NCBI GenBank assembly: GCA_951406725.2 | Contig: OX597814.1 | Coordinates: forward strand, 45,756,001-45,820,000 | Direction: 5' to 3' | Length of the DNA stretch: 64,000 nucleotides | DNA from: Octopus vulgaris | Lineage: Eukaryota | Program-made: the position numbers and the translations under genes | Notes under the pieces: generated by a model | The model's input: only the letters and a program-made list of their open reading frames with translations | Told to the model about the DNA's origin: nothing | Database searches by the model: none | Shown here: piece after piece, positions 1 through 64,000 of the stretch | Layout: each line of letters opens with the position of its first letter | How positions within the stretch are numbered: the first letter of the stretch is position 1

Positions 1-48
1 TTCCAAAATAAAATACTGAAAAAAAAAAAGAAAAAAATTAAAGCTTAC

Positions 49-132
49 ATCAAGGCTGTCTCCAAATTCTAAGTCTTTAACTGCGATTACATTATCAAAA
101 GTAGTAATGTATTGTTGCTCTTTATCAGCCAT
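49..132 (-). CDS. Candidate alternative first coding exon (MADKEQQYITTFDNVIAVKDLEFGDSLD) of an unidentified gene continuing off the left edge
   Basis: ATG in attATGG context with an in-frame stop just upstream, 28 open codons, then donor GAT|GTAAGC in phase 0, the same phase as the exon at 5121-5507. Confidence 0.5.
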
Positions 133-1559
133 AATGACAAGTATTCATACAGCCTGCTAAATTATATATCTTAAGCAGGACAAAGGAACTTTCATGACAA
201 AATTCTTAAAATACTTTAGGAAGTGATTAAGCTCTCTTCTGCATTAATTCCATAAATGAACAAAACAAAAGATTTCATACTACATTAAAATTTCAGCATT
301 TTTAAAGATAAAAATAGAACTTTCAACAAACCAAAATCCAATTTAATTAATTAAAAATCAGTTTGGGAAGAATTTCAGATGATTTCTAGAAGATCACACT
401 CTAAATAAATACACCAACACACCTCTAAACATTCACACTAAATAGGTTCAACATTTAAACAAAGGTAGAATATAAACAACTTCCTTTTTTTCCCCCCTTC
501 CATTCCAACTAGGCACATACTGTGTTTTGCTTTTAGCAATAAAGTGAGAGGAAATGTAGTTTAGACTAAAATATAACAAGTGCAAAGTATGCTGGGCTTA
601 AATTACTATTTCCTCAACAAGTATCAACAGTTTATATAGAAGCAAGGATAAAATAATCAAGATGGAGTTGACAGGCTCAAGGAATAGTAAATTGTAAGAA
701 AAAGATAACTTTTTCTAAATATTTGAGTATTTCCACCCAAAGATTAACTTGATAAACACTTGATGAAGGATCACGCCAGCTTAAATTCTAATCCTATATA
801 CAACTTTCACTAACACCATAATTTTATACTGAGAACATTAACAAAAAAACTTCCAAAATACATCTTTCACTGTCTTTTTAGTATGCATTAAGAGATTCAT
901 TAGGAAAATAAAGAGAACAGTTTTGTATAAATTTTGATTGTGAACTTTTTCTGGATCACCAATATTCTTATTTGCAACACTATATTAATGAAGAAACAAA
1001 GCAACAATATTTCTAAAGATTAAATAAATATAAGTTTTATCCAAATCTACAGAAACAATTGTATTGTCTGATATAAAAAGACAGATTATAAAGATAATCC
1101 TATTAAATGAAATCATTATGTTGGCTTTGATGATTTTTAACTATAACAATAACCGTTTGATAAGTAGGAAGAAAGCTGATTTGTAAGTCTATCTTAAAAT
1201 GAACTTAATTATGAAAATTTAAAGATCATTCAAATGACATGTATATTATCTTAAAAACTGAATCAAGGACATAATTACTTCCTTGAAATTTATCTAACTA
1301 TATGATGATGATGATAATGATGTTCACTGAATACTCTGATTACACTGAGGCACTTTTTAACTGAATGGTTTGAGCAACTCTACACTTGACTATTTTTCTT
1401 CTTTCATATGTCCTCTCTACATTCAGATTTAGTTTAAAATACATCTTATTTTTTTTTCTTTTATATATTTTTACTTGTTTTAGTTACTGAACTCTAGCCA
1501 TGCAGAGTCACAACCTAGAAGAATTTAGTCTAGCAAACTGACCCCAATATTTTCTTATT

Positions 1560-1750
1560 GGTAAAAAGTACCCATGCTAGTCCATGAAAAGAGCACCCAG
1601 TACACTCTGTAATATGGTTGGCAGTAGGAAAAGCATCCCACTGTAGAAACCAAGCCAAATCAGACTGGAACCTGCAGCTCTCCAGCTTGCCAGCTCTGGT
1701 CAACCCACCCAACCCATACCAGAATGGAAAATGGATGGATGATGATGGTA
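1560..1750 (+). mobile_element. RTE LINE 3' terminal fragment
   Basis: aaaagagcacccagtacactct...ggaaaagcatcc...aacccat...(GAT)n tail, matching the 3' UTR of the RTE at 61254-63106. Confidence 0.75.
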
Positions 1751-1849
1751 TGGTATTTATTCTACAGGTCTTTTTCGATGAACTGCCAATTTTATGGGGA
1801 TGCAAAAAAACCAACATGGGCTGTCACGCAGTTGAAGGAACAGGAAACA

Positions 1850-1980
1850 AACAGGGCTTTCAGTTTCCATCTACTAATTTCACTCACAAGGTATTGGTTG
1901 GTCTAGCACTCTAGCAAAATGAATTTGCCCCAAAATCATATGGTTGCAAAGCAAGCTTCTTAACCATACAGCCATGCCTA
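1850..1980 (-). mobile_element. CORE-type tRNA SINE (family A), partial
   Basis: Reverse complement of the 5' half of the copy at 57365-57774 (ctttcagtttccatctac...ccatacagccatgcc). Confidence 0.7.
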
Positions 1981-2423
1981 AGTAAACCAAGAAGCAATAC
2001 ATCTAAATAAGGAAAAAAAAAAAAAAAAAAAAAAAAAACCAGACTGTCTTGGCAAAAAAGAGAAACTAAATGAACTGATTCCCACATTAAATTACACTTC
2101 ATTGCATTTAACTAAAATAGCTATTTTAGGTTCTAGATGGCAAATGAGCAGTAGAAATATGAAAATGTCAGAAACCTATCTAAAGGACAATATTAGACTA
2201 TTTTCACCATTAAGCACTTGATCTTGTTTAGAAAGTCATATTTAGACAACCACAACTTTTTTAAACCTAATCCAGTATAAGAAATTCTTTCGAGTTTCCT
2301 TATTCTTAATATTTTCTAAAAATCTACTGAACACTACATCCATTCTCAATTTTGTGATTTGTAACCAAGTTTCAGCCCTTTAAAATATGGGACTCAAAAA
2401 TGATTGTGGAACATAAAAATACA

Positions 2424-2750
2424 TGGCTATGGTTTCGGTCTCACTGTATGGAACCTTGGGCAAGCATCTGCTATAGCTTCGAACTGACCAAAGCCTTGTG
2501 AGCAGATTTGGTAGATGGAAACTGAAAGAAGTTTATCATGTATATGTGTGAGTGCTTTTGTGCTTGTGTTTGTCCCCATCTTACCACCTGATAACCAGTG
2601 TTCGTTTGTTTACATCCCCTGTAATGTGACTGTTCTGCAAGAGACCAATAGAACAAGTACCAAGTTTTTTTTAAAAAAAAGTACTAGGAAGTTCAAAGGG
2701 GAACCCTAGCATGGACATCTAATGACAAACAAGTAAAAGTTAAAGATAAA
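2424..2750 (+). mobile_element. CORE-type tRNA SINE (family A)
   Basis: accttgggcaag core, then accaaagccttgtgag...tttggtagatggaaactgaaagaag, and an aagtaaaag tail. Confidence 0.8.
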
Positions 2751-3159
2751 TAAAAAGAATAGTCTTAAAGATATAAGATCGCTGACCACAAGAAGAAGAA
2801 AAAAACGAATTAAAAAACTTGCTTAATTTTACCATTTTCAACTATTTATTTATATATTGTTTTACTTTTTGATTTATACGAAGACTTGAAAAAGCACTTT
2901 AGAATGCTCATGTTCTTAATACATGATATTGAAAAAACAATATTTTATTTCACATTAAATCCGTAAGTAAACTGAACGAATAATTAAGACAAGAAATGTT
3001 CCAGGTTCCATTCTATCTGTAACAATTCTACCGTAGCATTGAGTTTGACTAAATCCTTTTGTAAGTGGGATTCAATACAGTGGAAACCTGTCACCAGTTG
3101 GTAGCCTATGCTCGACTACTTACGATTTCAATAGGTACCTCACACACATCAAGAGTTGA

Positions 3160-3420
3160 TTCATAGATATCATTTCGCTCGCCACTTCGCCAATAACGCT
3201 CGTATCCAGGGCTTTCCCTCCTCTTGGCAATCAACGCTTCCACAGTATTCTTAAGTTACATTTGCTGTCATAGTGATCTGTGTGTTCTTTCCGTCCACAG
3301 AATTGTTTTTCTCCAGCATCACATTTCGAATACATCAATTTTTCTTCTATCTTAAGTTAAACTGTCCTGTTTTAGCATTCATACATCATTATTGGATATA
3401 CGATTCATATTAATATCTCT
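3160..3420 (-). mobile_element. Degraded RTE (BovB-like) LINE C-terminal remnant
   Basis: Minus strand translates YEC...DRRKIDVFEM*CWRKTILWTERT, resembling the RTE motif YGCESW...IDAFEMWCWRRMLRIPWT. Confidence 0.65.
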
Positions 3421-5120
3421 TGCTCTTTGCAACAAATTGTTTGTAACCCTATTAAGGATTATAAGCTCACTCCTCGTATATTTGTGACCATTCTCGTGTC
3501 CCTTTATGTGCTTGAAACTTAGCTGTTCGACGAGAAATCGATAAAATAACAGACGAAAATAATGATCAATACGTCGGAAAGGACTTTTTTCAACTGATTA
3601 CTTTCATTCTGTAATACTTTTATTGTTCGATATTGTGAATATTTTCCTGATATTTTTCCGTCATGCCTTTGAATTTCATGTTAATAATGAATAACACCAA
3701 TCATGGTAATGGGAAGGAACTTAATGTCATTCTTAGAATCATGTGTTGAAGTGTTGGTATAAATACTTGGATAGGCATTGGGTTGATTTTCCAACAGTTA
3801 ACAACATTATAGTATTTAGATGTTTTTGTAAACCATACACACCAGAGGGTTATATCAGGTTTTGAAAAATATACGTAAATATAAAAGAATATGAATGAAG
3901 AAAATATTTTCTCTTGGTTCATCTTCAAGTATTCTAATAAATTTTCTAGTACTTGCAAGAAACTTCGCTTTCCACTTGTCGCTTCTTAAAGTTCGTCGAA
4001 ATGAAGTCTGATATATCAACTGAATTCTTGCGAATACTTCATCAGTCATGACCAGCTGATTTAATAGTTGATTTACAACACGGTTATTAAAGACAAAAAT
4101 CAAATAAGTAATTTATTCCTGCAAACACATCCGAGAATATGAATGCTTTTCTATGATTGTTACCTTTAATAGACTCCAAAACAAACAATAACGTTTCTGC
4201 TAAAATAGGAAACCATGACTCAAATATGCAATACCTTAACTATAATACCATTCTTCCCTTTCCTATTGATTATCCATCTACAACTGATATGAACTTCACG
4301 CCTCGTATATTAACATTTCTTTGTCATCACCTGCTCACATTTTTATTGTAACGAAACGGTAGAACAATCAAGTTTAGATTACACATGATATCAGTTCTTA
4401 ATGTAAACCTTTTTGTTTCAAGTCGTTTTAAAGAGTAAAACTGTTCATTAACAATTGCTATCCTTATAAGATACTGATGATAACATTCGAAAAATTAAAT
4501 CAATTTATTTATTTATTGACTTCATAATTAAAATAAAATAGCTAATAAATAATCAAATGACTTCCCCATTCTCTCGAGTACATCATAGCCTGTAGGTGTT
4601 GACACTTGTAGTTAATCTATACCCAAGAAATACGAGTGAATAGATTCTTACGGATAGAACTCATCAAAAAGTCGAATCACCTTTGACGGGATGTGTATTC
4701 GTATTCATAAGACTAAAAATCCGACAATTACATTCATTCATTATCTTTTCTTCTAGTTATAAAAACAATAACTTTCTATGTTATTTATAACTCAAAATAA
4801 ACATGAATATAATAAATAGAATTCAATTTATGACTAAATCAGCATGGGACTGCAAATAGAGAGACAAGCTGAACAGATGGAAGTTGAAGGAGGTAGGGTA
4901 GGGCAAATCTGAGTCAGAGGCTAAATTAATACAATTAATAATAAATGTTAAAAGAATAAAACAAATAATACCTAATATGGAAAAAAAGATAATTATATTT
5001 CGATGCGTCGTGATCCAAAAGAAGAACATAGGGACAAATTTGGTCATAGTTATATATTGAACCTATCAAAGCGGAACACAAGACAATTCAATCGGAATCG
5101 AAGGAGGAAATAGTACTTAC

Positions 5121-5507
5121 AGCCAACTTGGAATTTTCTTTGTTATAATCTGTATTTATAATAGTATTTGATACACCGTTAACAGGTTTATTTTCAGAGC
5201 TCGGAGACCAGTCAGAGACACCAGTTATATGTACATTGTTTACTGTTGTTGTACTAGACATGGTAGAAGTTAATTGGATTGGGGTACCACCACTAATGTT
5301 TTGGGATGAATTTCCTTCTCCATTAGCAATCCGGGAAGAGGTCATAAGTATAGGATTCACATCAGGCTTCTCGCACAAAAGACGGGATTTGTCAACAACT
5401 TTAGGTCTGTCAATATCGTCTCGACGGAAACTAGATTTCAAAAGTCTTGTTCTTTCAGCCACGGAAGGCGGTTTTTCTGGTGGTGGAGGTGCAGATCCAC
5501 GATTCAT
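5121..5507 (-). CDS. First coding exon (129 aa, Pro/Ser/Thr/Asn-rich, probably a disordered N-terminus) of an unidentified gene
   Basis: ORF MNRGSAPPPPEKPPSVAERTRLLKSSFRRDD...ENSKLA with higher GC/CpG than flanks and no repeat similarity. It ends at a consensus donor GCT|GTAAGT at 5121/5120, phase 0. Confidence 0.8.
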
Positions 5508-5920
5508 TCTTTACACCACAACAATGATATATCAGATACTGAAGGTTTAACTGAGTTTGTTTAACCAGCTGCAAGTTTTCAAAACTTTCTCACTCACCCG
5601 AAGTGAACATTTAGTCAGTTTCGATAGCGTTGAGAATGAAACATAATATTACACACTAAACGTGTTGTTGCGGCAGTCGTAACAGCAGCAGCAGCAATAA
5701 AGATGACGGTGGTATAGTAAGCGCTGATAAGTAGAATTAGTAGGGAGATGGGGAAGACGGAAGAAGGAGACAGTGAAGAAAAAAAATTTGATTCAAATCA
5801 TTGCCAATCCTTAGCTCCATTTTGTTTAAATAAAGCCTGTTACTCGGTTATTTTGCGACTATGAAATAAGGCATATAATATTTACCAGATGTCGTAAAAT
5901 TCGTTTACGAACAGCAGAAG
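5508..5920 (-). promoter_or_regulatory. Probable 5' UTR/promoter of the minus-strand gene
   Basis: Repeat-free, relatively CpG-retaining sequence directly upstream of the first exon. No TSS can be located. Confidence 0.45.
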
Positions 5921-6422
5921 AAAAAAGTAAATTATTTAAAACAGTAATGACTAAAATAGGCCTAGTGAAATATACAAATGTGTAATTTTTGGGGGCCTAT
6001 TTATGTTATAAAATATATTTAAATATTTTAAAATCTGTTTAAATGTTGTGAAAATAAGGATAGAATGAAATAAAATGCTCAACGAAAGACTGGTGAAATG
6101 TCATCAGTTGTTGTTACTTTCACAATAGTTATAACAAATTGCTACAATTTCTTAATAACTATATAGTGAAGGTAAACAGCAAGAATTCTCTTAGCAAATA
6201 ATATTCACAATTTTTATCTTGGTGTTTGGAAAGAGATGGCGGTCAGTTTTAGAAAGATATGTAAGCAACGCAGAATTAAACTTCAATGAAAAAAGTAAAT
6301 GATTATTGTTGGTGATTTTTTTTTTACGTGACTATATAAGCGTTATTTTGACATATACAATATATACACATACAATACATCTAGCTACATTCATACATAC
6401 GTAAACACATATATACATAAAA

Positions 6423-6430
<8 letters not shown>

Positions 6431-6484
<54 letters not shown>
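6431..6484. repeat. (TA)n/(CA)n microsatellite
   Basis: Seen directly. Confidence 0.95.
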
Positions 6485-6485
<1 letters not shown>

Positions 6486-6689
6486 TAGGTATATATGGAA
6501 GTATATACACACGTGTTTTGTGTGTGTGTGTGTACACAGGCAGGGCTAAGTGGTTAAGAAATTTGCTTCGAGCCTACGAGGACCTGAGTTCCAATCCTGC
6601 TGTGCGGCAACCTGAGCAAGTGTACTTGCCATCGCCTTGTGAGTTAATTGTAGTTCAAAAGTTCAGCCTTGTTACACTTGTGTTACTAG

Positions 6690-6900
6690 TCATCATCATT
6701 TAACGTCCGTTTTCTATGCTGGTATGGGTTTGACAGTTTGACCCAGGCTCCACTGTCAGTTCTGGCAGGGTTTCTACAGCTGGATGCCCTTCCTAACACC
6801 AACTACTTCACAGTGTGTACTAGCTGCATTTTATGTGGCACAATCACCAGTGCTTTTAACATGGCACTAGCATGAGAAGTGGCACCAGCACTAGTGTCTG
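6690..6900 (-). mobile_element. RTE LINE 3' terminal fragment
   Basis: catcatcatttaacgtccgtttt...tttctacagctggatgcccttcctaac is the reverse complement of the RTE 3' UTR. Confidence 0.8.
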
Positions 6901-7353
6901 TGGAATATCCAGCTGCTTTGCATATTAATTCAATGAATAGATTTTCCTGTTGATCAAACAGCTGGTTGCTTATATGTTGAAATTTATGTGCGTATGAGTC
7001 CATCTCACATGCACATTATATACATCACCATTTATGTTTTAACGTTCATTTTCCCATACTTGCATGGGTTGGACAGAATTTATATGGCAGATTTTCTATG
7101 GCTGGATGCCCTTCATGTTGTTAACCCTTACCTGTTTCCAGACAAGGTAATATTTCCCCAAAGCCAGACATGTTTCCACAGAATAAGAGAAATAAATGAC
7201 ATTCATTTACAACAATGATGACATGCAAAGACACAGAAATCATGATTTAGTTATTCTACAACTGCTGTTGGATACTTTTTGCCTGCTACCGATAATTTGT
7301 GCTTTTTAGCACTATATGGCTATATGAGATGCTTTCTCAAGATGAATGTTAGA

Positions 7354-7661
7354 GGCACAGACATGGCTGTGTGGTAGAAAGTTTGCTTCCCAACCACATG
7401 GAGCTCAGGTCAAGTCCCACTGAATGACACCTTGGGCAAGTGACTTCTGACTATAGCCTTGGGCCACTGAAAGCCCTGTGAGTGCATATGGTAGACGGAA
7501 ATTGAAAGACGCCTGTTGTGCATGTGTGTGTCCCCTATCACTGCTTGACAATCGGTGTTGATTTTTTTTAAGTTCCTGCAAATTAGCAGTTCAGTAAAAA
7601 TAAAAGGTATTGGGGGTCAATTTCTTTGACTAAAACCATCAAGGCTATGTGCCCTAGCATG
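7354..7661 (+). mobile_element. CORE-type tRNA SINE (family A)
   Basis: A box tggctgtgtgg and gacaccttgggcaagtg core. A minus-strand partial copy follows to about 7785. Confidence 0.8.
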
Positions 7662-7985
7662 CAATGCTTCGTTCAGTTTCTGTCAACTGGGCTATAGTAG
7701 AAGACACATGCCATGCAGCAGGACTGAACTTGAAACCATGTGGTTGTGAAGCAAATTTCTTTACTACATACCCATGCCTGTGCCTATATATATGGAGAGA
7801 ATGACATTCTGAATAGAGCAAAGCTTATTGAAATATTGGTTTGAAGCTGCGTTAAATTTCTAAAGACTAGATAAAGTCTGCGTTCATAATTTCAACAAGA
7901 GTTCTAACAAATATTTCTATAAAATTCCTCCAACTCAGAAAAGTCATTCAATAGATGACTGTAAAAATTATTACAAAAGACTAAA

Positions 7986-8651
7986 CCCTTTAGCATTTAA
8001 ACCAGCCATACCTGGCCAGAATATTTCTACCTGTTTTATATTCAAACTAACCAAATCTAGCCCCTCACTCCTACTCTACAATGTCATTCTAAAAATAAAT
8101 TACCATATTGAAATTTTGAAGTTATGAGATAATTCATGATTAATTCAAGGACAGCTGCATAAAGAAGTGCCAAGCTCTAATTGAGGAGGGAACCTGTGGG
8201 AAGGGTAAACCTAGGAAGACATGGGAGGAAGTGGTGAGAAAGGATCTTTGGGTGTTGGGCATCACTAAGATAATGACAAAGAACTGGGAGTTCTGGCAAT
8301 TTGCTGTACTTGAGAAGACACACCAAGCTAAGTAAAACTCCTGTCATTTATACATACAGGTTTGTACTTTACAAGTGCCAGTGCCACATAAAATGCACTT
8401 GTGCCAGTGCTGTATGAGTGTACCTGTGTCGGTGGCACATAAAAAGCACCCAGTACACACTGTAAAGTGGTTGGTGTTAGGAAGGGCATCCAGCCATAAA
8501 ATCCATGCCATGGCAGACAACTGGAGTCTCAACAGCTCAATGTCAAACTATCAACTCATGCCTGCATGGAAAACGGATGTTAAATGGTGATATGATATGA
8601 ATGTGAATAAATAGGCATTATGTTTAACAGAATAATCTGAATGCAACAGGG
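7986..8651 (+). mobile_element. piggyBac-type MITE (family 1) interrupted by an RTE 3' fragment
   Basis: Starts cccttTAGcatttaaaccagcc like 12599, breaks near 8146, resumes near 8601 (atgtgaataaataggcatta) and ends caggg-TTAA. Confidence 0.8.
8147..8600 (+). mobile_element. 5'-truncated RTE LINE (ORF end plus 3' UTR) nested in the MITE
   Basis: Translates GTCGKGKPRKTWEEVVRKDL, matching the RTE C-terminus, followed by the ggaagggcatccagc 3' UTR module. Confidence 0.85.
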
Positions 8652-9092
8652 TTAAATTCTTTCCTATCTTTTCTCCTCACATTATCACTTGTACATCTAT
8701 GTATAATTTGTAATTTTACTAATGTTGTTTTCAGTATCACCTGACTGATTCCAAAAAATAGGTTCACTACTGCATGATTAATAGTTCACTCAATCAATCA
8801 GTTGTTTAGTCAGAGATCTTTCATTGCTATTCCTCATCAATGGTATGCCCCTATAATTCCAGGTCTATTATTATGTATCCAATCTCGTCATATATGGTAA
8901 ACCTCAAGCACTGAGATAAACTTTTTTTTCTTTGATATTCATGGGGAAATGTGTTTTGTTTTGAGTTTGCATGTCAATGAGAATGATAAACTTAATCAAA
9001 CATAACATTTGTAGCTATTGTTATGGTTTTGGTTTTGTTGCTGGTATGATATCTGAGGACATGGCACACATTCTATGCAGCAGCACTTTTAA

Positions 9093-9310
9093 CCCTTTTG
9101 TTACCAACCTGTCTGAGACTGCCTCTAATTCTATGAGCCAAACTTCTTATTTTAAATGCAGTCTAAATTAAAACCTTTCATCAAAATTTCATATTAATAC
9201 GTGTTCCAAACACCAGCTTAACAATGGCAAAGTTATTTTACTAAATTACTCATTATTTTCAAAATTAGCTGAAACAAAGACTGTATTTAAATAGAATACG
9301 AACAAAAGGG
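9093..9310. mobile_element. piggyBac-type MITE (family 2), 218 bp
   Basis: TTAA-CCCTTTTGTT...AACAAAAGGG-TTAA: perfect 10 bp TIR and TTAA on both sides. Confidence 0.85.
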
Positions 9311-9919
9311 TTAATATCTGATAGCTACTGCATGTGCATCACATGACAATATTGTATTGCTTAATTATGTAAACATATACATAACCGCACACAAACATGT
9401 ATCTAATTTCAAAGATATTTTTCAAATTCTTCATGCTGGGATGGATTCATGACAGAAAATGTAACTTAAGTTTCAAAATCCATTTGCTAGAAATTGCAGT
9501 CATACATCTATCTAACCCATTGGGACACATTATCAAAATGTTAAGTATGATAATCAAGAACTTCTGAAATGCTTTAAACACATTTCTCATTTGATCTTCT
9601 GTGTCTGTCTAGCTACTTCTATTTGTCTACCCATGTATCTAACTTCCACCCCATCTATCTGTCTGTCTATATATCTATCTATGCATTTATCCATCTACGT
9701 ATTTATCTACCTATCTATATGTCTACCAATTTGTCTGAGTTCCTCTTTCTCAGTTTTATATCTATTCACCTACCTATCTAAAAAAAAAAAAAAGTGGTGC
9801 TCATGGCTGGAATATGTTCTCATCAAAACAGCGAATGCAAAGCTCAAGAAATTCACAAAAGTTGATTCAAGCACACACACACACACACACACGTGTGCGC
9901 ACACACACACACACACGTT

Positions 9920-10134
9920 TATATATTTGTTTTGCAAGATTTTTTATGTGAAATCATGTGTTGAAACAGATATTGTTGTATTTAGGAATGGTCATTTTGC
10001 CAGTTTAGAACTCTGGCCGAAATAAGATTAAGATTAATGTAAAATATAAATAACGCAAAGTAACACCAAATATATAGTGCGTGTGTTTTTATTGGCTAAA
10101 CTGGCAAAATGACCATTCCTAAATACAACAATAT
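9920..10134 (-). mobile_element. Foldback insertion, probable Penelope-like element (PLE) remnant
   Basis: Perfect 39 bp inverted arms (9970-10008 and 10096-10134), 87 bp spacer, ~50 bp unique tail, set in a TA/CA microsatellite with a 26 bp flanking direct repeat. The PLE assignment is inferred from architecture. Confidence 0.6.
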
Positions 10135-10683
10135 ATATATATAATTCACAAAAGTTGATTCAAGCACATTATATATATATATATATATGCACACACACAC
10201 ACACATACACACACATCTATCTATAAACCAATCTATCTATATCTATCTGCTTATCTATTTACTCCTCTCTTTATTTATTCACTTATCTTCCAGATAGCCA
10301 TCCATAAATAAAATGGCTTTAGAGATGCCAGTCATCATGTTTTGTTTCAATCAGATCACATGTTCTCATCAAAAATAAATGTAAAACTAAGGAATTTCAT
10401 CCATGTTGATTTAAACCTACCTGCATATCAAAGGATGATCCTACCACTTCCTAGCTATGCTCAAAACCTTTCCAAATTTCCTCCCAGCACATCTGAAAGC
10501 AGTCCACCCTTGATCATATATAGTAATGCCATTGGATGGACCTTATTTCTCAAACTAGCTTTTACAATCAAGAATAGTAATACACATGAAAGAAACTACT
10601 AAGTTGGGTTAAATACCAGCATGCCACAAATTTGTTTCATTATGGCTAACTTGTGACTACATAACCACAACACCAGACACATA

Positions 10684-11166
10684 GAAAATGATTTCCTCCA
10701 TTAGCAACCAACAGATCATCCAAAGATACAGGGTTCAATTCCACTTCTTTACAAGTAGTAAAAGAGAAATACATAGTTACTGGTCTATGAAGAAATTATC
10801 TATATAAGTACTAAAGAGAAAAAGAATGTTTCTCAAAAGCTATGCCAATAACCCTATTTTGATTCTGAGTTAATATTTTCTAGTTTTATTTATAACGATA
10901 ACTTATGAGGAAAGAAATGAATCCCATTACATCCTGCTCTTATGTAAACCTAAAGTTTGTACTCTGATGTAAGAAAACAATGTCTCTACTATAATAGCTG
11001 AAACTTGAGCTAGTTTCTCTTCTCTTGATGACTAATGGCAACAAAAATTGTAATTTCCTTTGACAAGAATCAAGGCCAATTGAAAATGATTTCCTCCATT
11101 AGCAATCAACAAATCATCCAAAGATACAGGGTTCAATTCCACTTTTTCACAAGTAGTAAAAGAGAA
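10684..11166 (+). repeat. 85 bp direct repeat pair (10684-10768 and 11082-11166)
   Basis: gaaaatgatttcctccattagc...aagtagtaaaagagaa occurs twice with 4 mismatches. Confidence 0.9.
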
Positions 11167-12082
11167 CTAATTTCAATGTGCTTATTTAACCACAGTAGGA
11201 TTTGAACTCTTGAGATCATAGGGTGGGCAAGGATTAATTACTAAAATCAAATTTTTTTGTCAACTTTTCACCCTATAAACACCAAGAAATATTATTATGT
11301 AATTAAAATGTTAACAATTAATATTCAATAAATAACTGCAAATATAAAGTTAAAAATTGTGAAATTGTTAGATCACTTAAGGAGGGGAGGAAGAAAAATA
11401 ATTTATTTACAACAAAATTTACTACTATAAAGTAATATAGATATATATAATTACACCCAACTAGGATTGAACATTTCACACCACTGTACAAAAATGATTC
11501 AATGTAAACATAACAAATGGATTACTTAGAATTACTTTTGCAAGTCCATGGTAATAAGTAACTAATGAAATTCTGTCAACACCTCATATATTGTAGTATA
11601 GAAAAACTGTAAAGATATAATTTCTCTATACCATGAAAGGTGAAATGAAATTATAGAGCAGGTAATTAGTACATCTGAACTATAAGCATTTTGAGAAAAA
11701 TGATACCCTGCACGTGCAAGAAAAATTTATCAAGATTATACATAAGGACATCAGTTTGCTTACTGTCACCTATCAATACCATACAAGCTCTACTTTAATG
11801 TTGTAACATTAGTGAGCTTGCCATTCTGAAAGTAAGAAAACTTTTTAAAAAATATTTTATGTGAGCATGCATGTGGTGAGGACTGTCAAAGAGGAGAGAC
11901 AAATAAAGGTAAGTAGGATGATTAATGTATTGGATTAACAGCTTTTCATTGTTATTGGTAAAATAGGGTATGTGCTAACAAAAACGTTTTTGTCCATGAA
12001 CAAACTAAGGGTATTGCGATGATTTCTCTCAGAATTATGGTAATAATCACTTAATCCACATATTTTCAATTTACTTATGCTA

Positions 12083-12083
<1 letters not shown>

Positions 12084-12130
<47 letters not shown>
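12084..12130. repeat. (CA)n microsatellite
   Basis: Seen directly. Confidence 0.95.
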
Positions 12131-12134
<4 letters not shown>

Positions 12135-12154
12135 AATATCTTAATTACTATTTA

Positions 12155-12560
12155 GGTGACAAACTGATAGAATTAGTAGTGGTGAAAAATATGCCTGGCA
12201 GTATTTGTTCTAGATCTTTATGTTCTGAGTTCAAATCCTGCTGTGGTCAACTTTGATTTTCATCACTCTAGGGTTGATGAAATATAGTGCCAGTCATGTA
12301 CTGACTAACCCCTCCCTTCAAAATTGCTAACCTTGTGCTTAAATGTGAAACTTTATTACAGGTGATGAGCTAGCAGAATTGTCAGAGTGTCAGAAAAAAT
12401 GCTTTGTGATATTTGTTCTGTATCTTTATGACCTGAATTCAATTCCCACTAGGATCATCTTTGCCTTTCATCCTTCCAGGGTTGATAAAATAAAGTACCT
12501 GTCAAGTACTGAAGTCAATGGTATTGACTATTTCTCTGCTCAAAGCTGTTGGCCTTGTAA
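12155..12560 (+). mobile_element. Two tandem degraded Meta-domain SINEs (family B)
   Basis: gttctgagttcaaatcc B box and tttgcctttcatccttccagggttgataaaataaagtacc Meta-like domain, each present twice. Confidence 0.75.
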
Positions 12561-12598
12561 GAGCTTTTTAAAATTGGCTGTAATTCACTCAAGCTTAA

Positions 12599-12819
12599 CC
12601 CTTTAGCATTTAAACCGGCCATATCCGGCCAAAAGTATTCTGCCTGTTTTATGGTCAAACTGGCCAGCTCTGGTCTCTCACACCAGCCCTACAATATCAT
12701 TTTAAAATTAACAGCTACCTCATCAAAATCTCATAGCTACAAGATAATGCATGATTAGTTCAACACAATGTGGATAAAAAAAGCATTAATTTTGGCAGAA
12801 TAACGTGAACACTAAAGGG
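12599..12819 (+). mobile_element. piggyBac-type MITE (family 1), intact 221 bp
   Basis: TTAA-CCCTTTAG...CTAAAGGG-TTAA, with homologous copies at 7986, 33435 and 49343. Confidence 0.9.
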
Positions 12820-15083
12820 TTAAAGCACTGAATGATTTTTAGCATCATTGTGTTGCCTAAGAATGGGTCTTTCCATTTGCATATCTGGTACTGTCAGTAA
12901 TGTCTTAATTCCTTCCAAACAGCAGCCAGATCCCTTAACTGGGTGAGGACAGAATTCAAGAATTTCTTAATACGAATATAGAAAAGGACTTTGTGAGTGA
13001 AATAATCAGCCATTTTGAAACAAAAATGATGTGTTATATCTAGTTTTCATCGAAACATTAAAGAAAACGAAACAATGTACTTTATCTTGTTTAAATACAA
13101 TCCAATTACTATAGTATTTTTAATCAATTAATATGTAATTAGATACCCAGCATTTTACCTTACATGTATAGGGTGTTTGTTTGTTTGCATGTATGACCAA
13201 ATGTTTAGTATGAAGCTCTGTGTTCAATCTAGTGGGTGGGGTATCTTAGCAAGCCTAAATTAATATGCAGGAATAGCCTGTAGCTGTTAAGACATTCACT
13301 TCATAATCATTAGGACCTAATGTTCAAACCTACTGCATGATTTCATGTGCAAGTGCCTTTTGTATCAAAGCCTTAGGTTGATCCAAGCCTTTTAAGTGAA
13401 AAGTGAGTCTATGGTCACTGTGTGGAAGTCTATTTGACAGATTGTACCTTAAATTCAAAGAGCTGACCACGACTGCCTCACACACATGCAAATTTCTAAA
13501 AATTACATTAAAGATAAATGCCTGTGGAATACTCAACTGGTTAAACAGCAAATCAATGAGTTGGTAATTTCATTGATTGAATAGCTAGAATACTTGTTGA
13601 AATGCATGTGTGAGATCCAGTAGGTTATAAATAGATTTTTATAGAACTGATAAACAATGGATGCAGAGATGTTCTCAAGGGTTGTTTTCAAATGAATAGG
13701 TTCATATTACTTCACCACAAAACACGTATTTACAATAAAACTCCACAAAAATCAAAGGCTGGATTTTCAAGATGGTTTGTCAAACTGTGTGCAACAAGTT
13801 CACACAGAATTAGAACAGTAAAGGTGTGAGATGGAAAATTAGTTGGCTCTTTGCAACAGAACGGTAATAATCAGACAAAAGTAGCTATTTCATATGGGAA
13901 TATACTGTGTCACTGAATGAATTTCAAATACCAAGTAAAATCGATATGAAAATTTTAGTATATTATTGGACAAAATGGGATTAATCACCCTCTTGTATGC
14001 TGAATTCATTTGGGGACTGTGGCTAGTATAGGTGCAGGAATAGCTGTGTGATTAATAAGGTTGCTGTGTAGTTATGTGTGTTGGGTTTTTGATCTCATTG
14101 CATGAAACCCTGGGCAAGTGTTTTCCACTATTGCCTTGCAAGTGAAATTTGGTAGAAGCCCCTTAAGTGTGTGTATATGTGATTGAGTGTGCATATTATG
14201 TGGGATCACATGCAGGCTGACAGAAATGGTATTCTATGTGGCAGATGTGCAAGATTAGTTAGCAGTAACAGTAAACATGAAACAGACCCCTTCATATGCT
14301 CAGAAGGCTCCTGCTAAGTTGATAGCTTTTGTTAACTCGGTGACCTGATTAGTAGTGGAGATGGGTGTTTTGAAAGCATACTTTTCAGAGTTAGGAATGG
14401 CATATGGAACTATTTGCTCTGCTGACAACAAAAGGTTTCTTTTAGAATTAAGAGCAGATTTCATGATGCTTGCTTACAAGTGTGATATTTTATGGTTACC
14501 TGTGCTGGCAACAAAAGTTTCTCTCAGCGTGGAGGGTAGTTTACATGATGCTTATGTAAAATATGCAATACTGCATGATAATAAGAGATGAGCCTTGATT
14601 ATGAAATATATGAAAGTATGATTTGTAATGCTAGCATGTATAAATGACAGAAAAGTAACTCCAAACAAGAATTAATAAGGACCATGATAACCTGTCCAGC
14701 CTATGTTAGCATGCAAGAAGCAGATGTAAAATGATGATGATGATGTGTGCATGTCAACAAGGAATATCAAGATTAGCATACACCACTTTGCTCAAATGGT
14801 GACAAACATGGAATGTATATTGACACACATCCATGCATGCATGGACACACACGATGGACCTCTTACAGTTTCTGTTTACCAAATTCCCTAACATGGCATT
14901 AGTAGACTCGGAGTTATAATAGGAAACAAACATACACAGGTTTAAGGATTTAAGATACATATGGTGTTATGCAGTAGGATTGAACCTGTAACCATGTAGG
15001 TGTGAAGTAAACTTATAATGCACTTATGTAGCTGCATGTAGGAAATTGAAAACATTTATAAGAAAATCCTAAACATATCTATA

Positions 15084-15420
15084 GGTGCAGGCATGGCTGT
15101 GTGGTAAGAAGTTTGCTCCTAACCATATGGTTCTGGGTTCAGTTTTACTGTGTGACACATTGGGCAAGTGTCTTCTATTATAGCCTTGGACCAACCAAAA
15201 CTTTGAGAGTGGATTTGGAAGACGGAAACTGAAAGAAGCCTGTAGTGTGTGTTTCCATCCCTGTCACTTAGCAGATCAGCAAAAGAGACTGATAGAATAA
15301 GTACCAGACTTAAAAGAAAAATTAAATACTTGGGTTGATTCATTCAACTAAAAATTCTTCATGGCAGTGCCCCAGCATGGCTGCAGTCTAATGACTAAAA
15401 CAAGTAAATGATAAAAGATA
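15084..15420 (+). mobile_element. CORE-type tRNA SINE (family A)
   Basis: ggtgcaggcatggctgtgtggtaagaagtttgc head, gggttcag B box, ttgggcaagtgtcttct core, aaaagata tail. Confidence 0.85.
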
Positions 15421-15494
15421 CACACACACTCACACACACAATATCTTGCATTATATTGTATATGTGTATATATACACAAGTGCCTTGCATTCTA

Positions 15495-16740
15495 AGTTAG
15501 TGCAACCCATAGAAGAGAGAAATCAAGAAAGACACTGGACAAATTGGTGAAGGCTGACCTGTAAAATACTGTATCTCGCAGAGGAAATGACAAAGGAATG
15601 TATTGATTGACGATATGTGGTGCTGCAGAAGACATGGTTATCCCTGATGAAATGTGTATTGAATAATAGTAGTAATACAGGCTGAGATCTCCAGTGTGTA
15701 TATTTGTGTATATGTATCCTGCCAAGCCTATATTTGCTGCCACCCTCAGCAACTTTGACCTCTACCTCTTAAGTATCTGGATCACCTTCCTTCTTTCATT
15801 TGTTTCTCCCATTTACTTCAATCAGCTCTTTGCTCTATCACCCATATCCCTTCATCTCTTATCACCATACCATCTATAAAACTCATAAATTATTAAGTGC
15901 CCCAGCCCTACCTTGAATATCATCCTCAATCACTCTATCCCACCTCCATCCTGTACTAGGTCTATGTGCGAAAGACTCAACTGGTTCATCCTCATCACTC
16001 TACCTCTACCTACTTTCTCCAATCCGCCCATCTCCCCTCACCCCTCACTTCAATCATCACCCTTTCATATCTTTCATTTCACCACCTGTAATACTCACTG
16101 GCCCATCACTCCTCTTCTGTCTCTTTTTCTCTCACTGTTCTCTCCCTGCAGTTTCTATGCCACCTCAATGCTCTCACTTACACATCACAATCCAAACACC
16201 TCCCTTTCTATTAATGACTTTTTCTGGTTCCTCATTACTCTTTTTCTCTCATGTTCTCTTTTCCTCACACTTTCTGCCTATATTTGCCCTTATAATGCAA
16301 TATAGCTTTGGACTCCCTCCTCACACAACCCACACACCACCCTTTCCCTCTCATTCTCACTTATATTAATCCTTTTCTTTCTCAATGTTCTTTCAATACT
16401 CCCTTACTCCCTTCCCCATAGTGTTTCATACTCTCCACTACCAACCTCTCACAACTATAGATCTCTTTCTCTCATCATTCTGTATCCTCTCTCAATACCT
16501 AACCTAAAATCATCACAGTTTTCCCCTCTCTTATTCTCCTTCAATTACAGGGGCATATTTAAGCCCTGTACTAGTGAGGTCACCCTATAATGTGACTTCA
16601 CTAGTGCTAGTGTCACAAAAAAGCACCCAGTACACTATGTAAAGTGGTTAGCATTAGGAAGGGTGGCCAGTTGTACAAACCAATTCTATCAAACCATCAA
16701 GCTATGCCAGTATGGAGAGCAGATGTTAAATGATGACGAG
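15495..16740 (+). mobile_element. Old RTE 3' portion with a long pyrimidine-rich segment in the 3' UTR
   Basis: ORF-end remnant at 15495-15640 (aagaaagacactggacaaattggtgaaggctgacc...gaggaaatgacaaagga), a CT-rich tract, then the conserved terminal module at 16600-16740. Confidence 0.55.
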
Positions 16741-16769
16741 GATGTTTTGTGTGTGTGTGTGTGTGTATG

Positions 16770-16925
16770 ACAAGCTTCTTTATCCATCTCTTTTCAAATT
16801 CACTCAGATTGCTTTGGCTGGCTGAAGGATGTGATAGAAGATACTTACCCAAAGTGCCATGCAGTGGGATTGAAATCAAATCCGCATGATTGTGAAGCAA
16901 ACTTCTTCACCACACGACCATGCCT
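16770..16925 (-). mobile_element. CORE-type tRNA SINE (family A), 5' half
   Basis: gaagatacttacccaaagtgccatgcagtgggattgaa...ccacacgaccatgcct is the reverse complement of the family A head. Confidence 0.75.
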
Positions 16926-16954
16926 GAGCTTATATATATATATATATATATATA

Positions 16955-17252
16955 GCAATAATAATTCTCTAAAAGGGATATAGACAGTAACTGCTCGATA
17001 ATATAAGGGACTAAAGCCATCTGAATATGGCTAGGGACAGGGCAGGGTGGTGGGGGTGTTACTGTTGCATTTAGCCCCAGGCGAACATCGACGTCACCAG
17101 AAAGGCTCGACACCGTCACGGTGCCCTACCGTGACGGTGTCGAGCCTTTCTGGTGACGTCGATGTTCGCCTGGGGCTAAATGCAACAGTAACACCCCCAC
17201 CACCCTGCCCTGTCCCTAGCCATATTCAGATGGCTTTAGTCCCTTATATTAT
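16955..17252 (-). mobile_element. Foldback insertion in (TA)n, probable PLE remnant
   Basis: Perfect 125 bp inverted arms (16998-17122 and 17128-17252), 5 nt loop, ~43 bp unique tail, (TA)n on both sides. The palindrome is seen directly and the PLE assignment is inferred. Confidence 0.65.
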
Positions 17253-17947
17253 ATATATATATATATATATATATCTGGTTTTGGGGTAAGTTCCACTATG
17301 TGGCACTAGACAAGTGTCTTCTAATATAGCTTCAGATCAACCAAAGTTTTGAAAGAATTTGGAGGTGAAAACTGGAAAGAAGCCCAATGTGTGTGGGGGT
17401 GGGGTGTGGGGGTGAGATCAACTTTTAACATCCATTTTCCAAGCTGATATAGGTGACGGGATTTAACATGCTGGAGGACTGCGTCATTCTCCAATGTCTG
17501 CTTTTGTATAGCTTCTACAGCTGTGGATGCCCTTCCTAACAGCTACCACCTTACAGAGTGTATTGGGTGCTTTGAGGATGTCATGTAGCTTGCAGGTCCA
17601 AGATACTCCCTTAACTGGGTAGGGTTACAGTAGAGACAGATTTATACTAGATAATGAGGCATTAAAAACTGAAATGGGCTAGAACAGGTTTCTTGATGTA
17701 GAGGACATACATGACACTTTGCACTATAAAAGCATGGATGGGAGGAATCAGGATGTTCTCCTTATTAATTATTCTACTACTAGTTTGTTATGTTTCAAAT
17801 AAAGTAACATACCTGATCCAGGGATTGAACTCACATTCAATAACTAATTAACCTCTGACACTTGATGCTTATATTGACTATCCTATTGTTCCCATCGAAC
17901 AATTAGGTAGCAGAATCTAGAAACTTTAAGCGAAACTAGAAACTTCT

Positions 17948-18163
17948 GCGAGCTGGCAGAATCGTTAGCACGCCGGGCGAAATGCGTAGCCTTATTTTCG
18001 TCTGCCGTTACGTTCTGAGTTCAAATTCCGCCGAGGTCGACTTTGCCTTTCATCCTTTCGGGGTCGATTAATTAAGTACCAGTTAAGCACTGGGGGTCGA
18101 TGTAATCGACTTAATCTGTTTGTCCCCTCTGTGTTTAGCCCCTTATGAGTAGTAAAGAAATAG
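17948..18163 (+). mobile_element. Young Meta-domain tRNA SINE (family B) with 17 bp TSD
   Basis: gcgagctggcagaatcgttagcacgccgggcgaaatg...gagttcaaattcc...gcctttcatcctttcggggtcgattaattaagtaccag with CpGs intact. TSD GAATCTAGAAACTTTAA at 17913-17929 and 18164-18180. Confidence 0.92.
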
Positions 18164-19719
18164 GAATCTAGAAACTTTAAATCTAACTTTGTTTTAAGAT
18201 AGTAAGTTACTAAATCATTTTGACCCACAACAGTTCAGATTTATTGATCATGAGAGAAACAGATTAAGTTACTGTTTCTTATTTGCATATAAACATTAAC
18301 ACAGAAATTTTCTGGTTATAATTACCAAATGCTATGAATCAACACATGCATGCATTCGTTAGGTGAAAAAATCAAATGATTGTTTTCAAGGAAAACAATA
18401 AAGAACAATAAAAAAATAACTGAAACAAGTACTTGTTAGGCAACTACCAACTATTTGTTAGGAGAATTGACTATATGAATCATTTATGAGTATTTCATTA
18501 AATTGCTTTATTTTAATACTTTTTTTCTTGTTTCACATCTTTCTTTCCTTGCTTATAAATTTTTTTTTTTGTTGTAATATTCTATTGCTGGATTCCCTTT
18601 GTAGTAAGATAGTAACACTTTTTTTTGTCAGTTAAACAAGCTGGAGGCTTTTGTTGAGAGGCAAAAATTATAAACTAATGTAAGATTTCAAAATATGCTC
18701 ATGTAATCCAGTATATTAGCCTCACAGCCATTGTGCTTTTCTCAATTCTAATCTAAAATGTGCACTTAACTCCGACCTAGAGTCAAATACATTTCAAAAA
18801 ACTACCAAAGGCTAAGCTGAAATCAAATACAACTAAGGAGACTACAATGACAGGGTTACAGCTGCAAGTCAGTACAATCAGAGCTGACTTGGGGATAAAC
18901 AACAACCACTATGACTAATCATAAAATTATTATTGCTTTATTTTCTGTGTAAATATATGTGTGTGTGTGCACGTGTGTGTGTGTGCACGTGTGTGTGAGT
19001 GCTTCTCAACTAAAGATGTTGCTTTTTTTTTTTATTTTATTTTCTCTTTTACCCAATGGTGGCTAATATTAGTTATCTAAACACACAGCTACTATGTTTC
19101 CATTGTTATTTAATAAAATTTCAGAACACTTCCTCATAACTGTTTTTGACATATTTTAAAAATTCAGACTGCATACTGAAATGAAGAAATTTTAATAATT
19201 TTCAGAAATTTCAAACCTGTAGCTCTAATTTTCTAATAATGATAGTATATAGGTACCAACATTAAGAATTACACACATATTGATCCAGTGTTTAATAACA
19301 ATGGTTATAAGAATAGCCATTACAGATAACTGAACTTGTTGATTGTATATTTACTGGAAATTCAACTATTGTTTCAATTTAAACAACACTTCAATTTACT
19401 TAAAAATATTGTAGAAATTTTATATTTTAATACCTTTCATGTTGCCCATATTTCCCATGCATTTCTTTTCTTTAATATTCCCAATTTTTTTTTATATTTC
19501 CCTTATTTTTGAAACTGTTTCAATATTTTTTACTTAATTAAAACCAAACCCTAGATTATGAAGTACATATCCAAGCATTAAGTTTTATAACCATGTAAAC
19601 AAATTGCACATAACCAACAGTGAACAAATCTCAGAACTAAATACTTTAATATACTTATATATATTTTCTGTTTATACATACAGTTCTCTGCCAAAATCAG
19701 CCTTTTGCTGAGTCCCATT

Positions 19720-19916
19720 TAAAAGTGCTCATGCCAGTGCCACGTTAAAAGCACACAGCACACACTGTAAAGTGGTTGGCACTAGGAAAGGCATCCAGTC
19801 ACAGAAACTAAGCCAAATCAGCTGGTGCAGCTCTTTGGCTTGCCAACTCTGGTCAAATTGTTCAACCCATGCCAGCATGGAAAATGGATGTTAAAGGATG
19901 ATGATGATGATGATGA
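19720..19916 (+). mobile_element. RTE LINE 3' terminal fragment
   Basis: tgccagtgccacgttaaaagcac...ggaaaggcatccag...aacccatgccagcatggaaa...(GAT)n. Confidence 0.8.
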
Positions 19917-21669
19917 ACATCATCATCATCATCATGTAGAAAAATAAAAACACCTGCTTTCCATCACATGTCTAGGAAGGAGTGGGATTACATTTGGGCA
20001 AGTGACAAGCTTATAGGATCCCAGATAGAGCCACAGTGAAATTTAGTGAAAACACGATTTGGATTTTTGTAAAAAGTCAATGACAAAACCAATGATTGAT
20101 AGGTTTCCTAATTTGTCAGGAGCTAGGATCAATCAATTCTACCAAGCAATTACTGCATGGCATTAAGAGAAGTAGAACATTATTTAGTGTGTGATGAAGC
20201 TATGCCAAGATGATTATATCCAACATAAACCAAACTAAACTGAATGTAGCCAAAGTTAACAATTTTTCTTGACAAAAGACCAAAGTTTTTTTTCCTTCAA
20301 TTTTCTATCAGAAAAGAGCATTGCATGTGACTTTTGCCAACTCTTCTACATTGTTGAGATCAATGTAGAGTGAAATGTAAACATTTGGAAATTGATCGCT
20401 GCAAGAAAAAAATAGGCAGAGAACCAATTCCAAAGGGTTTTATTGAAATGTGTTGGGAGTAATATAATACATTCTAGAATCAAGAACTCTGAGTTTTAAG
20501 ATAACTAGCAGTTTTATCATTCCTTTCAATCTTTAAAATAAATATATAAGCCTTTTCAGCTATTTAATAAAAGATAAAAGTTTCCCCACAAAAATCTTTT
20601 TTTAAACAATTGGTAGTCTATTAATTTCTCAGAGAACCAAGTTTATTTCCAATTGCTACATTTTTACATCTCTTACAAGTTTTTTTTTTTTTTTTTTATC
20701 TAAGAGGACTTTTGTCAAGTTAAAAAATATTACAAAACTAACCAATCATTCAGAAAAATTCTTTATGAGTGGAACACACACACACATTGTTTGATAGTTA
20801 AAATCATTAGACCATGTATATCAGATAAAGACATGAATGAATTGTAGCTCAACACTTCAAATGTTTAAAAATAAATAAAAACAAATAAAAATAGTTACTT
20901 ACTGCTACATGAGTAGGGACAGGTATCGAATTATGAAAAAGAAAAACAAAAAAAAACAAAATGTTAGAATTTAAAAACAGAATTTATTTCAAACAGAAAA
21001 TAATTTTATATTTTCTCTCATTTACATTTTTTCAATAAGAAACATTGCATTTTTCAAGAAATGAACTTTGAAGAAAAACAATTTAAATTATATTTTACAA
21101 CACCCATTCACAGGTAACATATATTGTCCATGAGCAAAACAAGCAATTAAAACAAAATAAAATCAAATGAAATAAAAAGTTTGTTAAATACTAAACATCA
21201 ATGGCAAAATAGAATTCTGTAAGTAGTAATTAATTTAAGCATGCTATTTAAAAAAAATTGTAAATTATCATTATCAGTAAGACACACCTCACGCCCACCC
21301 CACAAAAGCTTTCTTAGTAATTAGATGTATAAATTCTTTATAAACAAACACCATCGTGAAGATTTTAAGGTGTATTTCTAGTCTAGATTGGATATGTAAT
21401 TAAACTTAATCATTGCTGAATTGCTTAATTTACAGTGGGATGCCTTTTATTTACTTTCTTAAACCAAACTATCTCAGTAAATGTAATCATTAGCTCATTA
21501 AACAGTCATCATTGTTATAACTATTGGATACATCAACTGCTTAAAAATGATGAAACAACCTACGGTTACAATCAGGTAGATTAAAACTTATGTACTTTGA
21601 TTTATACTAAATATGATATTCTTCAGCCTGTAGTGTTTACAATTTTACTGCTATAAAACATCACAATTA

Positions 21670-21735
21670 TCATATCCGTCGTATAATCTGCACGTCTCCA
21701 CTGAAAGAATTCTTTACAAATATAGGTTCATCATA
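21670..21735 (-). CDS. Candidate terminal exon B (YDEPIFVKNSFSGDVQIIRRI*)
   Basis: Acceptor ttgtgtgacgtttag|TAT, open to TGA, peptide resembles exon A at 21939-22016. Confidence 0.3.
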   Translation of the reverse strand, partial: YDEPIFVKNSFSGDVQIIRRI

Positions 21736-21938
21736 CTAAACGTCACACAAATTTCTAAACAGTATAAAGGGGATTTATTTGGTGAAAAACAACTTGTAGC
21801 TGTTGCAAGAAACTTACTTTAAATATCATAGTGCTAACTTATTTTCAAGCATTTGTCCACAGATAACATCATTAGGTATTCACTGCTAGTAAAAAGATTT
21901 TACTATAACTTTCAGTAGAAAGATCTGATAACTTTATG

Positions 21939-22016
21939 TCAACTGCATTTCACATGGACAATGCTCTGTATGTACATGGAATTATGATTTCTAGCAATCT
22001 CTACTGGAAGTTCATA
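21939..22016 (-). CDS. Candidate terminal exon A (YELPVEIARNHNSMYIQSIVHVKCS*)
   Basis: T-tract plus attgtgatttaaag|TAT acceptor, open to TGA. A donor AAA|GTAAGT lies downstream at 21817. Confidence 0.3.
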   Translation of the reverse strand, partial: YELPVEIARNHNSMYIQSIVHVKCS

Positions 22017-22524
22017 CTTTAAATCACAATAAAAAAAAATTCACTCTAAGTAGACATTTTTTTCAAATTCAAGTAATATTTCTACAAGACCCAACAATAC
22101 TACTATTAAGTGCTGATTCCATATTTGGGACATATCCTATTTTGATTTCAGAAATCATAGGTATAAGTAGAAAAACTTCTGATTAAAAATCTTCAATCTG
22201 TAGCTCACCATTGTGCAGTTTCCACTGAGTATTGGGCCCAATGTTATTGACAAACCCCTCCCCCAAACTTCAGACCTTGCACCTAGAGTAGAAAGAATTT
22301 ACTGTCATCACTGTCACCACTGCTATCTCCTCCACCTACAGAGTTCTTGATTTTAAAGAAAAGTTCATTTTGCTGAAATCAATTATTTCTATTATTTAAA
22401 AAAATATTATTTTTAACAGCAGAGTTAGTATTTGATGCTTTTAGCATGATTATCTTGTAGTTATTTTCAAAATGCATTTTAATGAAATTGTCAGCAAGCT
22501 TTCTAACAGTGCAGGTTTTAATTT

Positions 22525-22730
22525 CTACTAATCTGCTATAGTTGCTTCCAACAGAGATTCCTTGCTTTTAAAGGTTCTTGGAATCTTAATGAACTGCCAT
22601 ACATTTCCAATAGCATTTAAGTCAGGTTCCAATACTAAAATATTGATTATAATGAGGAAACCACTACAATCAGTTTTTCATTCAAGTTAGCACAACCATT
22701 TTCATGTTTGAACATTCATTCTTCTTACTA
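22525..22730 (-). mobile_element. Tc1/mariner transposase C-terminal remnant
   Basis: Translates E*MFKHENG...EPDLNAIGNVWQFIKIPRTFKSKESLLEATI, resembling the Tc1 motifs FQQDNA and SPDLNPIENxW. Confidence 0.55.
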
Positions 22731-24144
22731 CAACTAACTGTCAAGTTGGAAAAGAAAGGTATGAAGTCCCACCTCTTCTTTTTCTGAAGAAAGTTGCAAT
22801 TAACTATTCAAATAAAATAATTATCCATTATCATTTTACTTGTACTTTCTATGCTAGCATGGTTTTCATAGGGCATGATGATTTGAGTCAATTCTTATTC
22901 AAAGTTATTGCTCTCCTTAGGTGTGGGGAGCCATTTCCTAACATCAACTGATTTACTGAGTGTACTTGGTACATTTTATCATGGCATCAGTATGAGTGAA
23001 GATGCTCTGTATCTGCAAAACAGAAGGGGATTTTCACTGCTCTCCATTGCCTTTGTTTGTTCAGGTTAACATAACCAATATGATGAGTAGAATAGAGGGT
23101 GATTGTAGATGAACTTAGGTGCAAGGGTGAAAAAAAAAAACGTATGAAAGGGAGTCAGCAAGTGAGGTAATGGTGTGAAAGAGAAAGAAATAGGTGAGAC
23201 AGTGTTTTGAAAGTGACAAAGTATCAAAGGTAAATTGTAATGGGAGAGAGACAGTCATGACATAGGGTAATGGGGGACACAACTAATGTTAACTACATGT
23301 ATGAAGTAAAAGAGTGCTTGAGTGAGGGATAGTGACAACTGGGAGCAATATGGAAGGGAATGGTAATGCTAAGTGGCACAGGTGATGGGTAGCTGAGATG
23401 GTAATGGAAAGAGAGTGATGACTATCAGTTAAAGAGTAACCTGAAGGAGAGGGAGAGATGTTGGACAGCAGAAGAGGGTAAATGCATCAACATCGATAAA
23501 TTCAATGCAATATCTTGTTAATCAGGCATTGTGTTGAAAAAGAAACACTAATGACAGCAACAATATTTGCTGGTAAGAGAAAGAAGGGGTGTGTGATGAA
23601 TCATTGTAGGAAGGGTCACTAGTAAGGGTGTGATGGGTGATGCGGTGCAGTGAATAGAAGAAGAAGCAACAGTGATAAGAGGATATCAAATAAGCAAGCA
23701 GAGCAACAAATGAAAATTTAGCAGCAACAAAATTGTCAATAGGCCCAAATGTGGATATGTAAAGCTGTCTCCGGCATCAGAATATAACCCTAACCTTCAA
23801 ATGATATAAGGAAAATTAAAAAAAAAATACTAGCCCAACCATCAACAGCTGACTATACTTTGACTAACAACAACTTCCTACTTGAGTTAACTATGGTGTT
23901 TGAAGACATGACTGACTTAAAAGACTTCACCCAGGTGGTGCTATTATTTTACACATGCCCTGAGTCAAAACTGAGTGAAATCTACCAAAGATTCTCACGA
24001 TGTCCTTGTACATATATGTGTGTGTGTGTGTGTATGTATATATATATATATATGCATATATATATATACTAGCAGAATTGCCCGGCGTTGCTCGGGGCTG
24101 AATTGCTTGAAAGTACTGTTAATGATTGCACTGAATTATGATGA

Positions 24145-24690
24145 TTATTCAGGCAAATATTGATATAAGTTTACAGTGGGAGATAAGGACTTAACGATCA
24201 AACGTGTGCCATTGCATTGTTTTGGGGGAACCAAATTTCTGATGAGCATTATAGGGGCACCAACTTTAAGTTTGAGAAAGTGTGGTGGTAGTCCGGGATG
24301 CTCAAAGGAATTGAGTACCTCTATTGGATAGTTGATGACGTCCTCTGGGTCAGGAGTTGTATCGATAGACTGATATACATAGACTTCCCCAGGAATGAGT
24401 TTTAGCATTTCATCATTAATATGGTGAACAGTTTTATTCCTCGGGGCCAGTATAGCCTTTTTGCCAATCCAATCCATATTCTGATAATTAGCTTGTAGAT
24501 CTGGGAACACTGCATCTCTGAGATCAGAAGGCATCTTAACAATGGTACAAATGGAATCGATGGCAATATTACCATTTTCATCCCCTGGTATTTTGCCTTC
24601 GCCAAGTGCAAGGAGGGTGTGAGGAAATGCTGCTGATGTGATATTACGTCGCATATGAGCACGCATATTGGTGTGAAGTTTGAGAGTTAC
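24145..24690 (-). pseudogene. Helitron RepHel Pif1-family helicase internal fragment
   Basis: LHTNMRA...LLALGEG...AILAPRN...YPIEVLNS...GLPPHFLKLKVGAPIMLIRNL...CNGTRLIV are hallmark Helitron Pif1 motifs. Truncated at both ends. Confidence 0.92.
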
Positions 24691-24914
24691 TTCCCTTTAT
24701 TAAAAAAAATATGCATTAAAATGGAAAAAAATGATGGTAAATTATTTGTAAAATCATAGACTCATCGTAGACGCGCGCTAATACCCAGAAGGGCTCGATA
24801 TGAATCACGACTATAAGATACCCGGTTTTAGTTAAACTGCATTGCAAAATGTGGGAGTAGTTAGGAATCTAAATCGGAGTAGACAGACACACAACCTTTC
24901 TTTTATATATAAAT

Positions 24915-27028
24915 ATTTTCGTCCTAAAAAACTTTGTATGGATTGAATGGTTACCTCTATGGAAATATATACACGCACATTATACATACATGTGTGTATA
25001 GATGAATATATAAATACATTTAAATATCTATATACACTTTTGGGCGATCTTTGTGCTACTTAGAGATAACTTTAGATCTTATTTTCATCCTAAAAAACTT
25101 TGTGCGGAGTGAAAGGTTACCGCTATGGAAATATATACACACACATTATACATACATCTGTGTATAGATGAATATATAAATACATTTAAATATCTATATA
25201 CACTTTTGGGCGATCTTTCTGCTACTTGTATATACTTTAGATCTTATATTTGTCCTAAAAAACTTTGTATGGAGTGAAAGGTTACCTCTATGGAAATATA
25301 TACACACACATTATACATACATCTGTGTATAGATGAATATATAAATACATTTAAATATCTATATACACTTTTGGGCGATCTTTCTGCTACTTGGATATAG
25401 GTCTTATATTCGTCCTAAAAAACTTTGTATGGAGTGAAAGGTTACCGCTATGGAAATATATACACACACATTATACATACATCTGTGTATAGATGAATAT
25501 ATAAATACATTTAAATATCTATATACACTTTTGGGCGATCTTTCTGCTACTTGTATATACTTTAGATCTTATATTTGTCCTAAAAAACTTTGTATGGAGT
25601 GAAAGGTTACCTCTATGGAAATATATACACACACATTATACATACATCTGTGTATAGATGAATATATAAATACATTTAAATATCTATATACACTTTTGGG
25701 CGATCTTTCTGCTACTTGGATATAGGTCTTATATTCGTCCTAAAAAACTTTGTATGGAGTGAAAGGTTACCGCTATGGAAATATATACACACACATTATA
25801 CATACATCTGTGTATAGATGAATATATAAATACATTTAAATATCTATATACACTTTTGGGTGATCTTTCTGCTACTTGGATATAGGTCTTATATTCGTCC
25901 TAAAAAACTTTCTATGGAGTGAAAGGTTACCTCTATGGAAATATATACACACACATTATACATACATCTGTGTATAGATGAATATATAAATACATTTAAA
26001 TATCTATATACACTTTTGGGCGATCTTTCTGCTACTTGGATATAGGTCTTATATTCGTCCTAAAAAACTTTGTATGGAGTGAAAGGTTACCTCTATGGAA
26101 ATATATACACACACATTATACATACATCTGTGTATAGATGAATATATAAATACATTTAAATATCTATATACACTTTTGGGCGATCTTTCTGCTACTTGGA
26201 TATAGGTCTTATATTCGTCCTAAAAAACTTTCTATGGAGTGAAAGGTTACCTCTATGGAAATATATACACACACATTATACATACATCTGTGTATAGATG
26301 AATATATAAATACATTTAAATATCTATATACACTTTCGGGCGATCTTTCTGCTACTTGGATATAGGTCTTATATTCGTCCTAAAAAACTTTGTATGGAGT
26401 GAAAGGTTACCTCTATGGAAATATATACACACACATTATACATACATCTGTGTATAGATGAATATATAAATACATTTAAATATCTATATACACTTTTGGG
26501 CGATCTTTCTGCTACTTGGATATAGGTCTTATATTCGTCCTAAAAACTTTGTATGGAGTGAAAGGTTACCTCTATGGAAATATATACACACACATTATAG
26601 ATACATCTGTGTATAGATGAATATATAAATACATTTAAATATCTATATACACTTTTGGGCGATCTTTCTGCTACTTGGATATAGGTCTTATATTCGTCCT
26701 AAAAACTTTGTATGGAGTGAAAGGTTACCTGTATGGAAATATATACACACACATTATATATACATCTGTGTATAGATGAATATATAAATACATTTAAATA
26801 TCTATATACACTTTCGGGCGATCTTTCTGCTACTTGGATATAGGTCTTATATTCGTCCTAAAAAACTTTGTATGGAGTGAAAGGTTACCTCTATGGAAAT
26901 ATATACACACACATTATACATACATCTGTGTATAGATGAATATATAAATACATTTAAATATCTATATACACTTTTGGGCGATCTTTCTGCTACTTGGATA
27001 TAGGTCTTATATTCGTCCTAAAAACTTT
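24915..27028. repeat. Tandem array of 13 units of 159-166 bp inside the Helitron
   Basis: The anchor cctaaaaa recurs with its T at 24925, 25091, 25256, 25416, 25581, 25741, 25901, 26061, 26221, 26381, 26541, 26700, 26859 and 27019. Confidence 0.97.
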
Positions 27029-27569
27029 CCTGTCACACACTCACGCACACGCACACACACACACGCACCCTCACACACACACACGCACACACACTCACGT
27101 TAGCTGACAATTTTATTTATATATTTGCGTGTCTATGTGTGTAAAGAGGAAGTGGGAGGCAGAGTGAAAGAGTCACTCACTACAGAAAGTGAATTACCTT
27201 CATTTTATTCGTTGCACACTGTGTGTGTGCGTTTGCGTGTGGTGTAAACCACACTAAGAGAAGCATTTGACTCATACACCAGAATGTGAGTTTTCTGTAA
27301 ATTTTGCTTAATTGGGGTTGAAATTTTAAAAAGTGGACCTGGCAAAACCCGATGCATTCTACTCTTAAAAATGCTAGGTAAATTGTAATTGAAGAAATCC
27401 TATATTGTAGATTTCTATAAGTGACAAAGGGAGGCAGATAAAATCTGCCTTTTATAATAAGAGATATGTATACATATGTGTATATGTATACATATACATA
27501 TATACATATATATCTATGTCTATGTATGGACCAAAAGTAGCCAGAGACTTACAGACTAAAGGAAAAATC

Positions 27570-27992
27570 TCTCCAATCTGAACTTCCACAAAGCAGACTG
27601 GAAATCAATCCAAAAAGAGATCCTCAGACAGGACTGGCTGAAATGCCTCTCCACACCAGACATTGGCATAAAAACTAGAATATGACCAGTTCAAAAGTAT
27701 CTTTACCACCCCGTTAGAACACAGACAAGTGAACGAACCACTGGATATCTTTGCTGCCTCACCTATAACCAGTGAGGCAGTTACGATGGATTGCATCAAT
27801 ATCAACGAAAAAAAAAATATACTACTAGCGATAGATGAGGTGGACACAAACTCAGCTGCTGGTCCTGATGGTTTCCCAGCAATGCTCCTCAAATCGTGTA
27901 AGCATGCCCTAGAGAAAATTCTACAGATTCTCTTCCAGAGCTTTCTTGCAAATGGCAGGCTGCCAAGCAAACTGAAAGAGGGAATAATATGC
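27570..27992 (+). mobile_element. CR1/Jockey-group LINE ORF2 fragment, internally deleted
   Basis: Translates NLNFHKADWKSIQ...DW, then FKSIFT...AIDEVDTNSAAGPDGFPAMLLKSCKHAL...LPSKLKEGIIC. Confidence 0.8.
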
Positions 27993-28026
27993 CAATATAA
28001 GTGTAAGTATATATATATGTGTGTGT

Positions 28027-29346
28027 GGAAGCCAGCTAGTCTCCTGATAACCTATCAATCAGGTGACTCTGCTTGCCAGATCGATTTCATTCTCACAAGA
28101 CAGCGGCATGCATGGTTGCTCTTAAATACAAAGACCCACCCTAGTGAAGAGTGTAACTTTTACTCGAGGCTTGAAGGATGCCAAAAAGCACACCAATCTG
28201 GAAAAGAAGGACTTGGAAGCTTAGGAATCCTTCACATGGTCAGAGATTTAGGGATATGCTTGTAGCTCTATCTACCAAATTTGTAGCTGGTGCAAAGTCC
28301 CTTCCAGACCTAGGGTGACATGGTAATAGAACAATACTGTAGACAGGGCCATTAGAACAAAGAAACAGATTTGGAATGCCTGGAAGAGTAGGGGTAGCAG
28401 TAGAATGTATCAGATAGCCAAAAGGGAAGCAAAGAGACAGGTATATACAGTCAAGGGAGTAGCAGAAAAGAAGTTTGACAATGTTCAACAATGTGATGAC
28501 CAAAGAACTGAAGTATTTCAGATTGCAAGACAGTGTGTGAGAGAAAACCGTGATGTCATAGGAGAGAAATGTGTCCGCATGGATGATGGTACCTTTGCGT
28601 TTAAAGATTCTGCAAAGAAAGAGGCTTGGAGAATCCATTATGAAAGACTGTTGAATGTGGAGAATGAATGGGAGAAGAGTCTGCCAAAAGTTGACCCAAA
28701 TGAGGGACCAGCTATCCAAATTGACATTACCCAGGTACATAAAGCAATTAAGGATATGAAGACAGAGAAAGCACCTGGCCCATTAGGATTCACTGCTGGG
28801 ATGCTTAAAATATCGGGTGGTGTGGGTTATGGTCTTGTCACCTGCATCGGAAATCAGATAGTTCATGAAGGAGTTGTACAAAATGACTGGTGTAGCAGCA
28901 CCACAGTCAACTGCTACAAGGGGAAAGGTGATGTTTTAGATAGAACTACAGGCATATCAAATTATTGGATCAGGTGATGAAAGTTACAGAGAGGGTCATA
29001 GCCCAACTAATTAGGGAGAGAGTTAGCCTAGATGAAATGCAGTTTGGTTTTGTGCCAGTCAGTTTAGATGAGATGCAGTTTGGGTTCATGCCAGGGAAAA
29101 GCACTACTGATGCTATATTTCTGGTAAGGCAACTGCAGGAGAAATACCTGGCCAAAGATAAACCTCTGTTCTTGGCTTTTGTTGACTTGGAGAAAGCCTT
29201 TGACAGGGTCCCCCTGATCCCTTATCTGGTGGTCAATGCAGAAACTAGGGATAGATGAGTGGCTGGGAAGAGCTGTACAAGCCCTGTACAGGGATGCTGT
29301 CAGTAAGGTGAGGGTTTGCAATGAGTATAGTCAAGAATTCCGAGTA
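28027..29346 (+). mobile_element. RTE LINE internal fragment (APE end to RT N-half), frameshifted
   Basis: LITYQSG..CQIDFILTR, AIKDMKTEKAPGP, YKGKGD, QFGFMPGKSTTDAIFLVRQLQEK, AFVDLEKAFDRVP. Confidence 0.92.
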
Positions 29347-29778
29347 TAATACGTATATCCGAATATGTTATGTGACACTCACTCTATCAAGTCTTCTGTA
29401 ACAATAATAATATTTTTTTGATGTATTCTTTTTTTGCAATGAGGAGAACAGTAATATGTAATTAATTTAATTATAATTAAATTAATTTCTAATTTTTCTA
29501 CCATGTTATTTACATGTTAATATTGCTGTTTGAAATGATTGTTTGCATGGATTAAATTATTTTCAAACTTTTAACATCTCTTCTCCATCTTTAACAGTTT
29601 GTTGAGTTTCTATAGGATATTTGTTCTAGAAATTCTCATAACACACCTAATACTTGTAGCATTTTCATATTCGCAAAATTCTTACAACAGTAAGCTACCA
29701 ATGAAATATGAAGAATCTTTATTAAAAATTGACCTTTTGAACCCCACAAAGTAAAGGATGAAATAGAACTCAACCTTT

Positions 29779-29816
<38 letters not shown>

Positions 29817-29846
29817 GCGAGAATGAAGCAACAAGAATGGATAGGT

Positions 29847-29937
29847 TTTTAGTACAATCGTTTCATACAAGGACAGGTTTTATTAAAAGTTGCAAAAATT
29901 ACAGCATATAAACGTGTCCCGTACTCATCAGCTAAAA
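29847..29937 (-). ncRNA. Type I hammerhead ribozyme motif (left-arm copy)
   Basis: Reverse complement of 30395-30484 with one extra base in the stem II loop. Confidence 0.8.
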
Positions 29938-30394
29938 TACATGTGAGTTCTCTAGACATCCTAGTGGTTGAGGCTATACTCATGAAGTAATGTAGATAAT
30001 TAAGTAACATAAACAGATTTCAAACGTTCATTAAAGTTCTTTAAAGATGATGTACAGTCTTATCACAGAATTTTAAAAAAGTCTTAATAGCATCACAGAG
30101 AAGGTGACCTAATCCATAGTGCACATATGAATTTCCAGAGATATGATGAGGGATTACATCATTATGATGAGTATGTAATCCCTCATCATATCTCTGGAAA
30201 TTCATATGTGCACTATGGATTAGGTCACCTTCTCTGTGATGCTATTAAGACTTTTTTAAAATTCTGTGATAAGACTGTACATCATCTTTAAAGAACTTTA
30301 ATGAACGTTTGAAATCTGTTTATGTTACTTAATTATCTACATTACTTCATGAGTATAGCCTCAACCACTAGGATGTCTAGAGAACTCACATGTA

Positions 30395-30484
30395 TTTTAG
30401 CTGATGAGTACGGGACACGTTTATATGCTGTAATTTTGCAACTTTTAATAAAACCTGTCCTTGTATGAAACGATTGTACTAAAA
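30395..30484 (+). ncRNA. Type I hammerhead ribozyme motif (right-arm copy)
   Basis: Stem I TTTTAG/CTAAAA, core CTGATGA (30401-30407), long stem II GTACGGGACA...TGTCCTTGTAT, GAAA (30467-30470), minimal stem III C-GATT-G, cleavage triplet GUA with cut after 30478. Confidence 0.82.
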
Positions 30485-32023
30485 ACCTATCCATTCTTGT
30501 TGCTTCATTCTCGCTTATAATCACCCCACATTACTGTATTGTTAAATCAGTATAGTTTTTTTTGGTGCATCTAAGTTAGGTACCATATTCAAGTAAATTC
30601 ATTTAAATTAACTTGAATCTTTATTGCTTTTTGAATATATATATATATATATATATATGTTGTTTACACGGTTTTTCTATGCTAGCATGGGTTGGATGAA
30701 TACATGGTATTAATGCATTGTTTGATGCTCTTCCTGCTATGAATGTTACATTTGTACACATGAAAAATAGACTGCCAGTGTTGCTCAAATTATAACAGAA
30801 TGAAATTTAAAAATCATCAAACCTTGGTGCACTGTGTCATCTGTCCCTCTTTACAACTAATTGTGAATTTTAGAAACATCTATTTGTATTTCTATGTCTG
30901 CATTTGAAATCACTTGCTTAAAAGCAATCACTTTTGTATTTCAAACAGAAATCTAAAAAAAATTTTTTAATTCAATTTAAATTACAGTAAGGATGTTATT
31001 TCAAAAGTCCAAGGTTATAATTTTTAACATTTTCTTTTTATGAATAATTTTATTTTAGAAAGTAATAGGTTTGTTTAGCAATATAATTACTATCTTTCAT
31101 TCTTCTACTTTTTAAACGCAGCCATGCTGAAACAAGCAGCTAACTTCAGAACAACTTCCAAAATTAAAAGGCTCCTCTCTTCACCCTTTGGTCTACATTG
31201 TTCAAAAACTTTGCTTAACTGATCTTAATGGGGGTGACTCCTCTGCTTGTTGTTTTTAGTATTAAACACTCCGAGACAAAGTGTCTACTAATTGCTTGGA
31301 TAATCTGAAATAATTCAAGTTCTCCAACTTCCTGTATTACATATTACACACGCAACCATATTTGTACAACTATATATAGACTATTTGTTTTTAGTTTTGT
31401 AATGAGCCCATACAACTAATTTTACAAACAGTGTTTCTTCCAGAGTTGTCTCACTGCTGAAAACCATTAATGGATGTATGTATATCTATTAATATGTGTT
31501 TACATTTGCCTTTATAATGTCAATATAGCAATTAGTAAGATACTGTATTTATTTAGTTATATATATTGAGGTTAATGATCTCTTTCTTTTTACTCTTGCA
31601 ACTTGAGATCTACTCTAGTGTTTGTTGCATACATATACAAGGTAACTGAAATTAATTAAAATAGTTGCTTTAGATACCATATGGGATGTGAAAAACATGC
31701 ATTACACTATCAAAGTGGATTGTAGGCAATTTATTAGTAGATAAAAAAGCTTATGGGTATGTAAAAAAAAAAGGGGGGGGGGCTGGGGCTCTGATAAGAA
31801 AATAAGAAAACTTTTATATATCAACAATGATTTTCCTAAAACAAAAACAGTAGCTTAGCTACAAAAATAGTAGCTTAGCTAAAAGTAGTTTTAATGAAAT
31901 TTGCCAATTATATTTCAAAACTAAATCACTTAGAAAACACAAGATTTGTATCTTGAAACAAAAAAGTTGTTCAAAGAATGTACATTTCCAAAATAGTTTT
32001 CAGAACTTTAGTAGTAAGGAGTA

Positions 32024-32370
32024 GGCGCCACTAAGTGGTAAGAAGGTTGCTTCCCAACCACATGGTTCCACGTTCAGTCCCACTATGTGGCATCTTGGGC
32101 AAGTGTCTTCTACCTTGGGCTGAGCAAAGCCCTGTAAGCGGGTGTGGTTGACGGAAACTGAAAGACGCCTATCGTGTGTGTGTTTTCGTCCCCCCCCTCG
32201 CTTGAAACCGATGTTGGTGTGTTTACGACCCCCGTAACTTAGTGGTTCGGCAAAAGAAACCGATAAAATAAGTACCAAGCTTAGAAAGAAAATAAGTACT
32301 GGGGGCGATTAGTTTGACTCAAAACTCCTCAAGGCGGTGCTACAGTATGGCCGCGGTCTAATGACAGTAA
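32024..32370 (+). mobile_element. CORE-type tRNA SINE (family A)
   Basis: gtggtaagaaggttgcttcccaacca...gttcagtccc...cttgggcaagtgtcttcta...gacggaaactgaaaga, with many CpGs retained. Confidence 0.85.
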
Positions 32371-32619
32371 AGGTAATTTTATGTTTTCTTTCAGTTTTGT
32401 TATTCAGAGATGTTTCAATTAATTTTAATCCGAATAAACTCCCTTTATAGGACTGAACATTTTTTTTTCTCTTTAAGCAGGTTGATAGTTAGATACGGCA
32501 CGTCAAAACACAAACTCTTTCTAAGTGTCTATCCTTAACAGAGAAATTAATGTGAGTATCAACACTTGTGTATAGCATCTGATATCTGATACAGCTCAAC
32601 GAAATTTAATACTATAATT

Positions 32620-33090
32620 GCTCACTCCCACATCGCGTTCATTTAATATTAAAAATAATAATCTTCATAAGAGCAACAATGTTACTAAAGAGTTGTTTCC
32701 CCTGGTCCAAATTAGCTTCGAAAGCAAAAAAAACCTCACTGCGTTCTTTTGAAACCATTAAAAAATACGAAAAGTTAATAATTTTAACAATTATCTTGAT
32801 GCCAAGGACAAATTTTCTGGTATTTTGATACATGAAATAACTTTGAAATGTCAATGAATGTTTTACATGATGCTACTTTTGGAGTTGCACAAATAGCAAG
32901 TGATTTGATGTGAGGGTTGAGACTGGGTGTTAAAAACAAGCTATTACATCGCAGAAGAATTCTTTTAGATATTTAAAATCACACAAAAACTTGTCAAATT
33001 CACTTTTAATTGATTTCTTGATGTCAACATTTTCATAGCGCAACTGCAATCTCGTCACAACAGTATCAGTGGCCACGTCGTAGTTGAGCA
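32620..33090 (-). mobile_element. Possible very old hAT transposase C-terminal remnant
   Basis: FVLGIKIIVKII...VSKERS..FF...ALM loosely follows the hAT dimerisation motif FPNIxxLLKIL...SxERSFS...LAL. Stops present. Confidence 0.3.
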
Positions 33091-33434
33091 AAGAAATTTT
33101 TTACACCTCAAAAAATAAAAAGTGAAGAATAATGTCTATTTCTCTAAGTTGTTACGCAATGAAGGTAACAAGAAATGATAAGTCTGAGTTATTATTAAAA
33201 AAATGCATTTCAAGTCATTCTTTATATCCTGTGAATTCAAGATGAGATTTCATTTTTTTAATATTTATAATACTATTCTGTGTTCTAATATTAAAGGCAT
33301 TAATATGTGTTCTAATATTGTAGTGGAAGGGTATTTTTTTTCTGTAGAGGGGGAGACTTTTTCATTGGTTTGGTCTGAGGGAAGAGGTTCCTGGGGATTT
33401 TGTAGGGTCACCGACATTGCTTTCTTTTCTTTAA

Positions 33435-33652
33435 CCTTTTAACATTCAGATTACTCTGTCAAATGTATTGCTTATATATTCATATTGCTTTGAATTAATC
33501 ATGCATTATCCCATAGCTTGGAGATTTTGATAATGTGATTGATTATTTAGAATGATATTGAAGAGTAGGTGTGAGAGGCTGGATCTGATTGGTTGAAACA
33601 TAAAGTAGGTAGAATATTTGGGCCAAATATGGCTGGTTTAAATGATAAAGGT
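33435..33652 (-). mobile_element. piggyBac-type MITE (family 1)
   Basis: Reverse complement of 12599-12819 with TTAA on both sides and degenerate TIRs. Confidence 0.8.
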
Positions 33653-33999
33653 TTAATGTTTGACAAGTTGGGAGTAAGCCTTGCTTTTCAAGATTCTGCA
33701 ATGAAAGGAGGGTCAATTTAATTGTCTGTATCCTCCCACAGAATGTGTGACCAATATCAGAAAACAATAATTAGTTATGTCCCATATTTTTTAATTCCAA
33801 TTTGCTACCTTCCCTACTTGCCCAGGTACAATGAAATAAATAGTTGTATTGAGATTTATTATAAAACAAAAGATCATATCTATTATTATGCTTTTTTTTT
33901 TCTCTTAAACCTAAATCTAGAGAAAGTGAGATCATGCCCACAACCTTAGCAGGACTTCTCAGATCAGTGAGACTGATGCTGTTAGTATCCTACTTAAAC

Positions 34000-34760
34000 T
34001 GTTCCAAGTTGGAACAGTTTGAATGGGAAATATATATTCAGGGAGAGATTTCTGCATGGCTTATGTTCTAGAGAGATGGGACAGGCCATATTGGTTAGTG
34101 ATTGCAGGAAAGATATGTGTAGTGAGAAAATTTCTTCACAAGGCTGATATTCTAGAGAGATAAGAAAAAACATAGCAGTAAGTGTAGAACCTGGAGGGTT
34201 GGACACAAGGCCAGCCAGCTCCAGAGAGCTGAGGTAAGTGTAGTAGTATTAGAAAAGGCAAAGGAGAAGAGAGCAGGTCTGCAGGCCAGAGGCCTGTGAT
34301 CAATGTTAGCTGGCTTTTCTATTGCAGTCCACCTGTATGAAGTTGTAGCACTATGCCAGATGTGAGAACAATATGCTATTGAGAAACTTTGTAGAAGATC
34401 AATAATTGTTGAGGATTGAAAATATTTTCTTTCAAGAAAAGAGCCAGTTCTTGAGATTCAATTTTTTTATTTCCTGTTCAGAATGTGAGTTCATCAGGAG
34501 AGATTCTCAGTGGTAATGAGGTCTAGTATTAAGAGTGGTTACAAGCACATGAATTGCATGCTGCTTGTAAGTGTGATGAGTTTTTTTTTGTTTTTTGCAC
34601 TGAAAGAGACAAGGCTGGTATGAATCCATCAATGTTGGAATTTGAACTGTTTGGCTGTTGATCATCATGCTTCACAACTAGTTTTGATTTTGATAACGAG
34701 CCATTATAAGTGATTTACCTATCATTAATAACAGCCTTTTATACCTTCTTACATACTATT
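34000..34760 (-). mobile_element. Degraded CR1/Jockey-group LINE RT C-terminal remnant
   Basis: Fragments RKYF...YCSHIW...SSLELAGLV resemble YKxxIRPxxEYCSHIW...CSSELA of these LINEs. Confidence 0.5.
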
Positions 34761-35368
34761 GTTCATGATCACTATTATTTTTATACTTTTAAACTATTTT
34801 AGTTAAAACACTTTTGCTGAGCAATGGTAGACATTTTAATACTTGAATGAGATCTAAACTATTATGCATTTGTCTGTGTTTGATCTTTTCTGTGGTTTAT
34901 GGTTTTACTTTGCACAAAAGTGAGTATCTGTGTGTTCACTTTATCCAGTGGTTCAACTAGGTCCACATGTTAAATTCTTATAGGATTTTTGTAAATATCA
35001 AATGGCTATGAGGATCCACCCAAGTAAAATATTAATCAGAGGGGTCCACAGGTAAAAATATGATTGAGAATCACTGATTTTATCAAAGGCATATTCTGAT
35101 ATGTGTCTTCATTTTGTTCAAATTAGGTAAAATATATCACGGTATATATATATATATAGGCTGTTTCCTTCTATATCAACTCTCTTTCTTTCTCATACAT
35201 CTAATCAGCTAATCTGTGGAGTTGGCAGTGCATTAATAATGATTTATGTTGTAGTGAAACATTACCTTTTTTAAATAATTTTTCATTATTTTAATATTTT
35301 TTTTCAATGTTATGTTTTACTTCCATCCAATGATCAGCAACATGAAAACTCAAAGTAATGATTTATGA

Positions 35369-35575
<207 letters not shown>

Positions 35576-36199
35576 TTGCTTGCATGCACTTATTGTGATG
35601 TTTGCAAATGTGAGTGTACATTTTTATATGTGTAGTTTATTTAAGCCAGTCTAGAGTAACAGGTCACTGAACCAGCTTTGATAACTGCATGCTACATTTC
35701 TATTGAGTACTTCTTTTCTGAATTGTTACCCAACAACATGTGTGTATTTATAGTTAGCATAATTTTATTCCTATTTTCTATAGTGGAATGAGTTGATTTA
35801 TTTGTGTCTGTATCAGAATATCTGTATATATAGCTGGATGTAATATTGTATGTATAGAGATAAGTGCTTGGACTTTAGGGTGTGAACATTTATTATCTTG
35901 GTGTGAATATGTCTGGGAGGGTGTGTATTTACCACTGTTCATATAAGGCATCTGCTTCAAATTCTCAAAGCCTTAACCTAACTTCATGCATGAGTGATTC
36001 TGGTCACTACCAAAGGAACCTAAACAACAATGAACTCTATTTATCTAAGAAACTCAATAGCTGTTCTGCTTTGGCTTAATCTATACATTCCATCACTCTA
36101 ACCCAAGTTTCTCCCTCCTCCATCCAAAAATTCTTTCACCCACACAAACTGTCTATTCTTAATAAATAATAATCCTTTCTACTTTAGTCACAATTCCTA

Positions 36200-36370
36200 A
36201 AATTTTTGGATTGGGAGTGGAGGGTAGCTGCTCACATTGACCCCAAAGATCTATTTTATTGACCCTGAAACAATGAAAGACAAAGTCAGGAATTTGAACT
36301 TAGAAGATAAAGCTGAAAGAAATGGCACAAAGAATTTTGTCTGGTGTGCTAATGATTCTGCCAGCTTGCA
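36200..36370 (-). mobile_element. Degraded Meta-domain SINE (family B)
   Basis: ttttattgaccctgaaacaatgaaagacaaagtc...ggaatttgaact...gctaatgattctgccagc is the reverse complement of 17948-18163. Confidence 0.7.
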
Positions 36371-37750
36371 GAGGCAGATGAAGCAGTGCTGAATGAAATA
36401 TAGGATGTAGAAAGGACTTCTGGCTGTGGAAATAGTCTCCAGGAAAAAATTCTCTTCAATGTGTGAAAATACATTATTGGATTGTAGGATGCATCATTAT
36501 GTTTCATCAGCTACAAATACTAAATCAGTCTTTCATAGCCCTGCAAATCTGATGACATCTTTCTCAGCCCAGTGATGTGTTTTCAATATTTTGTTAATGA
36601 GGAGAATTTTCTCCCAAGACTATTTCCACAGCCAAAAAAAATCTTACTACATCTAAATATATATGAATGTATTAAATATGATTGTACACACATAAATAAC
36701 AATGATTATATTTTCCTATTAAATTTTACACTGTTGCAAAATCTACTGGTTTTTATTCATCAACGTGCCAACAAGTAACTCACTGTATCTTTTTGCCCTA
36801 TCAAGAGAGAATTGCATCAGTAATATATCTCCAACTACAGTATTCCTAATTTAACAACAGCTGAGCAGTGAAAGAAACTATGAATCATTTCTTGACAGAC
36901 ACAATAAACAAAGTATTTTTACTGTTATTTTTTTAACGACTATGTATAATGCATATATGAAACACACATTAAAATACCATATACATATAGGTATAGTCTT
37001 TTAATATGTGTACTTTATGTATTAAGTAACATTGGGCTTATGGGCAGTGTATTTGCGGGCAGGTAAAGAAAGTACGCAGTTGCTAATGACAATTCCAATA
37101 AGAATTGAGACATGCTTATAACTGATTTGTCTTTATCTGTCCATGCATATACTAAACAGAACTGCCAATGGGAGATATCTGCAGTATGCCAGACAACCAA
37201 CCACATTACCAAATATACTATAGTGCCCACCAAATTAGTACTTACAAATGCCTTATTGAATAAGCAAGCATTATTCTTTACCATCACTGCTGCCACTACT
37301 ACATGTCTCGCGCATAAATCATCAATATTTTAGTAGTTCTCTCTCTCCCTCTCTCTGTATACATATATATATATATAAGTGTTTGGTATGAGACATTAAA
37401 CATTTTTCCAGAATGTAAAAATGGAATTCTCAATCCCTGACTTATGAACACTGTTATCCAGCATATGCATCTCTTTTCAACATGGTGTTACTTATTGTTT
37501 ATCAAACTTGCTTAAATGTGGAAAAGGCACATAGACAGACTTCCCATATAAATAGCTTTCACTGGTTAAAAAAAAAATTTACTGGAATATTTAGAGCTGG
37601 AAGAAGGAGGGTATTTTTAAAATACCAGTTCTGAAAAGGCTTGCCCCATCTTTTGGCACTAACAAAAAAGGTTGCAAATGAAGGTAGATATGGTTTCAGC
37701 TATTCCTCTGGACTGGCTTAAATACACTATATATATATATATATATATTT

Positions 37751-38080
37751 CATTATCATCATTGATTAACGTTCGTTTACCATGCTGGCATAGGTTGGAT
37801 GGTTTGACTGCTGTCTGGAGAGCCAGCAGCTGCACCAGGCTCCAATCTAGTCTGGCAGAGTTTCTACAGCTGGATGCCCTTCCTAACACCAACAACTCCA
37901 AGAGTGTAGTGGGTGCTTTTTACGTGCCACCGGCACAGGAACCAGTAAGGCGGGCCTGGCAATGATCACGTATAGATGGTGCTTTTTGTGTGCCACCAGC
38001 ACAGGAGCCAGTCAGGGGGTACTGGTTGGTGCTTTTTACGTGCCACTGGCACCAGAGTCAGTAAGGTGGGTCTGGCAACG
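37751..38080 (-). mobile_element. RTE LINE 3' UTR with internal tandem units
   Basis: Reverse complement of 62790-63106, with three ggtgctttttacgtgccacc-type units. Confidence 0.88.
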
Positions 38081-39249
38081 AAATATTAGTTAATTTAATG
38101 CTGATTGTAGCTGTTTGGCCAGTTCTTGATAATTTCATTTTTGGATACAGGTCAGGTTGAAGAAGTTACTTAGTGTTCAATCAAGAACCAGTCAAATGAA
38201 TTTATCATTAAAACCAGTGTTGAACAGTTACTATAGCTTATGAAAGGATCAATTTATTTTTAATCATATGCATGACCATGACCTGGTGTTTTTGCACCTA
38301 AACTGGCTCAAAATTCACAAGAGTTACCAAGGATCTTTTAATAAAGCTAAATACTGGTGAGAATTAAAAGCAATTACAAATTCATACTGATCAATTCTTT
38401 CCAAAGACATATTTCAGCATATAACATTATAAATTTTTTTCAAGTGCGTTCTTGCAAGTATGCACTTGAGAGAAAGCTTTTTTCCCAAATCTGCCATGAA
38501 ACTAGATCATCACCTTTAGATTAAATGTCATGGACTACAGCAAATGTATTTTGAGGACAGTCCATTGAATTCTTTAGCAACTGAGCCACTGTAAACAATG
38601 CACCTGGTTATAACATCTCTTTCTGTATCTTTTTGAATATCATCATTACTCAATCTTCAATAAAATATTAATCACTGGCAACACTATTGTCACTGCTATT
38701 TTCATTATTTTCTGTAATTGGTGGGCTATTAGTAGTATAAATATTTGAAGTAAATAAAACTGATTTAATATTTTTTTTAATGTTAAATGTACTATCAACA
38801 CATCTAGTAAGCATTTCTTTCACAGTTACCAGTTATTAGATCAACCACTTCATATGATACACTTAGCTGAAGGATATATGAAGGACTGCTTTGTCTTCTG
38901 ACATGAAATGGCATTTAAGGTAGAGGAGATATACATGAACAAACAACATTTAGCTTTATTGCATTAGCATGTTAGAACTATAATCTGATACTTGACAAAT
39001 TGCCCAAAGTGTTTCCAAATTTTGACTTTTGCATTTTTTTATGTAGAGCTTAATGACAATTTGAACAATGTGTAAGTGTGCATGCACACATGATGTATAC
39101 ATACACATATATATACACATACATGCATATATATACATATACTTACATATATATACACACACATACATATATGTCTTGGATAGGCTACCTGCCATCAACA
39201 AATTAATCATAGGAACCTATCTTGATCATTTTCAGAAAGAATGGACAAA

Positions 39250-39900
39250 CAAGAAAGACATACATCTACACATAACTACTTTATCTTATCAGATGTCAAC
39301 AATCTTATACCATCTCTTGTCACTAATTTATTGTCATATATCCATGTATTCTGAGAGGACACTTAAGACTAGCTGTGAATAAGATGGGCTGGAGAGACAT
39401 CTGTACATCTTTGGATTGATTACTTTGAGATTCTGGGACAATGATGGAGTATATATATATATGTCAATAGATGATTCAATAAAAGTCTAGTGAATATCTT
39501 ACATTTACTAGTAAGGAAATAGTATGGAAGTCACTGATTTAACATGGCACTTTTTCCCATGTGCTATGAAATTATCCTGTAGAATTAGTGAATCATTCCA
39601 GATATTGGCAATTAGCATGATCTCAAGAACAGTTACTACATCCCCACCATGCTTGGTAACTTCAGCTGATATACCATGAGCTTCAAGGTCTTTACCTGAG
39701 TTGATCAGTTCAATGGTAATTACGATTTCTCTATGTTAGGATTATTATCCATTTCTTCAATAACAAAGAGCAGCAGATCTGACTTTCTTAACTATCGTGG
39801 GTGGAATATGAGAAAGGTCTGTGAAATGCTCTATCTATCTCTTCAGAATACCTTAAGTAATTTAAAATGGATCCATTTTTGCATTGAGACAGAGCAGCCT
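39250..39900 (-). mobile_element. Highly degraded RTE RT remnant
   Basis: EIVITIELINSGKDLEAHGISAEVTKHGG...IWNDSLILQD resembles AIxxLxSGKAPGxDGIPAEVxKHGG...IWxxxxIPQD. Confidence 0.6.
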
Positions 39901-42900
39901 GAATGAATTTAGCTACATCACTTTACATTCCCAAGTTGAAATTTTGTCAGGTTGACTAAGCAGATAATCATTCAAAGGTTGATGAAATATAATTCTCCTA
40001 ATTATAACTGGTTATAGCCTTCCTAGAAAATGTGGCCTTGTATCTGTGTTAAAATTCATTCACCATAAATTTATGAGGTTTAACAATGGTACAAAGCTAG
40101 AAATTCTGAGAGATGTGCAGTCAATTGCAGTGAATTATTCTTATTTTATCAAGCCTGTAAGGTGGAATTTGAAGAGACATTCTCCCAAACCTGTAATTCA
40201 TAATCCACACAACTTGTAACAAATATTAGAATCAAATATTCTTACAAACATTTGTATACCTGACCTAATTCCTGCCAATCAATTGATCAATGAAATTGTT
40301 GTGAACAAAACTATCACAAATTCTCCAATGACCAAACAACAATAATTGTAATCCTAAGTCAATAAACACATTTAGTACATAGGAAGCATGGAGGGATAGG
40401 AGAAATCAATGTTATAAAACGATATGTGTAAGAGACGTTAAGTAGTATTCATAAGTTCAAACAGTATAAATGATTAAATTAGTGTTTGAGGTAAAGTCAG
40501 ATATTCTTAATGGATTGGACAATGTCATTTATAAGGGCAGGGCAATGAAATACTTGTTTGGTCATATGATAAAAAAAACTTAAACAAGTTAAATTATATT
40601 TGAATGTTATACATATTCAATGAGAGATTAGGGTCAGTTATTATTATTATTATTATTATTTTTTGTTCTGTCCTACATAAATTATCAAGTAAATGCTGTT
40701 TGAAGATCCTTTAGTAAAGATTATTTCGGGAAATTGAGCATTTAATATGAAATATGACAATAGCTGTCTACTGGAATCAACAATGTTATCACCATTTGCC
40801 CACTCCATCATGGGCTGACAAAGCTAAACCTAGATTGCATTCAAATGATCCTGAAATTTTTCAGTATTTTGTACACATCAGTCTTTTCATTAGAGGCATT
40901 TCTTTTCACTTAATTGTATACATATTTGCTAACCACTTATCTCATATTTGATTTGTGTAAAAGTTAATAGATGTTTAACAAATATTCAAAGAAAAACTAC
41001 TACATTACTATCATACATTGAATGTCCTTCAAAGATTTGTCTGTTGTTGCTACTTAGTTCCAGTTCAGCCATGATTAAAAGCAGTAGACTCATCTGTTCT
41101 TGAGGCATAGTTTACTGAAGACTATAACGTCTAACGTGTCCCTTTTTTTTAAATCTATTTTTAAAACAGTAGTGTGATCTGATTGTGAGTTGGCTGTTAT
41201 TCTGAGTCTGCTGAGCAAACAGAGACGCTCCCTTCCAGCTTGTTAAACATGTTATTAAATAATGATAAAAAAAAAAACCACATTACATTTTAAGCATAAA
41301 TAAAAGTTAACTAAAAATGAATTAAATTTTTTTCCCTTCCCAAAAATATAAAACTAACCAAAGCCATTTGAATATGAAAAATATCATCTTTAACATGCAG
41401 CTTCTGATATGCAAAAATATTATTTTATTAATTTTTAATGTCTCTCCAGTGTTATTATGTTAACAATAAAATGTATTGAAGATGCTTAAGACAAAATTAA
41501 TTCTCAACAAGGTCTTGATGTTAAATATACACAGAGTATTGTTTTAACATATATAAATAGTACAAATAACTCTCAGACTAGCATTCTTGAGTCTCCAACA
41601 TAATGTGTAAATTTACTCTTTAACCTAGTGTTTGTTGAACTATAACTTCTAACATTTTTTTGTATCTCTTATAAACTGGCCAAAACATGTATAAACACAC
41701 ACACATACACATACATACATACATACGGATATATGTATACACATATACACATGTATACATACATACATACAAAATGCTTTTCTTTCTGGACCTTCTCAAC
41801 CAATATAGGAAGAGTTCAGTTTCATTTGAAATACATTGCATGTACCTGTTCTTAACTAATATTTATTTAAGATACATAAAAAGGGAGATTCTATATAGTT
41901 AACTAGCTAGAAATAGCAGCCAGATCTTTTTTTTTTTCAAAATAATACACCACCTTTTAAAACATATGTGTTTGAAAATAAGATGGACTGGCCATGGATA
42001 GTATGCCTTTAACTATGGGTCCGCTTGAATATAGCTGATCAGCCTATAAAAGAAAACGAAATAACAAACTAATTAGCTATATCAATTTAAAACCCTAATT
42101 CTATTTGATTTTTCTATTCCAAATAGAATAAAGCAAGCTATAGGCTTTTTCTGAATCTTTCTGACTCACTGTTACCAGTGGCTTAACAGCAATTATTAAT
42201 TGCTATTAAATTTTTTTATTTATTCATTTTATTTCATAATCATGTAAATGGTTCCTAGAGGGAAAAGTAAGCATTGAAATAATACTGTTACTAAATATTC
42301 TGTATACTGTAAACTAATACTGTAAACTTCACACACACACACACACACACGTACGTAGGTATGTATGAATTTAGACAAGTAGAAGCTCATGGCAATCAAT
42401 GCCCAGGTATTGTATCAAAGTTACATATAAAAAACAGAAAGGTGTGACCTGAAAGTGAAGCAGCAGGTATTTCTAACAGGAAGATACTACATAGAGGTTC
42501 GTTCATAGATATGATGGTAGGGTGTGATTTGAGAGAGAGAGATTTAGTTGCTTTTTTTCCATCATGTGCAGCTACAATATAGGAATTTCTCTTGGCTCCT
42601 TACATACAAAAATCCAAAGTGTGCGATTTGAGAGAGGTTTATCTATTATCTCCATCAGGTCAAGATATGTATACATATATACATACGTAAAATTTGAGTG
42701 ACATTTGGCTCCTGTTTCTACAGGTTTAGCTACCACACAAAAGTTTACCTCATTGACTTAAGCATTGTGCATCATTGTCATCATCATAAACATTTTTTAC
42801 ATTCATATTTTCCATGCTCACATGAGCTGGATGAGATTTGTTGAGGCAGTATACTAAGCCATATTCATTTTCAACTAAGTCTCACATATTTTGAAATAAG

Positions 42901-43069
42901 GTACTTTTATTCCATGCCTTTGGATGACCCACAGAATTGTTCGTTAATATAAAACCTAAACATTATCACTTAACTGTGTCAGTCTGAAAACATGTGAAGA
43001 TACAAACACACACACACATGATAAGTGTCTGAATATCAGTGACAAGCCATTGATCGACTTAAGTTAGAG

Positions 43070-43810
43070 CACAATTAATTAGGAAGAAATTTGGCTTAGA
43101 TGAGATGCAGTTCAAGTTTCTGCTAGGATGGGGTACCACTCATGCCTTCTTTTTTAGTGACATAGATGGAAATTCTTAGCAACCATACCTAGTAATTGTT
43201 GGTATGGAGAAGGCCTTTGACAAGGTATCCAGCTCAATAGTTTTATGACCATTAGCAAGATGAAAATGCTTGGTGGGCTCTCTAGAATTAGTTGATAGCT
43301 TTCATTTGCGAGTGGAAACATGTGTTTGAAAACCATACTAGTCAGGTTAAGAATGGAGTGAAAAAAGTTCAGAGAGCTACTTCCTCAGCTGGCAACAAGA
43401 AATTCTGAGAAAAAAGCAGACTGTATGATGCATGTGTACAAAGTGTGATGTTGCATCAAAGAAAAAACATAAACGTTGAATGCATAGGAAAGGCTGGAAA
43501 GAAATGAGACAAGCATACTTAGCTGGATGTATAATATTAGTGTGTGTATGAGTGATAGACTACAAATGAGCTTAGAAAAAACTTAGAAATACAATGCTAG
43601 AAAGAAGACTGAGCTGGTATGGATATGTGACATGTATGAAGGATAACACTTAGGTAAAGCAGTGCAAAGTGATCCAAGTAAAAGGAACTTTTGGAAGAGA
43701 AGGACAAGACATGGGGAAAATGCGGAAGTCTGATGTTAAGAGGCTGAACCTTACACCAAAGATGACAAAATTGCAACAAATAGCAAGATTATGCTAAAGA
43801 AGACATATCT
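43070..43810 (+). mobile_element. Old, internally deleted RTE LINE
   Basis: ttagatgagatgcagttc, gagaaggcctttgacaaggt, ctgtatgatgcatgtgtacaa and aagacatggg are collinear with the RTE at 61254-63106. Confidence 0.75.
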
Positions 43811-43827
43811 AGTCTATGCAAGTATAG

Positions 43828-43828
<1 letters not shown>

Positions 43829-43892
<64 letters not shown>
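43829..43892. repeat. (TA)n microsatellite
   Basis: Seen directly. Confidence 0.97.
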
Positions 43893-43897
<5 letters not shown>

Positions 43898-45538
43898 CCT
43901 GTACATGACTTTAAACTATCTGGTAGTGGGACCCGGCTTCAAGAATTCTAGGTTTTTTAGGAGTGTGTAACCCTTACTTAATTACTATTGTCTCCAGGTC
44001 TTTTCTGAATTGGAGCAGTAACAGCTGTCAGGGCCCAAGCTATGGGTTAAATCAACTTGTCATGGAATTGCCTTTGAAAAATCACTCACAGAAACCTCCA
44101 ATGGACCCAGGGTAGAAGAGGCTCTTCAACTCTTTAGTTGCTCATCTAAGAGAAAGTAACTTCCAGCAAATATTGCATCCAGAGCAAAATAAGTGCTTAG
44201 AGTACTTGTTGCACCTGAAGTATGAAGGACAAGACTGACTTTGCATAAGCCATGTCTACTATAATGACAAACCTCTGCTGCCTTGGAGGATAATTTGTGG
44301 AACATATAAAAAGGCTGAGAGAGAAAATGTCTAGAGAAAATCTGGTGGGAGGGATCCTGTAATTAACCAATATCTGGCATTCCTCGTGGCTCCATGGATG
44401 CTACAAACATATTGACTTATATCCATGTATGGAGACAGAGGTGGTAAGTATACTTAGAGTAAGGCACTTGTTTCTGAAAACAACCTAGCAGACGTGGTTA
44501 AGTTACTGTCTCTGCAATACTGTTGACCAATGATGATTCCCAACACACACAATTTTAAGCAATCTTGTATTTAAATTATTTTTAATGAATTTTTTAAACA
44601 CAAATTATTTTTAAATAGGAAGCAAAATAAGGAAATAAATTTGTTCACTTCTGTATAGGGAAATAAAAATGACTGAAAATAAAGAGCTTTAGTTAAACAT
44701 GGCATTTAATCTAAGATCTGGTAAGCAAAAATGTTAGGAATTGCAACTATTAACAGCTAAGTTTAGAAAGGGAGCATGTTTTAATAAATAGAGCATTTCA
44801 TTCCTGACTGATAGCTATCACAAAGATGACCTTATTTTGCTAGTATTTCATTTTCACTCTTCTTACATTACATAATTGTATGTTCCTGATAATGACAACA
44901 TCAAGGAAGTTTTAGAGCAGTAGATATTTGAAGAAAAAGAAATTCAATGAAACAATTTATAATATCCAAACTGAGTAGAAATCATGGACAGACTAAAAAT
45001 GATAGTGTATACTAAGAGTTATACATATGCCCAGACAGTTTACTGAACTACATTATGTTTAATTCATAATACAAAAATTAAAACAATGAGATTTAAGCAT
45101 AAAAATTGAAAAGGCTAAAAAAAAAGTAGTAGTGACAGTCAGCACCAGTATAAAAAGAAAGAAAAAACCATTAATAACATTTGTAAAATAATATTATGTG
45201 CCTTACAAATTCTATTAACAAAAATATGAAATTAAACATAAAAATAAAATGCGTAAAACTATTGTCTACTTAATTATGTCAATGTTTTGAGAATGTTTAA
45301 ACCCAACATATCTCATCTGGCAAACAATTCCAATTCTTACAGATGAATCTACTCACAACCATTACCAAATTCATTTGCTAGCCTAAACATTTTCACTCTT
45401 CATGGAAAGATTCAAATAATCTACAAACATATAATGCCATATGAATCAAAATTACTTCAATAAGCTTCTCCTGTGGAAATGGAAAGCATGTCATAATTTC
45501 ATTAGCTAAGTTTGTAGCATATTGTTTATTTTCTCTGA

Positions 45539-45694
45539 ATGGTTGGCGTTAGGAAGGGCATCCAGCTGTAGAAACTCTGCCAGATCAAGATTGGAGCCTG
45601 GTGCAGCCATCTGGTTTGCCAGTCCTCAGTCAAATCGTCCAACCCATGCTAGCATGGAAAGCAGACGTTAAACGATGATGATGATGATGATGAT
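45539..45694 (+). mobile_element. Young, heavily 5'-truncated RTE 3' end
   Basis: Very similar to 62965-63106, ending ttaaac(GAT)n. Confidence 0.9.
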
Positions 45695-45890
45695 TTAGTC
45701 ACAGCTCAAGCCTTAAAGTAGCAGACCTATGATAAAAGGTATACTAGTGTTGACCATCCAGCATTTTTTAAATCCTATTTCAGGTATAATATACCTGGGG
45801 ACTATTCATTCTGGTTGTTCCCCATTTATTTTTAAGGATGCATAGTGTGATGAGGGAAACTTAATTATTATTTCTAGTAGGTCATCCTGC
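45695..45890 (+). repeat. Unclassified dispersed repeat (family C)
   Basis: tttagtc...gcagacctatgataaaagg...tgaccatcc...gtgtgat...tatttctag. Related copies near 41040-41240, 41900-42060 (-), 49220-49330 and 50460-50610 (-). Confidence 0.55.
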
Positions 45891-48800
45891 TTATCAAGAA
45901 TTTATTAAAACTGGTAGGAGACTAATGTTATATAACACCCACTGCATACCAAAAACTGCATCATTTTAATGAGAAACATAAGTCATATAGAGACACTACA
46001 AGTCCAATTGAGTGAGCATTGACTTATCTGGAAGAAGGTCTTATCACTCAAAATATGTTTAAAAGACTTATTACTAATTTACTCCAGTTAATTACTAATA
46101 ATCAGCAAGAATATGAGAAATTAAATTTTACAAGGAGTTGGATACTGGTTTAGTGTATCAGTTTATGTATCAATGGCATTTTAAAGAACTTTTTGAAGCT
46201 TTAATCAGAGGGAATAGGGTAATGTCCATGCCCATGTTTAAAGGGACCCTGATGTTTGTGGGAGGAAGAGATTAAGTTATTCTCAGACTGGCAACTTAGC
46301 TTAAATTCTTAGACCAGAGATTGCAACAGAGTGAACTCCAAAAGTCACTCATAGGCTAAGTAGTGTTAAACTAGGAAACAGATTAAGTAAGGGACCCAAG
46401 GGTAGTGAGTTGACAGAGTTGTTTGAGTGTCGAATAGACTTCTTCACAGGAATTGTTCTGATGCTTAGCACTCAGGATTCAAATACTGCTGAAGTCATGT
46501 TGCAAGATTTTGGGCCAGATCTCTAGTTTGAGGACACCTTCCTTCCCTCCCACTAGCCTTGGAGGGTCTACGAGAATCATGAACACTGCCTTCCATCCTG
46601 ATTAAAAGATAAAAAGACAGAAATGGTCGCTTTAGTGGGTTTTCATTATTTTTCTCTTGTCAAATTTCTTTCACAAGGCTATGGTAAAAGACATTTGCCC
46701 AAGGAGCTGAGCAGAGAGATCAGACTTATGAAACAAATTTCTTAATACTGGTGACAAGAGCAATACAGTGGATTACAAGACAAAACATCATAAAAAAAAA
46801 ATTGTGTAGTTCGTTGATTGTATATCTATATGATAGTTGATACTTTCAATTAGGTCAGTTTTCTAACAGAATATTTTGAACTAATATACATCTCTTAGAT
46901 TGTCATCTCTGCTGTCTTATTTACGAAGATTAATGTTTTTAAGTCACTCAAACTGGAAAATTGATCTGTGAAATTTTCTCAAATTCTATTCCTTTCACAC
47001 TTGGGACATTTTGAAAGATGATACCAAGTAAGAAGTTAAAATGAATCAAGTTAGATTACAATGAACACATTGTACTAAAAGATAAAACAATAGATTTAGG
47101 GTAGAATTCTGATCTAAATAAGTAGGAGTTATTCAGAAGCTAACACATCTGGATCCAAGACCTGCTCAGATTGATTTAGACTGTCAGCCTTCTGAGAACA
47201 TTTGAAATAAGAATGGACTAAACAAAAAATTAACCAAAGACAAAATATTATTAATATTTATGTTATGGCTGTATTGTTAAGAAGTTTGTTTTGCAACTAA
47301 CTAGCTTCAGAATCTAATCTCTGCGTGTCTTTACACTGATACCATTCCAACTGCAGTGATGTGTTTATGTTTCTCATAAACAAAATGTGAGACAGCAGTT
47401 TGTTATGCATAGTTGTGGAATAAAGCAACTTACTTGAAAAACAAGGGTTGGCACCAGAAACGGCATCTGATTGTAGAAATTGCCTTAAGAAGCCTTTTCT
47501 AATTAATTCATACCAGCATAAAAAATGCAAAATGTTAAACAAAAAAAAAAGAGAGAGAGAGAAAAGAAAATGATGAAGATTATCTTATTTTTGATTTGTT
47601 CACAACTGATATTGCAACATATGTTCAAGTCAGTCAGCATGTCACAATTCATTATCATCATTTGGTTCTAAAATGATGGTAAATGCAATCTTGTTTGTAC
47701 TGCTAATCAATAATTACCATATTAATAACAAAATTTGAAGAAAAAATTATGCAGTATGGCTTGAAAATACTTAATGAAGATAAACTTGAGTACATATGAT
47801 TATCGTCCCAACAGCATTAACTTTCATTCAATAAAACAAACTGACATCTTACTCCAATATCTTTCCCATTACTAAATGCAAAAGAATATTTCTTTCTACT
47901 AAGATTCTGGCATTTTTTATCTAGTGAGATGTAAAGATGCTGGATGCTTTGTAAATTCAAGAATAATTGAAATAGTAGCAATCTTCCATTGCTCAGAGAG
48001 ATATTCACAATGCAGTGACTGCTTATGCAAGCTAAGCTATTGGAACATGTAGACCAAATTCTTAGACAAAAGCAAATCAAAATGATTGGGAAATTCTAGT
48101 TTGAAACTGAGTACTAGAGTGGTTTCTTTAGACACTTAGCAGAGTTGAACTTAATACAGAAAGCCAACAGCACTGCTACTACTTAAAATGCTAATGTATT
48201 CCCACTAAAGAGTATATATTTTCAGTGGACTGATACTTTTGAAGGTTAAGTGTGTTGACCATAGCAACAATGTCGTATCAGTTACACAATGGAATCGAAC
48301 TGTTTCTATAACTGAAATAGCATAAGAACGTTCTTACAGTAGCTTTTTTCATTATTCTTGTTTTAGTTTTCCAAAAAGGGTGTACCCATGGTCCTCTGAG
48401 ACAATAGTGCTGTTAACACTTCTCTTGAGTTGCAAGTTGATAGACACAGGTAAAACATGGGCAAGAAGAATTCTAGAAGGCTAACAGATACATAGTGACT
48501 AGTACAGAGTTTGGGAGGGTAGACAGAATATGGGTGATGAAAGGAAGGGAGACAAGTGAACTGAGAGTGCTTGAGTAGAGGCTGCACAATACTAACCAAT
48601 TTTAAGGTGTAGATACCAATATGATAGCAATAGAAAAGACAGAAAGAGATGAGACAGTACGTCAGCAAAAAGAGAAGTTGTAATGTGTTTATGAGTGACC
48701 TAGTGACAGACAGTTGAGTAAGCTTTCTTTGGATAATCTAAGATGTTCATGTGTTTTGCAGTTACACTATCCTAAACGTGGGAAAATATCTTATAGTTTG

Positions 48801-49342
48801 TACTTCAGTTCTAAAGGAAATGTGTTAACCTATTTTGTTTCATTCATCTTTGTACACTAAATGTTTCTCACAAAACATTTTCCTTCTATATAAAATCATA
48901 GTTCATAAAACCAACAATATTACAATTTTTCATGACCCAAATACCAAAATAATAACCTTGGTGTGATAATTTACCATTAAACAAAAATCTCTTTCCCATA
49001 GATCTTATGAGATCCATTCTGTTCAGTATTGCTAACAATGAACTTCCTTCTTCAAAAACCTACAGAATATTGGAGCTCAAATATTCTCTATAACAGCTAA
49101 ATATTAAAATTAAGAAGAAAAAAAACCCATCTGCTGCACTAATTTCCTCATGTCTCTATATTTCTATTCAAAGGAAACTGTTCCCCAATGAATAACAGTC
49201 AATTTACTTGAAATTCATCCAGTTGTTTAGCCCGGTTCAACTCTCACCAAGTAGATTTATGATAAAAGACATTCCAGCCATGACCATTCTGTTTATATTC
49301 TCAGGTAAAGTACATCCCTGACTATATTAATGTATCCTTTAA

Positions 49343-49553
49343 CCCTTTAGCCCTCAGATTACTCTGTCAAGTGTAATCTGAATTTATTCACATTTTTAAA
49401 GATTAATCATGTATTATCTCATAGCATCAAGATTTCAAAGATGTGATTCTTTATTTTTAGAATGACATTGCAGGGTAGGTATTAAATGATAGATAAAGCT
49501 AGTTTGAACATAAAACAGGTAGACTATTTGGATCAGATATGGCTGCTAAAGGG
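49343..49553 (-). mobile_element. piggyBac-type MITE (family 1)
   Basis: TTAA-CCCTTTAG...CTAAAGGG-CTAA, reverse complement of the 12599 copy. Confidence 0.82.
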
Positions 49554-49772
49554 CTAAAACAGTAAGACTGTCATTTGCTCGTGATAGATATATGTTCCAA
49601 TCAAATGGGAGAAAAATCAAAAGAATCATTAAATAGTAGTGTAATTATGATAAGCAACAGCCATTCTAAATGAAACTAAGACTTGCCAAATTAGTTTGAT
49701 TGATTTGACATGATTCTATGAATAGACTTTTTTCTATGTGAAGTTAAAAAAAGAATTAGCTTTTGTTGTTAA

Positions 49773-49979
49773 CCCTTTTTACTGGAGAAATCAGATATAT
49801 CCACTCAAAATTTCATTACCCTTAACTGCAGAAAGCTGTTTTATATAACAATCTATCTTTTGTTGAGGAATGTCATGTTTGAAGCAATGTGACTTGCAGG
49901 AAATATCAGTTCTAGTTTTTGGTAGATATTTAACATAATTACTGGAATAACCAGGAAATTTAATTTCACAGTTAAAGAG
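49773..49979. mobile_element. piggyBac-type MITE (family 3), about 207 bp
   Basis: TTAA-CCCTTTTTACTG...CAGTTAAAGAG-TTAA, imperfect TIR, same size class as families 1 and 2. Confidence 0.55.
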
Positions 49980-52900
49980 TTAAAACTCTAAAAACTCTAT
50001 TGTGCAGTTTGAAAAATTCAATTTCTGAAACTTCTCAAGGACAAGGAATGGTGTATCCTGCTGTTTTCTCATTTAATCAGCTTTTCAATTTGATAACTAT
50101 TGGTCACTGTGTTTACGTGGATAATTCTTATCCAATGGTTAGCATTAGTGTCTGCACTGACATGTAGAAGTGTAATAATTACCAAATGGTATTCATATTG
50201 CCAACCAGCAGTAGCCATTTCTGCAACCATCCGATCATTACAAGTCAATACAGACACCATCATAAAGACAGTGGATCAGAATTATTGACATCATAATTGC
50301 AACATCAATAAAATTTAAATATTTATCGATCATATATTTAATTTTAAGTTATTAGATGATTAACACAGAGCTCTCTTAATTAGGTATGATGTAATAATTG
50401 GTTAGACAGAATCTAATAAATGAGTATTTCTGCTACCAACATTTTAAAGTCAATGAAGGGAGCCTTCATGTAGTCACTCATCCTGCTAAAAATAACAGCC
50501 AAATTCCCTGTTTAAAAAATGGAAGGATAAATTGGATAACAAAATGGTCACAGCTGGAGCACCTTTTATCATACGTCAGCTTGATCAGGGCCAACTGGGG
50601 TTAGATAACAGCTAATTTTAAAGCTGGTTCTGAATGTTTCATTGTTGTAATATTACACAGAAAGAAACTATTATTCTAGACAACAAACTTTTCTTTTTTC
50701 TCTTAATCTGACTTTCTTCATATGGATATTTTCTGAATGTCAAGACTAAGCTGCTTCATTTGGTGTCCTTCTGTTTAGACCATTGTTGAAGAAAACAACG
50801 GTTACTTGAGGAAATAAGATCATGTGAATCACATATACAGAGTGCAAAGAAGCTCAAAAAGGTTATAATTTATGCATGCACAATAGAAAATCACAGAAAT
50901 ATTATGACACAAACAACTAACAGTCATGCATATGCATATTCCAATCTACATACTACTAGACATAACACTGTTACAGAATTTAAATGAAATATGATGAATA
51001 AACAAAAACAATGGACATAAACTAATAAGTTTGTATTTAGTTAAAATCAATACTTGTACTCTATTTCTTTTAACTTCAATCGTATGATGAAAAATACATA
51101 ATATGAAAGTGCAGAATTCAGTTAATTAGTAACATTTATAGAACTGATCTTCAGCATAAACAATTCAAATTTAGGATAATTAATTTCTAACAGATTTGCC
51201 ATGATTGAGTTGCTCCCATTACAAAGTTGTATTGCAAATTAACAAGAGCTGCATAGCTTAAATTCTCGGAGTTCTCAAAATAAAAAAATAAAATTAACTG
51301 AAACTAGCTTAGTGAATAGTAGTGATGAAATTAGTAATGTAATATAGGTCAAAAGTATCTGGGTATTAAACTATTCTAGTAAATAAAAACAAAACACCAT
51401 TCAATTTCTCAGATGAGACAGGAATGACACAACAATACACAAGCAGATTAGTTGAAAGTTTCATGTCAAGAATTTGTAAGAGAACTAATGTAAAATTCAA
51501 TGTAGCAATTGCCACACAATCAAATTTAAGCTGTTTGTAGGAGGAACTCATCTCAAGTAACATGGAAAGCTTTTTTAAAAAAAGCATCTTAATAACAAAA
51601 TGCCAATGAAATCTTTATGAGAAAGAAAATAGATATAAAATAAAAATCATGGACATTTTGAAAATTGAGAATTAATGTCAGAGAAAATTAAGGACTAGTG
51701 TTAATAAATGCCAGTTAGTTTACTAAAGGATAAGATGAAAATGTTTCAATGTGTTCCTCAACTGGATTGCCAGTTTAGTAGCAAATATAGATAACCCTCA
51801 AACTATAAATGGATACAGGTTAAATTCTTTACATATACTATTTTAAAGTTGACTTACATCAATTAAATATTTATATCAAGTTATAGTGATGACATTTAAC
51901 AATCATAGAGCTATTTATTTTGCCTTGGTCCAACTGAAATACAGTTTAAATAATTTCCAGATCTAAGTTAGTCAATATAATCAAATAGACTATTAGGGAT
52001 GGATTAGAGAGAAAGTAAAAGTATTAATGCAGAATATATTTATGTGTTTATCAAACATGATACAAAGAAAATGGTTACAGTAAAAAGAATGCGTATAACG
52101 TTATATACTGGTATTTTCTTAGAAAGTGAAACTGAAGATAGCAAACTTATAAAAGACAGCATAAGTTTATCAAAATATTTTAATGGCATTCCAGTCATCA
52201 CAAATACCATTTGTAGAAAAGAATTTAATCTGTTTTTCTCTCTTCGTGTTAAAAGACAAAACCCCCTTATATACATGGCTTGTCAAAATGTAGATAATAT
52301 AGAATTATTCATGCCATTTTATATTTGAATGTACAGGTATATCCATATAAGGACTATTGAATTTCTGTTATTTTTATTTTTAATACATTCTTTAATGTTT
52401 AAACAGATATAGATAACTACATTTTTAAGATTTTTTCTTTTCCTTTAAATAAATGATACTTCTTATTCCATTTAAATAGAGAATGGTTTCAACAAGTAAG
52501 TGTTCATAAATATAAATTGAACATATTTTGGGGCAGATTTCAAAAAAATCTAAATATGACTTCTGTTGATACATGAATGTAAACGAATCTACATTATTTA
52601 ATTCCATCTATAGTACAGACAGAATATATGCAAAATATAGCAGTTTATTATTTTTTTACAGTAAGTAATAAGCAGTTTTATAGACAATAAAACTGAAGTA
52701 ACTCATAAAACATTTCATACAGATTAAAACAGAAATAGATTCTCAAATACTATAAGAAGTAAAACCATTTTAAAAGATATTTGTTCTGAATATCCAAATT
52801 TGGAAAATCTGTTTGAATGTAATGAACAACTCAAAGCATAGGCTTTTACTTAAATCTAACAGAAAAAAAAAATGCCACCGCCCTCACCAAATAGCTTTTA

Positions 52901-55900
52901 CACCAGAGCATGTTTGTTTAATTTTTCATCTGAGAGAATAATTTATTACAATAGAGGAAATAGCAGCAGTGCTTGTGAGTTGAACATGTCAAAACACTTA
53001 CCAAAGCAACTACTTTTGGAAATGCAATTCTGAAAATGTTTGTTACTGTTCAGTCACTGAAGCCATACAAAAATTTCAATTTATTTTTGCATTCTGCAAA
53101 AGCATATGTAACACAAATCTACGTGTCTAACCCATTAAATAAAAGTGTGCATATATTTCAGAGGCCAGAAGCCTCAGATTTTTAGGGAATGAAAAGTGAA
53201 AAGTAATGATACATATACTTGGCTGGTTCTATCAGCAATGGGAAGTAAAGTGAAATGCCTTCAATTCACAGATAATCAAAATAGGTTGTCCAGTTTAGCT
53301 TTTCTTCTTTATATAAATATCATATATCTTATGAGCAATAGTATCATTGGTTAAAGGTTTCAAAAAAAAAAAAAATTAATGGCTTACTGCATTTCTGAAG
53401 CAACACATGTAGAAGAAATACTTAGTAATCTTGTTTGATTAGTTTATCAGCTCTCTCAAGCACATGTGCTAGTTTTCTAAACAATTTTCATTTAACAGAT
53501 TTCACTCCCAAAGAATTGATTGTTCAATGTAAGGCTATAGAAGAAGACACTTGCTTAAGGTGCCACATAATGAGATGAAACCTAGAACCAGATCATTGCA
53601 AAATGGTCTGCTTTACATAAAAAAAAATCAAATAATAAAAAAGCTGGCAAATTCTAAGAAAAAGCAGCAATAGCAAGAGTGTTTTGTTACTATCTCACCC
53701 TAAAGTTACATAAACCATAAGAGCAATAGCAGTTTTCATTTTACTAAAAAATAATAATTTAGCATTTTTAGAATTATCATCTAGATGTCTAATTTTTGCA
53801 AATAGCAGTTAATCTAAATAACAATAATACCCTAATAACAATTTCTTTACTAGAAATATAAAGAGCTATTTTTTAAGGGAAATGAACAATTGAATTTATG
53901 TTCAAATATTACATGTATATGTGAAGACTAAAGAAGGATAAAAGCCAAAATTTGCTCTCAGAGAATTTGAACATGCAGCTAGGTGTGGATCTTTGTTAAA
54001 TACGAACCTTTAAAATAAGGAACCCCTCCAAAAAATTTTTTCCTGTGTATTGTAAATTCTAAACCATACCGAGCAACTATGAGACTGAGAATATACCACC
54101 ACACCAATTTTAATTACCACTTTTTATATTAGACTTCAACATTAAAAATATTATCGAAGGAAAAGAATGGGTCTGAACTATTAAATATAAGATTGTAAAA
54201 ATGGAAAAATTATTTCAGAAGCAATTCTTTTTGGTTAACAAAAAGAATTTAGCATTTTGTTTTGGTTTCATTGTTTTCTCAATACAAATAAATAACTGAT
54301 CCCATTAGTAAGATACTTTACAGAAAAATTTGAAAAGTGTAGGTAAAATCTGATCTCTTTGAGAAGTAAATTAAAAGAAACATATTAATAAAACAAAAAA
54401 AAAAAAAACACATACACACACAAAAAACAACAACATTTGTCTTAATGCACAATAGCAAACAAATTTTCAAAGCTAGCATTTTGAATTTCTTTTCATGCAT
54501 ATATTTGTAGTAAATAAAGAAAAATATCAGCATTCAGTTCAGCTGTATTAATCTAGTTTAGAACAAAACTAATTTTCTTACAAACGGAAAACTCACAAAT
54601 ACATTGAATAAAGATAATTCAAATGAAAGTTATACAGTCTGAAATATATTTGAAATAGTTAAGTACATAGCAATAAATGTGTTTTAATTTGACATAGTTC
54701 AAATTTTTTTCTAGACCATTTCAATTTTCTTTGTAAAATTATTTAAAAAAATATATTTTGATTGAGGGAATATATTGAAGCTCTTCTAGAACAGTTGATC
54801 AGAGTTAATATTTAAAATGTTGGTATTGTAAAATTGTTAGGAGTGCATAAACCAGAAGAGTGCTTTAGTCAATAATCAAGGCCTAGTGTTTAATATTTGG
54901 TTGCCTATATGGAACAAATAATTTAAAGTAAAATATAGACCTAGTAGGTTCAAAAGACTGACATCCTTTGCATTACTTTCAAATGAGCCATCACAGCTAA
55001 GACTATGCTTCATAGTAGTAAAAGTAGTTTCATGGGCTGAACTAAAAAACAAAGGATGGTGGTGGCTAGTATGTTATGCCTTTTCTGGTTGAATGAAAAA
55101 TCTGGTACTGTTCTAGATAATGGGAGATGTGCTCTATGACAGTATTTCAGTTGTAAATGATATAAGCAGCTACGCAAGACAGGAATTTTTTATCACTGTA
55201 GAAAAATGTTGGCCTGTCAGTATTATGGTTTTGGCCACACATAGATGTGGCTTCCATAACCTTCAGAAAAAGCATATGTTTTTCTTGTTTTTATCACATG
55301 TCATGAAAAATAAATAGAAAGACAGTAGATTTTATCTCTCACAAGCAAGAACATTTTTTTTTAAAGTAATACTAGGGTGTGTCGTTAGATGCTCAGAGGA
55401 AAATATTTCAGACTATGATAACATTCCTTTTGAGTTCACACAAATATAAAAATATCTATGCAAAAACAGGTTACCTGTAGATGAAATATCTGTTATAATT
55501 GAAAAACAAAAAAGAAATTTATAATTAAGCCTGATATTTCTAAACAATACAAAAATATATTTAGTAAATTTTCAAAAAAACATTAAAATTTTAATAAATA
55601 AGAGAAAAAAGAAATTGTATCATGAAACAAATGTTCACAAACATAAAACAGCTACAAATAAAATCTGCTTTAATATAAAATCTAAGATCAATGCAGAAAT
55701 ATTTATCAATAAACAAGAAACAAATTCTATACGATCATTCTGCCATGAACTTCAGCTGGGGGGGAAAAAAAGGAACGTTTTTCCAAATGAATTTCATTGG
55801 GGGGAAAATTTTGACTGTAACATTAATCAAAAGAAAAACAAAATGATTGCAAATTATTTTCAATCCTATTATAAGACATAAGTTCAACAATTAAAAACTG

Positions 55901-57364
55901 AATATATAACGAAGATCAATAAACTTAACTTTTAGGTAATTGACAAATAACAAAGGAAATTTTAAGCTAATGTATTTATGGTATTTGATTTTAAAATTAA
56001 TTTTCTCTATTTTCACAATATCTAATATCCAAGAAATAATAAAGCTGTTATCCTCATGGAACTGCAGTCCTGACTCTAGGGCATGCATTTGAATTTCTCA
56101 GTCTTTCTTTGCACAGCAAACTGAATAGTTTTACCAGCTTTGTATATGTCAAGTTGACAGTACCTTCCCTTCCCTTTTAGTTGTTCATGCCTGCTTTATT
56201 CTAATTTATGCCATCCTTATCTAACTTCAGTTCTTCCCAGATCCAAGAAGTCACTGCATATTTTCATATATTACATTTTTTTCATTCTGCAGTTCTACTA
56301 CTTCTGTTATAATCATTGTCTATAGATATATATATAAATGTTATAATAATTATCTATAAATATATATAAATACACTTGCTTAGAAAGGTCTCCATTAAGC
56401 ATGCCCACAAATGAAATTTATCATAAACTAGAAGCAGTGGAAGTAATACAAGTGATGAAAATATAATCTTATCAGTTTCAAACGTGAATTTATATGAGAG
56501 AGAGAGACGGTCATGGCTGGGTCTGGAAGATGATTCAGATGCTTTCATAGTTGCCTATATATAGGTCAATGAAGGTATAAGAAATTATTCTTTATAATCT
56601 TTCTTATAATTTCAGAATCTAATAAATGTTCACTTTAGAATGTTCATTTTGTGGAAAACAAAAGGCATCCATACATATCACCAGTAATAGCTTGATAACA
56701 ATTAAAAAGAAGAAAAACAAGTTAAATAAGTTGCTTTTCAAATGTATGCTTTCCCAGTCGTTCTCACTTCACTGTTTGGATATGTTTGAAATTTGGACTG
56801 CTGTATTTACTATCAAGCAAAAATTATAATTTGCTAATCCAGGTGAGGTGATTTAAGTCTGTAGATACATGGAGTTGGATCAATAGTGAAGGAAAGTTAG
56901 ATAAGGGGGACAACAAAAAACTTTTAAGAACGGGTAAGTAATAAACATTATTTTACTTTGCAGAAAGTAGCTTCTGCCATAAACTGAAACCAACTGCTGA
57001 TTTAGCTCAACATGGGAATGTCAACAGTAAACTTCAGAGTTAATCAAGAAACAACACAATTACCATTTATAGCACAAGTGGCAGTAGTTTTCCAGATGCA
57101 CTAATTCCAAACTACCCTAAAGTATAATTGGTATTATTTCTTATAAGACCAATAAACATGTTTAGCTTAAGGTGGTAATATAATGCCTTTGTTATAATTG
57201 AAACTCATTACAAATGGTCTACAATGAAAGTAAGTCAACTTTTATATTTCTGCCCTCCCACTCCTATTCACTTCATACCATGAGGGTCCACACTCTCAAG
57301 GTTCATTGTCTTGCAAGCTGCATGGCAACCTCAAGAGTGCTGGTGGCACAAAATAAAAAAAAAA

Positions 57365-57774
57365 GTGCAAGGAGTGGCTGTGTGGTAAGTAGCTTGCTTA
57401 CAAACCACATGGTTCCGGGTCCAGTCCCACTGCGTGGCACCTTGGGCAAGTGTCTTCTACTATAGCCGCTGGCTGACCAAAGCCTTGTGAGTGGATTTGG
57501 TAGACGGAAACTGAAAGAAGCCCGTCGTATGTATGTATGTATATATGTGTGTGTGTGTGTGTGTGTATGTTTGTGTATCTGTGTTTGTCCCCCCAACATC
57601 ACTTGACAACTGATGGTGGTGTGTTTATGTCCCCATAACTTAGCGGTTTGGCAAAAGAGACCGATAGAATAAGTACTAGGCTTACAAAGAATAAGTCCTG
57701 GGGTTGATTTGATCGACTAAAGGCGGTGCTCCAGCATGGCCACAGTCAAATGACTGAAAGAAGTAAAAGAGTAA
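57365..57774 (+). mobile_element. Full-length CORE-type tRNA SINE (family A, reference copy)
   Basis: A box TGGCTGTGTGG, B box GGTCCAGTCCC, CORE-like CACCTTGGGCAAGTGTCTT, internal (TG)n and AAAAGAGT tail. Confidence 0.92.
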
Positions 57775-58021
57775 GGAAATAAAGAGGTTATAGGAAAGGA
57801 ATTCAGCTGTAGAAAACATGCCAAAGTAGACAATGGAGTATGATGCAGTCCTTGGGCCTGACAGATCCAGTCAAACCATTTAAATCATGCTAGCATGGAT
57901 ATTGAATGGTGATGAAAACTATAGCCATGACTCAGAAGCAAATGATTTGGTAGTATATACCATGCTTTCGGTAATTACTTTAGGTATCAATGTAGTGCTA
58001 AGTAGACAGTTGCAGCCCTTT

Positions 58022-58065
<44 letters not shown>

Positions 58066-58084
58066 GAGAGAGAGAGAGGTGAAC

Positions 58085-58220
58085 ACTTGGCTGGTGCTCA
58101 TTTTCAACCAAGTAAACTGGAGCAATGTGAAAAGAAGTGCTTTGCTCAAGAACAAATGTTACCCAGTCCAGGTATTGAACTCACAACCTTATCATTGCGA
58201 GTCCAACAATGACTATTAGG
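58085..58220 (-). mobile_element. tRNA-derived SINE with a V-domain-like segment (family D)
   Basis: Minus strand reads gagttcaatacc (B box), then tcttgagcaaagcactt...cacattgctccagtttac...aaatgagcacc. Confidence 0.55.
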
Positions 58221-58659
58221 TAATGTGTCTTAATATTTTTTTACACACACACACACACACACAGCTTTTAGCTCAAACCTGTCACAAAAAGTAATAACTG
58301 AAAGACATTCTACTAAGGAAGGTAAAGAAAACTCTCAAACAATAAAAATAAAACAATTTAAATAAACATAATGAAATGTTATGACGGGTTGGCTCTAAAA
58401 TTAAGCACAGATTAGTATAACTAAGTTCATGAGTGAGCTCTAAGTAAGTCAAAATTTGGTATTTGTTGTCTGTCAATCAATACTGAATTCAGTGCTTTCT
58501 ACCCAGAGCTAACTGGTTTATCGTATGTAAGAATCCGTTTTTTTGTAATTCAGTTGCTATGCAATAGCAAAATAAGGAAGAGAACAAAATAAATCCATAT
58601 CTTTAAAGGAAATAATTCAGATAAGCCAATACATAGATAAAAAAAATAAAGCTCAAGTA

Positions 58660-59365
58660 CGTATCTTTTATCTTTTACTTGTTTCAGTCATTGGATGTGG
58701 CCATGCTGGGGCACTGCCTTGAGGTGTTTAGTTGAACAAATTGAGCCTAGTATTTATTTTTGAGTCTTTTACTTGTTTCAGCCGTTTGACTGCTGCCATG
58801 CTGGAGCACTGTCTCAAAGGGTTTTAGTTGAAGAAATTGACCTCAGAACTTATTCTTTGTAAGACTAATACTTATTCTATTGGTCTCTTTTGCTGAACTA
58901 CTGTGTTATGAGGACATAAACACACCAACATTGGTTGTCAAGTGATGGTGGACAAACAGACACACACACACACATATACAATGGGCTTCTTTCAGTTTCC
59001 ATCTACCAAATCCACTCACAAAGCTTGGCTCAAGACTATGGTAGAAGACACTTGCCCAAGCTGCCAAGCAGTAGGACTGAACCTGGAACCATGTGGTTGG
59101 GACTTCTTACCACACAGCCATGCCTGCGACTTGGTACTTATTCTATTTGTTTCTTTTTGCCAAGTGTCAAGTGGTATGGGAGAAGACACATACACATATA
59201 CACACATATATGATAGACTTCATACACTTTCTGTCTACCAAATTCACCCACAAGGCATAGGTTGGCCCTCAGCTACAGAAGACAATTGCCCAAGAAACCA
59301 TGCAGTGGGACTGAACCTGGAACCACATGGTTGTAAAGGGAACTTCTTAATCACACAACCATGTA
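58660..59365 (-). mobile_element. Cluster of three family A SINE copies or fragments
   Basis: Repeated cttttacttgtttcag tails and gaagacacttgcccaag...ggactgaacctggaacca heads. Confidence 0.85.
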
Positions 59366-59859
59366 TGGATGTATTATTTCTTTGTTTTTTTTGCATACAT
59401 CATTTAATAGATCCATACATACTTGATTTATTTCAATCTGGGACACAACCCTTAGCTCAATTTTGTTTTTTATTAAGGAAATTACTGTATATAATATGTA
59501 ATTTGTCAAGGAAATTACTGATGCCAAAAATTATTCATAGAAGCCTTTGTTTATTGATCAAGGAACTTTGTTTATGCTCTGTTAATCATGTCTAATAAAA
59601 CTGAAACAGGTCTGTTATTTTCACTGTCCTGGATAAGAAAATTCAGATTATCCTCCTTAGGCGTGAGAATCTTTTTTAAAATCAATTTACGGAAGTTATC
59701 TTCTTTGCTAATTGCTAATGAATGCTACTCGACTTGTTTTCTTTCTCCAAAAGGAAAATTTCAATTCATGAAGAATTCTGAGTGTACATCTTTCAGTACA
59801 TTCAAATGGAAATAATTAATAAGTCAGTTAAATACTACAAGATTAAGAACAATCTTTAG

Positions 59860-60065
59860 GGGCTGGCAAAAACGTTAGCATGCTGGGCGAAATGCTTAGC
59901 AGTATTTCGTCTGTCTATGTTCTGAGTTCAAATTCAGCAAAGGTCGACTTTGCCTTTCATCCTTTCGGGGTCAATAAATTAAGTACCAGTCGCATACTGG
60001 AGTTGATCTAATCAACTGACCCCCTCCCCTAAAATTTCAGACCTTGTGCCTAGAGTAGAAAAGAA
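59860..60065 (+). mobile_element. Meta-domain tRNA SINE (family B)
   Basis: gctggcaaaaacgttagca...gagttcaaattc...gcctttcatcctttcggggtcaataaattaagtaccag, with a different 3' tail from the 17948 copy. Confidence 0.88.
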
Positions 60066-60957
60066 TATTATTGATTACAAAAGCCAGATTATTCTGTTGT
60101 AAATGGGTTTACTGAAATATTTATTGATGTAATGGTTGGAAAAAATATCTCCACATTTCTGCCAGACATATTACATTATTTAATAATATTCTATTTTCAA
60201 ATGACAGTTTCTGCGTAATGTTATCTAATATTTTGTGTCATGCATTTTAGAGTAACTTTGATATGAAATATTCCAGAATACTGCAAAGCTGTATAAATAA
60301 ATCATTATAGTTTATGAAGGAAGTAAGAAATTAGTAAATAGAAATTTGTATATTGTCCTTTAATTTGACATTTAATGATAAAATTATTAAAAAAATGCTT
60401 CAGTTCATGAGAGAGAGAGAATATATATTTCATTAAGCATAGTTTATTTTGATAGTCACTTTAAATCTGTTAAAAGAGTAGCCATTACTCCAAGGCAATA
60501 GATAATATTTTTTATGTATAAATAAACAGCTATTTAAAAATTGACAATTACTTTTACGGACATAAATTTTGAATATTTCTATTTAAAAGCAATAAATAAA
60601 GCAACAGTGCATTTTACAGAATTAAGATTTTCTCTCCATTGAACTGCATGTTAAAAATTGCTTGGGGTGAAAGTAGGCATCTCTATTCTATACTGTCATT
60701 ACTTAGATTCCAGTTTAGTTTCTTAATTAGAAACCAGCTGCTTCTTATAGAAATAAAAGATACTGTACAAACATCATGTGAGATATGTGTGTGTGTGTGT
60801 GTGTGTGTGTGTATAAGGGCATCCAATTGTAAAAATCATGCCAAAACAGTCACAGAAGTCCGGTACTGGTTTCGGCCTGGCCGGCTCTTGCGGTACCGTC
60901 CCACCCATGCTAGCATGGAACATGGACGTATGATGATACACACATACACACACGAAC

Positions 60958-61253
60958 AATCATCATCATTGTCATTTAACATCTGCTTTCCATGTTGGCA
61001 TGGGTTGGACAGTTTTACTGAGGGCTGGCTAGCCAGAAGGCTGCACCAGGCTCCAATCTGATCTGGCAATGTTTCTACAGCTGGATGCCCTTCCTAACGC
61101 CAACCACTCTGAGAGTGTAGTCGGTGCTTTTATGTGCCACCGACATGAGGGCCAGTCAGGTGGTACTGGCATTGACCACGCTCAAATGGTGCTTTTTACG
61201 TGCCACCACCACAGGAGCCAGTCAGGCAACGTTGGCAATAATCACGCTCAAAT
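60958..61253 (-). mobile_element. RTE 3' UTR fragment, head-to-head with the downstream RTE
   Basis: Reverse complement of the RTE 3' UTR including the (CAT)n tail. Confidence 0.88.
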
Positions 61254-63106
61254 GGTGATGAAGGTCATGGAGAGGGTCATAGCCCAACTAATTAGGGAGA
61301 GAGTCTGTTTAGATGAGATGCAGTTTGATTTTGTACCAGGGAAAAGCAACACTGATGCTATATTCCTGGTAAAGCACTGCAGGAGAAATACTTAACAAAA
61401 GATAAATCCCTATACTTGGCTTTTGTTGACTTGGAGAAGGCCTTTGACAAGGTTCCCGAATCCCTTATTTGGTGGGTGATGCAGAAACTAGGGATTAACT
61501 AGTGGTTAATAAGAGCTGCACAGGCCCTGTACAGAGATGCTACTAGTAAGGTTAGGGTTGGCAATGAGTATAGTGAAGAATTCTGGGTAGAAGTAGGGGT
61601 TCGCCAAGGATCAGCCCTCAACCCACCTCTTCTTCATCATAGTCCTCCAGGCAATAACAGAGGAATTCAAGACATGATGCCTCTGGGAGCTCCTCTATGC
61701 TGATGACCTTGCTCTCATAGAACTAGAGAAGTAATTTCAGGTATAGAAGCAAGGTTTAGAATCGAAGGGCCTTAGAGTCAATGTTGCAAAAACCAAAGTC
61801 CAAGTAAGTAGGAAGGCGAACACATCACAAGTCACTTCAGGTAGATGGCCCTACTTGATCTGTAGGAAAGGTGTAGGGAGAAACTCCATAAGATGTACTC
61901 AGTGTAAGCTGTGGATGCATAAGAGGTGCAGCAACATCAAAGGAAGGTTAACTGGGATGATAGCTTTTGTGTGCAGCAGATGCACAGGGGCAATAAGCAT
62001 CGCAGATGCTCAGAAAACAGATTCCATCACATGCCAGTGGAAGAAACTGGAAGTAGTTGATAGCTTCCGCTACCTAGGTGACCAAGTCTGTAGTGGGGTT
62101 GGGTGCTCAGAGAGCATTGCCACTAGAATAAGAATAGCTTGGGCAAAGTTCAGAAAGCTCCTACCGCTACTGGTAACAAAGGGCCTCTCACTCAGAGTGA
62201 AAGGCAGAATGTATGATGCATGTGTGCAAACTGCCATGCTACACAGCAGTGAAACATGGGCCGTGACTGCTAAAGACGTGCGTAGGCTTGAAAGAAATGA
62301 AGCTAGTGTGATCCACTGGATGTGTAATGTCAGTGTGCACACACGACAGAGTGTAAGCATCTTGAGAGAAATATTGGACATAAGAAGCATCAGATGTGGT
62401 GTGCAAGAGAGACAAATGCACTGGTATGGTCATGTGCTGCGTATGAATGAGGAGAGCTGTGCGAAGAAGTGTCACTCCCTAACACTGGAAGGAACTCATG
62501 GAAGAGGGAGACCCAGGAAGACATGGGATGAGGTGGTGAAACATGACCTTCGAACGTTGAGCCTCACAGAGGCAATGAAGAAAGATCGAGACCTCTGGAA
62601 ATATGCTGTGATTGAGAAGACCTGGCAAGTAAAGGGAGATCACAGCTGTAGCCTATATCAATGCTGCATAACTAACCCATTTAAAAAGTACCTTGAATCG
62701 TCGGGCAACACGCTGTGCTTGAGGAGACCTGTTGAGTCAAGTAAAATCAAAAATCAAGTCACAATCAAATAGAAATTGTAGTTGTGGCTGATGCCAGTGC
62801 CGCTTGACTGGCTCCCTGTGCTGGTGGCATGTAAGAAGCCAGCCCTGACTGGCTCCTATGCCTGTAGCACATAAAAAGTACCATATGAATGTGGCCGATG
62901 CCAGTACCGCCTGACTGGCACCTGTGCTGGTGGCACGTAAAAAGCACCCACTGCATTCTCGGAGTGGTTGGCGTTAGGAAGGGCATCCAGCTGTAGAAAC
63001 CTTACCAGATCAGATTGGAGCCTGGTGTGGCCTCCTGGTTTGCCAGTCCCCAGTCAAACCGTCTAACCCATGCCAGCATGGAAAGCAGACGTTAAATGAT
63101 GATGAT
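61254..63106 (+). mobile_element. 5'-truncated RTE LINE: RT domain, C-terminus, 3' UTR and (GAT)n tail
   Basis: QFDFVPGKSNTDAIF, FVDLEKAFDKV, GVRQGSAL, LLYADDL, FRYLG, RIRIAWAKFRKL, WYGHVLRM, GRGRPRKTW. Stops and frameshifts present. Confidence 0.95.
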
Positions 63107-64000
63107 ATATATATATATATCATGAAACTGGAAACTCTTTGGTATTATTTTCCAATTTCCTGTTTTTTCAAATTTCAATTTTAATATGTATTTTGAACTA
63201 ACATACAGAAGCTACTGAGACTATATATTGGATTATAATAATGGAATACGCAGATGTGCTTCAAGAGGAAACAACCCTAACTACCTACATGATATATATA
63301 TATATATATATACACAAATGTGTGTGTGTGTGTGTGTTTGCATGTATACATGGAGGGATATGGTAAATAAAACACTCAGTCTTTACCAAGGCATGTATAT
63401 CAAAGATGAAGTGAAATATTTCCAAGCAAAGATGGTAAGTATTGTGTTGCTTTTCTAGTTATCTTCACTGCACAATACAGAACTTATCACTACTGTGCCA
63501 AGCAAAAACTTGTAGGGAAATGTATAAATGATTGACTTGATCCCTATACATGTTGTACAAATCATACTGACTCCAAAAGGATAAATGTAAAATTAATCCT
63601 GGCAGGATTTCAACTTAGATTGATGAAATTTAACAAACCAAGTCACTCATTCATTTTGACGATGATAATAAAGTATGTTCTGCTTGTTTAAAATAAAATA
63701 TTTTTTCCTATGACTTGTAGAAAATGTTGAAACCCAAATTTGGGAACATAACCAGTGAATAACCTCTTACGTTCTCAATGTTTAATCAATATGCAATAAA
63801 GAACTTCTGCATCAACAATAGTATATAGTTTCATTGATTTATAAGTAAGATGGAACAAGAAATGATGAGTGTATAACAATACTTTCTTGATATCTTAGAA
63901 TAAAACAAAAATGACCCTTGAAAATCATGTCTTTTTACTGGTTTCATTCATTGAACTGAAGCCAAAGTGGGTACTGCTTTCAAGAATTTTAGCCAATTTT

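Follow-up and report, generated by a model that had tools for sequence, protein, structure and literature searches.

The near-perfect hairpin at positions 29817-30514 of the window (the whole 64,000-nt stretch of Octopus vulgaris DNA analysed here) very probably derives from a young Penelope-like element (PLE) of the Hydra clade, inserted in non-coding form into a (TA)n microsatellite and composed of two 5'-truncated hammerhead ends that lie head-to-head and likely arose in one event from one template. Its arms match the pLTR of an element that encodes both a reverse transcriptase (RT) and a GIY-YIG endonuclease, its target is a (TA)n run, one arm has a short end and the other a long end, and the two arms share a haplotype.

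The left arm (29817-30159) is 343 nt and the right arm (30173-30514) 342 nt, the spacer between them is 13 nt, and the sole difference between the arms is one base of a T run within stem II. These dimensions, together with a hammerhead on each strand, recover what a preliminary description had reported; that description had also drawn the hairpin from 29817 to 30634, and while its arms stand, positions 30515-30633 lie outside them and are the one-sided tail of the element. From left to right, the locus begins with a (TA)n target microsatellite (29783-29815), assigned from sequence and matched by TA runs flanking all 38 pairs examined, and with an extra base, C29816, at the short-end junction. 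An inverted, 5'-truncated pLTR copy on the minus strand (29817-30159) then stops at the short end site, which lies 36 nt past the hammerhead cut (+36), and carries a type I hammerhead (29847-29937, minus strand) whose 60-nt stem II has the family-majority length. An 8-nt junction insert (30160-30167), probably a short fold-back copy of the adjoining element sequence, leads to the sense pLTR copy (30168-30514, plus strand), itself 5'-truncated at about -311; the other five spacer bases, TGAGT, are element sequence, and only the 8 nt constitute the insert. The sense copy includes a T>G variant at 30307, mirrored at 30025 in the other arm, that has two matches genome-wide, both in the hairpin arms. 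It also includes a type I hammerhead (30395-30484, plus strand) with a 6-bp stem I, a CUGAUGA/GAA core, a 59-nt stem II, a self-complementary stem III (ACGAUUGU) and a predicted cut after 30478; AATAAA, a candidate poly(A) signal, in the 3' strand of stem II (30447-30452, plus strand), 26 nt upstream of the position of predicted cleavage; and a U/GU-rich block, TTCTTGTTGCTT (30491-30505, plus strand), which is conserved across subfamilies and lies between the cut and the short end site. The tail (30515-30633, plus strand) is 119 nt of the parent 5' UTR that ends at the long end site (+155) and contains two hairpins, at about 30533-30556 and at 30587-30618 (folding z -3.1), and the right-hand (TA)n target microsatellite (30634-30658) follows, its first 7 nt also matching the parent's own sequence. 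The absence of an ORF, which had been singled out as unusual, is explained by the 5' truncation of the element.

Other repeats surround the insertion. Decayed reverse transcriptase fragments at 28330-29340, 470 bp left of the hairpin, and at 61747-62772 have motifs that we take to be LINE-like and of RTE type, and a 183-aa frame at 24145-24696 on the minus strand presumably resembles a Pif1/Helitron helicase fragment. CTGATGA additionally occurs on opposite strands at 36549 (plus) and 36510 (minus), with similar sequence after each, possibly marking a short decayed inverted repeat at about 36440-36620.

Dispersed copies with 99% identity to the hairpin arm are numerous in the 2.8-Gb genome (45 matches among the best 40 scored of 1373 candidates), and a 33-nt piece of the hammerhead has 880 exact matches and none in the control. 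The parent with RT and GIY-YIG domains that the preliminary description had proposed to seek by blast exists at full length elsewhere in the genome, in two of the seven long loci retrieved (L033 and L037), each built of two pLTRs that flank a 953-aa ORF (counted from Met) and a 3' UTR, the second pLTR having a tail with (TA)n at its end, in a unit of ~4.67 kb; direct pLTRs are present in L033, L037 and L038. Sub-regions of the parent ORF have weak Pfam matches to RVT_1 (E 0.0017) and, at the C terminus, to GIY-YIG (E 0.0056), both under the curated cut-offs; the whole 953-aa ORF had no Pfam match, and a PDB sequence search with a 21-protein profile returned only two chance matches. The alignment of these 21 proteins, the query and 20 of its 33 homologues (the one named homologue among the 33 being labelled Octopus sinensis), preserves YRDD in 21 of 21 sequences, RWK at 37 in 18, DKT at 124 in 20, and the cysteine motifs CxCx5C (CKCRIKSKC at 814), CxxC (CQLC at 911) and CxH (CVH at 941), while a CCHH motif is absent from the parent translation as judged by reading it. 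According to section 11 of PMC8557442, RWK, DKT, CxCx5C, CxxC and CxH are marks of the Hydra clade, RWK and DKT lying towards the N terminus of the RT, CxCx5C in the linker, and CxxC and CxH about the conserved E and N; the lack of CCHH and the (TA)n target likewise match features of that clade. The ~4.67-kb unit departs from the clade's descriptive size of <3 kb, the excess being due to an Asn-rich insert and a long 3' UTR. In the L033 ORF this insert (residues ~520-820, 30% Asn) lies in frame between the RT thumb and the endonuclease, and it varies in length among subfamilies, whose open frames span 842-1091 aa. The element further displays the hallmarks of EN+ Penelope-like elements, namely an ORF with RT and GIY-YIG, a pLTR, inverted truncated copies and a one-sided tail. 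We therefore assign the parent, by its motifs and by comparison by eye with the printed Hydra-1_Obim and other members, to a probable new family of young Hydra-clade PLEs, which appears to differ from Hydra-1_Obim in hammerhead sequence and in length. Its youth is evident from the 99% identical copies and several open 980-aa frames, and it has several hundred insertions.

The head-to-head layout is routine within this family. The first 100 of the 880 places represent 62 insertions, of which 36 have an adjacent -/+ pair within 10 kb and none a +/- pair; two further insertions proved to be pairs, for a total of 38 of 62, and every one of the 38 ends in TA runs on both sides. Nine head-to-head pairs from several families were also counted by eye among the first 100 hammerhead motifs listed. 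The layout is moreover already published (Arkhipova et al. 2013, Cervera and De la Pena 2014, Craig et al. 2021): opposite-strand hammerhead pairs 100-700 bp apart are reported in PMC4209133, and in Files S1 and S2 of PMC8557442 Penelope-13_HM is listed with an inverted copy and with hammerheads on both strands, an arrangement also described for Schistosoma. At one extreme of the size range, the near-full-length elements L146 and L147 (G000:C2:37617272-37627787) lie head-to-head over 10.5 kb with four hammerheads and one open 981-residue frame. At another locus, L017/L018 (G000:C3:34261214-34261918), an independent-looking insertion is truncated at nearly the same point as the hairpin, with an almost equal fold-back insert and a near-identical junction, and one arm of L118 ends at that point too; these shared ends suggest that a small inverted match there is a hot spot for junctions.

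What distinguishes the pairs is the regularity of their outer ends. By BLAST end points, all 38 pairs combine an arm that stops near +36, counted from the cut, with one that stops near +155 (L146/L147 being entered by their outer ends), which leaves a 119-nt tail on one side and has a probability of 3.6e-12 if ends are independent at 50:50. Solo copies use either end (seven short and four long among 11), and related subfamilies also have two ends, at about +35 to +40 and at +105 to +157. Immediately downstream of each end site the element has a TATA, then a CCC run and a small hairpin. The majority of junctions read G|TATA, and 26 of 43 short-end junctions show an additional G that the element lacks there, the same extra base as C29816; synthesis may begin with the addition of a C, or an interrupted TA run may have served as target. 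The UTR from hammerhead to start codon folds well in three of the four families tested (z -4.7, -5.5, -2.4 and -0.7), that of L055 folding no better than shuffles (z -0.7). A 9-bp stem encloses the long end site with few compensatory changes, and covariation in the 5' UTR is thin, at 4 of 32 pairs in nine sequences and 9 of 29 in seven sequences, one family of the latter being poorly aligned. Contigs from four sequencing runs that match L033:1320-5830 have loose TA ends at both end sites, RNA ends being beyond such contigs, and none of the 24 listed among 56 matches has a loose end at the predicted cut.

The two arms also nearly always share their haplotype. In the proximal 560 nt of 37 pairs, 64 of 65 occurrences of common minor alleles are in both arms; the figure is 94 of 104 over the whole arms of 50 pairs, 13 of which were drawn from top-matching loci rather than the positional sample. 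Stretches of low complexity, alignment columns close to gaps and the initial 12-15 aligned bases are excluded from these counts, and a minor allele that is informative in both arms is present in only 21 of the 50 pairs. Six of the 10 discordant alleles belong to a single pair, L131 (G000:C1:224764000-224769750), which has equal 2.6-kb arms and a 20-nt palindromic junction; its arms differ at six common polymorphisms between -2210 and -1062 and share eight, likely through a template switch between source haplotypes, and at least one pair thus drew partly on two templates. One or two arm differences each are also present in L095, L032 and L034, those of L032 and L034 beside a low-complexity tract. 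Variants confined to a single locus have different spectra when shared (30 in both arms, 23 of them from A/T) and when private to one arm (17, of which 12 from G/C; Fisher p 0.002). Four shared variants were tested genome-wide: two, including T>G at 30307, are unique to their pair, and two mark rare source haplotypes of 7 and 14 copies. A-to-I editing is not supported as the source of the shared variants, A>G accounting for only 7 of the 30, beside five T>G, five A>T and five T>C. The sharing of haplotypes fits one RNA copied from two start sites.

With respect to the ribozyme itself, stem I of the plus-strand hammerhead (TTTTAG at 30395-30400 with CTAAAA at 30479-30484) encloses CTGATGA (30401-30407), stem II (30408-30466, 59 nt), GAA, and stem III, ACGATTGT (30470-30477), with the predicted cut after A30478; the minus-strand copy is mirrored at 29937-29847 with a 60-nt stem II. 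The near-palindromic CGATTG of the preliminary description is real as a palindrome, but its extent was understated: the whole octamer ACGATTGT is self-complementary, all eight of its bases being able to pair with those of another copy, two of them through G-U. An Rfam scan returned no hammerhead family among 36 matches at E<=5 and only generic miRNA-hairpin matches below threshold, a miss likely caused by the long stem II. The 101-nt motif alone folds no better than shuffles (z -0.4), and in computed folding the active fold lies 2 kcal/mol above the minimum free energy. The case for a real hammerhead is comparative, and for it 70 distinct motifs were clustered at 80% into 23 families. The first four positions of stem I form 78 Watson-Crick pairs of 92, compared with 30 in shuffles (maximum 53), and stem II has a mean folding z of -2.3 against base shuffles. 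Among 10 aligned relatives, 93% of cells are paired and double changes number 21; none of 500 shuffles and none of the slid controls scores as high, although the kinship of the sequences inflates the shuffle test. For stem III, 45 of 46 inner positions pair, in families partly chosen by a pairing-favouring pattern. A pattern made up of the core, a stem II of 40-65 nt and a stem III able to pair matches the genome 20,874 times, compared with 124 for a reversed-pattern control and 326 for a non-pairing variant (64:1). Additionally, 20 loci picked by RT similarity yielded related subfamilies with stem II of 51-61 nt and self-complementary stem III octamers.

The expected covariation of stems I and II across family copies is thus present across subfamilies, and with the CUGANGA/GAAA core and NUH site it would place the motif among the type I minimal hammerheads, here in a PLE pLTR and with a stem III suited to dimer pairing, as had been supposed. 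That the motif is a chance likeness or a dead relic without ribozyme activity would agree with the missing Rfam match, with the z of -0.4 and with the 2-kcal/mol gap, and also with reports that minimal PLE hammerheads cut poorly in vitro (PMC4209133) and that cutting is dispensable for PAc insertion in vitro (PMC11167929); the invariant core, the stems covarying over 23 families and the 64:1 excess of pairing-compatible stem III nevertheless make it very unlikely. We accordingly regard the motif, on comparative evidence, as very probably a genuine hammerhead with predicted cleavage. Several of its apparent oddities prove ordinary. The closing position of stem II is G-C in nine of the 23 families, U-U in six and G-U in three, and the Hydra-clade hammerheads in File S2 of PMC8557442 span the same range, including G-U in Penelope-13_HM and Penelope-17_HM, so that the G-U closing pair is no anomaly; nor is a palindromic stem III, which is normal for the Hydra clade. 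The long stem II is a real variant relative to the published Hydra list, with precedent in File S2 only in the Selaginella PLE-X1 rows, but it is characteristic of the family and of the genome rather than of this locus. Many unrelated families carry long-stem-II hammerheads with a palindromic stem III (~20,900 pattern matches genome-wide), and at G000:C1:5011305-5012441 three identical hammerheads of another family lie in direct orientation at 534-nt spacing, possibly a tandem retrozyme-like array.

Stem II may have a further role. In eight related subfamilies it contains AATAAA or ATTAAA 16-26 nt before the cut, with a U/GU-rich block 12-25 nt after the cut. A hexamer AATAAA or ATTAAA followed by a U/GU-rich block is the anatomy of a poly(A) site, and the signal persists in L048 even though the rest of stem II is rewritten there. 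However, 14 of the 23 families lack a stem II AATAAA, the DNA is AT-rich, and the per-sequence chance in shuffles is 0.01-0.09. The hexamer was rejected as a feature of all long-stem-II hammerheads, being present in nine of 23 families of which eight form one related, non-independent group. That the signal is used seems possible but doubtful. The A-rich stretch of stem II might alternatively form a tertiary contact, against which its distance from the core, varying from 4 to 14 nt, can be set.

In the hairpin, predicted folding pairs 90 of 90 hammerhead bases with the left arm, and a read-through transcript of the fragment would form a 342-bp duplex burying the hammerhead. The earlier proposal that the hairpin masks its own ribozyme is in this respect upheld by folding, but the masking appears to be a by-product of insertion with no sign of function. 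The hammerhead in the fragment is, by this folding model, most likely silent. In the parent element it would be under selection and would cut as a dimer via the palindromic stem III, or with protein assistance; most likely it processes parent transcripts as a dimer. A reading of the hairpin as a functional unit in itself, either a retrozyme- or MITE-like element or an antisense switch controlling the ribozyme, could draw on the complete burial of the hammerhead and on the one other locus, L017/L018, with nearly the same arm length and junction. It is largely refuted, and we consider it most improbable: the truncation points of 37 pairs range from -47 to -3980 with no fixed unit, tandem monomers are absent, L017/L018 differs in junction and tail, and the 30307 variant occurs in no other copy, and the hairpin has therefore not been copied onward.

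For the origin of the paired arms, we propose a mechanism in which the element endonuclease would cut both (TA)n strands and each DNA end would prime reverse transcription on element RNA, one at about +36 and the other at about +155, and immediately downstream of either start site are a UAUA to which the TA primer could anneal and a small hairpin that is conserved. The two cDNAs would end prematurely, and their 3' ends would be joined by fold-back or microhomology, yielding the 8-nt insert. That both cut ends prime on one RNA, one per site, and that the truncated cDNAs are joined in this way, seems to us a roughly balanced proposition. In its favour, PMC11167929 describes a PLE protein by which both target strands are cut and extended, with initiation at two internal positions of the RNA that delimit the tail. 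In that work the PAc hammerhead is active only when protein is present. On the other side, the same source reports for PAc in vitro no start-site difference between strands and priming without target homology, unlike the priming supposed here; the two rare shared haplotypes (7 and 14 copies) are also explicable by one source locus giving two RNAs; and gene conversion after insertion could also homogenise the arms.

Two other origins start from the same element. The inverted arm might have formed by fold-back, one cDNA or antisense template priming itself at a palindrome so that the second arm is a DNA copy; an antisense-template origin was proposed by Arkhipova et al. (2013, PMC3846280), where junction palindromes are read as self-priming. 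Truncation points within 15 nt of each other in 14 of 37 pairs, compared with 1.7 expected and a maximum of 8 in 20,000 permutations, speak for it, as do the palindromes at which matched truncations often lie (for example at L117, L119, L131 and L143), the pair-unique variants present in both arms, and the resemblance of the junction at 30160-30167 to a short fold-back. Other junctions are overlaps of 1-7 nt or short inserts. However, 23 of the 37 pairs have unequal arms with the short-ended arm the longer in nine, pure self-copying leaves the constant stop at +36 (also used by 7 of 11 solos) unexplained, and the arms of L131 are equal in length yet differ at six polymorphic sites; we judge fold-back possible but doubtful. 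Alternatively, two RNAs from the same or different source loci might be used by the two halves of a protein dimer, with gene conversion evening out the arms later. Inverted repeats can undergo gene conversion, and the discordance of L131 would be accounted for directly. PAc is, additionally, predicted to be a dimer (PMC11167929). Two RNAs nevertheless give no reason for short/long pairing in 38 of 38 cases unless the dimer is asymmetric, and the differing spectra of shared and one-arm private variants are not those of plain conversion, though GC-biased conversion could produce them; we think this origin unlikely. A more elaborate version of the single-RNA mechanism would have one RNA used twice by a protein dimer at two structured UAUA sites, forcing one short and one tailed arm, and would have the poly(A) signal window of stem II overlap the ribozyme cut as a module that chooses among polyadenylated, ribozyme-cut and read-through RNA, the last holding both start sites. 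This combination is speculative and probably wrong in at least some part.

These results bear on a question long open for PLEs, the origin of inverted insertions and one-sided tails, which the counted rule of one short and one long end per pair with a shared haplotype informs. They also reveal ~21,000 long-stem-II motifs in one genome; Rfam missed the motif at the hairpin locus, and short-stem descriptors may miss such motifs. Perfect hairpins of about 300 bp such as this one would, were they transcribed within host genes, offer substrates for RNA editing or silencing. A search of mainly openly accessible literature found no paper on octopus hammerheads beyond Craig et al. (2021), no counted short/long end pairing and no poly(A) signal in PLE stem II. 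Within that scope, abundant long-stem-II hammerheads, the 38-of-38 short/long rule, the sharing of arm haplotypes and the AATAAA/ATTAAA in stem II were not found in print. The locus itself is ordinary, known in kind and a variant in stem II and tail length.

The closest known systems are the Hydra-clade PLEs (Craig et al. 2021, PMC8557442), which include Hydra-1_Obim and Penelope-13_HM and, in the sections concerned, are described with the same motifs, a C-terminal GIY-YIG, a (TA)n target and a pLTR hammerhead. Penelope-13_HM, like the element here, has an inverted 5'-truncated copy with a hammerhead per strand and a G-U at the foot of stem II. Whereas published Hydra members are mostly under 3 kb, the unit here is ~4.7 kb with a 953-aa ORF and Asn-rich insert, and its stem II measures 59-60 nt as compared with ~10-25 nt between core boxes in the Hydra rows of File S2 (22 nt in Hydra-1_Obim); the same file provides a precedent for a long loop II in Selaginella PLE-X1. 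Pen2 and Pen2a of Adineta vaga (PMC3846280; scheme in the legend to Fig. 2 of PMC8557442) share head-to-head truncation, palindromic or microhomology junctions, a one-arm tail and Asn-rich inserts, but their tail is described as 30-40 bp and 'optional', whereas here all 38 pairs have it, 119 nt long, on one arm and one only. The type I hammerheads of metazoan PLEs, as presented in PMC4209133, have in common with ours a short palindromic stem III, predicted dimer activity, thousands of copies per genome and closely spaced opposite-strand pairs; their stem II is 7-8 bp with a conserved G10.1-C11.1, in contrast to the extended, bulged stem of 45-65 nt seen here. PAc, the Poseidon element of Anolis (Frangieh et al. 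2024, PMC11167929), shares two RT start sites bounding a tail, the cutting and extension of both strands and, in its case, a protein-assisted hammerhead; it belongs to another clade, and its start sites lie inside the ORF without target homology, whereas ours lie in the 5' UTR next to UAUA. Finally, non-LTR retrozymes, as described in bioRxiv 10.64898/2026.07.22.740005, are likewise non-coding, carry a type I hammerhead and are kin of PLE pLTRs; they are head-to-tail tandem units, whereas the hairpin, which has no tandem unit, is a head-to-head fragment of an autonomous element.
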